From: an uncultured Syntrophobacteraceae bacterium
GTDB taxonomy: Bacteria; Desulfobacterota; Binatia; UBA9968
Assembly (NCBI GenBank): GCA_964482425.1
Contig: CAYZXN010000221.1
Span: 1-56,441, forward strand
DNA length: 56,441 bases
Reading direction: 5' to 3'
The first letter of the stretch is position 1; every line of letters begins with the position of its first letter. The notes below the pieces were generated by a model. It made no database searches, had not been told where the DNA came from, and saw nothing but the letters and a program-made list of their open reading frames with translations. A program made the position numbers and the translations under genes. Positions 1-56,441 of the stretch are shown here, piece after piece.

Positions 1-210
1 CTCATTGGCTCAAGTTCAAAAAGGGAATCTTATTAAAGGAAGTGTGCTCGGGGCGGCAAGAACCTCAACCGCATTCCCTCACCGGCATCGACAAACTAAT
101 AGCAAACGATAGGAGAAGAAAAAAGATCTCGGAAGTACTCGGAGCACCGCCATGGGTGTCGGGCTCACATCATTAGCGAAACGTTTGCTTATAGCAGTGA
201 AGTGAATCAA

Positions 211-1371
211 TCAGCCAGGTTGCTTCGCCAGCGGCAGCACGATCGTAAACGTCGTGCCCTTGCCTGGTTCGCTCACGTAGCTGATCGTTCCGCGGTGCTC
301 GCTGATGATCTGTTTTACGATTGGAAGTCCCAGTCCGGTGCCTTCGGGTTTGGTGGTTTTGAAGAGCTGAAAGACGTCGAGGCCGTCGGCAATGCCCGCG
401 CCGGTATCGGCGATTTGCAGGCTGATGCCTTCCTCTGAGCAAGCGGTTCTGAGGGTTAACCCACCGCCGTTCGGCATTGCCTCAACGGCGTTCTTGTAGA
501 GATTCAGAATGACCTGTTTCATTTTTTCCCGATCGAGCGGAACCCTGGGCATCCCTTCCTCGAATTGAAACGTTGTGGCGATTCTTTTCGAGCGGTTGCT
601 GCGCATTTCGGGAGCGAGAACCTCCTCGATGATCTGCGACAAATCGGCGGGCTGCAAGTTGAGCCGTTGCGGCCGCGCAAACGAGCGATAGTCCGACAGC
701 AATGAGGCCAGTCTCTGGATCTCCTGTTGGGCGATGTCGAGAGTCTCGATCAATACCGGGTTCTCTCCGCTTGGGAGCATGGATCTGACTATCTGCAATG
801 AGGTCGAAAGGCCATTGAGAGGGTTGCCGATCTCGTGCGCAAATACGGCTGCCGTCGTACCCAGCGTGGCCAGACGCTCCTTTTCCCGGAGCAGTCTTTG
901 CGCCTCCTTGCGCTCGGTGATATCCCGGATCGCCGCCGCCATCAGGATTTCCCCGCCGGTTTCGATCGGGCTCAAGCTGATCTCGACCGGAAACTCGCTG
1001 CCATCGTGTCGGACGGCGAATAGTTCCATCCCCGTACCCATTGGCCGAACGCGCGGGCTTTGCGAAAAAACAGCGCGATGCTCGCAATGCAAATCGCGAT
1101 ATCGGCTGGGCACCAGTTGTTCGACCGGCTTTCCCAGCAGTTCCTCTCGTTTGTAGCCGAACAATTTTTCGGTTTGTGAATTGATCAAAGCGATGGTTCC
1201 GCGTCTGTCGACGATCACCATAGCGTCGGGCGCCGACTCCAGTAACGAACGAAACCGTTTCTCGCTTTGCTCCAGACGCTGCACGGCAATTTCACGCTCG
1301 GCGTTTTGTCGCTGCAACTCACGACTGTCCGTCCCGGCGAACATGAAAAAATTACTCAGCAATTGGAACAT
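211..1371 (-). CDS. PAS-domain sensor histidine kinase
   Basis: 386-aa ORF. Has a PAS-like segment (SLLESAPDAMVIVDRRGTIALINSQTEKLFGY), an H-box (FAHEIGNPLNG) and ATPase N/G boxes (NLYKNAVEAM, DTGAGI, GTGLGLPIV). Confidence 0.9.
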   Translation of the reverse strand: MFQLLSNFFMFAGTDSRELQRQNAEREIAVQRLEQSEKRFRSLLESAPDAMVIVDRRGTIALINSQTEKLFGYKREELLGKPVEQLVPSRYRDLHCEHRAVFSQSPRVRPMGTGMELFAVRHDGSEFPVEISLSPIETGGEILMAAAIRDITERKEAQRLLREKERLATLGTTAAVFAHEIGNPLNGLSTSLQIVRSMLPSGENPVLIETLDIAQQEIQRLASLLSDYRSFARPQRLNLQPADLSQIIEEVLAPEMRSNRSKRIATTFQFEEGMPRVPLDREKMKQVILNLYKNAVEAMPNGGGLTLRTACSEEGISLQIADTGAGIADGLDVFQLFKTTKPEGTGLGLPIVKQIISEHRGTISYVSEPGKGTTFTIVLPLAKQPG

Positions 1372-1436
1372 GGTTTATTTTCTCGGCGGGATCGGACCGA
1401 TGTGCAATCCGTCGAACGTCAAGGATCGAGGACTGA

Positions 1437-1793
1437 TCAATGTAGCGGCTCTAGGCTCTGCAGCAAACCGCTCAGCGAAATCGGCTTTTCGATATAGAGC
1501 GCGCCTACCGCTTTAGCTTCAGCTTGCGCTTGCTCGGAACCGAATGCGGTAATAAGAATGAGACGTTTTCCGGCATCCATCCGGCTCTGGTATTTGAGGA
1601 CGTCGAGACCATTGACCCTTCCGGGCAGGCGAAAATCCGAGATCACGACATCGAATTTTATTTGTGAAATCAACTGCAGAGCAGTCTCGCCGTTTTCCGC
1701 CTGATGCACGGTAAACTCGGCGTTCTGGAGGAACATCGCTATGTTGCGACGCGATAAAGGGTTGTCTTCAACCAGGAGCAGGTTACACGACAT
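1437..1793 (-). CDS. single-domain response regulator (CheY-like receiver, no output domain)
   Basis: 118 aa. Has LLVEDNP, the phospho-acceptor context DVVISDFRLPG, and a conserved KP near the C-terminus. It lies immediately upstream of the kinase on the same strand. Confidence 0.9.
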   Translation of the reverse strand: MSCNLLLVEDNPLSRRNIAMFLQNAEFTVHQAENGETALQLISQIKFDVVISDFRLPGRVNGLDVLKYQSRMDAGKRLILITAFGSEQAQAEAKAVGALYIEKPISLSGLLQSLEPLH

Positions 1794-1967
1794 GTCGGGC
1801 TAAAGTATCAAATAACAAGCCAAAAACCAACAAAAAAGTCACTAGACACCATCGGCGCAGCTATCCGCAACTTTGGAGCATTGCGTAGCGTAAGGGCACT
1901 TTGGCGCCGGGTGGACCGGTTTTGGGAATCTTAGTCACCAGCTTTAAAGCAGTTTGTTTTCACTGAA

Positions 1968-2528
1968 TCACGGCGTCGCTCGCACCGCCGGCCTGTCGAG
2001 GAGGCGCTCCATCCAAGCTTTCACGTGCGGCAAGTCGTCGTTTATGATCGCACGATAGCGCTCTCGCCTGACAAAAAATGGAATGAAAGTAATGTCCGCA
2101 AGGGAGTATCCGTCGGCAATAAACTCCCGGCCGCGCATTTCTCTATCCAGCGTCGCCAGATAATTTTTAAGCTCTTGCGCCGATTCTTCGACTTTGTAGT
2201 TATGGGCTATATAGCCCGCGGCGCGCTGCAGACGGGTGTTACAGTAGTCGACCCAGATTCTTACGCGCGAGCGGGCCATCGGGGTTTTGGGCATCAACGG
2301 TGTTTGCGGATAACTCTCCTCGATATACTCGTTGATAATCGCCGACTCGTACACCACCGCATCGCCGTCCACCAAGACCGGAACCTTCCCGTACGGATTG
2401 AGTTCGAGAAGATCCTTGGGCTTGTTGCTAAGATCGCATTCTATCAAGTCGTAAGAAATCTTTTTTTCCGCCAGGACAAGCCTTGTCCTATGAGCATAGG
2501 GTCAGGGGCCGTAGGAATAGAGCTTCAT
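1968..2528 (-). CDS. glutathione S-transferase family protein with an in-frame TGA at 2502-2504 (candidate selenocysteine, or a nonsense pseudogene)
   Basis: The tracked ORF 1968..2447 starts at an internal TTG and lacks the beta1-alpha1 part of the GST fold. The same frame continues upstream as MKLYSYGP-TGA-PYAHRTRLVLAEKKISYDL from ATG 2528. That ATG is preceded by AAAGAGGAGGTGGCGACG, a strong SD. The rest aligns well with the GST paralog at 31138..31761. Confidence 0.6.
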
Positions 2529-2805
2529 CGTCGCCACCTCCTCTTTCCAGGACTTCTACCACCTGAGGGCGCTTACGGCAACAATCGGTTTTTACGCTCA
2601 GGACGACGGCCTCTTACCTGGCGCTCTGCAGGCATGGCGTTCTTGGCACGATAAAAACAAACTGTTGGGGCGAATAACAAGAATCGGACAAATGATTACC
2701 TCGCGCAAAGACCGCAAAGGACAACAAGTTCTAGATAAATTTTCTTTGCGCGCTAGCGCTCTTGGGGAGATCTCGTTGTGGCTTAGCTGCAACATGGCGG
2801 GCGAT

Positions 2806-2874
2806 TCCGAAATTCGATCCATCCGAATCTTCCGAAACGGTTTGAACTGCTTCAACGATTTGAACGGCTTGAAC
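2806..2874. repeat. degenerate ~9-nt tandem repeat ending in four hexamers TTGAAC/TTCAAC/TTGAAC/TTGAAC
   Basis: The hexamers start at 2842, 2851, 2860 and 2869, an exact 9-nt period. They are preceded by TCCGAA-like units at 2806, 2822 and 2831. The array lies about 140 nt upstream of the amidohydrolase ATG at 3012. Confidence 0.5.
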
Positions 2875-3011
2875 CCGTAAAACTTCGCGGTCTTCCCTGT
2901 ACCATTTTGCGTGAGATGTTGACACGCCGCCACGCGATGCGATAAGCGCCGGTATAGCGCGAGCAGTCATCGCCGTACCGCACCGTACGGGTTAGAGTAA
3001 CAGGAGTTGCC

Positions 3012-3941
3012 ATGATCATCGATACTCATTTCCACGCCTTTCCGAAAAAATTTCTCGAGCGGGTACCGGAGCAATCGAGGAGCGATGTGCGCGGCGTCGG
3101 CTTTCACGCGTTCGAGCACCAGGAATATCTAGATGTCATGGATAAACACGGCATCGACGTCGGTGTGCTTTCCAATACCGGCGGGCGCATCGAACAAGGC
3201 GGCGATCGCGCCAAGGCCCTCGAGCTTTGCAGGATTCTCAACGACGCGTTTGCCGAGGCTCACGCGAGGTACCCGCGCCGCTTCAAAGCATTCGCACGTC
3301 TGCCGATGATCGACATGGACGACTGCGTTCGCGAGCTTGAGCGCTGTTACAACGATCTCGCCATGCACGGCGTCATGCTGCCGACCAACCTTGCGGGAAA
3401 ATATCTCGATGAAGCGCAGTTCAAACCCTTTTGGGATGCGCTTGCGGCGCGCAGCAAACCGCTCTTTCTTCATCCCGCCAACGCCCCCTGCCAGTCCAAC
3501 TGGAAGGCCTACTCCCTGCACCAGAAGATCCTCTGGCCCACGGACAGCACACTGGCGATCTCGCGCATCATTTACAGCGGCATCTTCGATCGCTATCCCG
3601 AGCTGAAGTTGATCGCATCGCATTTGGGCGGCATGATTCTGCTCTACCTCGACCGCCTGAATTGGCGCGAAGGCAACGTCGACTGTCAACGCGACCCCGA
3701 AGAGTATTTCAAGAAGATTTATTACGACACTGCCGGCCCGATCCGGACCGAATTCATAAAGCTCGTCGTCGACACGGTGGGTGCGGGGCAGGTCTTGTTC
3801 GGCGCCGATTATCCTCATGGCCGGGGCGGGCGCGACGATCAGTTCTACCCGATGACACTGGAGGCCATGGCCAGGCTCGATATCCCTCAAGAGGACAAAG
3901 AAAAAATCTACTATCAGAACGCCCAGTCTCTGGGCTTCTAA
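3012..3941 (+). CDS. amidohydrolase-2 family protein (ACMSD-like metal-dependent hydrolase/decarboxylase)
   Basis: 309 aa. The N-terminus IIDTHFHAFP carries the HxH metal motif. SHLGG and FGADYPH motifs lie near the C-terminus. Confidence 0.85.
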   Translation: MIIDTHFHAFPKKFLERVPEQSRSDVRGVGFHAFEHQEYLDVMDKHGIDVGVLSNTGGRIEQGGDRAKALELCRILNDAFAEAHARYPRRFKAFARLPMIDMDDCVRELERCYNDLAMHGVMLPTNLAGKYLDEAQFKPFWDALAARSKPLFLHPANAPCQSNWKAYSLHQKILWPTDSTLAISRIIYSGIFDRYPELKLIASHLGGMILLYLDRLNWREGNVDCQRDPEEYFKKIYYDTAGPIRTEFIKLVVDTVGAGQVLFGADYPHGRGGRDDQFYPMTLEAMARLDIPQEDKEKIYYQNAQSLGF

Positions 3942-3952
3942 GGAGAAAATTT

Positions 3953-4309
3953 ATGGGTTACCGCCTGGAGCACGTGGCTATTTACTGTAACGACATTAAT
4001 GAGTCCATCAAGTTTTATGAGAAACATTTCAACGGGCACCCGACCGCGATTCGGAAAGGCTCGGCGGGTTACGGATTCTGTTTCGTCACCATCGATGGCG
4101 TTCCGTCCATACAATTGATGGAATCGGCCGGCAAAAGCGGCGTGCATCATTACGGCTTCATCAGCGACGACATCGAACAGACGGCAAAAGAGTTCCGCGA
4201 GAAAAACACGCAGATCCTGCGCGAAAACCGCGACGCGTCCGGCAAACTGACGACCATTTTTGTCCAGGATCCCAACGGTCTGGAAATGGAAATCCGCTCG
4301 GCTCGCTAA
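3953..4309 (+). CDS. VOC (glyoxalase/bleomycin-resistance/dioxygenase) family protein
   Basis: 118 aa beginning MGYRLEHVAIYCNDINESIKFYEKHF; also has HHYGF and QDPNGLEMEI. GGAG lies upstream of ATG 3953. The tracked ORF 3431..4309 is an over-extension in the same frame. Confidence 0.8.
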   Translation: MGYRLEHVAIYCNDINESIKFYEKHFNGHPTAIRKGSAGYGFCFVTIDGVPSIQLMESAGKSGVHHYGFISDDIEQTAKEFREKNTQILRENRDASGKLTTIFVQDPNGLEMEIRSAR

Positions 4310-4382
4310 CACGTCCGTCTTCCGCAAATGTCGCCTGCGGCTTCATTGGAGAGGATTGGCCGTCGGGCGGCGAGGAGGAACA

Positions 4383-5411
4383 ATGTCCGCTTGTCATTGG
4401 CAAAGCCATACCCTGCGATTCGCGATATTTTTTTTAGTCATGCTGCTGGTACACGCCAGCGCAATCGCTCTGGCGCAAACCGGAAAAGACGATATCGCCA
4501 TCGGTTACGCTTCACCCAGCGGCGTTATGACGCCGCTCTTTGTCGCTCAGGAACAAGGCCTTTTTAAAAAACACGGGCTTGGCGTCAAAGAGCTGCTGTT
4601 GTTGCGCGGCACCGGCCCGGCGGCGGCGCAAATGCTCGTGGCCGGCACGGCGCCGATAGCCGCACTGGGCGGCGCTTTGGTGGAGGGAGCGCTCCGCGGC
4701 GCCGACATCGCTTACATCGCCAGCACGTCCAACCATTTCATCTTCTCCATCTATTCACGAGCGAATATCGCGCGTCCGGAGGACCTGAAAGGAAAAACCG
4801 TCGCCGTCGATGCCAAGGGCGGCTCCATCGAGCTGGCCACCATTGTCGCGCTGAAACAGTTCGGTCTCACCCTCGGCAAAGACGTCAATTCGGTTTACCT
4901 GGGCGGCCCGGTGCCACAACTGGGCGCTTTGGAAAAAGGCATCGTCGATGCGACGACCCTGTCGGCACCGACTACGTTACGCGCGAAAAAAATGGGTTAT
5001 AAGGAATTGATCGATATCGGCGCGCTCAAGTTGAGCTACATCCATACCGCCATCGGTGTGAACCGGACATTCGCCAAAAGCAATCCGGACTCGGTGGAGG
5101 CCTTTCTCAAGGCCTACATCGAGGCAATCAAAATAACCCGGCAGGAACCGGATCTCGCGCTCAAGGCTATCGCCAGGTACACGAAGATTGCAGAGCCGGA
5201 AGCGCTCAAAGTCACGTATGAAACTTTTCTGCCGGCGTTCCAGGAACCGGTTCCTTACGTATCGCGCGATTCGGTCCAGGCGGTGTTGAATTTTTCCAGC
5301 TCGGGCGAAGCGAAGGCGCAGCGCGCCGAGGATTTTATCGACCACTCGTTTCTCAAGAAGATCGAAGGATCGTCTTTTGTTAAAAAGCTCTATGGCGGCG
5401 TCAAGCCATAA
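4383..5411 (+). CDS. NMT1/THI5-like (NitT/TauT-type) periplasmic substrate-binding protein
   Basis: ATG 4383 follows GAGGAGG. Signal peptide FAIFFLVMLLVHASAIALA. The SBP-like body includes DLKGKTVAV. No cognate permease or ATPase gene is adjacent. Confidence 0.8.
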   Translation: MSACHWQSHTLRFAIFFLVMLLVHASAIALAQTGKDDIAIGYASPSGVMTPLFVAQEQGLFKKHGLGVKELLLLRGTGPAAAQMLVAGTAPIAALGGALVEGALRGADIAYIASTSNHFIFSIYSRANIARPEDLKGKTVAVDAKGGSIELATIVALKQFGLTLGKDVNSVYLGGPVPQLGALEKGIVDATTLSAPTTLRAKKMGYKELIDIGALKLSYIHTAIGVNRTFAKSNPDSVEAFLKAYIEAIKITRQEPDLALKAIARYTKIAEPEALKVTYETFLPAFQEPVPYVSRDSVQAVLNFSSSGEAKAQRAEDFIDHSFLKKIEGSSFVKKLYGGVKP

Positions 5412-5536
5412 TGACGGCAACGCACAGAACCGAAGGCGGCCGCTTGATGTCATCCCGGATGCTGCTGCATGCGTAGCTCGTCGTTCGGTTGCGGCGTCAC
5501 TTTAAAGTAGAGTCGGGTACAATCGAGGATTGAGAT

Positions 5537-6922
5537 ATGCCGAAAGACATGCGCAGTTGGATCGCGCAATTGGAACGAGCAGGCGAGCTCATCCGCATCG
5601 CCAAGCCCGTGCATCCGCACACTCAGATGGGTGCGCTGTTGTATCAATCGCGCGAAAAAGGCCTGCTCTTTGAAAACCTCAACGGCTTCCCGGGCTGGCG
5701 CAGTCTGGGGATGGCGCCCGCCAACCTGCGCCATGCCGCGCTCGCTTTCGATACGACCATAGAAAAGTTAATCCCCACCGCCGCCGAACGGACTCTCAGG
5801 CGCCAGCCCGTCGAGCTGGTCGCCAAAGGGCCGGTCAAAGACGTAGTGTTGACGGGCGATCAGGTCGATCTGACCAAACTGCCGGCACATGTCGCCGGCA
5901 GCGAAGAAACTCCCTACATCGCATCCGGGCTAATGGTGGCGCGCGATCCCGACAGCGGTATTCGTAACGTCGCTTTTCACCGGTTGCAGATCAAAGGGCC
6001 GCGCCGAACCGGAGCCCTGATCGTGCCGCGCCATACCCGCGAGATCCTCAACAAGTACGAGGCGCGTAACCAAGCCATGCCGGTGTCGATTTTTATCGGC
6101 CACCACCCGCTCTATTACATGGCCGCAGCCAGCACCGGGGCATTCGAGATGGACGAGTTGGAACTGGCGGGCGGGCTCATCGGCGAATCCGCCCGGGTTG
6201 TCAAATGCCAGACCAACGATCTGGAAGTGCCGTTCGACGCGGAGATCGTTCTGGAAGGACGTATTCTACCCAATGTACGCGAGGATGAAGGGCCCTTTTC
6301 GGAGTTTCACGATTATTACGTCGCCGGCATGGGCAAGAATCCCGTTATCGAGATCGACTGCATCACCATGCGCCATGACGCCATCTTCAAGGCGATCCAG
6401 AACGGCTCCGAAGTTGAAGGTTGTATTTTTCACAAAGTCCCTTTCGGCGTCGCCGTTTACAACCACATCAAAAACATCGGCGGCTATGTCAACCTGCATA
6501 ATCTGCTGGTGCTGCCGGGCCTCTTCGGCATCGTCGTACAAATGACGCCGCGCTTCTACGGCGAGGCCAAGCAGGTCCTCATGGGTGTTCTGTCCAGCCC
6601 CATTCTGCACCCCAAGGTGGCGATCGCCGTCGACGCGGACGTCAACATCTTTAACTACTGGGAAGTGCTCTGGGCAATCAACACGCGCTGCAACCCGCAA
6701 GACGATATTGTCGTCATTCCCGGCACGCGCATGCATCCCATGGATCCAACCGGCTTCGAGCCGGTGCCGCCGGGAGGCCCCTACTGGCACAGGATCGGCG
6801 GCAAAGTAATTATCGACGCCACCAAGCCGCCGCTGTGCGCCGGCGAGCAGGCGCGCCAGCCTTTTCAACGGCTAAAGCCGAAAGGCTGGGAAACGGTCCG
6901 TCTGGAAGATTTTTTGCCGTAG
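5537..6922 (+). CDS. UbiD-family (prenyl-FMN dependent) decarboxylase
   Basis: 461 aa. The N-terminus MRSWIAQLERAGELIRIAKPV is typical of UbiD, and length and overall pattern fit the family. Confidence 0.9.
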   Translation: MPKDMRSWIAQLERAGELIRIAKPVHPHTQMGALLYQSREKGLLFENLNGFPGWRSLGMAPANLRHAALAFDTTIEKLIPTAAERTLRRQPVELVAKGPVKDVVLTGDQVDLTKLPAHVAGSEETPYIASGLMVARDPDSGIRNVAFHRLQIKGPRRTGALIVPRHTREILNKYEARNQAMPVSIFIGHHPLYYMAAASTGAFEMDELELAGGLIGESARVVKCQTNDLEVPFDAEIVLEGRILPNVREDEGPFSEFHDYYVAGMGKNPVIEIDCITMRHDAIFKAIQNGSEVEGCIFHKVPFGVAVYNHIKNIGGYVNLHNLLVLPGLFGIVVQMTPRFYGEAKQVLMGVLSSPILHPKVAIAVDADVNIFNYWEVLWAINTRCNPQDDIVVIPGTRMHPMDPTGFEPVPPGGPYWHRIGGKVIIDATKPPLCAGEQARQPFQRLKPKGWETVRLEDFLP

Positions 6923-6993
6923 GGAGAATCCGAATTTATCCAATGCCGGTGAGATAATGGAAGCCGGCGCAGCCAAACTCATGGGACCCAAGC

Positions 6994-7216
6994 GTTAGCC
7001 CTAATCCGACATTGTTTCGAAGTCGCTCGGACGATGAGCCCTACAGCCGTGGGCAATGGGACACTGCCTTGAAGGCCACCCCGCAATCCCCCGGAGGGTG
7101 ACGTTTCGTGCGTCGGGCCTTAACGCAACCTGTGCGCTCAAGTGCCCACGGCTTCCGGTCTCACCGTCGTTGCTCACTCCTGACTGTGCGCAATTTTTGT
7201 CGGATTAGGGTTAGCC
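6994..7216. repeat. long imperfect inverted repeat (rod-like hairpin) in a convergent intergenic region
   Basis: Outer arms CCCTAATCCGAC (6999-7010) and GTCGGATTAGGG (7199-7210) pair perfectly and extend with GU/AU pairs. Inner arms AGCCGTGGGCA (7045-7055) and TGCCCACGGCT (7143-7153) also pair perfectly. Further partial pairing lies between them. Confidence 0.5.
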
Positions 7217-7591
7217 TTGCGGCGGCTTGGCAAAACGCGCGGTGTTGATGACGGCGCGGCGGTGTGTGCCCTCGCCGATTTTAATGCCCTGATCATTGGT
7301 CGCCGATACTGCGTAACGGAGCTTGTTGCCTTGGATCTCCAGAAGCTCCGCGGTAATCGTCACCTCCTGACCGATCCTTGTCGCCGCCAAATGATGCACA
7401 TCGACGTAAATTCCCACAGTCTGCTCGTTTTCATCCAAGTACGGTTCGGTCAATTCAACGCAGGTTCGTTCCATCAGGCCGATCATCGCCGGCGTCGAGA
7501 ACACATCGGCGCTCAATTGCCGGGCGCGCATCTCCGGCGTCGTCAGATAGGACTGCGTGCGCGCCATACCGGACACCGGTGCTTTTTTCAT
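7211..7591 (-). CDS. hotdog-fold thioesterase (FlK-like family)
   Basis: 126 aa. FSTPAMIGLMERTC and GIYVDVHHLAATRIGQEVTITAEL are typical of small hotdog thioesterases. An alternative start exists at 7567. Confidence 0.75.
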   Translation of the reverse strand: MKKAPVSGMARTQSYLTTPEMRARQLSADVFSTPAMIGLMERTCVELTEPYLDENEQTVGIYVDVHHLAATRIGQEVTITAELLEIQGNKLRYAVSATNDQGIKIGEGTHRRAVINTARFAKPPQG

Positions 7592-7703
7592 CGCCGTAGA
7601 ATACCACGAGCGCGCCGATAATGAAGCTGTCGCCGCCCCTCACGGCGCGCTGCGACCGCTGCGCTCCGGCGGTATTTTGCGCCGTCCGGGAATCGCTGAT
7701 AGC

Positions 7704-7970
7704 ATGGCTTTCATGGACTCCGGGGGAACAATAAGCGTCATCCTGCGCAACAATAATTCCACTCTCGCGACCAACGAGTTCGAAGTGTTTGACAATACCT
7801 GGGGGCGGTCGGTAGGCACCTTTACGCTCAAGGGGGGCGAGTCGAGAGCCATCGAAATAAGCGCGGATGATTCGGGCAAGGGTAGCGTGAAGATACGCAA
7901 TCCCGACCTCGGCCCCAACGATTGGGTGCAAGTCGATGCGATCAGCGCCGGGGACGTGGTGACCGCATAG
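7704..7970 (+). CDS. small hypothetical protein (88 aa, beta-rich, no recognised family)
   Basis: Internal ATG of tracked ORF 7557..7970. The codon pattern looks coding. The competing minus-strand ORFs are Arg/Gly/Ala-rich, as expected for antisense artefacts. No clear SD. Confidence 0.45.
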   Translation: MAFMDSGGTISVILRNNNSTLATNEFEVFDNTWGRSVGTFTLKGGESRAIEISADDSGKGSVKIRNPDLGPNDWVQVDAISAGDVVTA

Positions 7971-8005
7971 GCCGCACAGCCGATCGCCAAAGGCGCGCCG
8001 CCACA

Positions 8006-8614
8006 ATGCTCACGGATCTCACCGTCTGCCCGATCCCCGCGGCGGTAAAAATACTCTACACGCTCTTTGTCTGCGTCCTGGTGCCGGCGTATTGGCGCCA
8101 ATACGGACCGGCTAATTTTCTCTGGTTCTCCGATCTCGCGCTGCTGATCGGACTGGCGGCGCTCTGGCTGGAAAGCCCCCTATTGGCGAGCATGCAGGCA
8201 GTCTCGGTGCTGTTATTGGAACTGATATGGAGCGCGGAGTTTCTGCTGGCGCTGGTGACCCGCAAACCGATCACCGGACTCGTCGATTACATGTTCAAAT
8301 CGGACAAGCCTCTATGGCTGCGCGGTTTGTCGCTGTTTCATCTTGCCTTGCCGCCCCTTCTGCTCTGGTTGGTCTATTGCTTCGGCTACGACCGGCGCGC
8401 CTGGATCGCGCAGACTATTTTGTTCTGGGTCGTAGTACCGATTTGCTTCTTTTTCACCAAACCGAGCGAGAACATCAATTGGGTGTTCGGGCCAGGCGAG
8501 CGGCCGCAACAGAGGATTTCACCACGGCTCTATTTCATATCGATAATGGCAGGCGTGCCGCTGTTCATTTACCTACCGACGCATTTTCTCCTCATTACTC
8601 TGCTGTCAAAATGA
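8006..8614 (+). CDS. integral membrane protein, uncharacterised
   Basis: About 202 aa from ATG 8006, with about six hydrophobic helices (e.g. ILYTLFVCVLVPAYW, LALLIGLAALWL, LLLWLVYCFGY). Confidence 0.6.
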   Translation: MLTDLTVCPIPAAVKILYTLFVCVLVPAYWRQYGPANFLWFSDLALLIGLAALWLESPLLASMQAVSVLLLELIWSAEFLLALVTRKPITGLVDYMFKSDKPLWLRGLSLFHLALPPLLLWLVYCFGYDRRAWIAQTILFWVVVPICFFFTKPSENINWVFGPGERPQQRISPRLYFISIMAGVPLFIYLPTHFLLITLLSK

Positions 8615-8821
8615 CCGACAGCAAACTGACCCGAGCCCTGGAATGCTGGCCGGCAAACTCGATAACAAGTCTTACCGCACCCAATACAGGCGCCGCTATT
8701 TTTGCTTCGTGCTCTTTAGTTCTTTTCTCCTGCCGCTGCGGCTTCGAAAGGACAAACGCCGTCCTTGCCCCTTAGCGAATCACAATCGTGTTTTGTGATC
8801 GTGGCATGTGAATACGCGCAG

Positions 8822-10072
8822 CTAGAGCTGTTCCCTGATGGGGATCGTAAAAAGCTCCAGAAACTTCTCGCGCCACGGCCGGGCGCGCCATTCTTCGTAA
8901 GTCAATAACTTCGAATGGCGCAGATCATCGGCAAACGCCTTTTCTAGCTCGCCGGCGACCGCGCGATCATAGACGATCAAATTGATTTCTTCGTTCAAAG
9001 CAAACGAGCGGTTATCCAAGTTGGTCGTGCCGACGTTGGCCCAGACGCCGTCCACGATCATGGTCTTGGCGTGCATCAGAGCCGCCTGGTACTCGTAGAT
9101 CTGGATTCCGCCGAGTAGAAGAGGCGCAAAGCCCCTACGGCTGGCCCAGTAGACCAGCTTGTGATCGATCTTTCCCGGCGTCAGCACCACCACCGACACA
9201 CCCCTCTTCACAGCCGTGAGAAGCGCCTCCTGTATTCGTTCGTCGGGCAGAAAATACGGGTTCGAAATGTGAACGGTTTTGCGCGCCGACGCGATCGAGA
9301 TCAGCAACAGCATGTATGATTCGAAGCTGCCGCCGAACGGCGAGCTTTTAACGATTTGGGCGTTGACTTTTCCCCTGGGCTTGAGCACCGGAAAATAAAG
9401 ATCGCCGCCCAGCACATGGCCGGTGGTCTCGCGCCAGCTCTCGACAAAAGCGGCCTGTAGTTGTTGTACAACCGGCCCCTCGATTCTTACGTCGGTGTCA
9501 CGCCAGTAGTCGTCGGTGCGGCCGTCCCCCGTCCATGCTTCGGCGACGCCGTGCCCGCCGGTAAAGCCGATGGCGCCGTCAACGACGAGAATGCGCCGGT
9601 GATTGCGATAGTTGTAGCGCAACAATTCCCACGGGGTGATGAATTGAAACAACCGGATGCGCCGGAACCATTCGAGCTGGCAGCCCGACTCAGTCAAAAG
9701 TACGGGAATATCTTTGGGCATTTTGCTGCCGCCGTGTGAATCGACCAAGAGTTTGACGGTTAAGCCGGCGCGGCATCGTTCGGCGAAAGCCTCGGCCAGC
9801 TCATAGGCGATGGCGCCGTCCTGGTAGAGGTATTGCGCATAAGTAATGGATCGCTTGGCCCCCCGGATCGCCTCGAGCATGGCCGGAAAGGTTTGCTCGC
9901 CGTTGAGCAGCACATCCACCCTGTTGCCGTCCAGAATCGGCGCGTCGGTATGCGCGGCAATGGTAGGGAAAAAAGTCGGTTCGCCAACCACCACGCTGTC
10001 GATATGGGTCACCTGAGTAACCCCCGCACAGCCCATGAAGAACAGCAATGTAAGCAGAATAGTTTTGATCAT
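8822..10072 (-). CDS. phospholipase D / cardiolipin synthase family lipoprotein
   Basis: 416 aa with a lipobox (LFFMGC). Two HKD-type motifs: NHRRILVVDG (Arg where Lys is usual) and HAKTMIVDGVWANVGTTNLDNRS. Confidence 0.85.
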   Translation of the reverse strand: MIKTILLTLLFFMGCAGVTQVTHIDSVVVGEPTFFPTIAAHTDAPILDGNRVDVLLNGEQTFPAMLEAIRGAKRSITYAQYLYQDGAIAYELAEAFAERCRAGLTVKLLVDSHGGSKMPKDIPVLLTESGCQLEWFRRIRLFQFITPWELLRYNYRNHRRILVVDGAIGFTGGHGVAEAWTGDGRTDDYWRDTDVRIEGPVVQQLQAAFVESWRETTGHVLGGDLYFPVLKPRGKVNAQIVKSSPFGGSFESYMLLLISIASARKTVHISNPYFLPDERIQEALLTAVKRGVSVVVLTPGKIDHKLVYWASRRGFAPLLLGGIQIYEYQAALMHAKTMIVDGVWANVGTTNLDNRSFALNEEINLIVYDRAVAGELEKAFADDLRHSKLLTYEEWRARPWREKFLELFTIPIREQL

Positions 10073-10539
10073 GATCTATAAAGCTAACAATTTCCCCATC
10101 CTCCAACAAGGTAACTCTTCGCCCACTGGCAACGTTTTGTAGCGCGCTCCCTTATAGCTTATCTCCAGCGGCGCCACACATGTACATTATAAAGATTGTA
10201 GCGGCCAAGCCTCAGGGGTGCCGCGCCGACTGGATCGATATTCGCGGCGAACGGGAGTTCTGACAAGGGTCGACTGAAAACAGCGGTCTCAACTCGTCGA
10301 CGTCGCAGACGAGCCGGTGATGTTTTGCGCGCTATGACCCCGGGAGATGTGTCGCCCAGACAATCCGCCACTAAGAAAGCTGCAGCGATTGAGCCTCAAG
10401 TCCCGGGGATAGCTTGATACCGGGAGTCCCTCCGTTTATATATGTCCTTAATACTTGACGTCCCATCGTTCACAGGCATACTCGGATCGGCTTAGCTTAT
10501 TCCAGCGTGTCCGTTTGATTTTCCATTAGGAGGTAAGAA

Positions 10540-11625
10540 ATGAGCAGTTCGTTGGCAACGAGAATTATCGACGGCGACGGCCATATCATAGAAGACCATG
10601 CCGCAATCATCGCCCACATGGAATCCCCTTACCGCGAGATCGCGCACCGCAAAGGCATCGTTTTTCCGCCGCTGGATCACCTTCACACCGGGCGTGCAGT
10701 GGAAACGCCGCCGCAGCGCGACCAGCGCCCCAGCGTGGGACCTACGGGTTGGCTCGATTTTCTCGACGACGTCGGCATCGACTGGACCGTGCTCTACCCA
10801 ACGACCGCCCTCGCCTATGGGAAAATCGTCAGTCTCGATTATGCGGTAGCCGCATCTCGAGCCTACAACGATTGGCTTCACGAAACCTACATCAAGTACA
10901 ACCCGCGCTTCAAAGGAATGGCGATCATCCCGATGCAAGACCCGGAAGAAGCGGCCAAAGAGTTGCGCCGTGCGGTAACGGAACTGGGAATGCTCGGTGC
11001 CATGATGCCGTCCAATGGTTTGCCGCAGCCGCTGGGCGCCAAGACATACTGGCCGATCTACGCCGAGGCCGATCGCCTCGGCTGCTGCCTGGCAGTGCAT
11101 GGCGGAGCGCATGACCGCTTTGGCATGGATCACATGAATATGTACGTGCCGGTGCATGCTTTGGGCCATCCGTGGGGTCTCACCTTCAACTGCGCGAACA
11201 TCGTTTACAATGGTATCTTCGACCGCTTCCCGCGCGTGCGCATTGCGTTCCTCGAGGGCGGAGTCGCCTGGCTGTTGCTCTTGCTCGAACGGCTCCACGC
11301 TTCGCATGAAACCCACTTCCAATATATTCCGCCGTCCGAGTTCGGCATCAGGGAAGAAGACGACCCGACCAAGTACATCAAGAAACAAATCAATGACGGG
11401 CGGTTTTTCCTCGGCATCGAGACCGAAGAGCTGACCATGCCGTTTGCGATCAAGATCGTCGGCAACCAGCCGTTTCTTTACTCGTCCGATTTTCCGCACG
11501 AAGTCACCCACGAGAGCTGCAAACACGATCTGGGCGAGTTGATGGAAAGCGATGAGATCAGCACCGAAGATAAGGCGGCGCTGCTTTACAAAAATGCCGA
11601 GCGCTTCTACAAACTGCCGCTTTAG
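10540..11625 (+). CDS. amidohydrolase-2 family protein
   Basis: 361 aa. Has IIDGDGHIIE at the N-terminus, AVHGG, and YSSDFPHE near the C-terminus. AGGAGG lies upstream. Confidence 0.85.
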   Translation: MSSSLATRIIDGDGHIIEDHAAIIAHMESPYREIAHRKGIVFPPLDHLHTGRAVETPPQRDQRPSVGPTGWLDFLDDVGIDWTVLYPTTALAYGKIVSLDYAVAASRAYNDWLHETYIKYNPRFKGMAIIPMQDPEEAAKELRRAVTELGMLGAMMPSNGLPQPLGAKTYWPIYAEADRLGCCLAVHGGAHDRFGMDHMNMYVPVHALGHPWGLTFNCANIVYNGIFDRFPRVRIAFLEGGVAWLLLLLERLHASHETHFQYIPPSEFGIREEDDPTKYIKKQINDGRFFLGIETEELTMPFAIKIVGNQPFLYSSDFPHEVTHESCKHDLGELMESDEISTEDKAALLYKNAERFYKLPL

Positions 11626-11648
11626 GGCAGAGGTATCTCTGGAGGAAG

Positions 11649-12737
11649 ATGATGAACGACTGTCGCGCCGCCGTTATCACTGCTCATAATGAACCCTTGA
11701 CGATTCAGCGGGTGCCTATTCCGGATCTGGAACCAGGCGCGTTGCTGGTGCAGATCGCCGCCTCGACCTTGTGCGGCACCGACGTGCACCGCTGGCACGG
11801 CCCCTTGGGTGACGGCGACACGCTGCCGATCATCACCGGTCACGAGCCATGTGGCTACGTCGAAGCAATCAACGGCGAGCGCACCGATATTCTGGGCAAT
11901 CCGGTTAAACGCGGCGACCGCATCGTTTGGAGTTATGTCGCCTGCGGCAGCTGTTACTACTGCAGCGTCGCCCTGCAGCCTTGCATCTGTCCCGGACGCG
12001 CATCTTGGGGCCACAATCGCAGCGACCGATTTCCCTATCTGTTGGGCAGCTGCGCCGAGTACATGTACGTGCCGCCGCCTTGTCTGATCATCAAAGTGCC
12101 CGAAGAAGTCTCCTCAGCCTCGGCGGCGGCCTCGGCATGCGCCTACCGGACCGTCATGCACGGCTTCGATCGGCTGGGCGCCATCAAGAGTAACGAAATC
12201 GTGGTGATCCAGGGCAGCGGTCCGCTCGGCAACTTCGCCACCGCAGTGGCCAAAGATCACGGCGCCAAACAGGTTCTTGTCATAGGTGCGCCGGCCGCCC
12301 GGCTGGAAGTGACGAAGCGCATGGGCGCCGACGCCGTGCTGAATTTGGAAGACGTGACCGATGCCAAAGAGCGGCGCCAGTGGGTGCTCGATCATACCGA
12401 CGGCCGCGGCGGCGATATCGTCATACAGGTCGCTAACAACATGGCCGTTCCGGAGGGGCTCACAATGCTGCGCGGCGGCGGCCGCTATTTAAACATCGGC
12501 GCCGGCGGCAAGGCCAACATCGCGGTGGAACGCCTGCCCCAGGAGATGACCCTACTGACGGTTCGCTCGGCGGAGCCGCGCCATTGGCTGCAGGCCATCG
12601 ACTTTCTGGCCTCGCGCCGGCGCACTTTTCCATTCGAGGAGATGATCACGGCCAGCTACAACCTCGAACAAGTCAATGAAGCGCTGCAGGCGATGGCGAG
12701 CTACCAGGTCGTCAAAGCCGTGATCAACTTTCATTAA
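11649..12737 (+). CDS. zinc-dependent alcohol dehydrogenase (MDR superfamily)
   Basis: 362 aa. Has CGTDVH, GHEPCGYV, the structural Zn cluster CGSCYYC, and the Rossmann motif IQGSGPLG. Confidence 0.9.
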   Translation: MMNDCRAAVITAHNEPLTIQRVPIPDLEPGALLVQIAASTLCGTDVHRWHGPLGDGDTLPIITGHEPCGYVEAINGERTDILGNPVKRGDRIVWSYVACGSCYYCSVALQPCICPGRASWGHNRSDRFPYLLGSCAEYMYVPPPCLIIKVPEEVSSASAAASACAYRTVMHGFDRLGAIKSNEIVVIQGSGPLGNFATAVAKDHGAKQVLVIGAPAARLEVTKRMGADAVLNLEDVTDAKERRQWVLDHTDGRGGDIVIQVANNMAVPEGLTMLRGGGRYLNIGAGGKANIAVERLPQEMTLLTVRSAEPRHWLQAIDFLASRRRTFPFEEMITASYNLEQVNEALQAMASYQVVKAVINFH

Positions 12738-12902
12738 TGTTGCTTATGCTCGCGGGGCAAACCCGCGGGACGGATCGCCGCTTGTACTTTCCCATGCGTG
12801 GCTCGACAACTTCAGTTTGCTGCCGCTCCAAGGCACACACTTGTCACCTTGGCTCGCAGGCTTCATTCCTCGATTGCTGCTGGCAGCGATCAGCCGGGCT
12901 AG

Positions 12903-15900
12903 TTAGATAGATAAAGTAGCCGACGGCGCTTGTTCGACCACCCCTAGCATAGGCAGAGTTACTGTAAACACCGATCCCCTGCCGAACTCACTCTCCACCT
13001 CAACCCTCCCGCCGAGCAGATCGGTGAAGGTCTTGACAATGTAAAGCCCCAGTCCTATGCCGCCATGTTTGCGCGTGGTCGAACTGTCCACCTGCTCGAA
13101 CATTTCAAAGATAGTTCTCAATTGGTCCGCAGGGATGCCGACACCGCTGTCGGCCACTTTGATCTCGATGGCGCCGCCGGCCAGTTCCTGGACGAAAGTC
13201 TTTATACTGCCCTTTTCCGTAAACTTTACAGCGTTGTTGATCAGGTTCTGAATCACTGCCTTGAGTTTTTCTTCGTCGCTCATAATGACCGGCAGGTCAC
13301 GCGAAAAGCTCCATTCGAACACCAGCTTTCTCTGATTGGGAATGACGTAATTGGATTGCAGCTCGTCGAGAAGATCACAAAGATTGACATCACCATAGTT
13401 TACTTTGGCCGCGCCCGCCTGAATGGTCGTCACCTGCAGGACATGATCGATCATTCCAAGGAGATCTTGGGTCTGACTGACGATCTTCTCCAGTGCTTTG
13501 TGCTGCTCGGCATTGATGCGGCCGAACGCCTCGGTGCGCATCAGTTCCGTATATCCTTTGATCACATTCAGCGGCGTGCGCAGCTCGTGCGACACGACTC
13601 CGAGAAACTCGTCTTTGCCTCGATTGGCTTTCTCCAGCTCCTCAGTCTTTTGTCGAATCTGCGAAAAGAGATTGGCATTCCCTACTGCAATGCCCATATG
13701 GTAGGCGATCGAATTGATCAACTGATGATCGGATTCGGAAAATTGGTGCGGCTCCCTGCCGAGGAAGTTCATGACCCCCAGGGCTTCTTGTCTGACCTTA
13801 ATAGGAATCAGAAACGAGCTGCGAAAACCGGCTCGCAGCATCACTTTGCTGTGCGCCGTCTGATTGTAAATAGGATCCGTCTGCATGTCTTCAACGATCA
13901 TCGGTTCGCCGGTCTCCAGTGTCCTGCCGAGTCGGCCCTGTCCCGGGCGATAACTTTCGATCAACGAAATGTCCGCCGGTATGCCGGCATGGACCACCAG
14001 CTCCAGATCTCCCGTGGCCTCCTGCCGCAGGAAGATACGCGCGGCATCGAAACCGAAGATCTGCAAGACCTTGCGCATGGTTTTTTCCAGGACGGTTTTA
14101 ATGTCGAGCGATTCGCTGCCGATTGCCGCAATCGCGTAAAGCGCCGAAAGCTCTCGCGCTTTGGTTGCAGTTTGCTGGTAGAGCGTGGCGTTTTCTACGG
14201 CAATTCCGATCTGGTGCGTCATGGATTGGAGCAAGGTGACCTCAGCCGGATCGAGTTTTCGCGGCTCCAGTCCTACGCAGACCATGGCGCCCCAGATTTT
14301 GAGTTTGGTCTTGATCGGAAACATGCCCAGAAACCGTGCTTGGGCTTTCAACGAGCTCCTGGTTTGCGTCAACGCCAGATAGCGCGCGTCGGTAACGATA
14401 TCCTCGAATATGAAAGACTCTCCGGTATCCGCGACTCTGCCGACAATCGATTCGCCGCGCTGGAAATGTATAGCCTCGTTCCAGCATTCCGGCCTCGACT
14501 CGAAAGCCGCTTGAACGTGCAATTCGGTCATCTCCTCGTTGAAAAGAAACACCCGGGTGGCGTCGAAGCGAAATATTTCGGTGACCTTCTGAATGGCTTC
14601 TTTCAAAACCACCGCAAGGTCAAGCGACTGGGTTGCCGCGATTGTCAGTGAATGCAGCGCCGAAATTTCACCTTCGCTTCGCCGCGCCGCTTCGTAGAGC
14701 TTGGCATTGTGAATCGCCAGCGATAGCTGTCCCGCCAGCGTAGTCAAAAACTCGATCTCTTCGCGGCTGAACGAATGACCCTCCTTGGTGTAGAAAGCAA
14801 TAATGCCAAGCAGCTCGTCCTTGGCGATAAGGGGAACGCCATGATAGGAAACCAGGCCGAACCTGCGGGCGAACTGATGGGCGGTGTTGCGCGGCTCTGT
14901 TTGCGCGTTGGCAATCGTAAGCGGTTGCCTGCTCGCCAGAACTAATTTAGCGAAACCCTGCGACGACGACTTCGGGTTTCCGGCGCGCCAGGCGTTCTCG
15001 TCAATATTGCGACACGCAATCGGTTCCAACTCGCCGCTCTCTTTGTTAAGGAGTCTGACGGTCGTGACCGCGCCCGGCAGTACCACATCGATCTTTTCCA
15101 ACAGGAGATCGAGCATCGTCCGCAAATCGAGGGTCGACGCTATGGTCAGATCCATCTCGCGCAAAGCGCGCGTGCGCTCGAGATTTCTCTGAACCTGCTC
15201 GCGAGCAACGGCGGCTTCCGCTCGTTGGCGTTGGAGAGTCGCGGCCATCCGGTCGAGAGAAGCGGCCAGCCTGCCGATCTCATTTGACGAATGCGGCAGC
15301 CCGGAGCGCGCGCCGAGATCGCCCCTGCCGATCTTCTCGGTAGTCGTCACTAAAGCGTTCAAATGGCGCAAGACGAACATTTCGCCGCCGAACCACGCGG
15401 CCGCCAGTGCCAGGATACAAGCCAAAAGCAATGCGGTCAGATTTCGCTTGAGCACCCGATTAGCTTCGCTCAAGGCGACTTCAGTGGGGATACTGATGCT
15501 GATGTGGAGATCGCGCTCGCGCGATGAATCTCCCAATGTTACGAAGCCGAACAGGTGTTCTTTGCCGTCCGGCCCGCTGCCGTGCACAATACCCTCGCCG
15601 GAAGCGGCGGTGTTTTTCAGTAACTGGCCGCCGACAACACGCTTGCCGAGCCACTGTTCATGATCCGGATGGCGCGCAAGAATCGTATTTTGACGGTCCA
15701 GTACGGTCAACGTATAGGTGCTTGGGAGCTGGGCCGCGGCGACAATCTGATTGAAGGACGCCAGATCGAGGCCCGCGTAGACAATCCCGTGAACCTCTCC
15801 GCCATCGTCAAAAAACGGATAGGCCAAAGTCAAACTGGCTCTGCCGCTGATACGACCGACATGATATTCACCGATGGCGAAGCCGGTCGTTTGGAGTGAC

Positions 15901-16298
15901 CGTTGAAAGTAGCTCCGGTCGGCGATGTTCAATCGTTTCGCCAAGGGCCGGCCGCTACAGACGACGTCGCCGTTGAGCCTGGCCAGTCCGAGGTTGGTAT
16001 AGAGAGGATACTCTTTGATCAGCTCGCCAAGCTGAAGGTTACAGCCTCGCGAATCGCCGTTGCGTATGTCGATCAACCGCGACAAGGCCACGAGCAAATG
16101 GCGCGTGCTATCGATCAATCGCTCATGACCCACGGCAAGCACTCGCGCCGCGCGCAGAGCTTCGCCCTCGGCTGACGTCCGAGCCAAGCGCCGCTGCTCC
16201 GCGGCACTGTAGAGAATCAGGGCGAGCGCCGGAAGAACGGCCAGCAAAACCAGCTGAATCAGCCGCACACGAAGACTTGTAGGACTACTCGCGCGCAT
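12903..16298 (-). CDS. large multi-domain sensor histidine kinase (periplasmic Cache-like, HAMP, several GAF, HisKA, HATPase)
   Basis: 1131 aa. N-terminal TM, then a sensor domain and a second TM. HAMP segment (IGRGDLGARSG...EIGRLAASLD). Repeated GAF-like blocks. H-box SHELRTPLN and G-boxes DSGVGI, GGIGLGLYIV. No adjacent response regulator. Confidence 0.9.
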   Translation of the reverse strand: MRASSPTSLRVRLIQLVLLAVLPALALILYSAAEQRRLARTSAEGEALRAARVLAVGHERLIDSTRHLLVALSRLIDIRNGDSRGCNLQLGELIKEYPLYTNLGLARLNGDVVCSGRPLAKRLNIADRSYFQRSLQTTGFAIGEYHVGRISGRASLTLAYPFFDDGGEVHGIVYAGLDLASFNQIVAAAQLPSTYTLTVLDRQNTILARHPDHEQWLGKRVVGGQLLKNTAASGEGIVHGSGPDGKEHLFGFVTLGDSSRERDLHISISIPTEVALSEANRVLKRNLTALLLACILALAAAWFGGEMFVLRHLNALVTTTEKIGRGDLGARSGLPHSSNEIGRLAASLDRMAATLQRQRAEAAVAREQVQRNLERTRALREMDLTIASTLDLRTMLDLLLEKIDVVLPGAVTTVRLLNKESGELEPIACRNIDENAWRAGNPKSSSQGFAKLVLASRQPLTIANAQTEPRNTAHQFARRFGLVSYHGVPLIAKDELLGIIAFYTKEGHSFSREEIEFLTTLAGQLSLAIHNAKLYEAARRSEGEISALHSLTIAATQSLDLAVVLKEAIQKVTEIFRFDATRVFLFNEEMTELHVQAAFESRPECWNEAIHFQRGESIVGRVADTGESFIFEDIVTDARYLALTQTRSSLKAQARFLGMFPIKTKLKIWGAMVCVGLEPRKLDPAEVTLLQSMTHQIGIAVENATLYQQTATKARELSALYAIAAIGSESLDIKTVLEKTMRKVLQIFGFDAARIFLRQEATGDLELVVHAGIPADISLIESYRPGQGRLGRTLETGEPMIVEDMQTDPIYNQTAHSKVMLRAGFRSSFLIPIKVRQEALGVMNFLGREPHQFSESDHQLINSIAYHMGIAVGNANLFSQIRQKTEELEKANRGKDEFLGVVSHELRTPLNVIKGYTELMRTEAFGRINAEQHKALEKIVSQTQDLLGMIDHVLQVTTIQAGAAKVNYGDVNLCDLLDELQSNYVIPNQRKLVFEWSFSRDLPVIMSDEEKLKAVIQNLINNAVKFTEKGSIKTFVQELAGGAIEIKVADSGVGIPADQLRTIFEMFEQVDSSTTRKHGGIGLGLYIVKTFTDLLGGRVEVESEFGRGSVFTVTLPMLGVVEQAPSATLSI

Positions 16299-16789
16299 TC
16301 GACGCCGCTCTCTCCAACAGATTCGTTCACCTAACCAATTTGTAGCCGTGCCGCGACGATCACGTTTTGAAGTTCAACGCCTGCGAAGCGATTCTCTTTC
16401 TGCTCTTTGCGCAGGATCATTTCTCCGCTCCGGGAGGGCCCAGCTCGCGACATCTTACTGCTCACTGCCCACTCAATTGAGGCTTCCATATTAAGAATTC
16501 ATGAGCCACTCCAAGAGCCGGCACCGCCAGTGATCCACGCCTGGCAAGGAGTTTGACGACATTTTAGACGGCGAAAACGACCATTGAGACGGGTAACTCT
16601 ACCATGAAGCTCAAAGGATTGCCCCAGCAAAATACCACAAGCAGCACCGCCTGAGCAGTCAGCGTGTTCGGATGCGCAGCAGGGAATAAGTACCATGGCA
16701 GGTGTAAGGCCAGGCCAAAGCCGAAGCACGAAGCCAAAACGTTCAAAACTAAATAACCCGGCAAGCTCCGGCCCGGCAGACTCCAGGCC

Positions 16790-16836
16790 AAAAAAACGCC
16801 GGATCGAGGCTGATTATCAGCCGTGCCGATCCGGCG
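16790..16836 (-). terminator. intrinsic terminator after the DUF1328 gene
   Basis: On the minus strand the stem CGCCGGATCG...CGATCCGGCG (10 bp) is followed directly by a run of 7 T. Confidence 0.7.
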
Positions 16837-16866
16837 GTGTCAAACTTATTTAGGCGTTTCGTCTGG

Positions 16867-17034
16867 TCAAGCCAGAGGCCCGCGCCTACCGGTGACGAGA
16901 CTAACCAGGAAAAGAACCAGAAAAACAACAAAAAGGATCCAGGCGATCTGGGTCGCCGTCCCGGCTATGCCGGACAGGCCCAAAAGGCCGGCAATCAAAC
17001 CGACGACTAGAAATAAGATGCTCCAATTAAGCAT
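16867..17034 (-). CDS. DUF1328 (UPF0391) small membrane protein, 55 aa; below the ORF-track length cutoff
   Basis: My own translation: [55 protein letters not shown]. It matches the characteristic UPF0391 pattern (FGGIAG-like core, C-terminal GRR). GGAGA lies upstream and a terminator downstream. Confidence 0.75.
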
Positions 17035-17084
17035 TGTCTGTCTCCGTCTATAGGTAACTGCGCCTGTTCCGCGGTTAACTTATT

Positions 17085-17654
17085 TTAACCCGCTTCTTCG
17101 ACTTCACCTTCCCGCGGCAACAGTTCGATCCGAACCAGAGTTATTCCTGACTCGACGAAACCCAGTCTATCGGCTGCCGCGCGCGACAGATCGATGACCC
17201 TTTCACCGACATAGGGGCCGCGATCATTTATTTCCACCTCAACGGTATTGCCATTTTCCAGATTAGTAACTCTCGCTCTGGTGCCCAGCGGCAGTGTTTT
17301 GTGCGCGGCTGTAAGTTTTTCCTGATCGAAAATCTTGCCGCTGGCTGTTTTCCTGCCGTGAAATCCGGGACCGTACCAAGAAGCTTCGCCGCGGATCACC
17401 CTGTTTTCTGGAATGCTACCTCTCTTTGTTTGAACCTGAGCTTTACGCTTTGCTTGAACCGGCGGCGAAACTGGACGAGACGCCGAGCTGTCGATGGATG
17501 CCGCCTCAACAGCTTTCGGTTGAAGCGCTTGTAGCGCTGATCCGGATACGGAACCGCAGCCTTGCATCAACCCGGCAACCAACAAGAACGCCGGTGCGAA
17601 TTGTGACCGTGGCGTATTGCAGAAAACCTGTTTCGAAAGTTTTGGCGAGACCAT
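17085..17654 (-). CDS. rlpA: septal ring lytic transglycosylase RlpA-family lipoprotein (DPBB domain)
   Basis: GEASWYGPGFHGRKTASG...AAHKTLPLGT...V.VEINDRGPY is the RlpA DPBB signature. ATG 17654 follows GAGGAGG. Lipobox LMQGC. Confidence 0.85.
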   Translation of the reverse strand: MVSPKLSKQVFCNTPRSQFAPAFLLVAGLMQGCGSVSGSALQALQPKAVEAASIDSSASRPVSPPVQAKRKAQVQTKRGSIPENRVIRGEASWYGPGFHGRKTASGKIFDQEKLTAAHKTLPLGTRARVTNLENGNTVEVEINDRGPYVGERVIDLSRAAADRLGFVESGITLVRIELLPREGEVEEAG

Positions 17655-17978
17655 CTGTGTGTCCTCCTCTCCAACCGGGCTCATTCGCCGGTTATTGTGA
17701 CGAAACTTGTTGCGATGGTCTCTACCGCAAGAGGTATGCCGCCGACCCCAGAAAATTTCATAAGTCATTGATTTTTCGAGTGTTTCTTATCCGTGGAGCG
17801 GTGCGTGCAAACCCGGGTTGTACTAAATTCCCTACAAGCCCTACTCCAATCCGCACGCTGACAAAAAGCCAAAAAAGGCTTTAGACAGGGAAGGTGTGAT
17901 GCGCCCCGCTGCGTCAGACGCGTCTTATAAATGGGACAATTGTACTCAAGGGTCGATCGGCCGTGGTGTTTGAGAGCT

Positions 17979-19733
17979 CTAGTCCAGAGGATTTTTGCAG
18001 ATCACATTAAGCAAAGCCTGCCGCCGCTCTTCAGTGACTATCTTGAGCGCGCGCGTGAGCGCGCCGGGTAGCTCTTCCGGTTCTTCCACGCGCTCGGCAT
18101 GGGCGCCACACGCCTGCGCGGTCAACTCGAACAGCGGTGATGGGCTCAAGTCCGTGCCAGGAAAGTTGCGCGTCTTCTGCGCCACGCCGTCCGGGTAGAG
18201 CCCGCGGGCGGCATTGAGGCTCGCGTTCCAAGCCTGGTTGTTGTACACGATTGTGAGAAACGGAATGCCATACTTTTGAGCCGTGAAATGGCATGCTGTG
18301 GGCGCACCGAACATGTACGATCCATCGCCTTCAGCGGCAATGACAGTGGCATCCGGTGCTCCTAACTTCATACCGATCGCCGCGCCCAAGCCCCAACCGA
18401 GATGGCCGGCCAAAGGCGTGCCGAATAAAGAGCCCGGCCTCGTCAAATGAATCACTTCGGCTAGCCTAGAGGTGACGGTTTCGTTCACGATGATGGTCTT
18501 CTCATCTGTGACCTCACCGATACATTTCGACACCCACAGCGGGCTCATCGGCTTTTGTCTCTTGACCGCGTCGATTGCTGCGTCGACTTGCCGCCACATC
18601 TCGCGATGCTCGACCTCGACCCTTCTGCGCCGTTCGTCGAGTTTGCTTTGCGCAACCGCACCCTCATGCAATTTAGCTTTGACCAACGAGATCAATACCG
18701 GCAGAGAAATCTCCGAACAGCCGGTCACGGGCAGATCGGCGGGAAAACCCCAGCCCGGAATTGCGGTAAACAGCGGATCGCGCTCGAGATGAATGATCTT
18801 CACATCGGTTCTGAGAAAGTTGCGGCTTGGCGGCTCCCACGGCACGTCGGTATCGATGAAGAAGAGGACGTCGGCATTGGGGCAGTGCTGCGTCGCTTGC
18901 GCACCGACATAGAGCGGATGATCCGTTGGGAAATTTACATAGTTCAGCTGCTGCACAACGGGGATGGAAAGCAGTTCCGCCAGCTCCACAAGTTGCGGCA
19001 CGGCTTCGGGATTACGTCCGAGATACTTGGTGACGATCAGCGGGCTTTCCGCCGCCACGAGAATCTCGGCGGCCTTTTGTAATGCCGCGTAATCGGCTTG
19101 CATTTTGGTTGCTGGCGTCAGGGAGTCCGGCGTTAGCTGGGTCGACTGCAGCTCTTCGCACAGCCACTCGCGCGGTAGCGTCAAGTACACCGGGCCGCGC
19201 GGCTCGCTCATGGCGATCTTAAAAGCGCGTGTCACCACCGCGGCAAGATTTTGATTGGTTCTCACCTCGTAATCCCATTTGACGAACTCCCGCACGACAT
19301 TACCCTGATCGCGCGATTCCTGCCGCCAATGAATGTTCTGGCTTTTGCCGCCCCGCAGTTCTCCCTCGGTGATCGGCGTTCGGCCAGCCACCAGGAGCAC
19401 CGGCACGTTTGCCGACTGCGCGTTGATAATGCCGCCCAGCGCATTGGCCGTGCCCGGCAGCGTGTGCACCAGGACCATCTGCGGCTTTCGCGTGACGTTG
19501 TAGTATCCATGTGCCATGGAAACCGCCGCCAGCTCGTGCGGCACGACAATCGGCTGTATATCGTTCGGGTCCTCTTTAGCGGTCTTGGCCAAGGCTTCGA
19601 TGATAGGGCCGTGATCCGTCCCGGTATTGGCAAACATGTATTTGACGGATCCCAAGTTGCGTACCTGCGCCAGGAAAGCTTCGGCACCGGACGCAACAGG
19701 AATCGACCTTGCGGTTTTGGCTATCATGGACAT
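17979..19733 (-). CDS. thiamine-diphosphate-dependent enzyme (acetolactate synthase / benzoylformate decarboxylase-like)
   Basis: 584 aa. The N-terminal Pyr domain includes HELAAVSMAHGY. ThDP-binding motif EGDGSYMFG...NNQAWN. Confidence 0.9.
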   Translation of the reverse strand: MSMIAKTARSIPVASGAEAFLAQVRNLGSVKYMFANTGTDHGPIIEALAKTAKEDPNDIQPIVVPHELAAVSMAHGYYNVTRKPQMVLVHTLPGTANALGGIINAQSANVPVLLVAGRTPITEGELRGGKSQNIHWRQESRDQGNVVREFVKWDYEVRTNQNLAAVVTRAFKIAMSEPRGPVYLTLPREWLCEELQSTQLTPDSLTPATKMQADYAALQKAAEILVAAESPLIVTKYLGRNPEAVPQLVELAELLSIPVVQQLNYVNFPTDHPLYVGAQATQHCPNADVLFFIDTDVPWEPPSRNFLRTDVKIIHLERDPLFTAIPGWGFPADLPVTGCSEISLPVLISLVKAKLHEGAVAQSKLDERRRRVEVEHREMWRQVDAAIDAVKRQKPMSPLWVSKCIGEVTDEKTIIVNETVTSRLAEVIHLTRPGSLFGTPLAGHLGWGLGAAIGMKLGAPDATVIAAEGDGSYMFGAPTACHFTAQKYGIPFLTIVYNNQAWNASLNAARGLYPDGVAQKTRNFPGTDLSPSPLFELTAQACGAHAERVEEPEELPGALTRALKIVTEERRQALLNVICKNPLD

Positions 19734-20015
19734 CCCCTTCCGGTTTTCTCTTCCCCTTCTTCATCGGCAAACACCCGGAGATTACACGGGCGCTGTCGGA
19801 AACGTCAAGGCAGGAAATTGCAACCAGAGATTCATGGCTGAAATCGGTACCTCCAGCGCCATTTCCGAACAAAGTCGAAAAGCGTCTTCCTTGCGCGGCA
19901 TTAAGTAAAGGTCATTCGGGAAATGATCTTGACAATCTCTCCATAAATGAAACCATGAAAATTGATCCGTATCGGCGGATTTCATTTTTAAAGTAGCGAG
20001 CAGGAGGAACTCACA

Positions 20016-20255
20016 ATGGAAACGTGGAGAGCGGAAGACATCGGAAACACCGCCGGCAAAGTTTGGACTTTTCTGCGCAAGAGCGGCGAGTCCAGTCTCA
20101 CCGCCATTGAACGCGGCGTCGGCGCTCCCAAGCCGCTGGTGTGTATGGCTATCGGTTGGCTTGCCCGGGAGGGGAAAATTGCGTTGCGCCAGGATAAACG
20201 CACGCTGCAACTTTCTCTCACCGATAGCGAACACAGTGAAAATTCTCGGGTATGA
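20016..20255 (+). CDS. small winged-helix protein (DUF2582-like)
   Basis: 79 aa. The pattern AGKVWTFLRKSGESSLTAI...LVCMAIGWLAREGKI matches the DUF2582 wHTH family as I recall it. Confidence 0.6.
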   Translation: METWRAEDIGNTAGKVWTFLRKSGESSLTAIERGVGAPKPLVCMAIGWLAREGKIALRQDKRTLQLSLTDSEHSENSRV

Positions 20256-20394
20256 ACCAACGAAAACAACCGCACGCGCTCATGGATGCATGAGAGTTCC
20301 CTAAGTATTGCGCCAACTGAGCTAAGGCCCGGGCAGCTCAGGTCGCGCTGACTTCACTTGCCGCGACGCGAACAGATGGAGGAGATTTCCGACG

Positions 20395-20763
20395 ATGCCA
20401 AAGCGAATTGATAATGCGATGCGCGTCATCGTTATCGCCGCAGCGCTTTTAACCGCCTCGAGTCCTGTAAACGCGCATCACGGATGGAGCGGCTATGATT
20501 CAAGCCGGGTGTTGGAGCTAAAAGGCAAGATCGTCGAGTCCGGTTACGAACACCCGCATGGCTTTGTCCGGCTGGAAACCGAAGACAAGACATGGCTCGT
20601 TGTCCTGGCCCCGCCATCCAGAATGGAGCGCAGGAATCTGCCGCGCAAGCTCTTGTCTCCCGGCACAGAAGCAACGGTGATCGGCTATCCGAAGCGCACG
20701 GATTTTCAAGAGATGCGCGCGGAACGCATCCGTATTGATGGCCGCAGTGTCGAACTCAGATGA
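20395..20763 (+). CDS. exported small protein, DUF6152-like; predicted mature N-terminus is His-His
   Basis: Signal peptide ...AAALLTASSPVNA, then HHGWSGYD...LKGKIVESGYEHPHGFV. This matches the AHHSF...NPH pattern I associate with DUF6152. Confidence 0.7.
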   Translation: MPKRIDNAMRVIVIAAALLTASSPVNAHHGWSGYDSSRVLELKGKIVESGYEHPHGFVRLETEDKTWLVVLAPPSRMERRNLPRKLLSPGTEATVIGYPKRTDFQEMRAERIRIDGRSVELR

Positions 20764-20811
20764 GCCTGAAGGCGGCTTTCCACCCGGCCTAGAAGCACCG
20801 ACGCGACATTC

Positions 20812-21306
20812 ATGCACCCACCGGATGGCCCCGCCTGGCTCGTGTGGCTTGAATCGACTGCTCTGGCAGCGGCGATGCGGCAGTGGCTGTGGTTGTATCC
20901 CGCCGTCGAGATCGTTCACATTCTGGGTTTGGCCGTGCTTGTGGGAGCGGCCGTCTTGTTCGACCTGAGGCTGCTGGGCTTTTCACGTTCCGTTTCCGTT
21001 CGCGCCCTGGCGGGACATCTGCTTCCCTGGGCCCGAATGAGCTTGCTGGTTATCGTTCCATCGGGGCTCCTGATGTTCATGGCCCATGCCACGGAGATGG
21101 CCGATAACCCGGCCTTCCGCGTGAAGCTCTTGCTGCTGGCAGCCGCCGGCATCAATGCGACAGTATTTCACACGCGGACATTGGGAACGGTAAGCCGCTG
21201 GGATGCGGGCGTTCCCTCGCCGGCGGCGGCTAAAATCGCCGCCGTCTTGTCGCTCGGACTCTGGGCAGGCGTAATTGCGTGCGGCCGGCTCCTGGCTTAT
21301 CTCTGA
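20812..21306 (+). CDS. four-helix membrane protein, uncharacterised, downstream partner of the exported protein
   Basis: 164 aa with four clear hydrophobic helices. Same strand, 48 nt after the previous stop. Confidence 0.65.
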   Translation: MHPPDGPAWLVWLESTALAAAMRQWLWLYPAVEIVHILGLAVLVGAAVLFDLRLLGFSRSVSVRALAGHLLPWARMSLLVIVPSGLLMFMAHATEMADNPAFRVKLLLLAAAGINATVFHTRTLGTVSRWDAGVPSPAAAKIAAVLSLGLWAGVIACGRLLAYL

Positions 21307-21438
21307 CGTGCGGCTTATTGGACCGCCGGAAATTCACCTGTCAGATCTCGGTTTCGGCTTTTTACGATGCGTGAGGGCAAAATGCCAATTGCTCAAGCTC
21401 GCGATAGCTCAATAGGTTCGTCTCCAGTTGTAATCGGT

Positions 21439-22875
21439 TTAATCCAGCGGAAATAACAGCCTGAAGACGCTTCCTTTTCCCGGCGTGCTGGTGTAGGTCA
21501 CATTGCCGCCATGGGCAGTCATGATTTTCTTCACGATAGACAGACCCAGCCCGGTACCCTGGGCCTTGGTGGTCGTAAAGGCCTCGAATACATCGAGGTC
21601 TTCGGCAACTCCAATCCCGGTATCGGCAATATCGATCCACGCTTGCCGAGCATCTTGCCCATTGGAAATGCTAAGAGTGCCCCCTGCAGGCATGGCTTCG
21701 ACGGCGTTTTTAAAAATATTAAGAAACACCTGTTTGAGTTTTTTCGGATCGGCGCTCAGCCAAAGCGCGCCGGCAAGGAAATCTTGCGCGATCGTGATTC
21801 CAAGCTGGCGGCACTCGGGAGCCTCGGTTGACAACATTTCGAGAACAAGCGCCTTCATATCGACAGGTTCGCGCCGGATATCCTCCGGCCGCGCGTAGGA
21901 CCGGAAATCGTTCAAGAGGCTGCCGAGCCGGTTGATTTCACCTATGGCGTCGTGCAACAGGGAGCGCGATTGCTCGGATTGCATCGGCTGCTGCGTAAGG
22001 ACTTGCAAGATTGCCGATATGCCGTTGAGCGGATTGGCGATTTCATGGGCGAAGATCGCCGCGGTGTGCTTCAGGGCCGCCATCCGGCCGATCTCTTTCA
22101 GCCCTTCTTCATAGCTTTTTCTCTCACTGACATCGTTGACCAACACCAGGCGCGCCGGTTTGCCGTTGAAAGTGACGCCGTAGTTGAATACTTCGCCTTC
22201 GATCGACGTTCCATCCTTTTTTTTGTGCGTCCAGACGCCGGCTCGCTTCAATCCGGCAGGCATAATCTTCAGGCTGTTTTCCAACCGCGCGAACTCCTCC
22301 GGCGGTCGGATGTCTTTGAGGGTCATCGCTAGAAACTCCGCGCGCGTATACCCATAGTGACGGATCGCCGCCTGATTGACTTCGAGGAAGGCGAGCGTCT
22401 CGATATCGAAGACCCAGCCCGGCAGCGGGTTACGCTCGAACAGGAGCTGATACTGCTCTTTGGCGGCGCATAGCTCCTGCTCGTGTGCCGTCACCTCAGT
22501 GATGTCAGTGATGGTTCCGATATAACCGGGTCTGTCCAGATCGGTGCCGTCATGCCGGACCGCCTGGCCAAGTACCCAGGTGACCGTTCCATCCGGTTTT
22601 TGAAAACGATACTTGGCCTGAAACGGAGTATTCTCCTTGGCCGCGCGGTACCATTCATCGTGAACGCGGGCGCGATCTTCCGGATGAAGGGCGACAATCC
22701 AGCCGCGTTCGTACGCCTGCTCGGGCGCCAATCCAGTGATCTCGCACCATCGGCTATTGACATAAATGCAATGGCCGTCCGGACCGGTTTGAAATATTCC
22801 CACGGGAGAGATTCTGGCCAGGAGCGAAAAAAGCTCTTGATCGGATAGCAAACCAGGACCCGCAGGTGCAGACAT
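21439..22875 (-). CDS. tandem-PAS sensor histidine kinase
   Basis: 478 aa with two PAS blocks. H-box FAHEIANPLNG; N/G boxes NIFKNAVEAM, DTGIGV, GTGLGLSIV. Paralogous to the kinase at 211..1371. Confidence 0.9.
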   Translation of the reverse strand: MSAPAGPGLLSDQELFSLLARISPVGIFQTGPDGHCIYVNSRWCEITGLAPEQAYERGWIVALHPEDRARVHDEWYRAAKENTPFQAKYRFQKPDGTVTWVLGQAVRHDGTDLDRPGYIGTITDITEVTAHEQELCAAKEQYQLLFERNPLPGWVFDIETLAFLEVNQAAIRHYGYTRAEFLAMTLKDIRPPEEFARLENSLKIMPAGLKRAGVWTHKKKDGTSIEGEVFNYGVTFNGKPARLVLVNDVSERKSYEEGLKEIGRMAALKHTAAIFAHEIANPLNGISAILQVLTQQPMQSEQSRSLLHDAIGEINRLGSLLNDFRSYARPEDIRREPVDMKALVLEMLSTEAPECRQLGITIAQDFLAGALWLSADPKKLKQVFLNIFKNAVEAMPAGGTLSISNGQDARQAWIDIADTGIGVAEDLDVFEAFTTTKAQGTGLGLSIVKKIMTAHGGNVTYTSTPGKGSVFRLLFPLD

Positions 22876-22888
22876 GAAGCCGCCCTTT

Positions 22889-23584
22889 TTAGTTCAGGAT
22901 CTTTCGAAGCTTCTCGGCGTCGATGATAATACGCCGGCCGTCCCTGAAAATCACCTTATCGTGATCGAATTTATTCAAATACTCCGTCACCTGCTGGCGC
23001 GAGGCGCCGACAATGTTTGCCAGCACTTCGTGGCTGAGATTTAACGCGATCGAAATTCCACGCGCGTGCGGCGTGCCGAATCGATCGGCCAGGTTCAAAA
23101 GCTCTAGGGCAAGGCGCCGGCGCAAGTCGAGTCCGATGCCTTTGATACAGTGGACGTAGGAATAGTTTCCTGGGTCGATTGCGGCGGAGTACCAGCGCAG
23201 GAACGGCTCGTAAGAAGCGCTCAGCAGTATTTCGACAAATGACCGCGGCCTGATAAGTCCGACGGTGCAGTCTTCGAAAGCTTCACAGCGAAACGGATGG
23301 CGCGCCTGAGACGTCAGCGAATCCAAACCAAAGAACTCCCCCGGTGCCAGAAGTCTGACAATGGTCTCCCTTTTCTGGTTATTGATATAGGAGATACTGG
23401 CGATTCCGGACAGCAGCAGATAGAGAAACTTAGCGCCCTCCTCTTGATCGAAAATAATTTCAGCTTTCTCGAACGCTTTGACCGTACAATGGGCAGCCAA
23501 TTTCTCCAATTGCCCAGGCAAAAATCCGCCGAGGTTGCCCAGCTGCTGTAAAGCATTCGCGTCGACATGATGCGTGATTGCCAT
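22889..23584 (-). CDS. Crp/Fnr-family transcriptional regulator
   Basis: 231 aa. cNMP-binding-like N-terminal domain (LLSG...GEFFG) and a C-terminal HTH (LSHEVLANIVGASRQQVTEYL). Confidence 0.9.
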   Translation of the reverse strand: MAITHHVDANALQQLGNLGGFLPGQLEKLAAHCTVKAFEKAEIIFDQEEGAKFLYLLLSGIASISYINNQKRETIVRLLAPGEFFGLDSLTSQARHPFRCEAFEDCTVGLIRPRSFVEILLSASYEPFLRWYSAAIDPGNYSYVHCIKGIGLDLRRRLALELLNLADRFGTPHARGISIALNLSHEVLANIVGASRQQVTEYLNKFDHDKVIFRDGRRIIIDAEKLRKILN

Positions 23585-23899
23585 GGCTCTTTTTTCTTCC
23601 TCTGACTTTTGCGTACATACCGGTTCTCAGATCATCTGGCACGCGATAGATCGTGCCGGAAAAAGACGCGCGCGAGCTGAGAACCGATCGAGAATGGTCG
23701 CCAAGCTTCGATCGCCTGAAAAGACTGCCGCCCATTTAATAATATAGATGGCGATGGAGTTCTGTCAGATAGCCGACATTGAAGGAGGATTTGAGATTTC
23801 TATGGGAACTCCTGTCAATATTTACTCTCTATAATTCCAAAGGACACCCGCGATCGACCGGAGTTACAGGCAGCGTAGGCACCGGAACCGCTTGGCGTG

Positions 23900-24994
23900 C
23901 TAAAATTTCACCGTGCCCGCATAGCCGGTCATCTCAACATAGCCGGATCCCGCAACCGGCTTGCTCCGCATCGTTCCTTTAACCTGGACCGCGCCCTCCC
24001 AGTAGGTAACCCGGGTGCTTCTGTTGGTAATCAACTCCTGCTCGGGAAACGGTGGAACCAGTTCCAACTCGATCTGCTCTGAGGGGATCGCGACTTTCCA
24101 TTGGTTTGGATAGTCGGCGCCGCTCTTTGGGCTCTTCCATCGTCGCAACACTTCGATCCGGTAATCTTTCAGAGTCAAATGCCGCGTATTCCCGTCGGCG
24201 TAAACCAGTGTGCCATGTGAATACCCGTCTATGGAGCCGTCTTTTCGGCGCATCAGATACAGCATGAGCTCCGAGCGATTGTCGAGCTGAATGCTGAACC
24301 AGTCCCAGCCGACCTGATCTTCGCCGAGCTGGTTGCTGCCGAACTCGTGGTCCATCCAGCTGAGACCGCGAACTTTTTCCCTTTTGCCCGCGACCGTCAG
24401 CTCTCCCTCGGTGTGCATCCGCGTCAACGAATAGTAATAGGAAGCACGGCCTTCACCCTCGCCTTTCTGACTGTGGCCGTTTTGCCCATGCAGCACCGGC
24501 GGTTTCAGCGACTTGAGCCGAAGGCGAAGCTGCGTACCGCGATCATTGATGATGATCGTGTGATTATCGCCATCGCCCTCGACCCTCCAGTCCTCATTCC
24601 ACACCCGGTAACGGTCCGTTCTGGCACCCGCTCTGTCGTCCAGACCGCGGTTGATGCGCTCGCGAAAAATAAAGTTCCTAGCACCGATATCAGAGAGCGC
24701 GAAATGAGCCATATACAACTCGGTGAACAATGGCGGCTTGTTTTCAATACCTTTTTGCCGATCGCGCACACCGAAACGGAAGAAAGTGACCTGATAACCG
24801 AAACGCCTGCCGCTTGCCGCTTGCAGGTGGCCCGTGTAGTACCACCACTCGGTCTTGAATCCGGGATGGGAGTAGTGATCGGCGGGGAACGTGATCTGTC
24901 TGCCGGGCAGCGCCGGCTGATACGTGAAGCCGGAAACAAGCAGCAAAAGCCCTAGCCATCCGACAAGCCGAGCCGAAAACATCGACAATCGCAT
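23900..24994 (-). CDS. CrtC/AttH-like lipocalin-fold protein (annotated in databases as carotenoid 1,2-hydratase-like)
   Basis: FPADHYSHPGFKTEWWYYTGHL...GYQVTFFR is the AttH/CrtC N-terminal signature. Signal-like start MRLSMFSARLVGWLGLLLLVSG. The start is uncertain: 24994, 25006 or 25033. Confidence 0.75.
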   Translation of the reverse strand: MRLSMFSARLVGWLGLLLLVSGFTYQPALPGRQITFPADHYSHPGFKTEWWYYTGHLQAASGRRFGYQVTFFRFGVRDRQKGIENKPPLFTELYMAHFALSDIGARNFIFRERINRGLDDRAGARTDRYRVWNEDWRVEGDGDNHTIIINDRGTQLRLRLKSLKPPVLHGQNGHSQKGEGEGRASYYYSLTRMHTEGELTVAGKREKVRGLSWMDHEFGSNQLGEDQVGWDWFSIQLDNRSELMLYLMRRKDGSIDGYSHGTLVYADGNTRHLTLKDYRIEVLRRWKSPKSGADYPNQWKVAIPSEQIELELVPPFPEQELITNRSTRVTYWEGAVQVKGTMRSKPVAGSGYVEMTGYAGTVKF

Positions 24995-25074
24995 AATGAA
25001 TTCCATGTTCACCGTTCTGCCTATGTCAGACAATCTTAATGGGCCAAGCCAAAATCCCGGCCAAGGCGTGCGCC

Positions 25075-25104
25075 TTGAACTGTTGAACTATTGAATCGTT
25101 GAAC
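25075..25104. repeat. four tandem TTGAAC/TTGAAT hexamers at an exact 8-nt period
   Basis: TTGAAC at 25075, 25083 and 25099; TTGAAT at 25091. The array ends about 65 nt upstream of the rhodanese ATG at 25171. Confidence 0.5.
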
Positions 25105-25170
25105 TGATCAAGCGACGCAGTGAAGCAGGTGGCCTTTTTTCACCGGACCGGGAGTGCTATAGGGAACCTC

Positions 25171-26004
25171 ATGGATACAAAATACACTCGCGAATCACTC
25201 CTCACAACCGCCGATGCGCTGAAGCAAAAAATCGGCGCGGCCGATCTCTGTTTGATCGATGTGCGGCCGGCGGAGGACTTCGCCCGCGGCCATATACCCG
25301 GAGCGGTTCATTTCGATCTTTTCGGGCTGAGCCTGGTCGATACCGGTGAGGCGCCGCTCAAGGCTTTCATGCACATGATCCATCACGTGCTCGAATTGCG
25401 CGGCGTCAGCGAGACCAAAGAAGTGGTCTGCTACGAGAACAATTCCGGCATGCGCGCAGCACGGGCGCTGTGGTTTCTGGAATACTTCGGCCATCGCGAC
25501 GCGCGTATGCTCGATGGCGGCATGCAGGCGTGGAAAGCCGCGGGATTTCCAGTCAGCACAGAGCCGGTTTCCCCCAAAGCCGCCAGCTTCAAGATTGAAA
25601 CGCGCCGCGAAGTGCTGGCCACCGCCGATGATGTCCTGCAGTCGCTTGACAAAAAGCACGTTGCGATTCTCGATACCCGCAGCCGGGGCGAATACCTCGG
25701 CACCCAGGTGAGGGCCGCGCGCGGCGGAGCGATTCCGGGCGCCATTCACATAGAATGGACCGATAATCTGGACGCCGTCGGAAAGTTCAAGTCAGAAGCC
25801 GAACTCGAGGCGATGTACGATCAAGCCGGTATCACGCCGCACAGAGAAGTCATCTCCTACTGTCAGGGCGGATACCGTGCCGCGCACGGCTATGTGGCGC
25901 TGCGCCTGATCGGTTTTCCCAAAGTCCGCAACTACATCGGCTCCTGGAAAGAATGGGGCGACCGCAGCGACCTGCCCATAGAGCAGCCGTCGGAGCGGAA
26001 GTAA
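25171..26004 (+). CDS. two-domain rhodanese (thiosulfate/3-mercaptopyruvate sulfurtransferase)
   Basis: Two rhodanese modules with the active-site loop CQGGYRAAH in the second, plus GHIPGAVH and GAIPGAIH motifs. ATG 25171 follows AGGGAA. Confidence 0.85.
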   Translation: MDTKYTRESLLTTADALKQKIGAADLCLIDVRPAEDFARGHIPGAVHFDLFGLSLVDTGEAPLKAFMHMIHHVLELRGVSETKEVVCYENNSGMRAARALWFLEYFGHRDARMLDGGMQAWKAAGFPVSTEPVSPKAASFKIETRREVLATADDVLQSLDKKHVAILDTRSRGEYLGTQVRAARGGAIPGAIHIEWTDNLDAVGKFKSEAELEAMYDQAGITPHREVISYCQGGYRAAHGYVALRLIGFPKVRNYIGSWKEWGDRSDLPIEQPSERK

Positions 26005-26117
26005 TCCTCCGCGGAGTCTGGCGGACCGTCAAATCGGTCGAAAGATTTCTAGCCACGGTCTACATACGGCCGGGTCGTGATCGAAACAAGAGAGACAACG
26101 TTCAATGGAGCTGTATC

Positions 26118-27065
26118 ATGCGTACTCTGGACTTGCTTGCCAGCGATCCTTCACATCTGCCTTTCCTGTTCGTCTTCAAAGAGTCCGGCGTCATGACGAA
26201 GTACGGCTATGAAATCGATCTTCACATCGTTGGCGGCGCCAAGGCGCCGACCATGAAGCACCGCGCCAAGCTGGCCTTAGCCGGCGAAATCGATTTTCTC
26301 AGCGGCTTGCACCATGAGACGTACCGCGAGCGCGCCAAGGGAGAAAAGCGGCTGACGTACCTGGCTCAGGCGCAAAACAACTGGGACGACCGGCTGGTGG
26401 CATCACCGGCCATCAAGCGAGTCGAAGACCTGAAAGGCAAAAAAATCGTGTGCCACTCCAAGGCTCCCTGCGTATCCGGCAACCTGCGCGCGGTTCTGCA
26501 GACCTGCGGTCTCAAAGCGGAGGAAATAGACATCGATGTGATTACCGATAGCTCCGGTAAATTCCTCGAATTTGTGGATGAAATCACCTCCGGCAAAGCC
26601 GTGGCCGCGCTGGTCGATATGCCCTTCGATCTTTACGGTGTCAAAAAGGGATTGCACGTGATCGATCTTCCCGACCGTCCGGTGATTCACAACACGACTT
26701 TGCTCGCGACCAGCGATTACATCAAGAAGAACGAAGAAACCGTTTACGCCTTTCTCAAGGGTTTCATCGAAGCTCTGCATTTCTTCAAAACTCAACCGGA
26801 GAAAGTCATGTCGATCTTGAAGAACAATTTAGCGCAGCGCTTCGGCCTGGAAGATGATGAATACTATGAGCACCTGCAACGCGAATGGGCAAAGCTGCTG
26901 TCTAAAAAACCCTATCCGCTGCCAAGCGCAATTCAAAACGTCTACGACCTTGACGTGGGTAAAGATCCGGCCATGAGACATATCGGCCCGATGGAGCCGT
27001 GGGATCTACACTATCTGCGCGCCATCGACGACAGCGGTTTTATCGATAGGCTCTACGCGACGTGA
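26118..27065 (+). CDS. NMT1/THI5-like domain protein with no signal peptide
   Basis: 315 aa from ATG 26118 (GGAG upstream). SBP-like body (DLKGKKIVCHS, TSGKAVAALVD) but a hydrophilic N-terminus. Confidence 0.7.
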   Translation: MRTLDLLASDPSHLPFLFVFKESGVMTKYGYEIDLHIVGGAKAPTMKHRAKLALAGEIDFLSGLHHETYRERAKGEKRLTYLAQAQNNWDDRLVASPAIKRVEDLKGKKIVCHSKAPCVSGNLRAVLQTCGLKAEEIDIDVITDSSGKFLEFVDEITSGKAVAALVDMPFDLYGVKKGLHVIDLPDRPVIHNTTLLATSDYIKKNEETVYAFLKGFIEALHFFKTQPEKVMSILKNNLAQRFGLEDDEYYEHLQREWAKLLSKKPYPLPSAIQNVYDLDVGKDPAMRHIGPMEPWDLHYLRAIDDSGFIDRLYAT

Positions 27066-27092
27066 AATCAGCGATGGTCCGGCCGGCACACT

Positions 27093-28064
27093 TCACTGCG
27101 GCATTTCGCCGTAGACGCCGGGGTGAGCTATTTCCCAGAAATACAGAATGTGCGCATTCCCGGCAGCGTCGCGGTAGGATTCGACGATCTTTGGCGGCCA
27201 GTCGCCCATATCGAAGGTGTACGAAACGATCCGAGCACCCGGCCGGAGTTGCCTTTGCAGATGCGGCTTTAACGCCGCGTTGCCGTCCTGGGACAAATAC
27301 AGCATCACCACGCTAGCCGGAGACAAGTCCGCGGTCATGAAATCCTGCTGCCGGATATCCACGAGTTGCTCTAAATTTTCGTCTTTAATTTTCTCGCGGG
27401 CGAGTTTCACCAGTCCCGGATCGACCTCGAAACCCACTCCCTTGATGCCGTACTTTTTCGCCGCGGCAAGCAGCATGCGCCCGTCGCCCGAACCGAGATC
27501 GTAAATCACGTCGTCGCTCCTGACTGCCGCCAAGGCCAGCATGCGATCCACGACTTCTTGCGGCGTCGGATCGAAAGGCGCCAGTTGCTCGGGAAGGCTC
27601 CGCGCCGGTGATCCGCCAAGTAATGGCGCGGGAGCGAAGTGCCCCGCAGGAAGCTCCGGCATGATCGATGTCGTTACCATCGGTCCCGAGCCGGCGGGAA
27701 CCTGGATAATCACAGAGCTGCCGCCGTAAGGGAAATATTCGGTGAAATGCCCATAACGATATGGATAGTAGTAGATGAACGGCCGGTAGATTCGATGCGA
27801 AAGTGCCCCAGGTACGACTCTGAAACGCATAAAGGGTCGCTGGTGATAATGAAAGCGGACACCGGGCAAATGCGGAATAACAATACGCTGATCTGAAAAA
27901 GCGCGGCGCGATGTGCCGAAGTCCGGCTTTACCGTCGATGCCGTGCCGCGCTGACGCGCTGTGCCGGCGGCATGAAAACCGCCGCCCCGGCGAAATCCGT
28001 CGGCGCATGCAGGATGCGGCGCGAGCAGCAGCAGAACAGCGATGATGATCGCCAGTCGCATCAT
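27093..28064 (-). CDS. class I SAM-dependent methyltransferase with N-terminal signal peptide and a Tyr/Pro/His/Phe-rich linker
   Basis: SAM motif I VIYDLGSGDGRM, then GVGFEVD and DFMTADL. N-terminus MMRLAIIIAVLLLLAPHPACA. Confidence 0.75.
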   Translation of the reverse strand: MMRLAIIIAVLLLLAPHPACADGFRRGGGFHAAGTARQRGTASTVKPDFGTSRRAFSDQRIVIPHLPGVRFHYHQRPFMRFRVVPGALSHRIYRPFIYYYPYRYGHFTEYFPYGGSSVIIQVPAGSGPMVTTSIMPELPAGHFAPAPLLGGSPARSLPEQLAPFDPTPQEVVDRMLALAAVRSDDVIYDLGSGDGRMLLAAAKKYGIKGVGFEVDPGLVKLAREKIKDENLEQLVDIRQQDFMTADLSPASVVMLYLSQDGNAALKPHLQRQLRPGARIVSYTFDMGDWPPKIVESYRDAAGNAHILYFWEIAHPGVYGEMPQ

Positions 28065-28233
28065 GTAGGATCTTAAAAACACTCGCAGGGCCAAGTCAAC
28101 CAGAACAGTTGGCGATGGGTGATGGACTCAGACCTCAAGCAACAGATGGAAACTCCATCCTTTTGATGTCGTTCAGCAGAGGGGCTCAAGGAGATGGAAC
28201 GCAACGGAGCTATGAGTATTTCTCAGCGGCCGG

Positions 28234-29505
28234 TCAGATGCCGATGTTACGTATGACAGGTGCCCGCCAGACGAGTAGCAAGGCGAGCACAATCACGACG
28301 ATACCCATGTAACTCACGGTCATCGGCGCGCCCACATAGTGCGAGCTGATGCCGGCGACCAGCGCTCCGGCCGGCATCAAACCGCGATCCAACGCATAGA
28401 TGCTCATCACGCGGCCGCGCAATTGATCCGGCACGATGACTTGCAACAGGGTGTGAGTCGTCGCCATGTACAGGATCTGGAAGACACCGATGCCAACCAA
28501 CGCTAGCAAGGCCATAGGAAATGAACGGGTCCAGGAAAACACATTCAACATCACGCCCAATAAGATAAGGCTTCCCAGCAAAACGAAGCCCTGATGGCGG
28601 ATGCGATTGGCCAGTGTAGCCAGAAACAAACCGGCAAAGATCGCACCTACTCCCGGCGCTGCCAGCAGCATGCCCAACCCTTCCGGACCGACACCGAGCA
28701 CGTCTTTTTGGAAGACCGGCATCAACGTTTGGTAAGGAATGGCAAAAACCCTCGGCACCAGCGCCGCCGTCATCAGAGCGAAAACGATTGGATTGGACCA
28801 TACGTAGACCAATCCTTCCTTGAGGTTGGCCAATGCCGATGAACGGCGCGCATCTCCGGGCGTCGGCGGCACCTCGATCCAGTACATGGCGACGAGCACG
28901 GCCGCATAGGCCAAACCTTGGACAAAGAAATTTCCTGCCGATCCGAACCACAGGATCAACAAGCCGCCCAGTGACGGACCGAGGATTTTGGTGAGATTGA
29001 ACGCCGAAGAATTGAGCGCGATGGCGTTCATCAAGTCGCTTTTCGGCACCACGTTGGGAATTACACTCTGGCGCACCGGATCGACGAACGCCCAGGCACA
29101 TCCGGTAATCAGTGTAAAGACAAACAGATGCCAGATCTCCAGATAGCCGGAGGCTATGATGATTCCCATGGCAACGGCGGTGGCCATCAAAACGTACTGC
29201 GTGCCGAGAATCAGGCCACGCCGGTTCATCCGGTCCGCGGCAACGCCGGCAATTGGACTGGCGATCAAAAACGGCAACACGCGCAGGCCGTTCAACGCGC
29301 CGAGCAGGATCGATGATCCCGTGAGCTCGTAGAGCAGCCATCCCAGGGTCACCTGTTGAATCCACTGGCCGCCGCTCATGAAGAGCGTACCAAACCAGAG
29401 ATAACGAAAATTAACGTGGCGCAGCGACGAGAAAGTACCCAGCCGAAATCGTGGCGCGCGCGTTTGGGCGCGGGTTTCCTGATGCAGAGTTGTTGGTTCT
29501 TCCAA
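28234..29505 (-). CDS. MFS transporter (EntS/MFS_3-like)
   Basis: 423 aa with about 12 hydrophobic helices. FRYLWFGTLFMSGGQWIQQV and GVAADRMNRR are typical of this MFS subgroup. Confidence 0.85.
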   Translation of the reverse strand: MEEPTTLHQETRAQTRAPRFRLGTFSSLRHVNFRYLWFGTLFMSGGQWIQQVTLGWLLYELTGSSILLGALNGLRVLPFLIASPIAGVAADRMNRRGLILGTQYVLMATAVAMGIIIASGYLEIWHLFVFTLITGCAWAFVDPVRQSVIPNVVPKSDLMNAIALNSSAFNLTKILGPSLGGLLILWFGSAGNFFVQGLAYAAVLVAMYWIEVPPTPGDARRSSALANLKEGLVYVWSNPIVFALMTAALVPRVFAIPYQTLMPVFQKDVLGVGPEGLGMLLAAPGVGAIFAGLFLATLANRIRHQGFVLLGSLILLGVMLNVFSWTRSFPMALLALVGIGVFQILYMATTHTLLQVIVPDQLRGRVMSIYALDRGLMPAGALVAGISSHYVGAPMTVSYMGIVVIVLALLLVWRAPVIRNIGI

Positions 29506-29644
29506 GCTGATGGGTCCTTCGGCTGCGCACTAAGGCGCAACGAGCCGGATTCGATGAGCTTCTAACAGCTCAACCATCTCGGTATTCGATACATGGAGAG
29601 GAATTCTGGGTGCGGGGCAATGCGAGAATACCGGCCGCTGACGT

Positions 29645-30499
29645 TCAATCCACTCGGCTTACGAACATAGCATCATCTACACGAATAAATCCAGGCGGCT
29701 TGCCCTGTCTCGAACGGACTTCAAGCCATTCTCCCGACGCACGCACGACCGTTACCTTCGTCCCCTTGCCAATCATCGCGAGGGCCTGAGAGCCGGCGGA
29801 CGGCCCCTGACGGACAGTCGTGGCCCGAATCACTTCATAGACTCCGGGCTCGGCAGCTCGGCGAGCGGCCGGCGTCGCAGGGCGCGGCGCCGGCGCAGGG
29901 CGCTCCGCAGCGCGCGCGGTGGATGGCGCGCGGTTCGGTGCCTGGCGCGCCGCTTCGCGGGTGACGCTGGCCAACCGCTCCTGTGCCTTTGATACTTCGC
30001 TCCGGCTTTCCTGAAGTTTGGTCGTGAGCGCTGCTATCTGCACCTTATTCGCTTCGAGTTCCTGGCGAGCCTGCTTGAGCTGCGCTTCAAGCGCCTTTAT
30101 GTTTCGCTCTCGGTCCTGCAATTTCCTGAGATTCGCCATTTCCTCTTGCTGGCTTTCGCTTCGTTGTTGATGACTACCGATGAGATACACGCCGAGAGCG
30201 AAGACGATGAAACCGGCTGCCAGTATTGCCTTCGATCGCAATGTTAGCGGGCTCGCGGCACGCGGGCTGCGCTCTCCGGGTTCGGCGCTTTCCTCGCGAC
30301 CGGGCCACTGCGGCGCTGCCGCCGCCTTGAAATCGGCTTTGCAGTAAGGACAGCTAGGGGCGTCCTCCTGAATGCTGTTGGCGCAATGAGGGCAAAGGCG
30401 CACCTGATCCCGACTGGTGCTCACCAGCGCCTTGCCGTCGGTGTCGCAGAAACCGACCTCATCGCCGTATTGCGCGGAGCAACTAGGGCACTGTTTCAT
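29645..30499 (-). CDS. double zinc-ribbon / TM / coiled-coil / SH3b-domain protein
   Basis: CPSC...C.TDG and CPHC...CPYC ribbons, a TM helix (AILAAGFIVFALGVYLIG), a heptad-like Q/E/K/L segment, an Ala/Pro/Arg linker, and a C-terminal SH3_3-like segment (VRQGPS...G.KVTVV...GEWLEV). Confidence 0.7.
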   Translation of the reverse strand: MKQCPSCSAQYGDEVGFCDTDGKALVSTSRDQVRLCPHCANSIQEDAPSCPYCKADFKAAAAPQWPGREESAEPGERSPRAASPLTLRSKAILAAGFIVFALGVYLIGSHQQRSESQQEEMANLRKLQDRERNIKALEAQLKQARQELEANKVQIAALTTKLQESRSEVSKAQERLASVTREAARQAPNRAPSTARAAERPAPAPRPATPAARRAAEPGVYEVIRATTVRQGPSAGSQALAMIGKGTKVTVVRASGEWLEVRSRQGKPPGFIRVDDAMFVSRVD

Positions 30500-30701
30500 G
30501 GAAGCATTGTGAAATGATTGGCCCCCAGCGTCAAGAGAGTTGATGCGCGTCAGCCGACCGTTGGTCGAGATTCTTCACAGTTATCGGATCGATAAAAAGA
30601 TATCATTGGATGCACAGATCATCAGATCCTATATTAGACGCGCGGAGCGGTTTAATGCTAATCGAACTCGGTGGGCTCGCTTGGCCGCACCCGCCGCGCA
30701 A

Positions 30702-31130
30702 CTATCGTAATTGTGAGGAGGCTAAGATCCGATGCTCTTCACAAACGGGCTCGGCAAGAGGGCGACACCCAGTCCTAACTGGCTCAGCTTCTTTTGCAGT
30801 TCCAAGCCTATGAATTCCACCTCGATCCGCATGGGCTGGCCGGCGCTCTTCGAATCTTCTTTTTATATAACTACAATACTGGCAGCCCTCCTGGTTCAAG
30901 ATCCATCGGGCCTCGGCGAGATCGTCCCACGTTATCTTCTTTCTCTTTGTCAACGGATCGTCGGGTGAGGTCACAAAAACCAGATCTGTCGTTGTCAACG
31001 GCGTAAACGTGAGCTGCGGGAATCCCTCTAACTTTGGATCGACTAATACAAGCACGTTAGCGATCTTTCCCGCATTCTCAAGGCGGCCAAGGAAGAGATC
31101 GCCGATCTGCGGGATCTTCGCGGCGGGCAT
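30702..31130 (-). pseudogene. LysR-family regulator remnant (no HTH, frameshifted C-terminus)
   Basis: Only the substrate-binding domain is present. After ...RRFEERR the homologous sequence (AGQPMRIEVEFIGLELQKKLSQLGLGVALLPSPFVKSIGS, stop at 30722-30724) continues in another frame. The shift lies near 30835-30850. Confidence 0.7.
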
Positions 31131-31137
31131 CTTTAGC

Positions 31138-31761
31138 TCAGTGCCGCGCTCCGTACTCGGCGATGGATCGGTGGTTGGGGCGCTTCATCATGCGGTCAGT
31201 CCATGCTTTGAGACGGGGGAATCGATCCGGCAGGCCGACGCCCATGTCGACGAGGCGGGACAGATTCGGGGTGAAGGCGATGTCCGCGATACTGTATTCG
31301 CCAGCCAGAAAATCTTTGCCGTCCAGCTCTTCTTCGAGCCTCTCAAAGATGCTCGCCATGCTTTCAAATGCCGCGGCAATCAGCGTGTGGTCCCAATCTT
31401 CCTTGTCAACACTGCGAGTGAGTCGCGAGATGGTCTTCAGCGCGGGATAGAGATGGTTGTCGCGGAAATCCTCCAGGATACGCGCTTTGGCGCGCGCGGC
31501 GGGGTCTTGCGGAAAAACGGGTACCTGAGGATATTTCTCCTCAAGGAATTCGTTGATGATGGTCGACTCGTAAATGACCACACCGTCATCGTCCATGGCG
31601 GGCACAAGCCCATATGGATTGATACGAAGATACTCGGGGGCGGTTTGCTCTTTTTTTCGTAAATCGATAATCACGCTTTCGTAGCTCAGGCCCTTTTCGG
31701 CGAGGACGAGTCTCACCTTCTGGCAATTGCTCGATGGCGGATATTCGTAAAGTCTGATCAT
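31138..31761 (-). CDS. glutathione S-transferase
   Basis: 207 aa. Has MIRLYEYPPSSNCQKVRLVLAEKGL...NPYGLVPAM..VIYESTIINEFL and a C-terminal GST helical domain. Confidence 0.9.
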   Translation of the reverse strand: MIRLYEYPPSSNCQKVRLVLAEKGLSYESVIIDLRKKEQTAPEYLRINPYGLVPAMDDDGVVIYESTIINEFLEEKYPQVPVFPQDPAARAKARILEDFRDNHLYPALKTISRLTRSVDKEDWDHTLIAAAFESMASIFERLEEELDGKDFLAGEYSIADIAFTPNLSRLVDMGVGLPDRFPRLKAWTDRMMKRPNHRSIAEYGARH

Positions 31762-31781
31762 GGCTGCGCTCGAGTAAATGA

Positions 31782-32948
31782 CTAAGGTTTGACGATTAGG
31801 GATGGCTCCTCGGTCTGTTTTGTTTTTTGCTGAGACAAATAAAATGCGAAACTCTTCTGCACCAGTCCGGTGAGAAACGAAATATCCAGCGGTCCGGGAT
31901 CGCCGCTGCCGGTTTGCACAGCCACGGCCGCCGATAGCTTGGCCGATTCCTCGCGGCCCGTTTCAAGCAGATAGAGCGCCATGTCCTCCATGCGCCGCTG
32001 CAGCACGCGACCGAGTTCGCCGGCGCAAAGCGCCTTGACAGCGTCGCGCACGATGCCGGCAAATCGCTCCTCCTTTTGAACCGCATTCAAAACCAACCGG
32101 CTGCTCTTGGCGTCTTCGAGCTGTGAAAGATAGGGCGAGACCCAATCCTCCTCGAGAACCCAATAGCGGAACTCAGGCTCCTCCAACAAGCGGCGCGACT
32201 GCTCCCGCCAGTCGCCATCCCTTGCGCTATCCACATTGATTCGGCGGTAAACTGGATGATCCTGCGGCTTGGGTTTGCCTACGCCGATGACCGCCCGCAG
32301 TTCATGAAAATTTTCCAGCCCGCTTCGCCCCTGGGCTTTGGCCGTTTCATAGGCAGCATATATCGTTTCATCGGCATAATCCCAAGAGACCGGAACCATG
32401 CTGATGCCGTGTTTTTCTTTGATTTCGCGGAACATGTTGCGCAACTCTTTGCGGCGAATCCGAGCTCCGCCGATGCGCAACAATCCTTCCCGATCACTGA
32501 CCATAGCTTGTATGGTCTGCAATCCCTGACCGGCCTGCGGCTTGACGATCCATAGAAGCCGACCGCCGGCACCGTCGACAGCGGACATATAGGCTTCGAC
32601 GCTGGCGGAAGTCCATGAACCCAAAGCTGCCGTGGAAGCAGCCGCAGGTTGCGAGTCTGGAACATGTAAACCTTTTTGACCGAGCTTAAATAGCGAACGG
32701 CGAATCTCCTTTTTAAGTGCCTTGTCGCGCGTTTCGCTTTCCAGCTGCACAAGCACGTCGACCGCGGCTTGGTCGGCAATTTTCCCCAGCATCCAAACTA
32801 CCGCGAGATTTATCTGCGGTTCTCTTCCAAACTGCTGCTGCAGATATGGTACAAGCGACGGCGCCGCTTGATCGACGGCAACGCCGGCTTGGCGCAGCGT
32901 TTCGAGCCCCTTCTTGATCTCCTGTTCTTGTAATTTGGCTTTGGCCAC
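31782..32948 (-). CDS. hypothetical protein (HEAT-like N-terminus, otherwise no recognised family)
   Basis: 388-aa ORF with coding-like composition. It is tightly packed between the deacetylase and GST genes on the same strand. Confidence 0.6.
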   Translation of the reverse strand: MAKAKLQEQEIKKGLETLRQAGVAVDQAAPSLVPYLQQQFGREPQINLAVVWMLGKIADQAAVDVLVQLESETRDKALKKEIRRSLFKLGQKGLHVPDSQPAAASTAALGSWTSASVEAYMSAVDGAGGRLLWIVKPQAGQGLQTIQAMVSDREGLLRIGGARIRRKELRNMFREIKEKHGISMVPVSWDYADETIYAAYETAKAQGRSGLENFHELRAVIGVGKPKPQDHPVYRRINVDSARDGDWREQSRRLLEEPEFRYWVLEEDWVSPYLSQLEDAKSSRLVLNAVQKEERFAGIVRDAVKALCAGELGRVLQRRMEDMALYLLETGREESAKLSAAVAVQTGSGDPGPLDISFLTGLVQKSFAFYLSQQKTKQTEEPSLIVKP

Positions 32949-32987
32949 TCGCGTATCTCTTTTTCGTCGTGCCAGGTAAATTGCGAT

Positions 32988-33932
32988 TTACTTAGCCGAC
33001 ATCAGATCGGCAACTTTACCCTGCCGCCCGGCGAAAGCAAAGTTCGGCCAGGTCTCCACTTGCGTATCGCGATAATTTTCGCGATACCATCCGGCGATTT
33101 CACCCGCGGTGGCAAACCATACCTTTCTATGGCTCTTGGCATAGCGAATAAACTCACGCAACAAAAGCGCGCGGAAAGGCCGGCCGCCGACAAACGGGTG
33201 ATTTCCCCACATCATGAATTTAGGATCGGTGGCGCCTTCTTCGTAGAGACAATCGAAGCAGTCCTTCCACATCTGCAAAAGATCCCTCGGGGTTCTGCCG
33301 GCGCGCTGGTAGCTCGAGTAATCGTTGAGATCCTGAAAGTACGAAAGGACTGTTAAATCTTTGCCCTTCACTTTGAGGGTATAGGGGGTCTCTTCATGCT
33401 GAGGGTCCATCCAGTAACTATAACCGAGCTCCAGGATGATTTCCGGCGTCGATGCGCTGGGGGCAACGCCGGTCGAAAGATAGCCGACCGGCGTAGTGCC
33501 GAGGACTTTTCTTACCGCTTCGGCGGTTTTTTTCAGGTCCGCTTTCTCTTTGGCGCGCTTTTTCATGTAGCTGTAATCATGAATCCAGGTTTCGGTGCCG
33601 ACCTCGTGTCCCTGCGCGGCGATCTCTTTGAAAATCTCCGGATAGTTCTGGATAGTAATACCGGTGGGGAAAAAGCTTGTGTGAACTTTCTCCTTCTCGA
33701 AGATTTCGAGCATGCGATAAATACCAACCCGCTCGCCGAACTCACGGTCCGTGATGATAGCAAGATTCTTTTTGGTCACCGCGTTCCTCGGAAAGCTGCG
33801 ACGATTTTCCTGTTGCAAGGTGTTGGGACCGCCGAGGTCCTCCGGCCAGGTTTCAAACGCGACGCAAGGTGTGATGGCGATGCGCGCGCCGTTGGGCCAC
33901 TTGATCGGAGATCTGTTCGGTTTCACTTTCAT
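32988..33932 (-). CDS. polysaccharide deacetylase (NodB-homology / PuuE-like) family protein
   Basis: WPNGARIAITPCVAFETW...FGERVGIYRMLEIFEKEKVHTSFF is typical. ATG 33932 follows GAGGAGG. Confidence 0.8.
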   Translation of the reverse strand: MKVKPNRSPIKWPNGARIAITPCVAFETWPEDLGGPNTLQQENRRSFPRNAVTKKNLAIITDREFGERVGIYRMLEIFEKEKVHTSFFPTGITIQNYPEIFKEIAAQGHEVGTETWIHDYSYMKKRAKEKADLKKTAEAVRKVLGTTPVGYLSTGVAPSASTPEIILELGYSYWMDPQHEETPYTLKVKGKDLTVLSYFQDLNDYSSYQRAGRTPRDLLQMWKDCFDCLYEEGATDPKFMMWGNHPFVGGRPFRALLLREFIRYAKSHRKVWFATAGEIAGWYRENYRDTQVETWPNFAFAGRQGKVADLMSAK

Positions 33933-34154
33933 ACTGCCTCCTCGGTGTGAAAATATCCGTTTAGTCATGCCACAGTTCCCTCGCGTTGCCAACAGGGATG
34001 GCGTCTTTCAACGGATCACATAGCTCTTAAATATGGCTTAGCCAACTCACCGGATTCACAACGTTTCCGTGTCGTGTGAAGGAAAAGCGGACTTGACTTG
34101 AGCAGGGATGACGGTTAAGTCATTGAGAACGAATCAGAGCAGGAGGCTTGAGTC

Positions 34155-34970
34155 ATGGCAGAAGGAAAAATGATTGAATACCGCGTTGACAGCGGAGTCG
34201 CAGTGCTGGAGATCAACCGACCGCCCGCGAATGCCTACACCACCGAACTCTTGAAAGAATTGGATACGGCGATTCTCGATGCCAGGTTTGACGACAATGT
34301 CCACGCCATCGTCATCACCGGCAAACTCGAGCGATTTTTTTCCGCCGGCGCCGACATCAAGATGTTGGGCAGCGCGACTTTGTCCACCAAGAACAACTTC
34401 GCCCTTCACGGCCATGAGGTTCTCATGCGCATCGAGAACACGCCCAAGCTGGTGATCGCCGCCATCAACGGCCATGCTCAAGGCGGTGGTCTGGAAATCG
34501 CCATGGCCTGTGACATCCGCATCGCCAAAAAAGAAGGCGGGCGAATCGGACTGCCGGAAATCAATCTGGGTGTCATACCAGGCATGGGTGGCACTCAGCG
34601 TTTGCCGCGACTGGTCGGCAAAGCGCGGGCCATGGAACTTTGCGCCACCGGCAAGCTCATCTCTTTCGAAGAAGGAGTCGAGATGGGACTCATCCATTAT
34701 ATCTATGAAAAGGAGAAGGATGACGGCGGTGTAAAAGTCACTTTCATGGAACAAGTCATGGATTACGCGCGGCAGTTCATCGTGCCAAACAAGAGCAGCC
34801 TGGCAGTGGGTAAAGTTAAACGCGCGATCACCACCGGCCTGGAGGTATCCTTGCCCGAAGGTCTGGCGTTCGAGCGGGAACTGCTGGCGCAGACCTTCGC
34901 CAGTGAGGACGGCAACGAAGGGGTCAAAGCGTTCTTCGAAAAGAGAACCGCGCAGTTCAAAGGCAGGTAA
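34155..34970 (+). CDS. enoyl-CoA hydratase/isomerase (crotonase) family
   Basis: 271 aa. Has VAVLEINRPPANA, FFSAGADIK, AAINGHAQGGGLEIAMACDIRIA and LPEINLGVIPGMGGTQRLPRLVG. Confidence 0.9.
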   Translation: MAEGKMIEYRVDSGVAVLEINRPPANAYTTELLKELDTAILDARFDDNVHAIVITGKLERFFSAGADIKMLGSATLSTKNNFALHGHEVLMRIENTPKLVIAAINGHAQGGGLEIAMACDIRIAKKEGGRIGLPEINLGVIPGMGGTQRLPRLVGKARAMELCATGKLISFEEGVEMGLIHYIYEKEKDDGGVKVTFMEQVMDYARQFIVPNKSSLAVGKVKRAITTGLEVSLPEGLAFERELLAQTFASEDGNEGVKAFFEKRTAQFKGR

Positions 34971-35127
34971 ACAAAACATTTTACGAAGCTGAAATTCTCA
35001 GATCCCTCGACAACTCGAAGTAAAGGAAGCCGAGGGGACGAGCGAAGCGTACTCACCTCATATCGCAGCGATTAACGCGGCAAGTCAGGTGAGCATTTTT
35101 GGGCGAACTGAAACTGGAGGAGAGCTA

Positions 35128-36591
35128 ATGGCGAAAATGTTAATTGGTGGAGAGCTGGTCGACTCCGTAACCAAAGAGACCTATGAGGTTCGCAACCCCG
35201 CTACCGGCGCGGTGGTGGATTCGGTACCCAAGGGCAACGAGAAGGACGTGCAGCAGGCGATCCAGTCGGCGGAAGCTGCATTTAAAGAATGGGCCGATGT
35301 AACCGCAGAGGATCGTGGCAACGCGTTGATGAACGCGTGCGAACTGATCAAAAAAAATTCAAGCGAAATAGCCCAATTACTAACGCAAGAGCAAGGTAAA
35401 ACTTTATTTGAATCCGGTTTGGAAATTCATCATCTGGTGCACGGCCTGGAGTTCTATGCCGGACTGGCCTCGAAGGTAAGGGGTTCACATGTGCCGTTGC
35501 CGCAGAAAGGCGCCTATGGCATGGTCGTCCGCCAGCCGATTGGTGTATGCGGCGGCATCGTGCCGTGGAACTTTCCGCTGACGCTGATGGGCACGAAGCT
35601 GGGTCCCGCTCTCGCCGCCGGCAACACGATCATCATCAAGCCGGCGAGCACTACGCCTCTGGCCACCGCTCGTGTCATTGAATTGATCGGCCAGGCAACC
35701 TTCGGCGAGGGCAAGGCACAGAAGACTCTGCCCAAAGGAACGGTCAACATCGTCACGGGGCCGGGCGGCAGCGTGGGGGAAGAACTTCTGCGCAACCCGC
35801 GTATTCGCCGCATCGCTTTTACCGGCTCGACACCGGTGGGACGTCGCGTCATGGAAGTGGCTGGCCGCGAAATCAAACGCGTCACTCTCGAACTCGGCGG
35901 CAGCGATCCGATGATCGTAATGGAAGATGCCAACGTCGATTTGGCCGTCAAGATGGCCGACGTAGGCCGATACTTCAACTGCGGCCAGATGTGCCTCGGC
36001 GTGAAGCGTCTCTTCCTGCAGGAATCCATCGCCGATAAATTCATGGGCGGCCTGGTCGAAATCCTGAAGAAAAAAACCGTCGGCAACGGCGCTAACAAGG
36101 AAACTCGGATGGGTCCGATCCATCTCGAGTCGCAGAGAAAAGAAGTCGAGGAGCAGGTGGAAGACGCCAAGTCCCGCGGTGCGAAGACACTGTTCGGCGG
36201 CGAGCGGCCCAAGGGCGGTGACCTCGACAAGGGCTTTTACTATATGCCCACCTTGATGAGCAACGTGCCCGATGACGCGCGCATGACTACGGAAGAAGTG
36301 TTCGGTCCCGCCCTACCCGTCTACACCTTCAAAACGCTCGACGAAGCGCTGGAAAAGGCCAACTCCTCCGAGTTCGGACTCGGTTCTTCGATTTGGACGC
36401 GCAATCTGTTGCACGCCAACAGGGCCATCGACAAATTGCAGGCTGGAAACGTCTGGGTCAATTCGCTCCACTACGGCTACGATGAACTCCCCTTCGGCGG
36501 CGTAAAATCCAGCGGCGTCGGGCGCGAACATGGGCCCGAAGCGCTCGATTACTATCTTGAGCCCAAGGGTGTTGTTGTCGTCAACGTTTGA
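35128..36591 (+). CDS. NAD(P)-dependent aldehyde dehydrogenase
   Basis: PWNFP, ELGGSDP, catalytic Cys context FNCGQMCLG, and EEVFGP. ATG 35128 follows GGAGGAG. Confidence 0.9.
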   Translation: MAKMLIGGELVDSVTKETYEVRNPATGAVVDSVPKGNEKDVQQAIQSAEAAFKEWADVTAEDRGNALMNACELIKKNSSEIAQLLTQEQGKTLFESGLEIHHLVHGLEFYAGLASKVRGSHVPLPQKGAYGMVVRQPIGVCGGIVPWNFPLTLMGTKLGPALAAGNTIIIKPASTTPLATARVIELIGQATFGEGKAQKTLPKGTVNIVTGPGGSVGEELLRNPRIRRIAFTGSTPVGRRVMEVAGREIKRVTLELGGSDPMIVMEDANVDLAVKMADVGRYFNCGQMCLGVKRLFLQESIADKFMGGLVEILKKKTVGNGANKETRMGPIHLESQRKEVEEQVEDAKSRGAKTLFGGERPKGGDLDKGFYYMPTLMSNVPDDARMTTEEVFGPALPVYTFKTLDEALEKANSSEFGLGSSIWTRNLLHANRAIDKLQAGNVWVNSLHYGYDELPFGGVKSSGVGREHGPEALDYYLEPKGVVVVNV

Positions 36592-36600
36592 TCCTTCCTT

Positions 36601-36640
36601 GTGTTCCAGGAGGCCAGAAACTTTTGGCCTCCTGGAACAC
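36601..36640 (+). terminator. perfect 16-bp stem hairpin 10 nt after the ALDH stop (no U-tract)
   Basis: GTGTTCCAGGAGGCCA-gaaacttt-TGGCCTCCTGGAACAC. Confidence 0.5.
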
Positions 36641-36806
36641 ATCAGCTCCGCTGTTCTCGTGCTAGATCTCACAGTTCGCTCAGGCTTGATGATTTCCGTC
36701 TCTGCCGAAGGGTCCCACGCAGTGCCGGGACTAATCGAGGATATTATCCACACGTGGGCTTGTAGCAGGCAAGATCGTTGATAAAATCTCCTATAGCAAC
36801 CTTACC

Positions 36807-37496
36807 ATGACGTCGGCAAACGAAGAGGAGTACTTTGCTTGTTTGAACGTTTCGCCGGCCCAGATGGATTTTCTCTGGGCTGAGGGATGGCGTCATTTCG
36901 GCATATATTTTTTCCGATACCAGACTTCGTTCCATGCCGATCAAAAGTTCTCGGTCATTCCTTTGCGGATCGATCTCGCGCGGTTTACCTTGAGCCGTAG
37001 TCAAAAACGCGTGTTGGCAAAAAACCGGGACGCGGAAATTGTGATTCGGCCGGCCTCGGTCGATGACGAGCGAAAGATTCTCTTCGAAAAACATCGAGTG
37101 CGTTTTCAGGAGAATATCCCCACATCGCTTGACGATGTGCTGTCATCCTCACCCGCTTCCATGCCTTGTCCCGCTCGCGAGCTGTGTGTCTACCTGGGCG
37201 GGCGGCTTGTCGGCGTCACCTATTTAGACATCGGGAGAAACGCCATCTCCGCTGTCTACGCTATTTTCGATCCGATCCAGGCGAGAAGGAGCTTGGGCAT
37301 TCTGATGATTTTGCATTCGCTGAAATTATCGCGGTCGCGCGGTTGCCGCTACTACTATCCGGGATACGCCTATCGAGAACCGTTTACTTACGACTACAAG
37401 AAAAGATTCCATGGCGTTGAGTACCTCGACTGGAATTCAGGCTGGCGGCCGTACGAGCCCGACAACAGTGTTCATGCTTCCGTCTCGAATTTCTAA
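36807..37496 (+). CDS. arginyl/leucyl-tRNA--protein transferase family (Bpt-like, N-end rule)
   Basis: 229 aa. Has EGWRHFGIYFFRY, SRSQKRVLAKN, AVYAIFDP and YYYPGYAY, matching the ATE/Bpt pattern as I recall it. Confidence 0.75.
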   Translation: MTSANEEEYFACLNVSPAQMDFLWAEGWRHFGIYFFRYQTSFHADQKFSVIPLRIDLARFTLSRSQKRVLAKNRDAEIVIRPASVDDERKILFEKHRVRFQENIPTSLDDVLSSSPASMPCPARELCVYLGGRLVGVTYLDIGRNAISAVYAIFDPIQARRSLGILMILHSLKLSRSRGCRYYYPGYAYREPFTYDYKKRFHGVEYLDWNSGWRPYEPDNSVHASVSNF

Positions 37497-37605
37497 AAGT
37501 CTTTGCCGATCAGCAAACCGCTGCAGAGATCCGGAATCCGTTGCGATATGGTTCATAGCCCTGTCGATCGTTCGCCACTCCACCCGCAGCCGCTTCAGCA
37601 TCAGG

Positions 37606-37635
37606 TTGACAACTTGTCTCCGGTTCGATTAGCTT
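37606..37635 (+). promoter_or_regulatory. candidate sigma70-type promoter for the VOC gene
   Basis: TTGACA at 37606-37611, then a 17-18 nt spacer, then TTAGCT/TAGCTT at 37629-37635. It lies about 30 nt upstream of ATG 37666. Confidence 0.35.
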
Positions 37636-37665
37636 AGGCCATCTTGACCGGTAAAGGAGCCTGCT

Positions 37666-38469
37666 ATGTTTGCACAGATGAAACACATGGCCATCGTTAG
37701 TAGCAACTGTAATGAGGAAGGCGATTTCTACCGTGACATCTTCGGGCTCAAACGCTCCGGTCTCGCGCGTGCAGGGGGCGCGGTGGTTGTGCGCGACGGT
37801 TATGTTGGACTGAACCTCAACCCGCGCGCCCCGGGGCGCCAGGCCGGATTTGATCACTTTGGCTTCGAAGTCGAGGACGTCGAAAAAGTCTTCTCCCGAT
37901 TAGAAGAGAATTATCCGAAGATTAAAGTTCTGAAGCGTCCGGGCAATCGTCCCTTCGCCGGCATCAGTCTGCATGACCCTGCAGGCAATGTTTTCGATCT
38001 CTCTCAGAAGGGGATGGAAAATCGCCGCGATCTTTACACCGAAGGTGACCAGGAACAACCCCGGCGTGTGAGCCATATCGCCTTGCGCGTTCTAGAGCCG
38101 GATATGATCGCCGAATTCTACCGCAACGTTTTTGAGCTAACCGAATTGGAAAAGCCTTCCGGCGATCCCAACCACTACCTCTCCGATGGCCGGGTAACGC
38201 TAGCCATCCTCCCCTGGCAGATCACCGATTACGAGGGCTCCGGCATAGAGCGGCCAGCGCTGGATCATATAGGATTCAAAGTCGAAAGCATGTCAGCCTT
38301 CAAAGCCGATCTGGAGAAGTACACCGCCGCCCATTCGACCGTCACCGATGACCGCCCGGAGAAAAATCCCGAGCGAGAAGTCAGACGAAAATTATTCGCC
38401 AAGTGCTGCTTCGGACAGTTTCAAATGTCCGATCCCGATGGCGTTTTGATCGATGTTTCCGAGAAGTAG
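37666..38469 (+). CDS. two-domain VOC family protein (glyoxalase/dioxygenase-like)
   Basis: 267 aa with two repeats of the VOC module (MKHMAIVS...FDHFGFEVED and VSHIALRV...LDHIGFKVES). Confidence 0.8.
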   Translation: MFAQMKHMAIVSSNCNEEGDFYRDIFGLKRSGLARAGGAVVVRDGYVGLNLNPRAPGRQAGFDHFGFEVEDVEKVFSRLEENYPKIKVLKRPGNRPFAGISLHDPAGNVFDLSQKGMENRRDLYTEGDQEQPRRVSHIALRVLEPDMIAEFYRNVFELTELEKPSGDPNHYLSDGRVTLAILPWQITDYEGSGIERPALDHIGFKVESMSAFKADLEKYTAAHSTVTDDRPEKNPEREVRRKLFAKCCFGQFQMSDPDGVLIDVSEK

Positions 38470-38495
38470 CTTTCAATCCTACATGCTTTGAGCGG

Positions 38496-39488
38496 TCATG
38501 ATGGAGTTGCCCTGCGGCGGCTCCATCGACCCGCACCCAAACCGACCGCTATCGCGCCAAGGAACAATCCCAGCGCCGGCACCATCGCCGATAATGGCGG
38601 CTCGCCTCCGGACACGGCCACAACCTGTTCAGCTCGAACCCGTTGACCGTCCGGCAGTTCAGCGGTTGCCACGACGCGATGCTCGGCACCGTCCGCAAAT
38701 TGAAACTTCATGGAGTACTCCCCCTCGACGAACATCCGCTCGATGGCGAACACCGCTTTTCTCTTTTCGACGTGAATTATCATAATCGATAAGAGCGCGC
38801 CACGTTTTGCGCGTGCCCTACCCCCCAGCATTGTCCAGCGAACCCCGGCCGGTTTTCCAACCGCCGGCACATCGACTTCCAAACGCCCAACGGTCGTATC
38901 ATCAGCCGCAATCTCGGCGCCAATCGATTCGGTCGTTACTAACGAGATCGCAACGGCGAGCAAAAGAGCTCCATGAGCCTTGCGCGGCGCTCGTGTAAAA
39001 ATCCTGCCAGCGACAAAGCCCAAAACCAACAACCCGGCCGTGAAACTAGTCAGAACCAGCCATTTGTCCCTGTGTTCACGAATCCGGAGACCGAAGGTTT
39101 TACTCGTTTTTGTTCCATCCAGCGTCAGCACGTCAACAAACAATTGATACTCGCCTCTGATAGGGAACAGATATTTCCATTCCGCTTTTCCCGCCTTAAG
39201 CGGTATGCGCATATCGAGGAGTCGGGTCCCTTCGATCAGCGGAAAATCAGTCGAAAATAGGCGGGCCGGCGGCGCGTCGAGACGAACTTCTAGCCAGGCT
39301 ACGGCGAGCGGCTTACCGTTGGCTTCCGTGACCAGAAGTGAAAGCGTCGCCGGTTCCGAAAACGGCCGCAACTGTGCCGTAAGCGGCGACGCTTTGAAAT
39401 ATATGTTGAGATTTTCGGCCGATACTGTGGGAATGAGGATCAGGCAAACGAGAAAAAACCCGGGTGCGCAGAAATAATTTAGTGACAA
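38496..39488 (-). CDS. exported, membrane-anchored two-domain protein of unknown family, coupled to cbtB
   Basis: Proposed TTG start at 39488 overlaps the cbtB stop (TTGTCACTAA). Signal peptide FFLVCLILIPTVSA. Two beta-rich segments, each followed by hydrophobic helices. The start is uncertain because there is no SD. Confidence 0.55.
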   Translation of the reverse strand: MSLNYFCAPGFFLVCLILIPTVSAENLNIYFKASPLTAQLRPFSEPATLSLLVTEANGKPLAVAWLEVRLDAPPARLFSTDFPLIEGTRLLDMRIPLKAGKAEWKYLFPIRGEYQLFVDVLTLDGTKTSKTFGLRIREHRDKWLVLTSFTAGLLVLGFVAGRIFTRAPRKAHGALLLAVAISLVTTESIGAEIAADDTTVGRLEVDVPAVGKPAGVRWTMLGGRARAKRGALLSIMIIHVEKRKAVFAIERMFVEGEYSMKFQFADGAEHRVVATAELPDGQRVRAEQVVAVSGGEPPLSAMVPALGLFLGAIAVGLGAGRWSRRRATPS

Positions 39489-39667
39489 GGAACTACGGCT
39501 AACGCATGACGGAAGTTGTGCATCGTGTCGTGGACCGTCGGATAATGTGCGGCAAGGGCCAGCCAAAGAATGGTGCCCGACAACAACATCAACATGCTTG
39601 ATTTGAAAAAGAACGAAAGCGGCTCCGGCAGCGCCAACCCCAACTTTACAGCAGTTACTTTTTCCAT
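39479..39667 (-). CDS. cbtB: CbtB-like small membrane protein (cobalt transporter subunit family)
   Basis: 62 aa with one TM helix and the C-terminus VHDTMHNFRHALAVVPCH, matching the CbtB HD.RH...PCH tail. GGGAGAG lies upstream. Confidence 0.7.
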   Translation of the reverse strand: MEKVTAVKLGLALPEPLSFFFKSSMLMLLSGTILWLALAAHYPTVHDTMHNFRHALAVVPCH

Positions 39668-39814
39668 CTTTGACTCTCTCCCGTTAAAGCTGACGGTATT
39701 CTCATACTATCGGCTCGACGCTGTCAAGCACTGGCTTGTAAGGAAATAATGCACCATATAAGATCCGCAGAAACTCACGTCGCCGAAAATCGGTGGCAGG
39801 GATCCGGAGCATGC

Positions 39815-40831
39815 ATGCATTTTGGCGTATTTGACCATCTGGACCGCAACGACTTACCTTTAAGCCAGTATTACGAGGAACGCCTCCAATTAGTCGAGGC
39901 ATATGATCGAGCAGGATTTTACTCCTACCATCTCGCCGAGCATCATTCGACGCCACTCGGAATGGCCCCATCACCGAGTGTTTTCCTCTCGGCTGTCGCG
40001 CAACGCACCAGGCGCCTTCGATTCGGCCCTCTTGTATATGCGTTGCCGCTCTATCACCCGATTCGTTTGATCGAAGAGATCTGCATGCTCGATCAGATGA
40101 GCGGCGGCCGACTCGACATCGGTTTCGGACGAGGAGCTTCGCAAATAGAGGCAGCTATGTACGGCAACGATCCAGCCAAGGCCGAGCTCATGTACGTGGA
40201 AGGACTCGACCTCATCATGCGCGGGCTAATGCACAAGACGCTGAGTTTTCGCGGCGAATTCTATTCCTTTAACGAAGTGCCCATGGAGCTTGAACCTCTG
40301 CAAAAACCTCACCCGCCGGTCTGGTACGGTGTTCACTCACCGGCCAGCGCCGAGCGCGCGGCGCGTCAGGGACTTCATATCGTCAGTCTCGATCCCGCCG
40401 ATAAAACCCGCACCTTTACCGATCGGTATCGCGCCGTCCGGTGCGCTACAGCAAACAAAAATGAGGCCGAGCCGATGCTTGGCCTCGGCCGTTTCATTGT
40501 CGTCGCCGATAGCGATAGCGAGGCTGTCAAGATCGCCCGCCGAGCGTATCCGCGATGGCACCGCAGCTTTAACTATCTCTTCCATCTGCGCGGCGGCAAA
40601 GGTCCCGTCCATCAGAGACCGCCCGATCTGGAGACCCTGGTCAATATCGGCCAGGGCATTGCAGGCAGTCCAGAAACCGTCTCTGGATTTTTAAACACCC
40701 AGATAACGGAATCCGGCGCCAATTATCTGGTCGGTCAATTTGCTTTCGGCGATCTCTCTCTCGCCGAGACACTCCGCTCATTGGAGCTGTTCACCCAACG
40801 AGTTATGCCTGCATTGCGCGGCATTCAATGA
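39815..40831 (+). CDS. LLM-class (luciferase-like) flavin-dependent oxidoreductase
   Basis: MHFGVFDHLD...YHLAEHH...GGRLDIGFGRG is typical. ATG 39815 follows GGAG. The tracked ORF starts 66 nt further upstream. Confidence 0.85.
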   Translation: MHFGVFDHLDRNDLPLSQYYEERLQLVEAYDRAGFYSYHLAEHHSTPLGMAPSPSVFLSAVAQRTRRLRFGPLVYALPLYHPIRLIEEICMLDQMSGGRLDIGFGRGASQIEAAMYGNDPAKAELMYVEGLDLIMRGLMHKTLSFRGEFYSFNEVPMELEPLQKPHPPVWYGVHSPASAERAARQGLHIVSLDPADKTRTFTDRYRAVRCATANKNEAEPMLGLGRFIVVADSDSEAVKIARRAYPRWHRSFNYLFHLRGGKGPVHQRPPDLETLVNIGQGIAGSPETVSGFLNTQITESGANYLVGQFAFGDLSLAETLRSLELFTQRVMPALRGIQ

Positions 40832-40934
40832 GACACGAGCATCATCGCACCGCCGCTGACAGAACACCGGCAATCACCGCGCAAGAATGTTTATACTCCG
40901 ATATTCGAAATCATAAGCCCGTAATTCTGAATGG

Positions 40935-41603
40935 TTACTTCAAGTTTTTCTCGAAGAACTGGGTTGTGCGCTGCCAGGCGAGATCGGCTGCCTCCTTATT
41001 GTAGTTTTGGCCTTTCTCATTGCCGAAGGCATGACCGGCATCGTACCAATATGATTCGAATGGAACTTTAGCTTCCTTCAACTTGCCTTCCAGCGCGCGC
41101 GCCGCTTCGGGTTTAAAAGACGCATCTTTTTCAGCCATGTGAAGCTGCAAAGAGATTTTGATCTTGGTGACGTCCGCGGCTCCTTCCGGAGGAAAGCCAT
41201 ACCATGAAGAGGCTGCGTCGGCTTCGTCGACGAAGACAGCCGCTAAAACCGTCAACGCGCCGCCCATGCAAAAACCGACGACGCCTAGCTTTTTGCTCGA
41301 TTGCTTCAGGTATTGGGCTGCGCCCCGAATGTCTTGGCCGGCTGCGTCGGCGAAGTTGAGGTTCGTCATCATATGCTGCGCTTCGGCGGCATCCAGAGTC
41401 ACTTTACCTTTGTACAGGTCGGGAACGAGAGCACGATAACCTAACGCCGCCCATCGATCGGCGACGCCTTTAATCTGATCGTTAAGCCCCCACCACTCCT
41501 GAATAACAACCATACCCGGCGCGGTATCGCTGCCCGCCGGAGCGGCAAGGTAGCCGTTGCATTCGCTGCCGTCGGGCCGCTTGAACGTAATCGTTTGTCC
41601 CAT
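40935..41603 (-). CDS. dienelactone hydrolase family protein
   Basis: 222 aa. Has VVIQEWWGL, the nucleophile elbow GFCMGG, and a C-terminal HAF. Confidence 0.85.
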   Translation of the reverse strand: MGQTITFKRPDGSECNGYLAAPAGSDTAPGMVVIQEWWGLNDQIKGVADRWAALGYRALVPDLYKGKVTLDAAEAQHMMTNLNFADAAGQDIRGAAQYLKQSSKKLGVVGFCMGGALTVLAAVFVDEADAASSWYGFPPEGAADVTKIKISLQLHMAEKDASFKPEAARALEGKLKEAKVPFESYWYDAGHAFGNEKGQNYNKEAADLAWQRTTQFFEKNLK

Positions 41604-41735
41604 GAGTGCCTCCTCAGTTCGAATTCTTTTTGGTTACCTATCAGAGCAAATGCCGAAGTCAATGCGCGCTCTATTATCTATGCCCTGCGATCGTGCTATT
41701 TTGAAAAAATGAAAGCGCCGACTGTCGGGGAGCCG

Positions 41736-42221
41736 ATGCTAAAAATATTTTTGGCTGGACTTTTCCTGGCTTCTTGTTCAGGCATCCCAGCCGTATCAAC
41801 GGCGCAGGATGCCGTTTATGACATTCAGCAAGAACAAACGGAGAGCCGCCAGCAGCAACGTTTCGATCAGTTGCGGCGTGAGGAACAAATCCAACGGCTG
41901 CAGCGGGAGCAGAAAGACAGCCAGCAACAGCAGCAGCTTGATCAAATTCAGCGTCAAGTCCCCACAGAGTCCCAGCACAAGCAACAAGGGCATGACATCC
42001 AGCGGCAACTGGAGCAAAACCGGCTCGATCAGCAACTCAATCGGCTGCAGACCGAAGCGCAGATAGAGCGAATCCAACGCGAGCGCGATCAACTACGGCG
42101 GCAGCAAGGTATCGATCAACTCCAACGACAACAACAAATCGACAATCTCCGAGATCAGATACGCAGGAATCAAGTCCAGCAGGACCTGGACCGACTACGA
42201 CAGCAACAATTCGAACGGTAG
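41736..42221 (+). CDS. Gln/Arg/Asp-rich repetitive coiled-coil lipoprotein
   Basis: ATG 41736 follows GGGGAG. Lipobox LFLASC. The mature part is dominated by D-Q/N-[LI]-[QR]-R type motifs (FDQLRR, LDQIQR, RDQLRR, IDQLQR, IDNLRD, LDRLRQ). Confidence 0.6.
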   Translation: MLKIFLAGLFLASCSGIPAVSTAQDAVYDIQQEQTESRQQQRFDQLRREEQIQRLQREQKDSQQQQQLDQIQRQVPTESQHKQQGHDIQRQLEQNRLDQQLNRLQTEAQIERIQRERDQLRRQQGIDQLQRQQQIDNLRDQIRRNQVQQDLDRLRQQQFER

Positions 42222-42444
42222 AATGTCCTTCATGGCTTAACTGCTTCGATAGCTCAACCCCTTATCGCCACTTTCCGGTAGCGCAGCATATGTCAGTCGA
42301 TCCGAGACGGACGCACCTCTGTATAATCACAGCATTTCGATATGAAGACTTGTACACGCCGGCCAGTTGACGGGACGAAAACCCTGTGATAGCCGCAAGA
42401 CGAAACTTCAACAGGCTTGACGCAATCGGCCAGAGGAGGATGTT

Positions 42445-42633
42445 ATGCCGGTGGTACAGATCTACATGTATAGCGGAAAGAGGAAAAAACAAAAAAACGA
42501 GCTGGTAAAAAGAATCTCCGCTGATTTTGAAGAAGTAACCGGCATCAAGTTGGAGTCTCTCAATATTCTGTTTCATGAGATTGAGAAACAGAACTGGGGT
42601 AGTCGCGGTAATCTGGCGTCGGAACGCCGCTAA
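42445..42633 (+). CDS. 4-oxalocrotonate tautomerase family protein
   Basis: 62 aa. N-terminal MPVVQIYM (catalytic Pro1 after Met removal), with size and pattern typical of the family. Confidence 0.8.
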   Translation: MPVVQIYMYSGKRKKQKNELVKRISADFEEVTGIKLESLNILFHEIEKQNWGSRGNLASERR

Positions 42634-42716
42634 AGTAAGATACTCCTCTACCCGCTGACGCGATTCGCTTGAGCGTCCGTCCCATCGAATACCTTTATAG
42701 AAATTAGGAGGCGTGC

Positions 42717-43547
42717 ATGGAAAAGATCGGTTTTGTCGGCACGGGAGCGATGGGCAGCGCATTGCTGTCGCGCCTGAAGATCGCCGGGGTGCCCTCGACG
42801 GCATTCGACATCACGCCAAAGGCGCTCGAGGAAGCCCAGGCATTAGGCGCCCAGCCCATGATCTCCGCCAAAGCCGTGGCGGAAGCATCGACTCTCATTG
42901 ACGTGGTCGTCCGCACGGACCGGGAAGTGCTCGATTGCACACTGGGCGAAAACGGCATCTTCGAGGGCGCCTCGCCTGGCACTCTGGTGCTATTGCACAG
43001 CACCATTCGGCCGACGACAACCAGGAAGGTTGCTGAAGCCGCGGCGGATAAGCGTGTCTATGTCATTGACGCTTGCATGACTGCAGTTCCCTCGGTCGTG
43101 CGACAGGGAGGCCTGACCTTTCTCGTCGGGGGACAAAAAGCTTTGTTCCAGCGTGCCCAGCCGCATCTGCTCAAGATGGGCAAAGATGCCTTTTACATGG
43201 GACGGTTAGGATCCGGCAACGTTACAAAGCTGATTAAGAACCTGGTCACCGCTTCTGAAGCATTGATCGTGTATGAAGCGATGCAAATCGCCAAAGCGGC
43301 TGGTATCGATTACCGTGTATCGTTAGATTTGTTGAAGAAGACCCAATCGGAGCCGTTCCTGAATCGCTGGGAGACGAGATTTGACCTATCCGAGCCTGAG
43401 CTCAGATTTGCTTCAGGTTCAAATCTTTACGACAAAGACGTTCCGCTCGCAGCAGAAGTCGGTAGGGCCTTGGGAGCGGAAATTCCGATCACCGAAGAAA
43501 TGGCCAAGCTAGGGGTTCGTTTGAGCGGCGGCAAGTGCAGTACATAG
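42717..43547 (+). CDS. NAD(P)-dependent oxidoreductase, 3-hydroxyisobutyrate dehydrogenase-like
   Basis: IGFVGTGAMGSAL Rossmann motif, plus GSGNVTKLIKN, typical of the HIBADH/6PGDH NAD-binding family. Confidence 0.85.
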   Translation: MEKIGFVGTGAMGSALLSRLKIAGVPSTAFDITPKALEEAQALGAQPMISAKAVAEASTLIDVVVRTDREVLDCTLGENGIFEGASPGTLVLLHSTIRPTTTRKVAEAAADKRVYVIDACMTAVPSVVRQGGLTFLVGGQKALFQRAQPHLLKMGKDAFYMGRLGSGNVTKLIKNLVTASEALIVYEAMQIAKAAGIDYRVSLDLLKKTQSEPFLNRWETRFDLSEPELRFASGSNLYDKDVPLAAEVGRALGAEIPITEEMAKLGVRLSGGKCST

Positions 43548-43600
43548 GACCCTGCAAGCTCGTTGGGTCGCGCAACAACTTCAAAGAATCAAAAAACAGT

Positions 43601-44459
43601 ATGACAACGAAATCGAGCAGCGGATCCATGACAGCGAACCCGCGTGCAGATCAAAGCCAAACGCAAGAAGCACCGTTCAGTAGTCGATCATTGAGCCGCG
43701 CAATCGGCGGCAGAATACTGCCGCCGGTGCTCGCCTTGGCGAGCGTACTGGGCGTGTGGTGGGCGCTTTATCTGATTTTCCCACGCTTTTGCCAGGTCCG
43801 CTAAGCACATTTCATGAAGCTGTGCAGCTACTCTCGGACGGAACTTTCTTCTTTCACATGCTACAAAGCCTGCGCCGCGTCTTTGTCGGCGCCGCGGTGG
43901 CGATGATTTTTTAGCGTCGCTGTCGGCATATACATGGGAACGGTTCTGATGGGAGAACGTTTTTTCCAACCACTGGTAGTTTTGGGACTCACAATTCCGG
44001 GCTTGATGTGGGCGCTTATCTCCGTAATGCTGTTCGGTATCAATGAAATCGCGTCTCATTTTGCGGTGGCTGTCACGACCTTTCCGATGTTGGTCATCAA
44101 TATCTGGGCCGGCGTAAAGGCATTGGACAAAGAATTGATCGATATGAGTCATGTCTTTCGCTTCAGCGCGTGGATGAAAAATCCCAAGTTATCATTCCCA
44201 GTACCAATATCTTTGCCGCCACACGCTAATAGCCTTGGCCTGGCGTGGAAAGTGGTCGTGGTCGTGGAAATGTTCGGCACCAGTAATGGCGTCGGTTACC
44301 AAGTCATGAAGTCCTACCAGATTTTTTAATATGGAAGGCGTAATCGCCTGGACGCTGACCTTTGTCGCCGCCATGATAGTCATCGAATACTGCCTGATCG
44401 ATCTCGCAGAGCGCCGCCTCACCGCATGGCGTCCGAAGGTGGATGTTTGGAGACGCTAA
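43601..44459 (+). pseudogene. NitT/TauT-type ABC transporter permease, multiply frameshifted
   Basis: Homologous reading needs frame changes at the T-run near 43787-43790 (FPRF/LPGPLS), T6 at 43907-43912 (MIF/SVAVGIYMG), about 44170 and about 44228 (VIIPSTNIFAATR lies out of frame), and T6 at 44322-44327 (QIF/NMEGVIAWTL...RRLTAWRPKV). Confidence 0.75.
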
Positions 44460-45160
44460 GTGGCTCGCTTAGTCGTTCATAATATACAAAAGTGGTTTCG
44501 CCGTGAAGACGGCCAACCATTGAAAATATTGGATCGTCTCTCCTTCGAAGCCCGCGAGGGCTGTGTTACGGTCGTCGTCGGTCCTTCGGGGTGCGGCAAA
44601 TCTACGCTGTTAAACGCCATTGTCGGGCTTGAAAGTGTCGACAGCGGTGAACTGACCTTCCTCAATGAAGACGTCCTTTTACAGCGCCAGCCGCTGATCG
44701 GTTATGTCTTTCAGAGCCCGAGATTGCTGCCATGGAAGACTGTTGGCGATAATATCCGGCTGGCTCTTCAAGGCGCTGGAGTAGATCGGCGCCACTGGCA
44801 GGAACGAGTCGAGCGATACCTCGACTTGGTAGGGCTCAAAGAATACGCCGGGTCAATATCCGCTTTAACTTTCCGGAGGGCAACGTCAGCGAATCGGACT
44901 GGCGCGGGCGCTGGCCATCGAATCTGATCTGGTGCTGATTTGTGCGAGCAACTGTGCCGCACTGTTATCTTTGTCACTCACAACCTTCCCGAAGCCTCTT
45001 ACATGAGCGATTACCTGGTGACGCTCACCGAACGTCCGGCCAAAATGTCGGAGTACGTACTGAACCCGCTGCCCGTGCCGCGAACTGGACTCCAGAGGTA
45101 TATCGATTTGCCGCTGAGTTGGAAGCCAAACTTACGTTCAAGGAGGAGAGCGATTTATGA
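44460..45160 (+). pseudogene. ABC transporter ATP-binding protein, decayed (frameshifts, nonsense codon, Walker B deleted)
   Basis: Walker A GPSGCGKST is intact. The signature LSGGQRQRIGLARALA is out of frame and preceded by TAA (YPL*LSGG). The sequence jumps from ESDLVL to CEQLCRTVIFVTHN with the DEP Walker B/D-loop missing. A further shift precedes NWTPEVYRFAAELEAKL. Confidence 0.8.
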
Positions 45161-46128
45161 AAATCAGAATACTTATAAGCATCATTGCCATGGTTTTCGT
45201 GCTGGACGCTTTTACAAAGCGTCCAAGAGAAGCCCAGTCGCTTCAGACAGTCAACATCGCAACTGCTGCCGCCGGGCAATCCGGCTACATCGCGGCCTTG
45301 ATCGATGCCAAAGGGCTCGCCGCGAAACACGGCATCAAAATCAATAATTTAATGATGGACTTCACCGAGGCCGCCAATGCCGTCAGGTTGGGACGCGCAA
45401 CCGCCAGCGCGATGCAACCCAGCACTGCCGTCAATCTCCTCAGGAGCGGAACCGACATACGGCTGATAACGCCGCAGATCTGGTCAGGCAACTCATGGAT
45501 CGTCAAAAAAGACGCGCCGTACAAGTCACTCATGGATCTCAAGGGCAAAAAAGTAGGAAACTTTGCAAGAGTTACGGGAGCTTACTTCTTTTCAGCGGTG
45601 ATCGCCAAAGAGAAAAAACTGGATATAGAGAAAAGCTTCCAGAACATTCCAGCAGAAACCGGCGCTCTCATTGCGCTATTGGAACGAGGCGAGGTGGAAG
45701 CGATTAACATGTTCGAGCCGCACACAACGAGACTGGTTCTGTCGGGAAAATACCGCGTACTGCTGGACTTCGACAGCGAGCTCGAAAAGTTGTTTGGCGC
45801 GCCACCGCTCAAGTCGACGGTGGGTATGCTTAAAGACACCGTGGAAAAGCAGCCGGCGCTAGTGAAGGGCATTCGCGGCGCTTATGTCGATGCCGTTAAG
45901 ATGATTAAAGCAGGACAAGATAAAGATTTTTTTAAAGCCAAAGCGAAAGAGTTTTTCAATCTCAGCTCGCCTGAGGAAATTGCCGCCGGTATGAAAAAGA
46001 ATCAGGAAAATTTTGCCGACCTTTGGGGCGATGATTTCTTCGAAACCCAGAACAAAATTCTGCAATCGGGAATATCCCTAGGACTGCTACCGAAGGTTAA
46101 CAACTTGAACCAACTCTGGGTCCGATGA
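45157..46128 (+). CDS. NMT1/THI5-like ABC substrate-binding protein (intact)
   Basis: 323 aa. Signal peptide ILISIIAMVFVLDAF, and DLKGKKVGN. Its ATG overlaps the ATPase stop (ATGA). Confidence 0.8.
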   Translation: MKIRILISIIAMVFVLDAFTKRPREAQSLQTVNIATAAAGQSGYIAALIDAKGLAAKHGIKINNLMMDFTEAANAVRLGRATASAMQPSTAVNLLRSGTDIRLITPQIWSGNSWIVKKDAPYKSLMDLKGKKVGNFARVTGAYFFSAVIAKEKKLDIEKSFQNIPAETGALIALLERGEVEAINMFEPHTTRLVLSGKYRVLLDFDSELEKLFGAPPLKSTVGMLKDTVEKQPALVKGIRGAYVDAVKMIKAGQDKDFFKAKAKEFFNLSSPEEIAAGMKKNQENFADLWGDDFFETQNKILQSGISLGLLPKVNNLNQLWVR

Positions 46129-46154
46129 GAAGGACTGGTACAGTTAGTTTTGAT

Positions 46155-46188
46155 CCCGAGGAGTTTGTGGATAGCAACAAAACTCGGG
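46155..46188. terminator. hairpin between convergent genes (possible bidirectional terminator)
   Basis: CCCGAGGAGTTTGT-ggatagca-ACAAAACTCGGG, with one bulge. Confidence 0.5.
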
Positions 46189-46247
46189 TCTCATGACTGG
46201 ACTCGCAGGAGAGGCCATCGATGATCAATTGGATTGCTATTCCCTGT

Positions 46248-46934
46248 TCAAGGGTAAGGCGATTTGAATCGTCGCTGTTGGTTGTCCCAAGAGAAGGTAC
46301 GGATTGATTGATCAGCGAGCGAAATCTGAGCCCGGCTGCCACGCCGCAAGTACATTTTGACCCAATAATCATAGAAGTACTGGATGTCCTGCGTAGCTTC
46401 TTCAGGACGTCCTTCTGCGGTTTCAAAACGAATGGTAACCCATCGCCTGTGTAGAGAGATTCCGATCAGCAGACTGTTATTCCGACCATCCAGATAGGCG
46501 CCGACAGTTCGTAGTATATGCGACAAACTATAAGGATCGGGCATGTGATCCAAGCCAGAGCGCTTTGTCTGAGCCAGATGGTCAAACTTTACAATTTCTT
46601 CAAGGTTGTAGCGGAGGTTGAGAACCTCTGAGCTCGCCGACCCCAAATGGCCCCTAAGAAATGCTCCGAGCTGCGTCATCCATAGGCGCGGAACGTCAGC
46701 AATGGAAGGCCTTTTACTACTGGGTTGTACAATTCCCCGGACAATATAGGTATCTGCGACCCATACCAGATCAGCGCTTGAGATCTCCCGGCGCTCCAGT
46801 AGTTGACCCACCACCCGAAGGTCTCGGGCATAGGAGGGGAGAGGCCTATCATCCGGTCTTAGAATTTCATGGGCGTCTTGATGAGACTCCACAAAATCCG
46901 ACTTCAGTAAATTATTGGTGATCTTCATAGTCAA
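46248..46934 (-). CDS. hypothetical protein, no recognised family
   Basis: 228-aa ORF (TTG 46934, or ATG 46928) in a stretch that looks lower in GC than its neighbours. Composition is coding-like. Confidence 0.55.
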   Translation of the reverse strand: MTMKITNNLLKSDFVESHQDAHEILRPDDRPLPSYARDLRVVGQLLERREISSADLVWVADTYIVRGIVQPSSKRPSIADVPRLWMTQLGAFLRGHLGSASSEVLNLRYNLEEIVKFDHLAQTKRSGLDHMPDPYSLSHILRTVGAYLDGRNNSLLIGISLHRRWVTIRFETAEGRPEEATQDIQYFYDYWVKMYLRRGSRAQISLADQSIRTFSWDNQQRRFKSPYP

Positions 46935-47351
46935 ACCGCCAAAGCGTTGTCCGTCCCGCTGCTTGACCGCAGTCTCGACTTTCTTCGCTTTCGGCAGCTC
47001 GGCTGTCAGAGGTGGCGCTCGATTCGTGTAACGCCTCTGACCCTTGGCTTTCCGCCCTCCCCTTGCAGAGAGTTTGGCTTTTTCAGGCGAGTTGAATACT
47101 CCGACGGAGTCCTCCGCCGTAACCCTTGGTTGACTGCTGGAGCAATCGGGAGGCCACCGCCGGTGCTTTGGAAATACTTGATTTAACGACGTGCTTTGTT
47201 CGAGGTAAGCGGTATGGGCCTGACACTTGCCATAGGTTGTCTGACACTAGTGACAGAGAGGTCATTTAAATGGTAGGGCGTATGCGCGATTGCAGTTCGT
47301 GCTTAGAAACCAACCGGAACGGATCTGGATGGAACTGCACCGACAGTTCTG

Positions 47352-48836
47352 CTATAAAAGGTACGTTTTGCCCATCAGGTAGCGATCGCATTCTCTGGCA
47401 GCGCCGCGTCCCTCATTGATAGCCCAGACGACAAGACTCTGGCCGCGACGGCAGTCCCCTGCGGCAAATATCCCGGGTACATTGGTTGAAAATTGCCCGT
47501 ACTCGGCTTTTGCATTGGAACGCGCATCGCGTTCAACACCCAACTGGGTGAGAACCGTCTCCTCCGGGCCAAGAAATCCCATCGCGAGCAACACAAGGTC
47601 GGCTTCGAGCGCTCTGTCGGTTCCGGATACCCGCTTGGGAATAAATGCGCCCTGATCGTTCTTGAGCCACTCGACGTCATAGACATGCAATTCTTTCACG
47701 TGGCCTTTCTTATCGCCCACAAATTTTTCGCCGGTGGTCAAGTAAACACGCGGATCGGCGCCGAACCTTTCCTTGGCCTCTTCCTGCCCATAATCTAACT
47801 TGTAAACCTTCGGCCATTCAGGCCACGGGTTATCGGGCTGCCGCGTTTCCGGAGGCCGCGGCAGAATTTCGAGCTGAGTCAAACTTTTGCATCCGTGCCG
47901 CATTGATGTACCCACGCAATCGGTGCCCGTATCGCCGCCGCCAACAACTATGACATGCCTGTCTTTGGCGGAAATATAGTTGCCGTCCCTATGGTCGGAG
48001 TCGAGCAAGCTCTTGGTGTTGGCATGGAGGAAGTCCATGGCGAAGTGAATGCCTCGGAGCTCGCGACCTGGTATCGGCAGGTCGCGCGGCTTGGTGGCAC
48101 CGCAACAAAGCACAATAGCGTCAAAGTCATTTTTGAGCTGCGCCGCGGGAATATCGGCGCCGATCGCGGCCTTTGCGACGAATTTGACTCCCTCCGCAGC
48201 CATGAGATCGACTCGTCTTTGGACGACATGCTTGTCGAGTTTCATATTGGGAATGCCGTACATGAGTAACCCGCCAATGCGGTCCGCACGCTCATAGACC
48301 GTGACCCAATGGCCGGCATAATTTAATTGCGCGGCGCACGCGAGCCCCGACGGTCCTGATCCAATGACAGCAACTTTTTTGCCGGTTCGATTCTCCGGCG
48401 GCTCCGGTTTCAGCCAACCTCGGACGAAGCCGTTGTCGATGATCGCGCACTCAATGGCTTTTATGGTTATCGGCAGCTCGTTTATGCCGAGCACGCAGGA
48501 CCCCTCACAAGGCGCGGGGCATACTCTGCCGGTAAATTCAGGAAAGTTATTGGTTTTGTGAAGCCGGTGCAACGCCTCCCGCCAAAGCCCGCGGTAAACG
48601 AGATCGTTCCATTCGGGAATTAAATTATTGACCGGGCAGCCCGACGCCATGCCGCTAATCAACTGCCCGGTGTGGCAGAATGGAATACCGCAGTCCATGC
48701 AGCGAGCGCTTTGCTGCTGCAACTTGGCCTCGGCAAAGTGCTCGTGAAACTCGCGCCAATCCTTTACTCTCTCCAGTGGTGACCGATCGCGCGGCAGCTC
48801 ACGATCATATTCCATGAATCCGGTTGGTTTTCCCAT
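47352..48836 (-). CDS. gltD: glutamate synthase small subunit (NADPH)
   Basis: 494 aa. Has [13 protein letters not shown], Fe-S Cys clusters, and [14 protein letters not shown] and [13 protein letters not shown] dinucleotide folds. Confidence 0.95.
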
Positions 48837-48973
48837 CTTTTAGGCTCTCCCCACAAGCTGCAAGACGCTCGCCCATCTAAGCAGAATACTCGAGGCATTC
48901 TTATTCTGGCTCTCGATTTTTCGCGGCCACGCTGATGTCGACTCGGCGAAATCTCAGTTTTATTCGCAGGGTT

Positions 48974-51900
48974 TCAATTTCCGCTCACACGTGAAGCGTC
49001 GTTTTTGTTCGCTTCAAAGGCAGCCATCAGCGCTGCTTCACCGGCAAGCCCCATTGCCTCCGCCTTTTCAAGCTCTTCGAGAACGCGCCGGTAGTCCTTC
49101 GGCATCACCTTGACGAACTTCACGGCGGTCTCTTCCCACAAAGCCAAAAGCTGCCAAGCACGCGCGCTACGTGTGTAGACAGCGTGTCTCCTGAGCATTT
49201 CCTCAACTTCCTGCAAATCTCGATCGTTCAAACGCTCTAGGCCGACAGTTTCAGAGTTACAGCGGTTCTTGAAAACACCATCATCGTCCAGCACGTAGGC
49301 CACCCCGCCGGACATGCCGGCTGCGAAATTGCGTCCCGTGGCGCCGATAACGACAACTTTTCCACCGGTCATATACTCACAGCCGTGATCACCGACACCC
49401 TCGACCACGGCGCGGACACCGCTGTTGCGGACACCGAAACGTTCTCCGGCCATGCCACGGATGTACGCTTCGCCCCCAGTGGCGCCATAAAAAGCGACAT
49501 TCCCAACGATGATGTTTTCTTCAGGCGCAAAGGTCGAACCTTCGGGAGGATACAGAATGAGCTTTCCACCGGATAAGCCTTTGCCAAAGTAATCGTTGGC
49601 GTCACCCTCGAGTTCGAGTGTCATACCAGGCGGCAAAAACGCACCGAAGCTCTGTCCGGCGGAGCCTTCGAAGTGAAAGTGAACCGTGTCCTCGGGCAAT
49701 CCTTCCGGACCGAAACGGCGTGTAATCTCACTGCCCAGGATGGTTCCCACCACGCGGTTAGTATTGCGAATTCCCAACGTCGCCTTTATCTTCTCGCGGC
49801 GCTCCAGCGCCGGTACCGCCAGGTCAAGCAGCACTTGATTATCAAGCGCGTTCTCCAGTCCGTGATTCTGCGGAATCTCACAATAACGACCGACGTCCAA
49901 GCCCACCTTGGGCTGATACAGTATTGCCGCGTAATCCAAACCCTTTGCCTTCCAGTGTTCGACCGCCTGGCGAACCTCCAATCGATCCGCCCGGCCGACC
50001 ATTTCATTAATAGTGCGAAACCCCAACATGGCCATCAATTCGCGCATCTCCTGCGCGATAAAGCGCATGAAATTCACCACGTGGGCCGGATCTCCGGCAA
50101 ACTTTTTGCGCAGCTCAGGATTCTGCGTCGCCACTCCGACAGGACAGGTATCCAAATGGCAAACGCGCATCATAATGCAGCCTAACGTCACCAGCGCGGT
50201 GGTGGCAAAGCCGAATTCTTCGGCGCCGAGCATAGCAGCGATCACAACGTCGCGTCCTGTCTTCAATTGCCCGTCAGTCTCGACCGCAATACGGCTACGC
50301 AAGTTATTGAGCACCAATGTCTGATGGGTTTCAGCTAGCCCGAGCTCCCATGGCAAACCGGCATGTTTGATACTGGTTTGCGGTGAAGCGCCGGTGCCAC
50401 CGTCATGTCCACTGATCAAGACCACGTCGGCATGACCTTTCGCCACGCCTGCGGCGATCGTACCGACGCCGATTTCGGACACCAGCTTGACGCTGATCCG
50501 CGCATGATGATTAGCATTTTTGAGATCGTGAATTAATTGCGCCAAATCCTCAATCGAATATATGTCGTGATGCGGCGGCGGTGAGATCAGACCGACTCCG
50601 GGCGTCGAATGGCGCACCTTGGCAATCCAGGGGTACACCTTCCGTCCGGGCAATTCGCCACCCTCGCCCGGCTTGGCGCCCTGAGCCATCTTAATCTGGA
50701 TCTCACGGGCCTGGGTGAGATAATAACTGGTCACTCCAAATCGGCCGGAGGCGACTTGTTTGATAGCGCTATTGCGTGAATCCCCGTTGGCATCTGGAAT
50801 ATAACGCGCCGGGTCTTCTCCACCCTCGCCGGTGTTGCTCTTTCCGCCCAGACGGTTCATCGCAATCGCCAATGCCTCATGCGCTTCTTTACCGATGGAT
50901 CCATAAGACATCGCTCCGGTCTTAAATCGTTTAACGATCTCTTCGATCGGTTCCACTTCTTCGAGGGGAACCGGATGCTCCCCCCGCTTTAATTCCATCA
51001 GACCGCGCAGTGTTGCCAGGCGCTGCGATTGGTCATCGATCAATTGGGTGTACTCTTTGAACGCCTTATAGTCGTTGGTGCGGCACGCCTTCTGCAAAAG
51101 ATGGATGGTTCGCGGGTTGAAAAGATGCAATTCCCCGTCTGTGCGATATTGATATTGGCCGTAAACATCGAGGGTGTGGCCGTTCAGCGGATAGCTTGGA
51201 AATGCCTTGGCATGCTGCCGCTGCGCTTCGAGCGCAACCTCGTCGATGCCGATACCGCCGACCCGCGAAGGCGTCCAGGTGAAATATTGTTCCACCAGTT
51301 CTTGGCCCAAGCCGACCGCCTCGAAAATCTGCGCCCCGCAATACGACTTGATGGTAGAAATACCCATTTTGGCCATAACCTTGACGACGCCCTTCACCGC
51401 TGCTTTGACATATCCCTTGACCGCATCGTGGTAGGCGATGTCTTTCAACATTCCTTCATGAATCATGTCATTGAGGCATTCAAAGACCATGTAAGGATTA
51501 ACGGCTTGCACGCCGTAGCCAAGGAGCAGACAGAAGTGGTGCACCTCACGCGGTTCGCCAGATTCGAGCACCAGCCCGATGCGGGTGCGGGTGCCGGAGC
51601 GAATCAGATGATGGTGCAGTCCCGCGGAGGCAAGCAATGCCGGTATGGGTGCATGAAATTGATCCATCTCCCTATCGGAAAGGATCAGGATCGTCGCACC
51701 GCCCGCGATTGCCTGGTCGGCGCAGCGATAAAGCTCTGTAAGCGCTCCTTCAAGACCGGACCTGCCTTCGGTGGGCTTAAACAAGATCGGCAGCGTGACA
51801 GTCTTGATTCCCGGCCGATTGATATGGCGCAGTTTTTCCATCTCCGAATTTTTCAGAATCGGTGCCGATAACCTCAGCTGCCTGCAACTATCTGGCTTCG

Positions 51901-53572
51901 GATCGACCAAATTGCCTTCTGAACCCAATGTCAACGTAGTTGATGTGATGATCTCCTCTCGGATGGGATCGATAGGCGGATTGGTCACCTGGGCAAACAA
52001 TTGCTTGAAGTAGTTGTATAGAAGTTGCGGCTTGTCGGAGAGAACCGCCAGAGGCGTGTCCGTGCCCATGGATCCCACCGGCTGAATGCCGTTCTGCGCC
52101 ATGGGCCCGATATTGATTCGAAGATCTTCAAAGTTGTAACCGAACGCTTGCAACTTCTGCAGCGTGGCTCGATGGTTTGCCGTCGGTTGCTTCTCGCTGA
52201 CAGCCGGGAGATCGTCGAAATGAACGACGTTCTCGTTCAACCATCGCCCGTACGGTTGGCCTTTGGCAATCTGCTGTTTGATTTCTTCGTCGCTGATGAT
52301 GCGGCCTTCGCTCGTGTCGATGAGAAACATCCGCCCGGGCTGAAGGCGGCGCTTTTCGAGCACTCGTTCCGCCGGCACGTCGAGCACCCCAACTTCAGAC
52401 GCCATAATCACCAAATCGTCTTTGGTCACATAATATCTTGATGGACGCAGCCCGTTACGATCGAGCACCGCGCCGACCACTGTCCCGTCTGTAAACGCGA
52501 TTGACGCTGGCCCATCCCACGGCTCCATGAGGCTGCTGTGGTATTCGTAAAACGCGCGTTTGGTCTGATCCATGCTGTCGTGATTCTCCCATGGTTCGGG
52601 AATCATCATCATGACGGCATGAGGCAACGACCGTCCGCTCAACGCCAGGAATTCGAGCGTGTTGTCGAATTTAGCCGAATCGCTACCATCCTCCTGGATA
52701 ATTGGAAAAAGTTTTTGCAGGTCGTCGCCGAACAGCGGCGAAGCCAGCATTGCTTGGCGGGCGTACATCCAATTTTCATTGCCGCGCAGGGTATTAATTT
52801 CTCCATTGTGGATCAAATAACGATAGGGGTGGGCGCGGCCCCAACTCGGAAAAGTATTGGTGCTAAAGCGCGAATGCACCACAGCAATAGCCGATTCGAG
52901 CATCGGATCACCGAGATCGGGGTAGAATGTTGCCACCTGCCGCGGGGTTAACATGCCTTTGTAGATGATGGTGCGCTGCGAAAGGCTGGGAATATAAAAA
53001 AAATCGGCGCCCGCAAGCCCGGCATAGCGCACCGCATTCTCGGCGCGCCGACGAATGACGTAAAGCTTGCGCTCGAAAGCCATCTCGTCGGCTATTTCAT
53101 CCCCCCGTCCGATAAAAATTTGCCTGACGAACGGCTCATATGATTTGGCGGTTTCGCCCAGGTAAAGATTATCCGTGGGCACCTTGCGCCATCCCAATAT
53201 ACGCTGACCCTCGTCGGCGACGATGCCTTCGATGATGCTTGAAAACTGCTGCCGCTGTTCACGATTGTCGGGTAAGAAAACCATGCCGACACCGTATTCG
53301 CCCGGGTCCGGCAACCGAAAACCCAAGCCCTCGCAGCTATGCTTAAGAAACTCATGCGGCACCTGTAGCAGGATACCAGCTCCGTCGCCGGTATTTTCTT
53401 CACAGCCACAGGCGCCACGATGATCCAGATTCTGCAGCACTGTGAGCGCCTGCTCGACGATTTCATGGGACTTTTCGCCTTTAATGTGTACAACAAAACC
53501 CACGCCGCAAGCATCGTGCTCGAACCTGGGATCGTAAAGTCCCTGCTTAGGAGGTAATCCGGAAAGTGTCAT
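48974..53572 (-). CDS. gltB: glutamate synthase large subunit
   Basis: 1532 aa. Ntn amidotransferase start (HDACGVGFV), FMN/3Fe-4S central domain, and a C-terminal GXGXG beta-helix domain. It is uninterrupted. Confidence 0.97.
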
Positions 53573-53683
53573 CGTGTCACCTTTGCTTTGCTAATGCTGG
53601 CAAAAACTAAATTCAATCGGGTAATTGTCGGACCTACAATCTCGATCGATTTTTTTGAACAAAAGGAACTTCTAAAGATAGCA

Positions 53684-54172
53684 TCACTTTCTTTTAGTAG
53701 GATTTTGGTTTTCGGCGAATCCCTGGTCTAGGTCAAATATCTGATTTTCTTTTGCCGTTGAGAGAACAACTTGGGTTACGGTCCGGGTAACCCCTTCGAT
53801 CGAGCGGATTTCGCCCAATAACCTCTCGAGTGAGCCAGTATTGGCGGACTTTACTTTCAGAATAAAGCTTTCATCGCCCGTCACATGATGGCACTCCAGA
53901 ACGTCGTGATACCGCAACATGTGCAACGCAAACTGGTCAATGTCCCGCTGATTTCCAATGGATACACCGATGAAAGCTGTGATGTCTTTGCCGACTTTTT
54001 TGCCATCGATTAAGGCTTGGTAGCCCTTGATGACGCCGCTGCCTTCAAGCTTCTTCACACGCTCCATGACTGCGGGCGCGGACAACGCGACTTCTTCAGC
54101 AATATCGGCGAGCCGGGCACGACCGTTATTCTGAAGAATATAAAGTATTTTTAAATCTGTTCGATCGATCAA
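53684..54172 (-). CDS. Lrp/AsnC-family transcriptional regulator
   Basis: 162 aa. Has DRTDLKILYILQNNGRARLADIAEEVALSAPAVMERVKKLE and a C-terminal RAM domain. It lies upstream of gltBD on the same strand. Confidence 0.9.
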   Translation of the reverse strand: MIDRTDLKILYILQNNGRARLADIAEEVALSAPAVMERVKKLEGSGVIKGYQALIDGKKVGKDITAFIGVSIGNQRDIDQFALHMLRYHDVLECHHVTGDESFILKVKSANTGSLERLLGEIRSIEGVTRTVTQVVLSTAKENQIFDLDQGFAENQNPTKRK

Positions 54173-54524
54173 CTTAAAAACCTAAGGTACAACCGTGAGA
54201 AAACTTAAAATTCTTATGTCAAAGCAGCAGCCACATGTCAAGTGGTGAACATCATTTCTTTAAGAGATCCGCAAACAGTGGCTCTCGACTCTCTGTCCGG
54301 TTCTATTTGCCAGCGATTCGAAGCTAGAAGAGAAAGGCAGGGCAGCTCACAATGCTCTGGAGAAGGTATCGGCTAACAGGACGGAAGAGAAAACCTTGTA
54401 CTTGTACAGGCAGGCGCTTAGTTAACAACCGCAAAATTCTTAACCCGTTTGCCGATACTCAGGAGTGACGAGATCTCGACAAAGTTGTCATCGCTGCCGC
54501 GGTTTCGGGCAAGGTGTTGCCGAA

Positions 54525-55217
54525 TTAAGTCGCAAGGACCTCAACAGCGGGACTAGAGGAATCAAACGCCTCATCAACCCAAGGGCACTGAATTGCCAAT
54601 GACGGGTGCTCTGCAATTATCGTTTTCAAGAGTTCCCGAGCACGATCGTCAACCGAATCCATCCTAATCGCTTCCACCAAAGCCCACACTGCTCCAATCA
54701 GATTTTTTTGCCCCTGAAGGCTGATGCCGAGATTCCTATAAGCACTTGCGCGACGGCCATCCATTTCAATAGCCATTCGACAATAGCTCTCGGCCTCCCG
54801 ATACCGGCCCAACTGATTCAGGCAGTAACTAACGTTGTTGTGCAAAACATAACCGACCTTCGCTCTTGCTGGGCTGAGACGAAGCGCGGCAGTAAAGTGA
54901 TTAAGAGCGGTCTCGATATGCTGCTGATCGGTCGCAATCTGCCCTAGTGCGAGATAACAATGAGCCTTTTGTTCAGGATCCTTCGTGGTTTCCAGGAAAA
55001 GCTGAAGCAGCGCTCGGGCTGACTCAATCCTTTCAATGCCGCGATAGAAGGCTACCACGAACAGGAGCCAACGAAAGTAATCCTCTTCCGTCTTACTATT
55101 CTGAAGCCGTTCGATGAGTAATCTTTCGGTTTCCTGCTTGGGAGCCGGAAAACCCGGAGGCAAAGGCCGTTTCAACGTTGCGCTCATGAACTGCAGCGAC
55201 AGCAACACCCGGACCAA
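54525..55217 (-). CDS. TPR-repeat protein
   Basis: 230 aa (ATG alternative at 55187). Repeated A..Y..LG/A...F..AL 34-residue-like units (CYLALGQIATDQQHIETALNHFTAALRL, AESYCRMAIEMD...AYRNLGISL). Confidence 0.7.
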   Translation of the reverse strand: MVRVLLSLQFMSATLKRPLPPGFPAPKQETERLLIERLQNSKTEEDYFRWLLFVVAFYRGIERIESARALLQLFLETTKDPEQKAHCYLALGQIATDQQHIETALNHFTAALRLSPARAKVGYVLHNNVSYCLNQLGRYREAESYCRMAIEMDGRRASAYRNLGISLQGQKNLIGAVWALVEAIRMDSVDDRARELLKTIIAEHPSLAIQCPWVDEAFDSSSPAVEVLAT

Positions 55218-55640
55218 GTCAAAACAGTATCAGAAATACCCAACGCGGGCGCAAACAAGCCTTTTGAGACTCCCAAGAAGAATCGGATTGCTCTGTTTGC
55301 CCATATCGGAGAAAAAAAAGGCGAACTAGCCCGTAACTTCGATGGCAAGAAGATCCGACGCGAAAAAGCATCACGCAGCTCTGAAACTTAAGCACCTTGC
55401 ACGGCGTAAGCGAGAATCAAAGCCGCTTGGGGATGACAACAGAACCTGCCTCAAAATAGGAGTCTGAAGGGAAGAATCGGTAGACGCGGCTTACCGCTTA
55501 AAGAACTGCTGGAAGGCCGAAATTGCAGGATCAGTAACAAGCGGCTCTCATCGAAGGGACATACCATTATAGAGAGATCTCCATTTCTGTTTTAAGGTTT
55601 ATGGTTCGCGGTGAGATTATGCAATCTCGGGAACCCATCT

Positions 55641-56322
55641 TCAAACCATCAACTTTCGTACCGTGCCGCCAAGAATATCCTCAAGCTCAGATGGCGACCA
55701 CGAGGTTGCTCTTAGCGCGGCGATGGTTTCTTTTTCGGTGTTCGGCACATGAGGCACATCGGTGCCGAACACCAGAGTGCCAACACCCCAACTTGCGCGC
55801 GCACATTCTAATGCTGGACTATGAGTGCACGCGGTATCGAAGTAGCAAAGTAACTGGGCGGATGGGGGCAGCTAGAGTAACGCTGACAGCCACGACGGCA
55901 AACCACCGCCTAGCTAGGTGTGAGCAGATGATTTTTACGTCAGGATAGTCGGCCAGCACGCCAGCGAGAGCGAGCTTCGTCGCCGCCATTGCAGTCTCGC
56001 CGGGATAGCCGGCGCTTTTAACATCGGCTGGGCTGGCGCTCGGGAGGTCTCGGCGGCGCGTGTCGACGGAAAGAATCGCCACTCCGATACCCGGATCGTC
56101 CATTGAGGCCAAGCCTGCGGCGAGATTATCTTGCCTCTTAGGCGGCGACATAACATGGCTGCCGCGATAGAGCAGAGAATGTCCCCGCGGGCCATCGACG
56201 AATGACCTCAGCCGTTCCCTTTTCTGTTGTGCAGAAAAGGATGGCTGAAAGTGGCGCATCTGTGTTATCTCCATGTCTAGCCAATCACGGCGCGCACAAG
56301 CCGGCGCATGACAGGTACCCAA
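55641..56322 (-). pseudogene. amidohydrolase-2 family pseudogene
   Basis: ...LAGVLADYPDVKIICSHL is followed by the sequence CCTAGCTAGG (55909-55918), which shifts the frame. The homologous continuation GGGLPSWLSALL*LPPSAQLLCYFDTAC...LVFGTDVPH...LEDILGGTVRKLMV lies in another frame and contains an in-frame TAG (55873-55875). Confidence 0.65.
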
Positions 56323-56441
56323 GGATGATCCTACGGTCGAAGAACACGAAGAATTTGACTAACGAGGTCCGTCAAATATTCTGGCGAGTGAATAACTTCC
56401 AACCCTCGATGAAGTACAACGTTGACCGTAAAAACGTGAAC

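Follow-up and report, generated by a model that had tools for sequence, protein, structure and literature searches.

We report a gene that very probably encodes a selenoprotein of the glutathione S-transferase (GST) fold in the window, by which we mean the whole 56,441-nt stretch of DNA analysed here. Judging from sequence comparison, positions 1968–2528 on the minus strand are predicted with high confidence to specify a 186-residue enzyme with a catalytic selenocysteine (Sec), and the in-frame TGA at its ninth codon is in all likelihood a real Sec codon at the catalytic site of this GST-like enzyme.

The coding sequence (1968..2528, minus strand) is complete, with 186 codons including that for Sec, and ends at a TGA stop at 1970–1968. 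Its true start, ATG 2528–2526, is preceded at 8 nt by a Shine-Dalgarno site, GAGGAGG (2537..2543, minus strand), read directly from the sequence. The first eight codons, MKLYSYGP (2505..2528, minus strand), correspond to strand beta-1 and lie 5' of the in-frame TGA (2502..2504, minus strand); ORF callers drop them. The TGA itself is residue 9 and opens the motif U-P-Y, and past it the frame runs as PYAHRTRLVLAEKKISYDLIECDL..., in phase with the listed ORF at 1968..2447, up to the terminal TGA. A SECIS-like hairpin follows at 2472..2490 on the minus strand. An earlier, sequence-only reading of the window had described the same opening, MKLYSYGP-TGA-PYAHRTRLVLAEKKISYDLIECDL, as continuous with that ORF, and our reading of the minus strand agrees; it had also noted the Shine-Dalgarno site but had counted 7 nt between this site and ATG 2528, where the spacer is actually 8 nt.

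When Cys is put in place of the stop, Pfam GST_N and GST_C matches span all 186 residues, and the matches to GST_N, GST_N_2 and GST_N_3 begin at residue 1 (E-values of 6.6e-21 for GST_N_2, 4.3e-19 for GST_N and 1.6e-09 for GST_C). The translation thus comprises a thioredoxin-like GST_N domain and a helical GST_C domain, the combination expected of a Cys-type (omega-like) GST. A shorter product has to be weighed against this one, namely a functional 159-aa protein initiated at an internal TTG (2447), with the 8-codon ORF and the hairpin acting as a leader peptide or regulatory element. Such a product would match the NCBI, JGI and ENA annotation of the family, but its thioredoxin-like domain would have neither beta-1 nor helix alpha-1, nor the catalytic residue, and the missing residues, PYAHRTRLVLAEK, are among the most conserved of the family and fit the GST_N models from residue 1. 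No Shine-Dalgarno site stands 5' of the TTG, and the annotated internal starts vary among relatives (giving 136 to 177 aa), as expected for gene-caller artefacts. We consider a 159-aa product very unlikely.

Conservation of the in-frame TGA among relatives

A protein search returned 1685 homologs of the window GST. Of the 120 database entries nearest to it (65–98% identity), about 100 are at most 159 aa long, truncated just where the window ORF is; a single protein, P0002 from JGI, was called at full length and has W at codon 9, the gene caller having taken the TGA for Trp. At the nucleotide level, every metagenome locus with sequence at codon 9 (76 of 76; 61–83% protein identity) has TGA there, and so do all 30 MAG loci (61–86% identity). 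Apart from a few binned elsewhere, the MAG matches bear the title Candidatus Binatia or 'Deltaproteobacteria bacterium'. Among 68 distinct full-length coding sequences, the internal codon is TGA in 68 and never TAA or TAG; the terminal stop of the same sequences is TAA in 28, TAG in 24 and TGA in 16. The study of Sargasso Sea selenoproteins (PMC1088965) used as a criterion that an in-frame TGA be conserved in at least two different sequences, and such conservation is found here.

Coding constraint extends to both sides of the TGA. The ATG is kept in 67 of the 68 distinct coding sequences, and variation in codons 2–8 is mostly synonymous or conservative (for example, AAA/AAG, CTC/CTA/CTT and TCC/TCT). 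Codons 10–13 also vary synonymously, so the protein sequence is constrained 5' and 3' of the codon, which is itself a selenoprotein criterion. A GGAGG or GAGG-like motif lies at the matching distance in nearly all 106 orthologous loci. The TGA is also retained in an independent assembly (Logan SRR34022963, L081) with 98.2% nucleotide identity to the window. The exact window protein was matched only on a 1.4-kb Logan contig, and the best match to it in a species-representative genome has 86% identity.

These observations bear on the reading in which a Cys or Ser codon has turned into TGA, through decay of a pseudogene or through sequencing or assembly error. The sequence-only reading had held a nonsense mutation to TGA as its fallback and had mentioned other seemingly disrupted genes in the window, and a single sequence could not exclude this. 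The fallback is refuted by the same TGA in 106 of 106 loci, which come from many samples and assemblers and span 61–86% identity. Purifying selection on both flanks of the TGA and the consistent use of TGA at the internal stop point the same way, and the 106 loci together with the independent, 98.2% identical assembly effectively exclude a one-off nonsense mutation or an assembly error, so that we give this reading almost no credence. Reassignment of the codon is excluded too, since TGA closes many of the long window ORFs and is therefore an ordinary stop here, incompatible with code 4 or code 25. We conclude that the TGA most likely encodes Sec in a clade that, from the sequences at hand, appears to be invariably of the Sec form, all of its more than 100 members being Sec and no Cys ortholog exceeding about 55% identity.

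A conserved hairpin downstream of the TGA

Counted from the U of UGA, the hairpin UAGGACAA-GGC-UUGUCCUG occupies nt 15–33 and has an 8-bp stem, with the 5' arm at nt 15–22 (2490–2483), the loop GGC at nt 23–25 (2482–2480) and the 3' arm at nt 26–33 (2479–2472). Re-reading and folding the sequence gave the positions first proposed for it, an 8-bp hairpin at nt 15–33 with G23 and G24 apical. The terminator of the window gene, TGA 1970–1968, has no such hairpin. Relatives were proposed at the outset as a check, and they keep both the TGA, in 106 of 106 loci, and the hairpin. We aligned 58 distinct 51-nt stretches beginning at the TGA, in which loop bases G23 and G24 are invariant and position 25 is C or A. 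The stem columns (15–22 against 26–33) are paired in 97% of cells, compared with 25–51% when the 3' partner is slid by 1–3 columns. Pair 21–27 is AU in 51 of the 58 sequences, GC in 3, UA in 1 and UU in 3, and the MAG loci add further GC, UA and GU cases. True covariation is confined to one stem pair, and the remaining support for the hairpin is conservation.

The signal is strongest in synonymous codon choice. Codon entropy was computed over the 68 coding sequences for 57 gene columns with a conserved four- or six-fold degenerate residue; columns within codons 14–19 have 0–0.75 bits, and the other 52 columns all have at least 1.05 bits, with a mean of 1.67. The hairpin codons are Arg AGG (60/68), Thr ACA (58/68), Arg16 AGG (68/68), Val GTC (67/68) and Leu CTG (63/68), and over 19 long window ORFs AGG makes up 9% of Arg codons and ACA 10% of Thr codons. 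The initial impression that the stem's AGG codons are infrequent and hint at selection on the RNA is borne out by this 9% share and by the near-frozen synonymous sites. Two Cys relatives that encode the same HRTRL peptide (L119 and L120) use CGN codons for Arg and lack the hairpin. The near-frozen hairpin codons, set beside these CGN-using, hairpin-free relatives, indicate an RNA-level constraint that has been added to the coding constraint at just the place where a bacterial SECIS element is expected.

Published criteria for bacterial SECIS elements describe a stem-loop right after the UGA with a small, G-containing apical loop (PMC1088965), and the downstream stem-loop found here has a small apical loop that contains G. 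Taken by itself, the window sequence is less distinctive. A 66-nt fold of this single sequence is thermodynamically unremarkable against shuffled sequences (z = +0.67), and under a loose SECIS-like definition a comparable hairpin follows 19 of the 1770 TGA triplets of the window (about 1%). The hairpin is thus not beyond chance within the window alone, and the case for it rests on the relatives. Rfam searches at the gathering and E-value thresholds gave just one match close to the gene, a chance snoRNA hit (E = 0.14), and none to a SECIS or tRNA-Sec family. The SECIS element of E. coli fdhF is a hairpin 11–12 nt past the UGA, inside the coding sequence, with a small apical loop and a G at position 23. 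Compared with this element, the window hairpin has the same spacing, small loop, G23 and intragenic position, but its triloop is GGC (GGA in some relatives) and not GGUC, and its stem has no bulged U.

Catalytic-site homologs and previously predicted GST-like selenoproteins

Outside the clade, CPF or CPY occupies the aligned position in most of the nearest full-length homologs (38–53% identity; P0123, P0124, P0129, P0130, P0133 and P0138, among others), and SP in a few. Genome loci at 33–45% identity (L115–L125) carry TGC or TGT at the aligned codon and have no hairpin. Alignment of the TGA with Cys in at least two homologs, a further selenoprotein criterion of PMC1088965, is accordingly found, and the sequence-only reading's proposal to look for Cys in homologs is answered by Cys, without a hairpin, in the more distant ones. 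A PDB search placed query residues 2–184 on residues 25–214 of human GSTO1 (1eem_A), with residue 9 at Cys32. BLASTP against GSTO1 paired CPFAERTRLVL with UPYAHRTRLVL, in agreement with the PDB search. The TGA had earlier been assigned to the catalytic-Cys slot of CPY/CPF-type GSTs, and its alignment with GSTO1 Cys32 and with the Cys homologs supports that assignment. In GSTO1, Cys32 is catalytic and forms a mixed disulfide with glutathione (GSH) in thiol-transferase reactions (PMC12294179).

The likeness to human GSTO1-1 (1eem) amounts to 30% identity over 190 residues and includes the VP and ES motifs of the GSH site and the correspondence of C32-P-F-A-E-R-T-R-L-V-L with U9-P-Y-A-H-R-T-R-L-V-L. 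KVPVL and YES, both GSH-site motifs, do not vary within the family alignment. The C-P-[FYW] motif that marks Cys-type GSTs at the start of helix alpha-1 is present, with Sec in the place of Cys. GSTO1 differs in having Cys and not Sec; the window protein is bacterial, has 186 aa and is without the approximately 23-residue N-terminal and 27-residue C-terminal extensions of GSTO1 (alignment 24–214 of 241). The omega class, as represented by GSTO1, has an N-terminal extension of about 20 residues and an extra C-terminal helix. Assignment to the omega class in the strict sense was rejected, as the window protein has only 8 residues ahead of the catalytic one and stops at the equivalent of GSTO1 residue 214 of 241.

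SspA and SspA-like proteins (6v91, 4qq7; NF007016) give the best NCBIfam match and near-best PDB matches by sequence, and they have CPF at the aligned position. SspA is an RNA-polymerase-associated regulator that is not known to have GST activity. The gene context of the window GST is unrelated to that of SspA, and an SspA equivalog was rejected, the NCBIfam model NF007016 scoring 112.6 bits against a cut-off of 314; NCBIfam holds no model specific for the window clade. On these sequence relationships we infer a Cys-type GST in the omega/SspA-like sequence neighbourhood, with U-P-Y standing for C-P-F/Y at the N-terminus of helix alpha-1. An AlphaFold2 model of P0002, built with 25 mostly truncated homologs, had a pLDDT of 62, with the N-terminal domain below 50, and was set aside as too poor there. 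The window also holds a GST-family paralog (31141–31761, minus strand; 207 aa) that is 35% identical to the Sec-GST and aligns Ser with the catalytic position, as had been noted for it earlier (at 31138).

GST selenoproteins were first predicted in the Sargasso Sea data in 2005 by Zhang, Fomenko & Gladyshev, from four sequences (PMC1088965), and the GOS survey of 2008 counted 12 GST selenoprotein sequences against 1036 Cys homologs (PMC2398784). Reviews of 2022 and 2026 list them as an uncharacterised family (PMC9312934; PMC13188914), and no GST-like protein has experimental support for containing selenium (PMC13188914). The statement in the sequence-only reading that such proteins are metagenome predictions only agrees with this literature (PMC1088965, PMC2398784, PMC13188914).

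The window protein and the Sargasso Sec-GSTs share the GST fold and Sec at the same aligned position after beta-1 (uPW or uPY in the Sargasso sequences, uPY in the window), and in the BLASTP alignments U9 falls on the u of each of the four, as expected of that family. In both groups a SECIS-like hairpin lies directly 3', and all members are computational predictions. In AACY01575427 and AACY01615117 the hairpin has a 6-bp stem (nt 17–31) and a triloop GGC or GGA at nt 23–25, and the GG of the loop comes from an AGG Arg codon, as in the window gene. The groups differ in that the Sargasso proteins have only 33–46% identity to the window protein (three of the four being gene fragments), whereas the nearest Cys homologs, P0123 and P0124, are closer to it at 50–53%, so the two do not group as one subfamily. 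The window clade is terrestrial or from groundwater, in Binatia or 'Deltaproteobacteria' MAGs, whereas the Sargasso and GOS Sec-GSTs are marine. By sequence, the window gene appears to belong to a separate, always-Sec clade of an already known kind of selenoprotein.

Two more distant GST clades (about 36–43% identity) also have TGA at the catalytic position. L132 (131–200) reads MRKLFDYLP-TGA-PYAMRTRIVL and has the same hairpin; L133 (552–620, GCA_027293745.1) reads MIQMYHWPT-TGA-PWCQKVRIAL, with a U-P-W-C motif and a different hairpin. With these TGA-bearing clades, the published counts appear to understate how widespread Sec-GSTs are. Several other 50%-cluster representatives (P0179, P0190, P0206, P0239 and P0259) begin just past this position and may be further Sec-GSTs that are misannotated.

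Selenocysteine machinery, predicted function and gene neighbourhood

Searches of the window and of 129 related loci (1.07 Mb) turned up neither selA, selB, selD nor tRNA-Sec. Over the same sequence, tblastn with E. coli SelA, SelB and SelD gave no match; ARAGORN, applied to the window and 119 loci, called no tRNA-Sec, and Pfam annotation of 30 large window ORFs revealed no gene of the Sec machinery. Sequence scans of the window and related loci yielded no second selenoprotein gene, with off-frame artefacts as the only results both of a codon-usage scan for further in-frame-TGA genes in the window and of a scan for TGA codons conserved between loci. A literature search linking Binatia to selenocysteine or selenoproteins returned nothing relevant. 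ARAGORN also called an 87-nt 'tRNA-Ile(gat)' at 7220–7306 on the plus strand. This stretch has no Rfam tRNA at either threshold and falls within the gene of an FlK-like hotdog thioesterase on the minus strand, and the call is probably a false positive.

The UGA might instead be read, independently of Sec machinery, as a standard amino acid delivered by a suppressor tRNA or by a near-cognate tRNA for Trp or Cys, with the hairpin as a generic stimulator of read-through. This would accord with the lack of Sec machinery in the sequence searched (window and related loci) and with the W given to the codon in P0002 by one gene caller. The base after the UGA is always C, because the next residue is an invariant Pro, and UGA-C is a weak, leaky termination context. 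Yet the codon stands for the catalytic Cys of homologs, a hallmark of Sec and not of Trp or Gly, and the hairpin has the spacing, small loop and G23/G24 of bacterial SECIS elements and matches the published elements of Sec-GSTs. A direct Cys or Trp codon would have been available, yet none of the 106 loci uses one, and TGA is a normal stop in the window, under neither code 4 nor code 25. We regard read-through by a standard amino acid as unlikely and retain Sec as the residue at this codon.

For the window GST, SelB dependence, selenium incorporation and chemistry are proposals of the following form. Translation would start at ATG 2528, and the mRNA hairpin 11 nt 3' of UGA 2504–2502 would recruit SelB with Sec-tRNA(Sec) to the codon, where Sec would be inserted in place of chain termination. 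If the selenolate behaves as Cys32 does in GSTO1, its attack on a disulfide or on a glutathionyl-sulfur substrate would give a Se–S mixed intermediate, which a second GSH would then resolve. By the same analogy, we infer that the chemistry is one of thiol transfer, deglutathionylation or reduction and not of conjugation.

Gene neighbourhoods differ among subclades. Close relatives are syntenic with the window, where on one flank the GST gene is followed by genes for a response regulator and a PAS histidine kinase; the other, divergent flank carries Amidohydro_2, a glyoxalase-fold protein, an NMT1-type binding protein, UbiD, an FlK-like thioesterase and PLD. The response-regulator gene (1437..1793, minus strand; Pfam Response_reg) lies 175 nt 3' of the GST gene, and it is conserved in this arrangement in the SYGP-U subclade only (L001–L004 and L080–L092). 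In the TY[RK]P-U subclade, a gene for an NMT1-type ABC substrate-binding protein lies 120–230 nt 3' and an FlK-like hotdog thioesterase gene lies 5'; in the SYQP-U subclade, the thioesterase gene lies 21–26 nt 5' of the GST gene. Across these two subclades the Sec-GST gene is 21–200 nt 3' of the FlK-like hotdog thioesterase gene and on the same strand (L018, L021, L024, L025, L037, L039, L045, L048, L053, L055, L058, L096, L102 and L103). This arrangement suggests that the thioesterase and the Sec-GST, in some cases with the NMT1-type protein, may form an operon. Because the neighbourhoods are subclade-specific and not universal, context does not fix the function or substrate.

A broader reading, which we put forward only tentatively and as a whole, is that this soil and groundwater clade is invariably of the Sec form, that it gained Sec separately from the marine Sec-GSTs or through transfer of a SECIS-bearing N-terminus, and that its enzyme carries out a selenium-dependent reaction beyond the reach of a Cys enzyme, perhaps within a catabolic or transport module that would include the two proteins encoded beside it in two subclades, the NMT1-type binding protein and the FlK-type hotdog thioesterase. 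If this were true, Sec-GSTs would, together with the L132 and L133 clades, be far commoner and more diverse than the dozen or so marine sequences. To our knowledge, no selenoenzyme of the GST fold has been characterised biochemically, and the family consists of metagenome predictions. With more than 100 diverse sequences, no Cys form in 106 loci and a very well-defined SECIS-like element, the clade offers a good candidate for expression, and it suits the question of what a thiol-transferase-type GST gains from Sec. NCBI, JGI and ENA annotate its members as truncated proteins of 136–177 aa from which the active site is missing, with NCBI naming them truncated or partial 'glutathione S-transferase family protein', so the Sec-GST is missed when selenoproteomes are surveyed or when the metabolism of Binatia and related soil lineages is reconstructed. 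The finding implies selenium use by abundant uncultured bacteria of soil and groundwater. It corrects an annotation and would not surprise a selenoprotein specialist.

Other features of the window and its relatives were recorded in passing. A c-di-GMP-I-GGC riboswitch (RF03167) at 46989–47087 on the minus strand scores 61 bits against a gathering score of 59 and lies 5' of a 228-aa ORF (46248–46934, minus strand) that has no Pfam match. Several overlapping ORFs without a Pfam match occupy 7217–8775 and 10492–11526. DNA of this part is kept in relatives at 73–77% nucleotide identity (blastn, 7227–7954 and 8025–8614), and by this measure the ORFs would be conserved genes of no recognised family and not obviously pseudogenes. 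In L084, an ENA long-read contig, apparent frameshifts at about 9950–10000 and 13950–17700 split FAD_binding_5/CO_deh_flav_C, Ald_Xan_dh and the GST N-terminus; the sister contigs L083 and L085 are intact, and the frameshifts are probably assembly indels.
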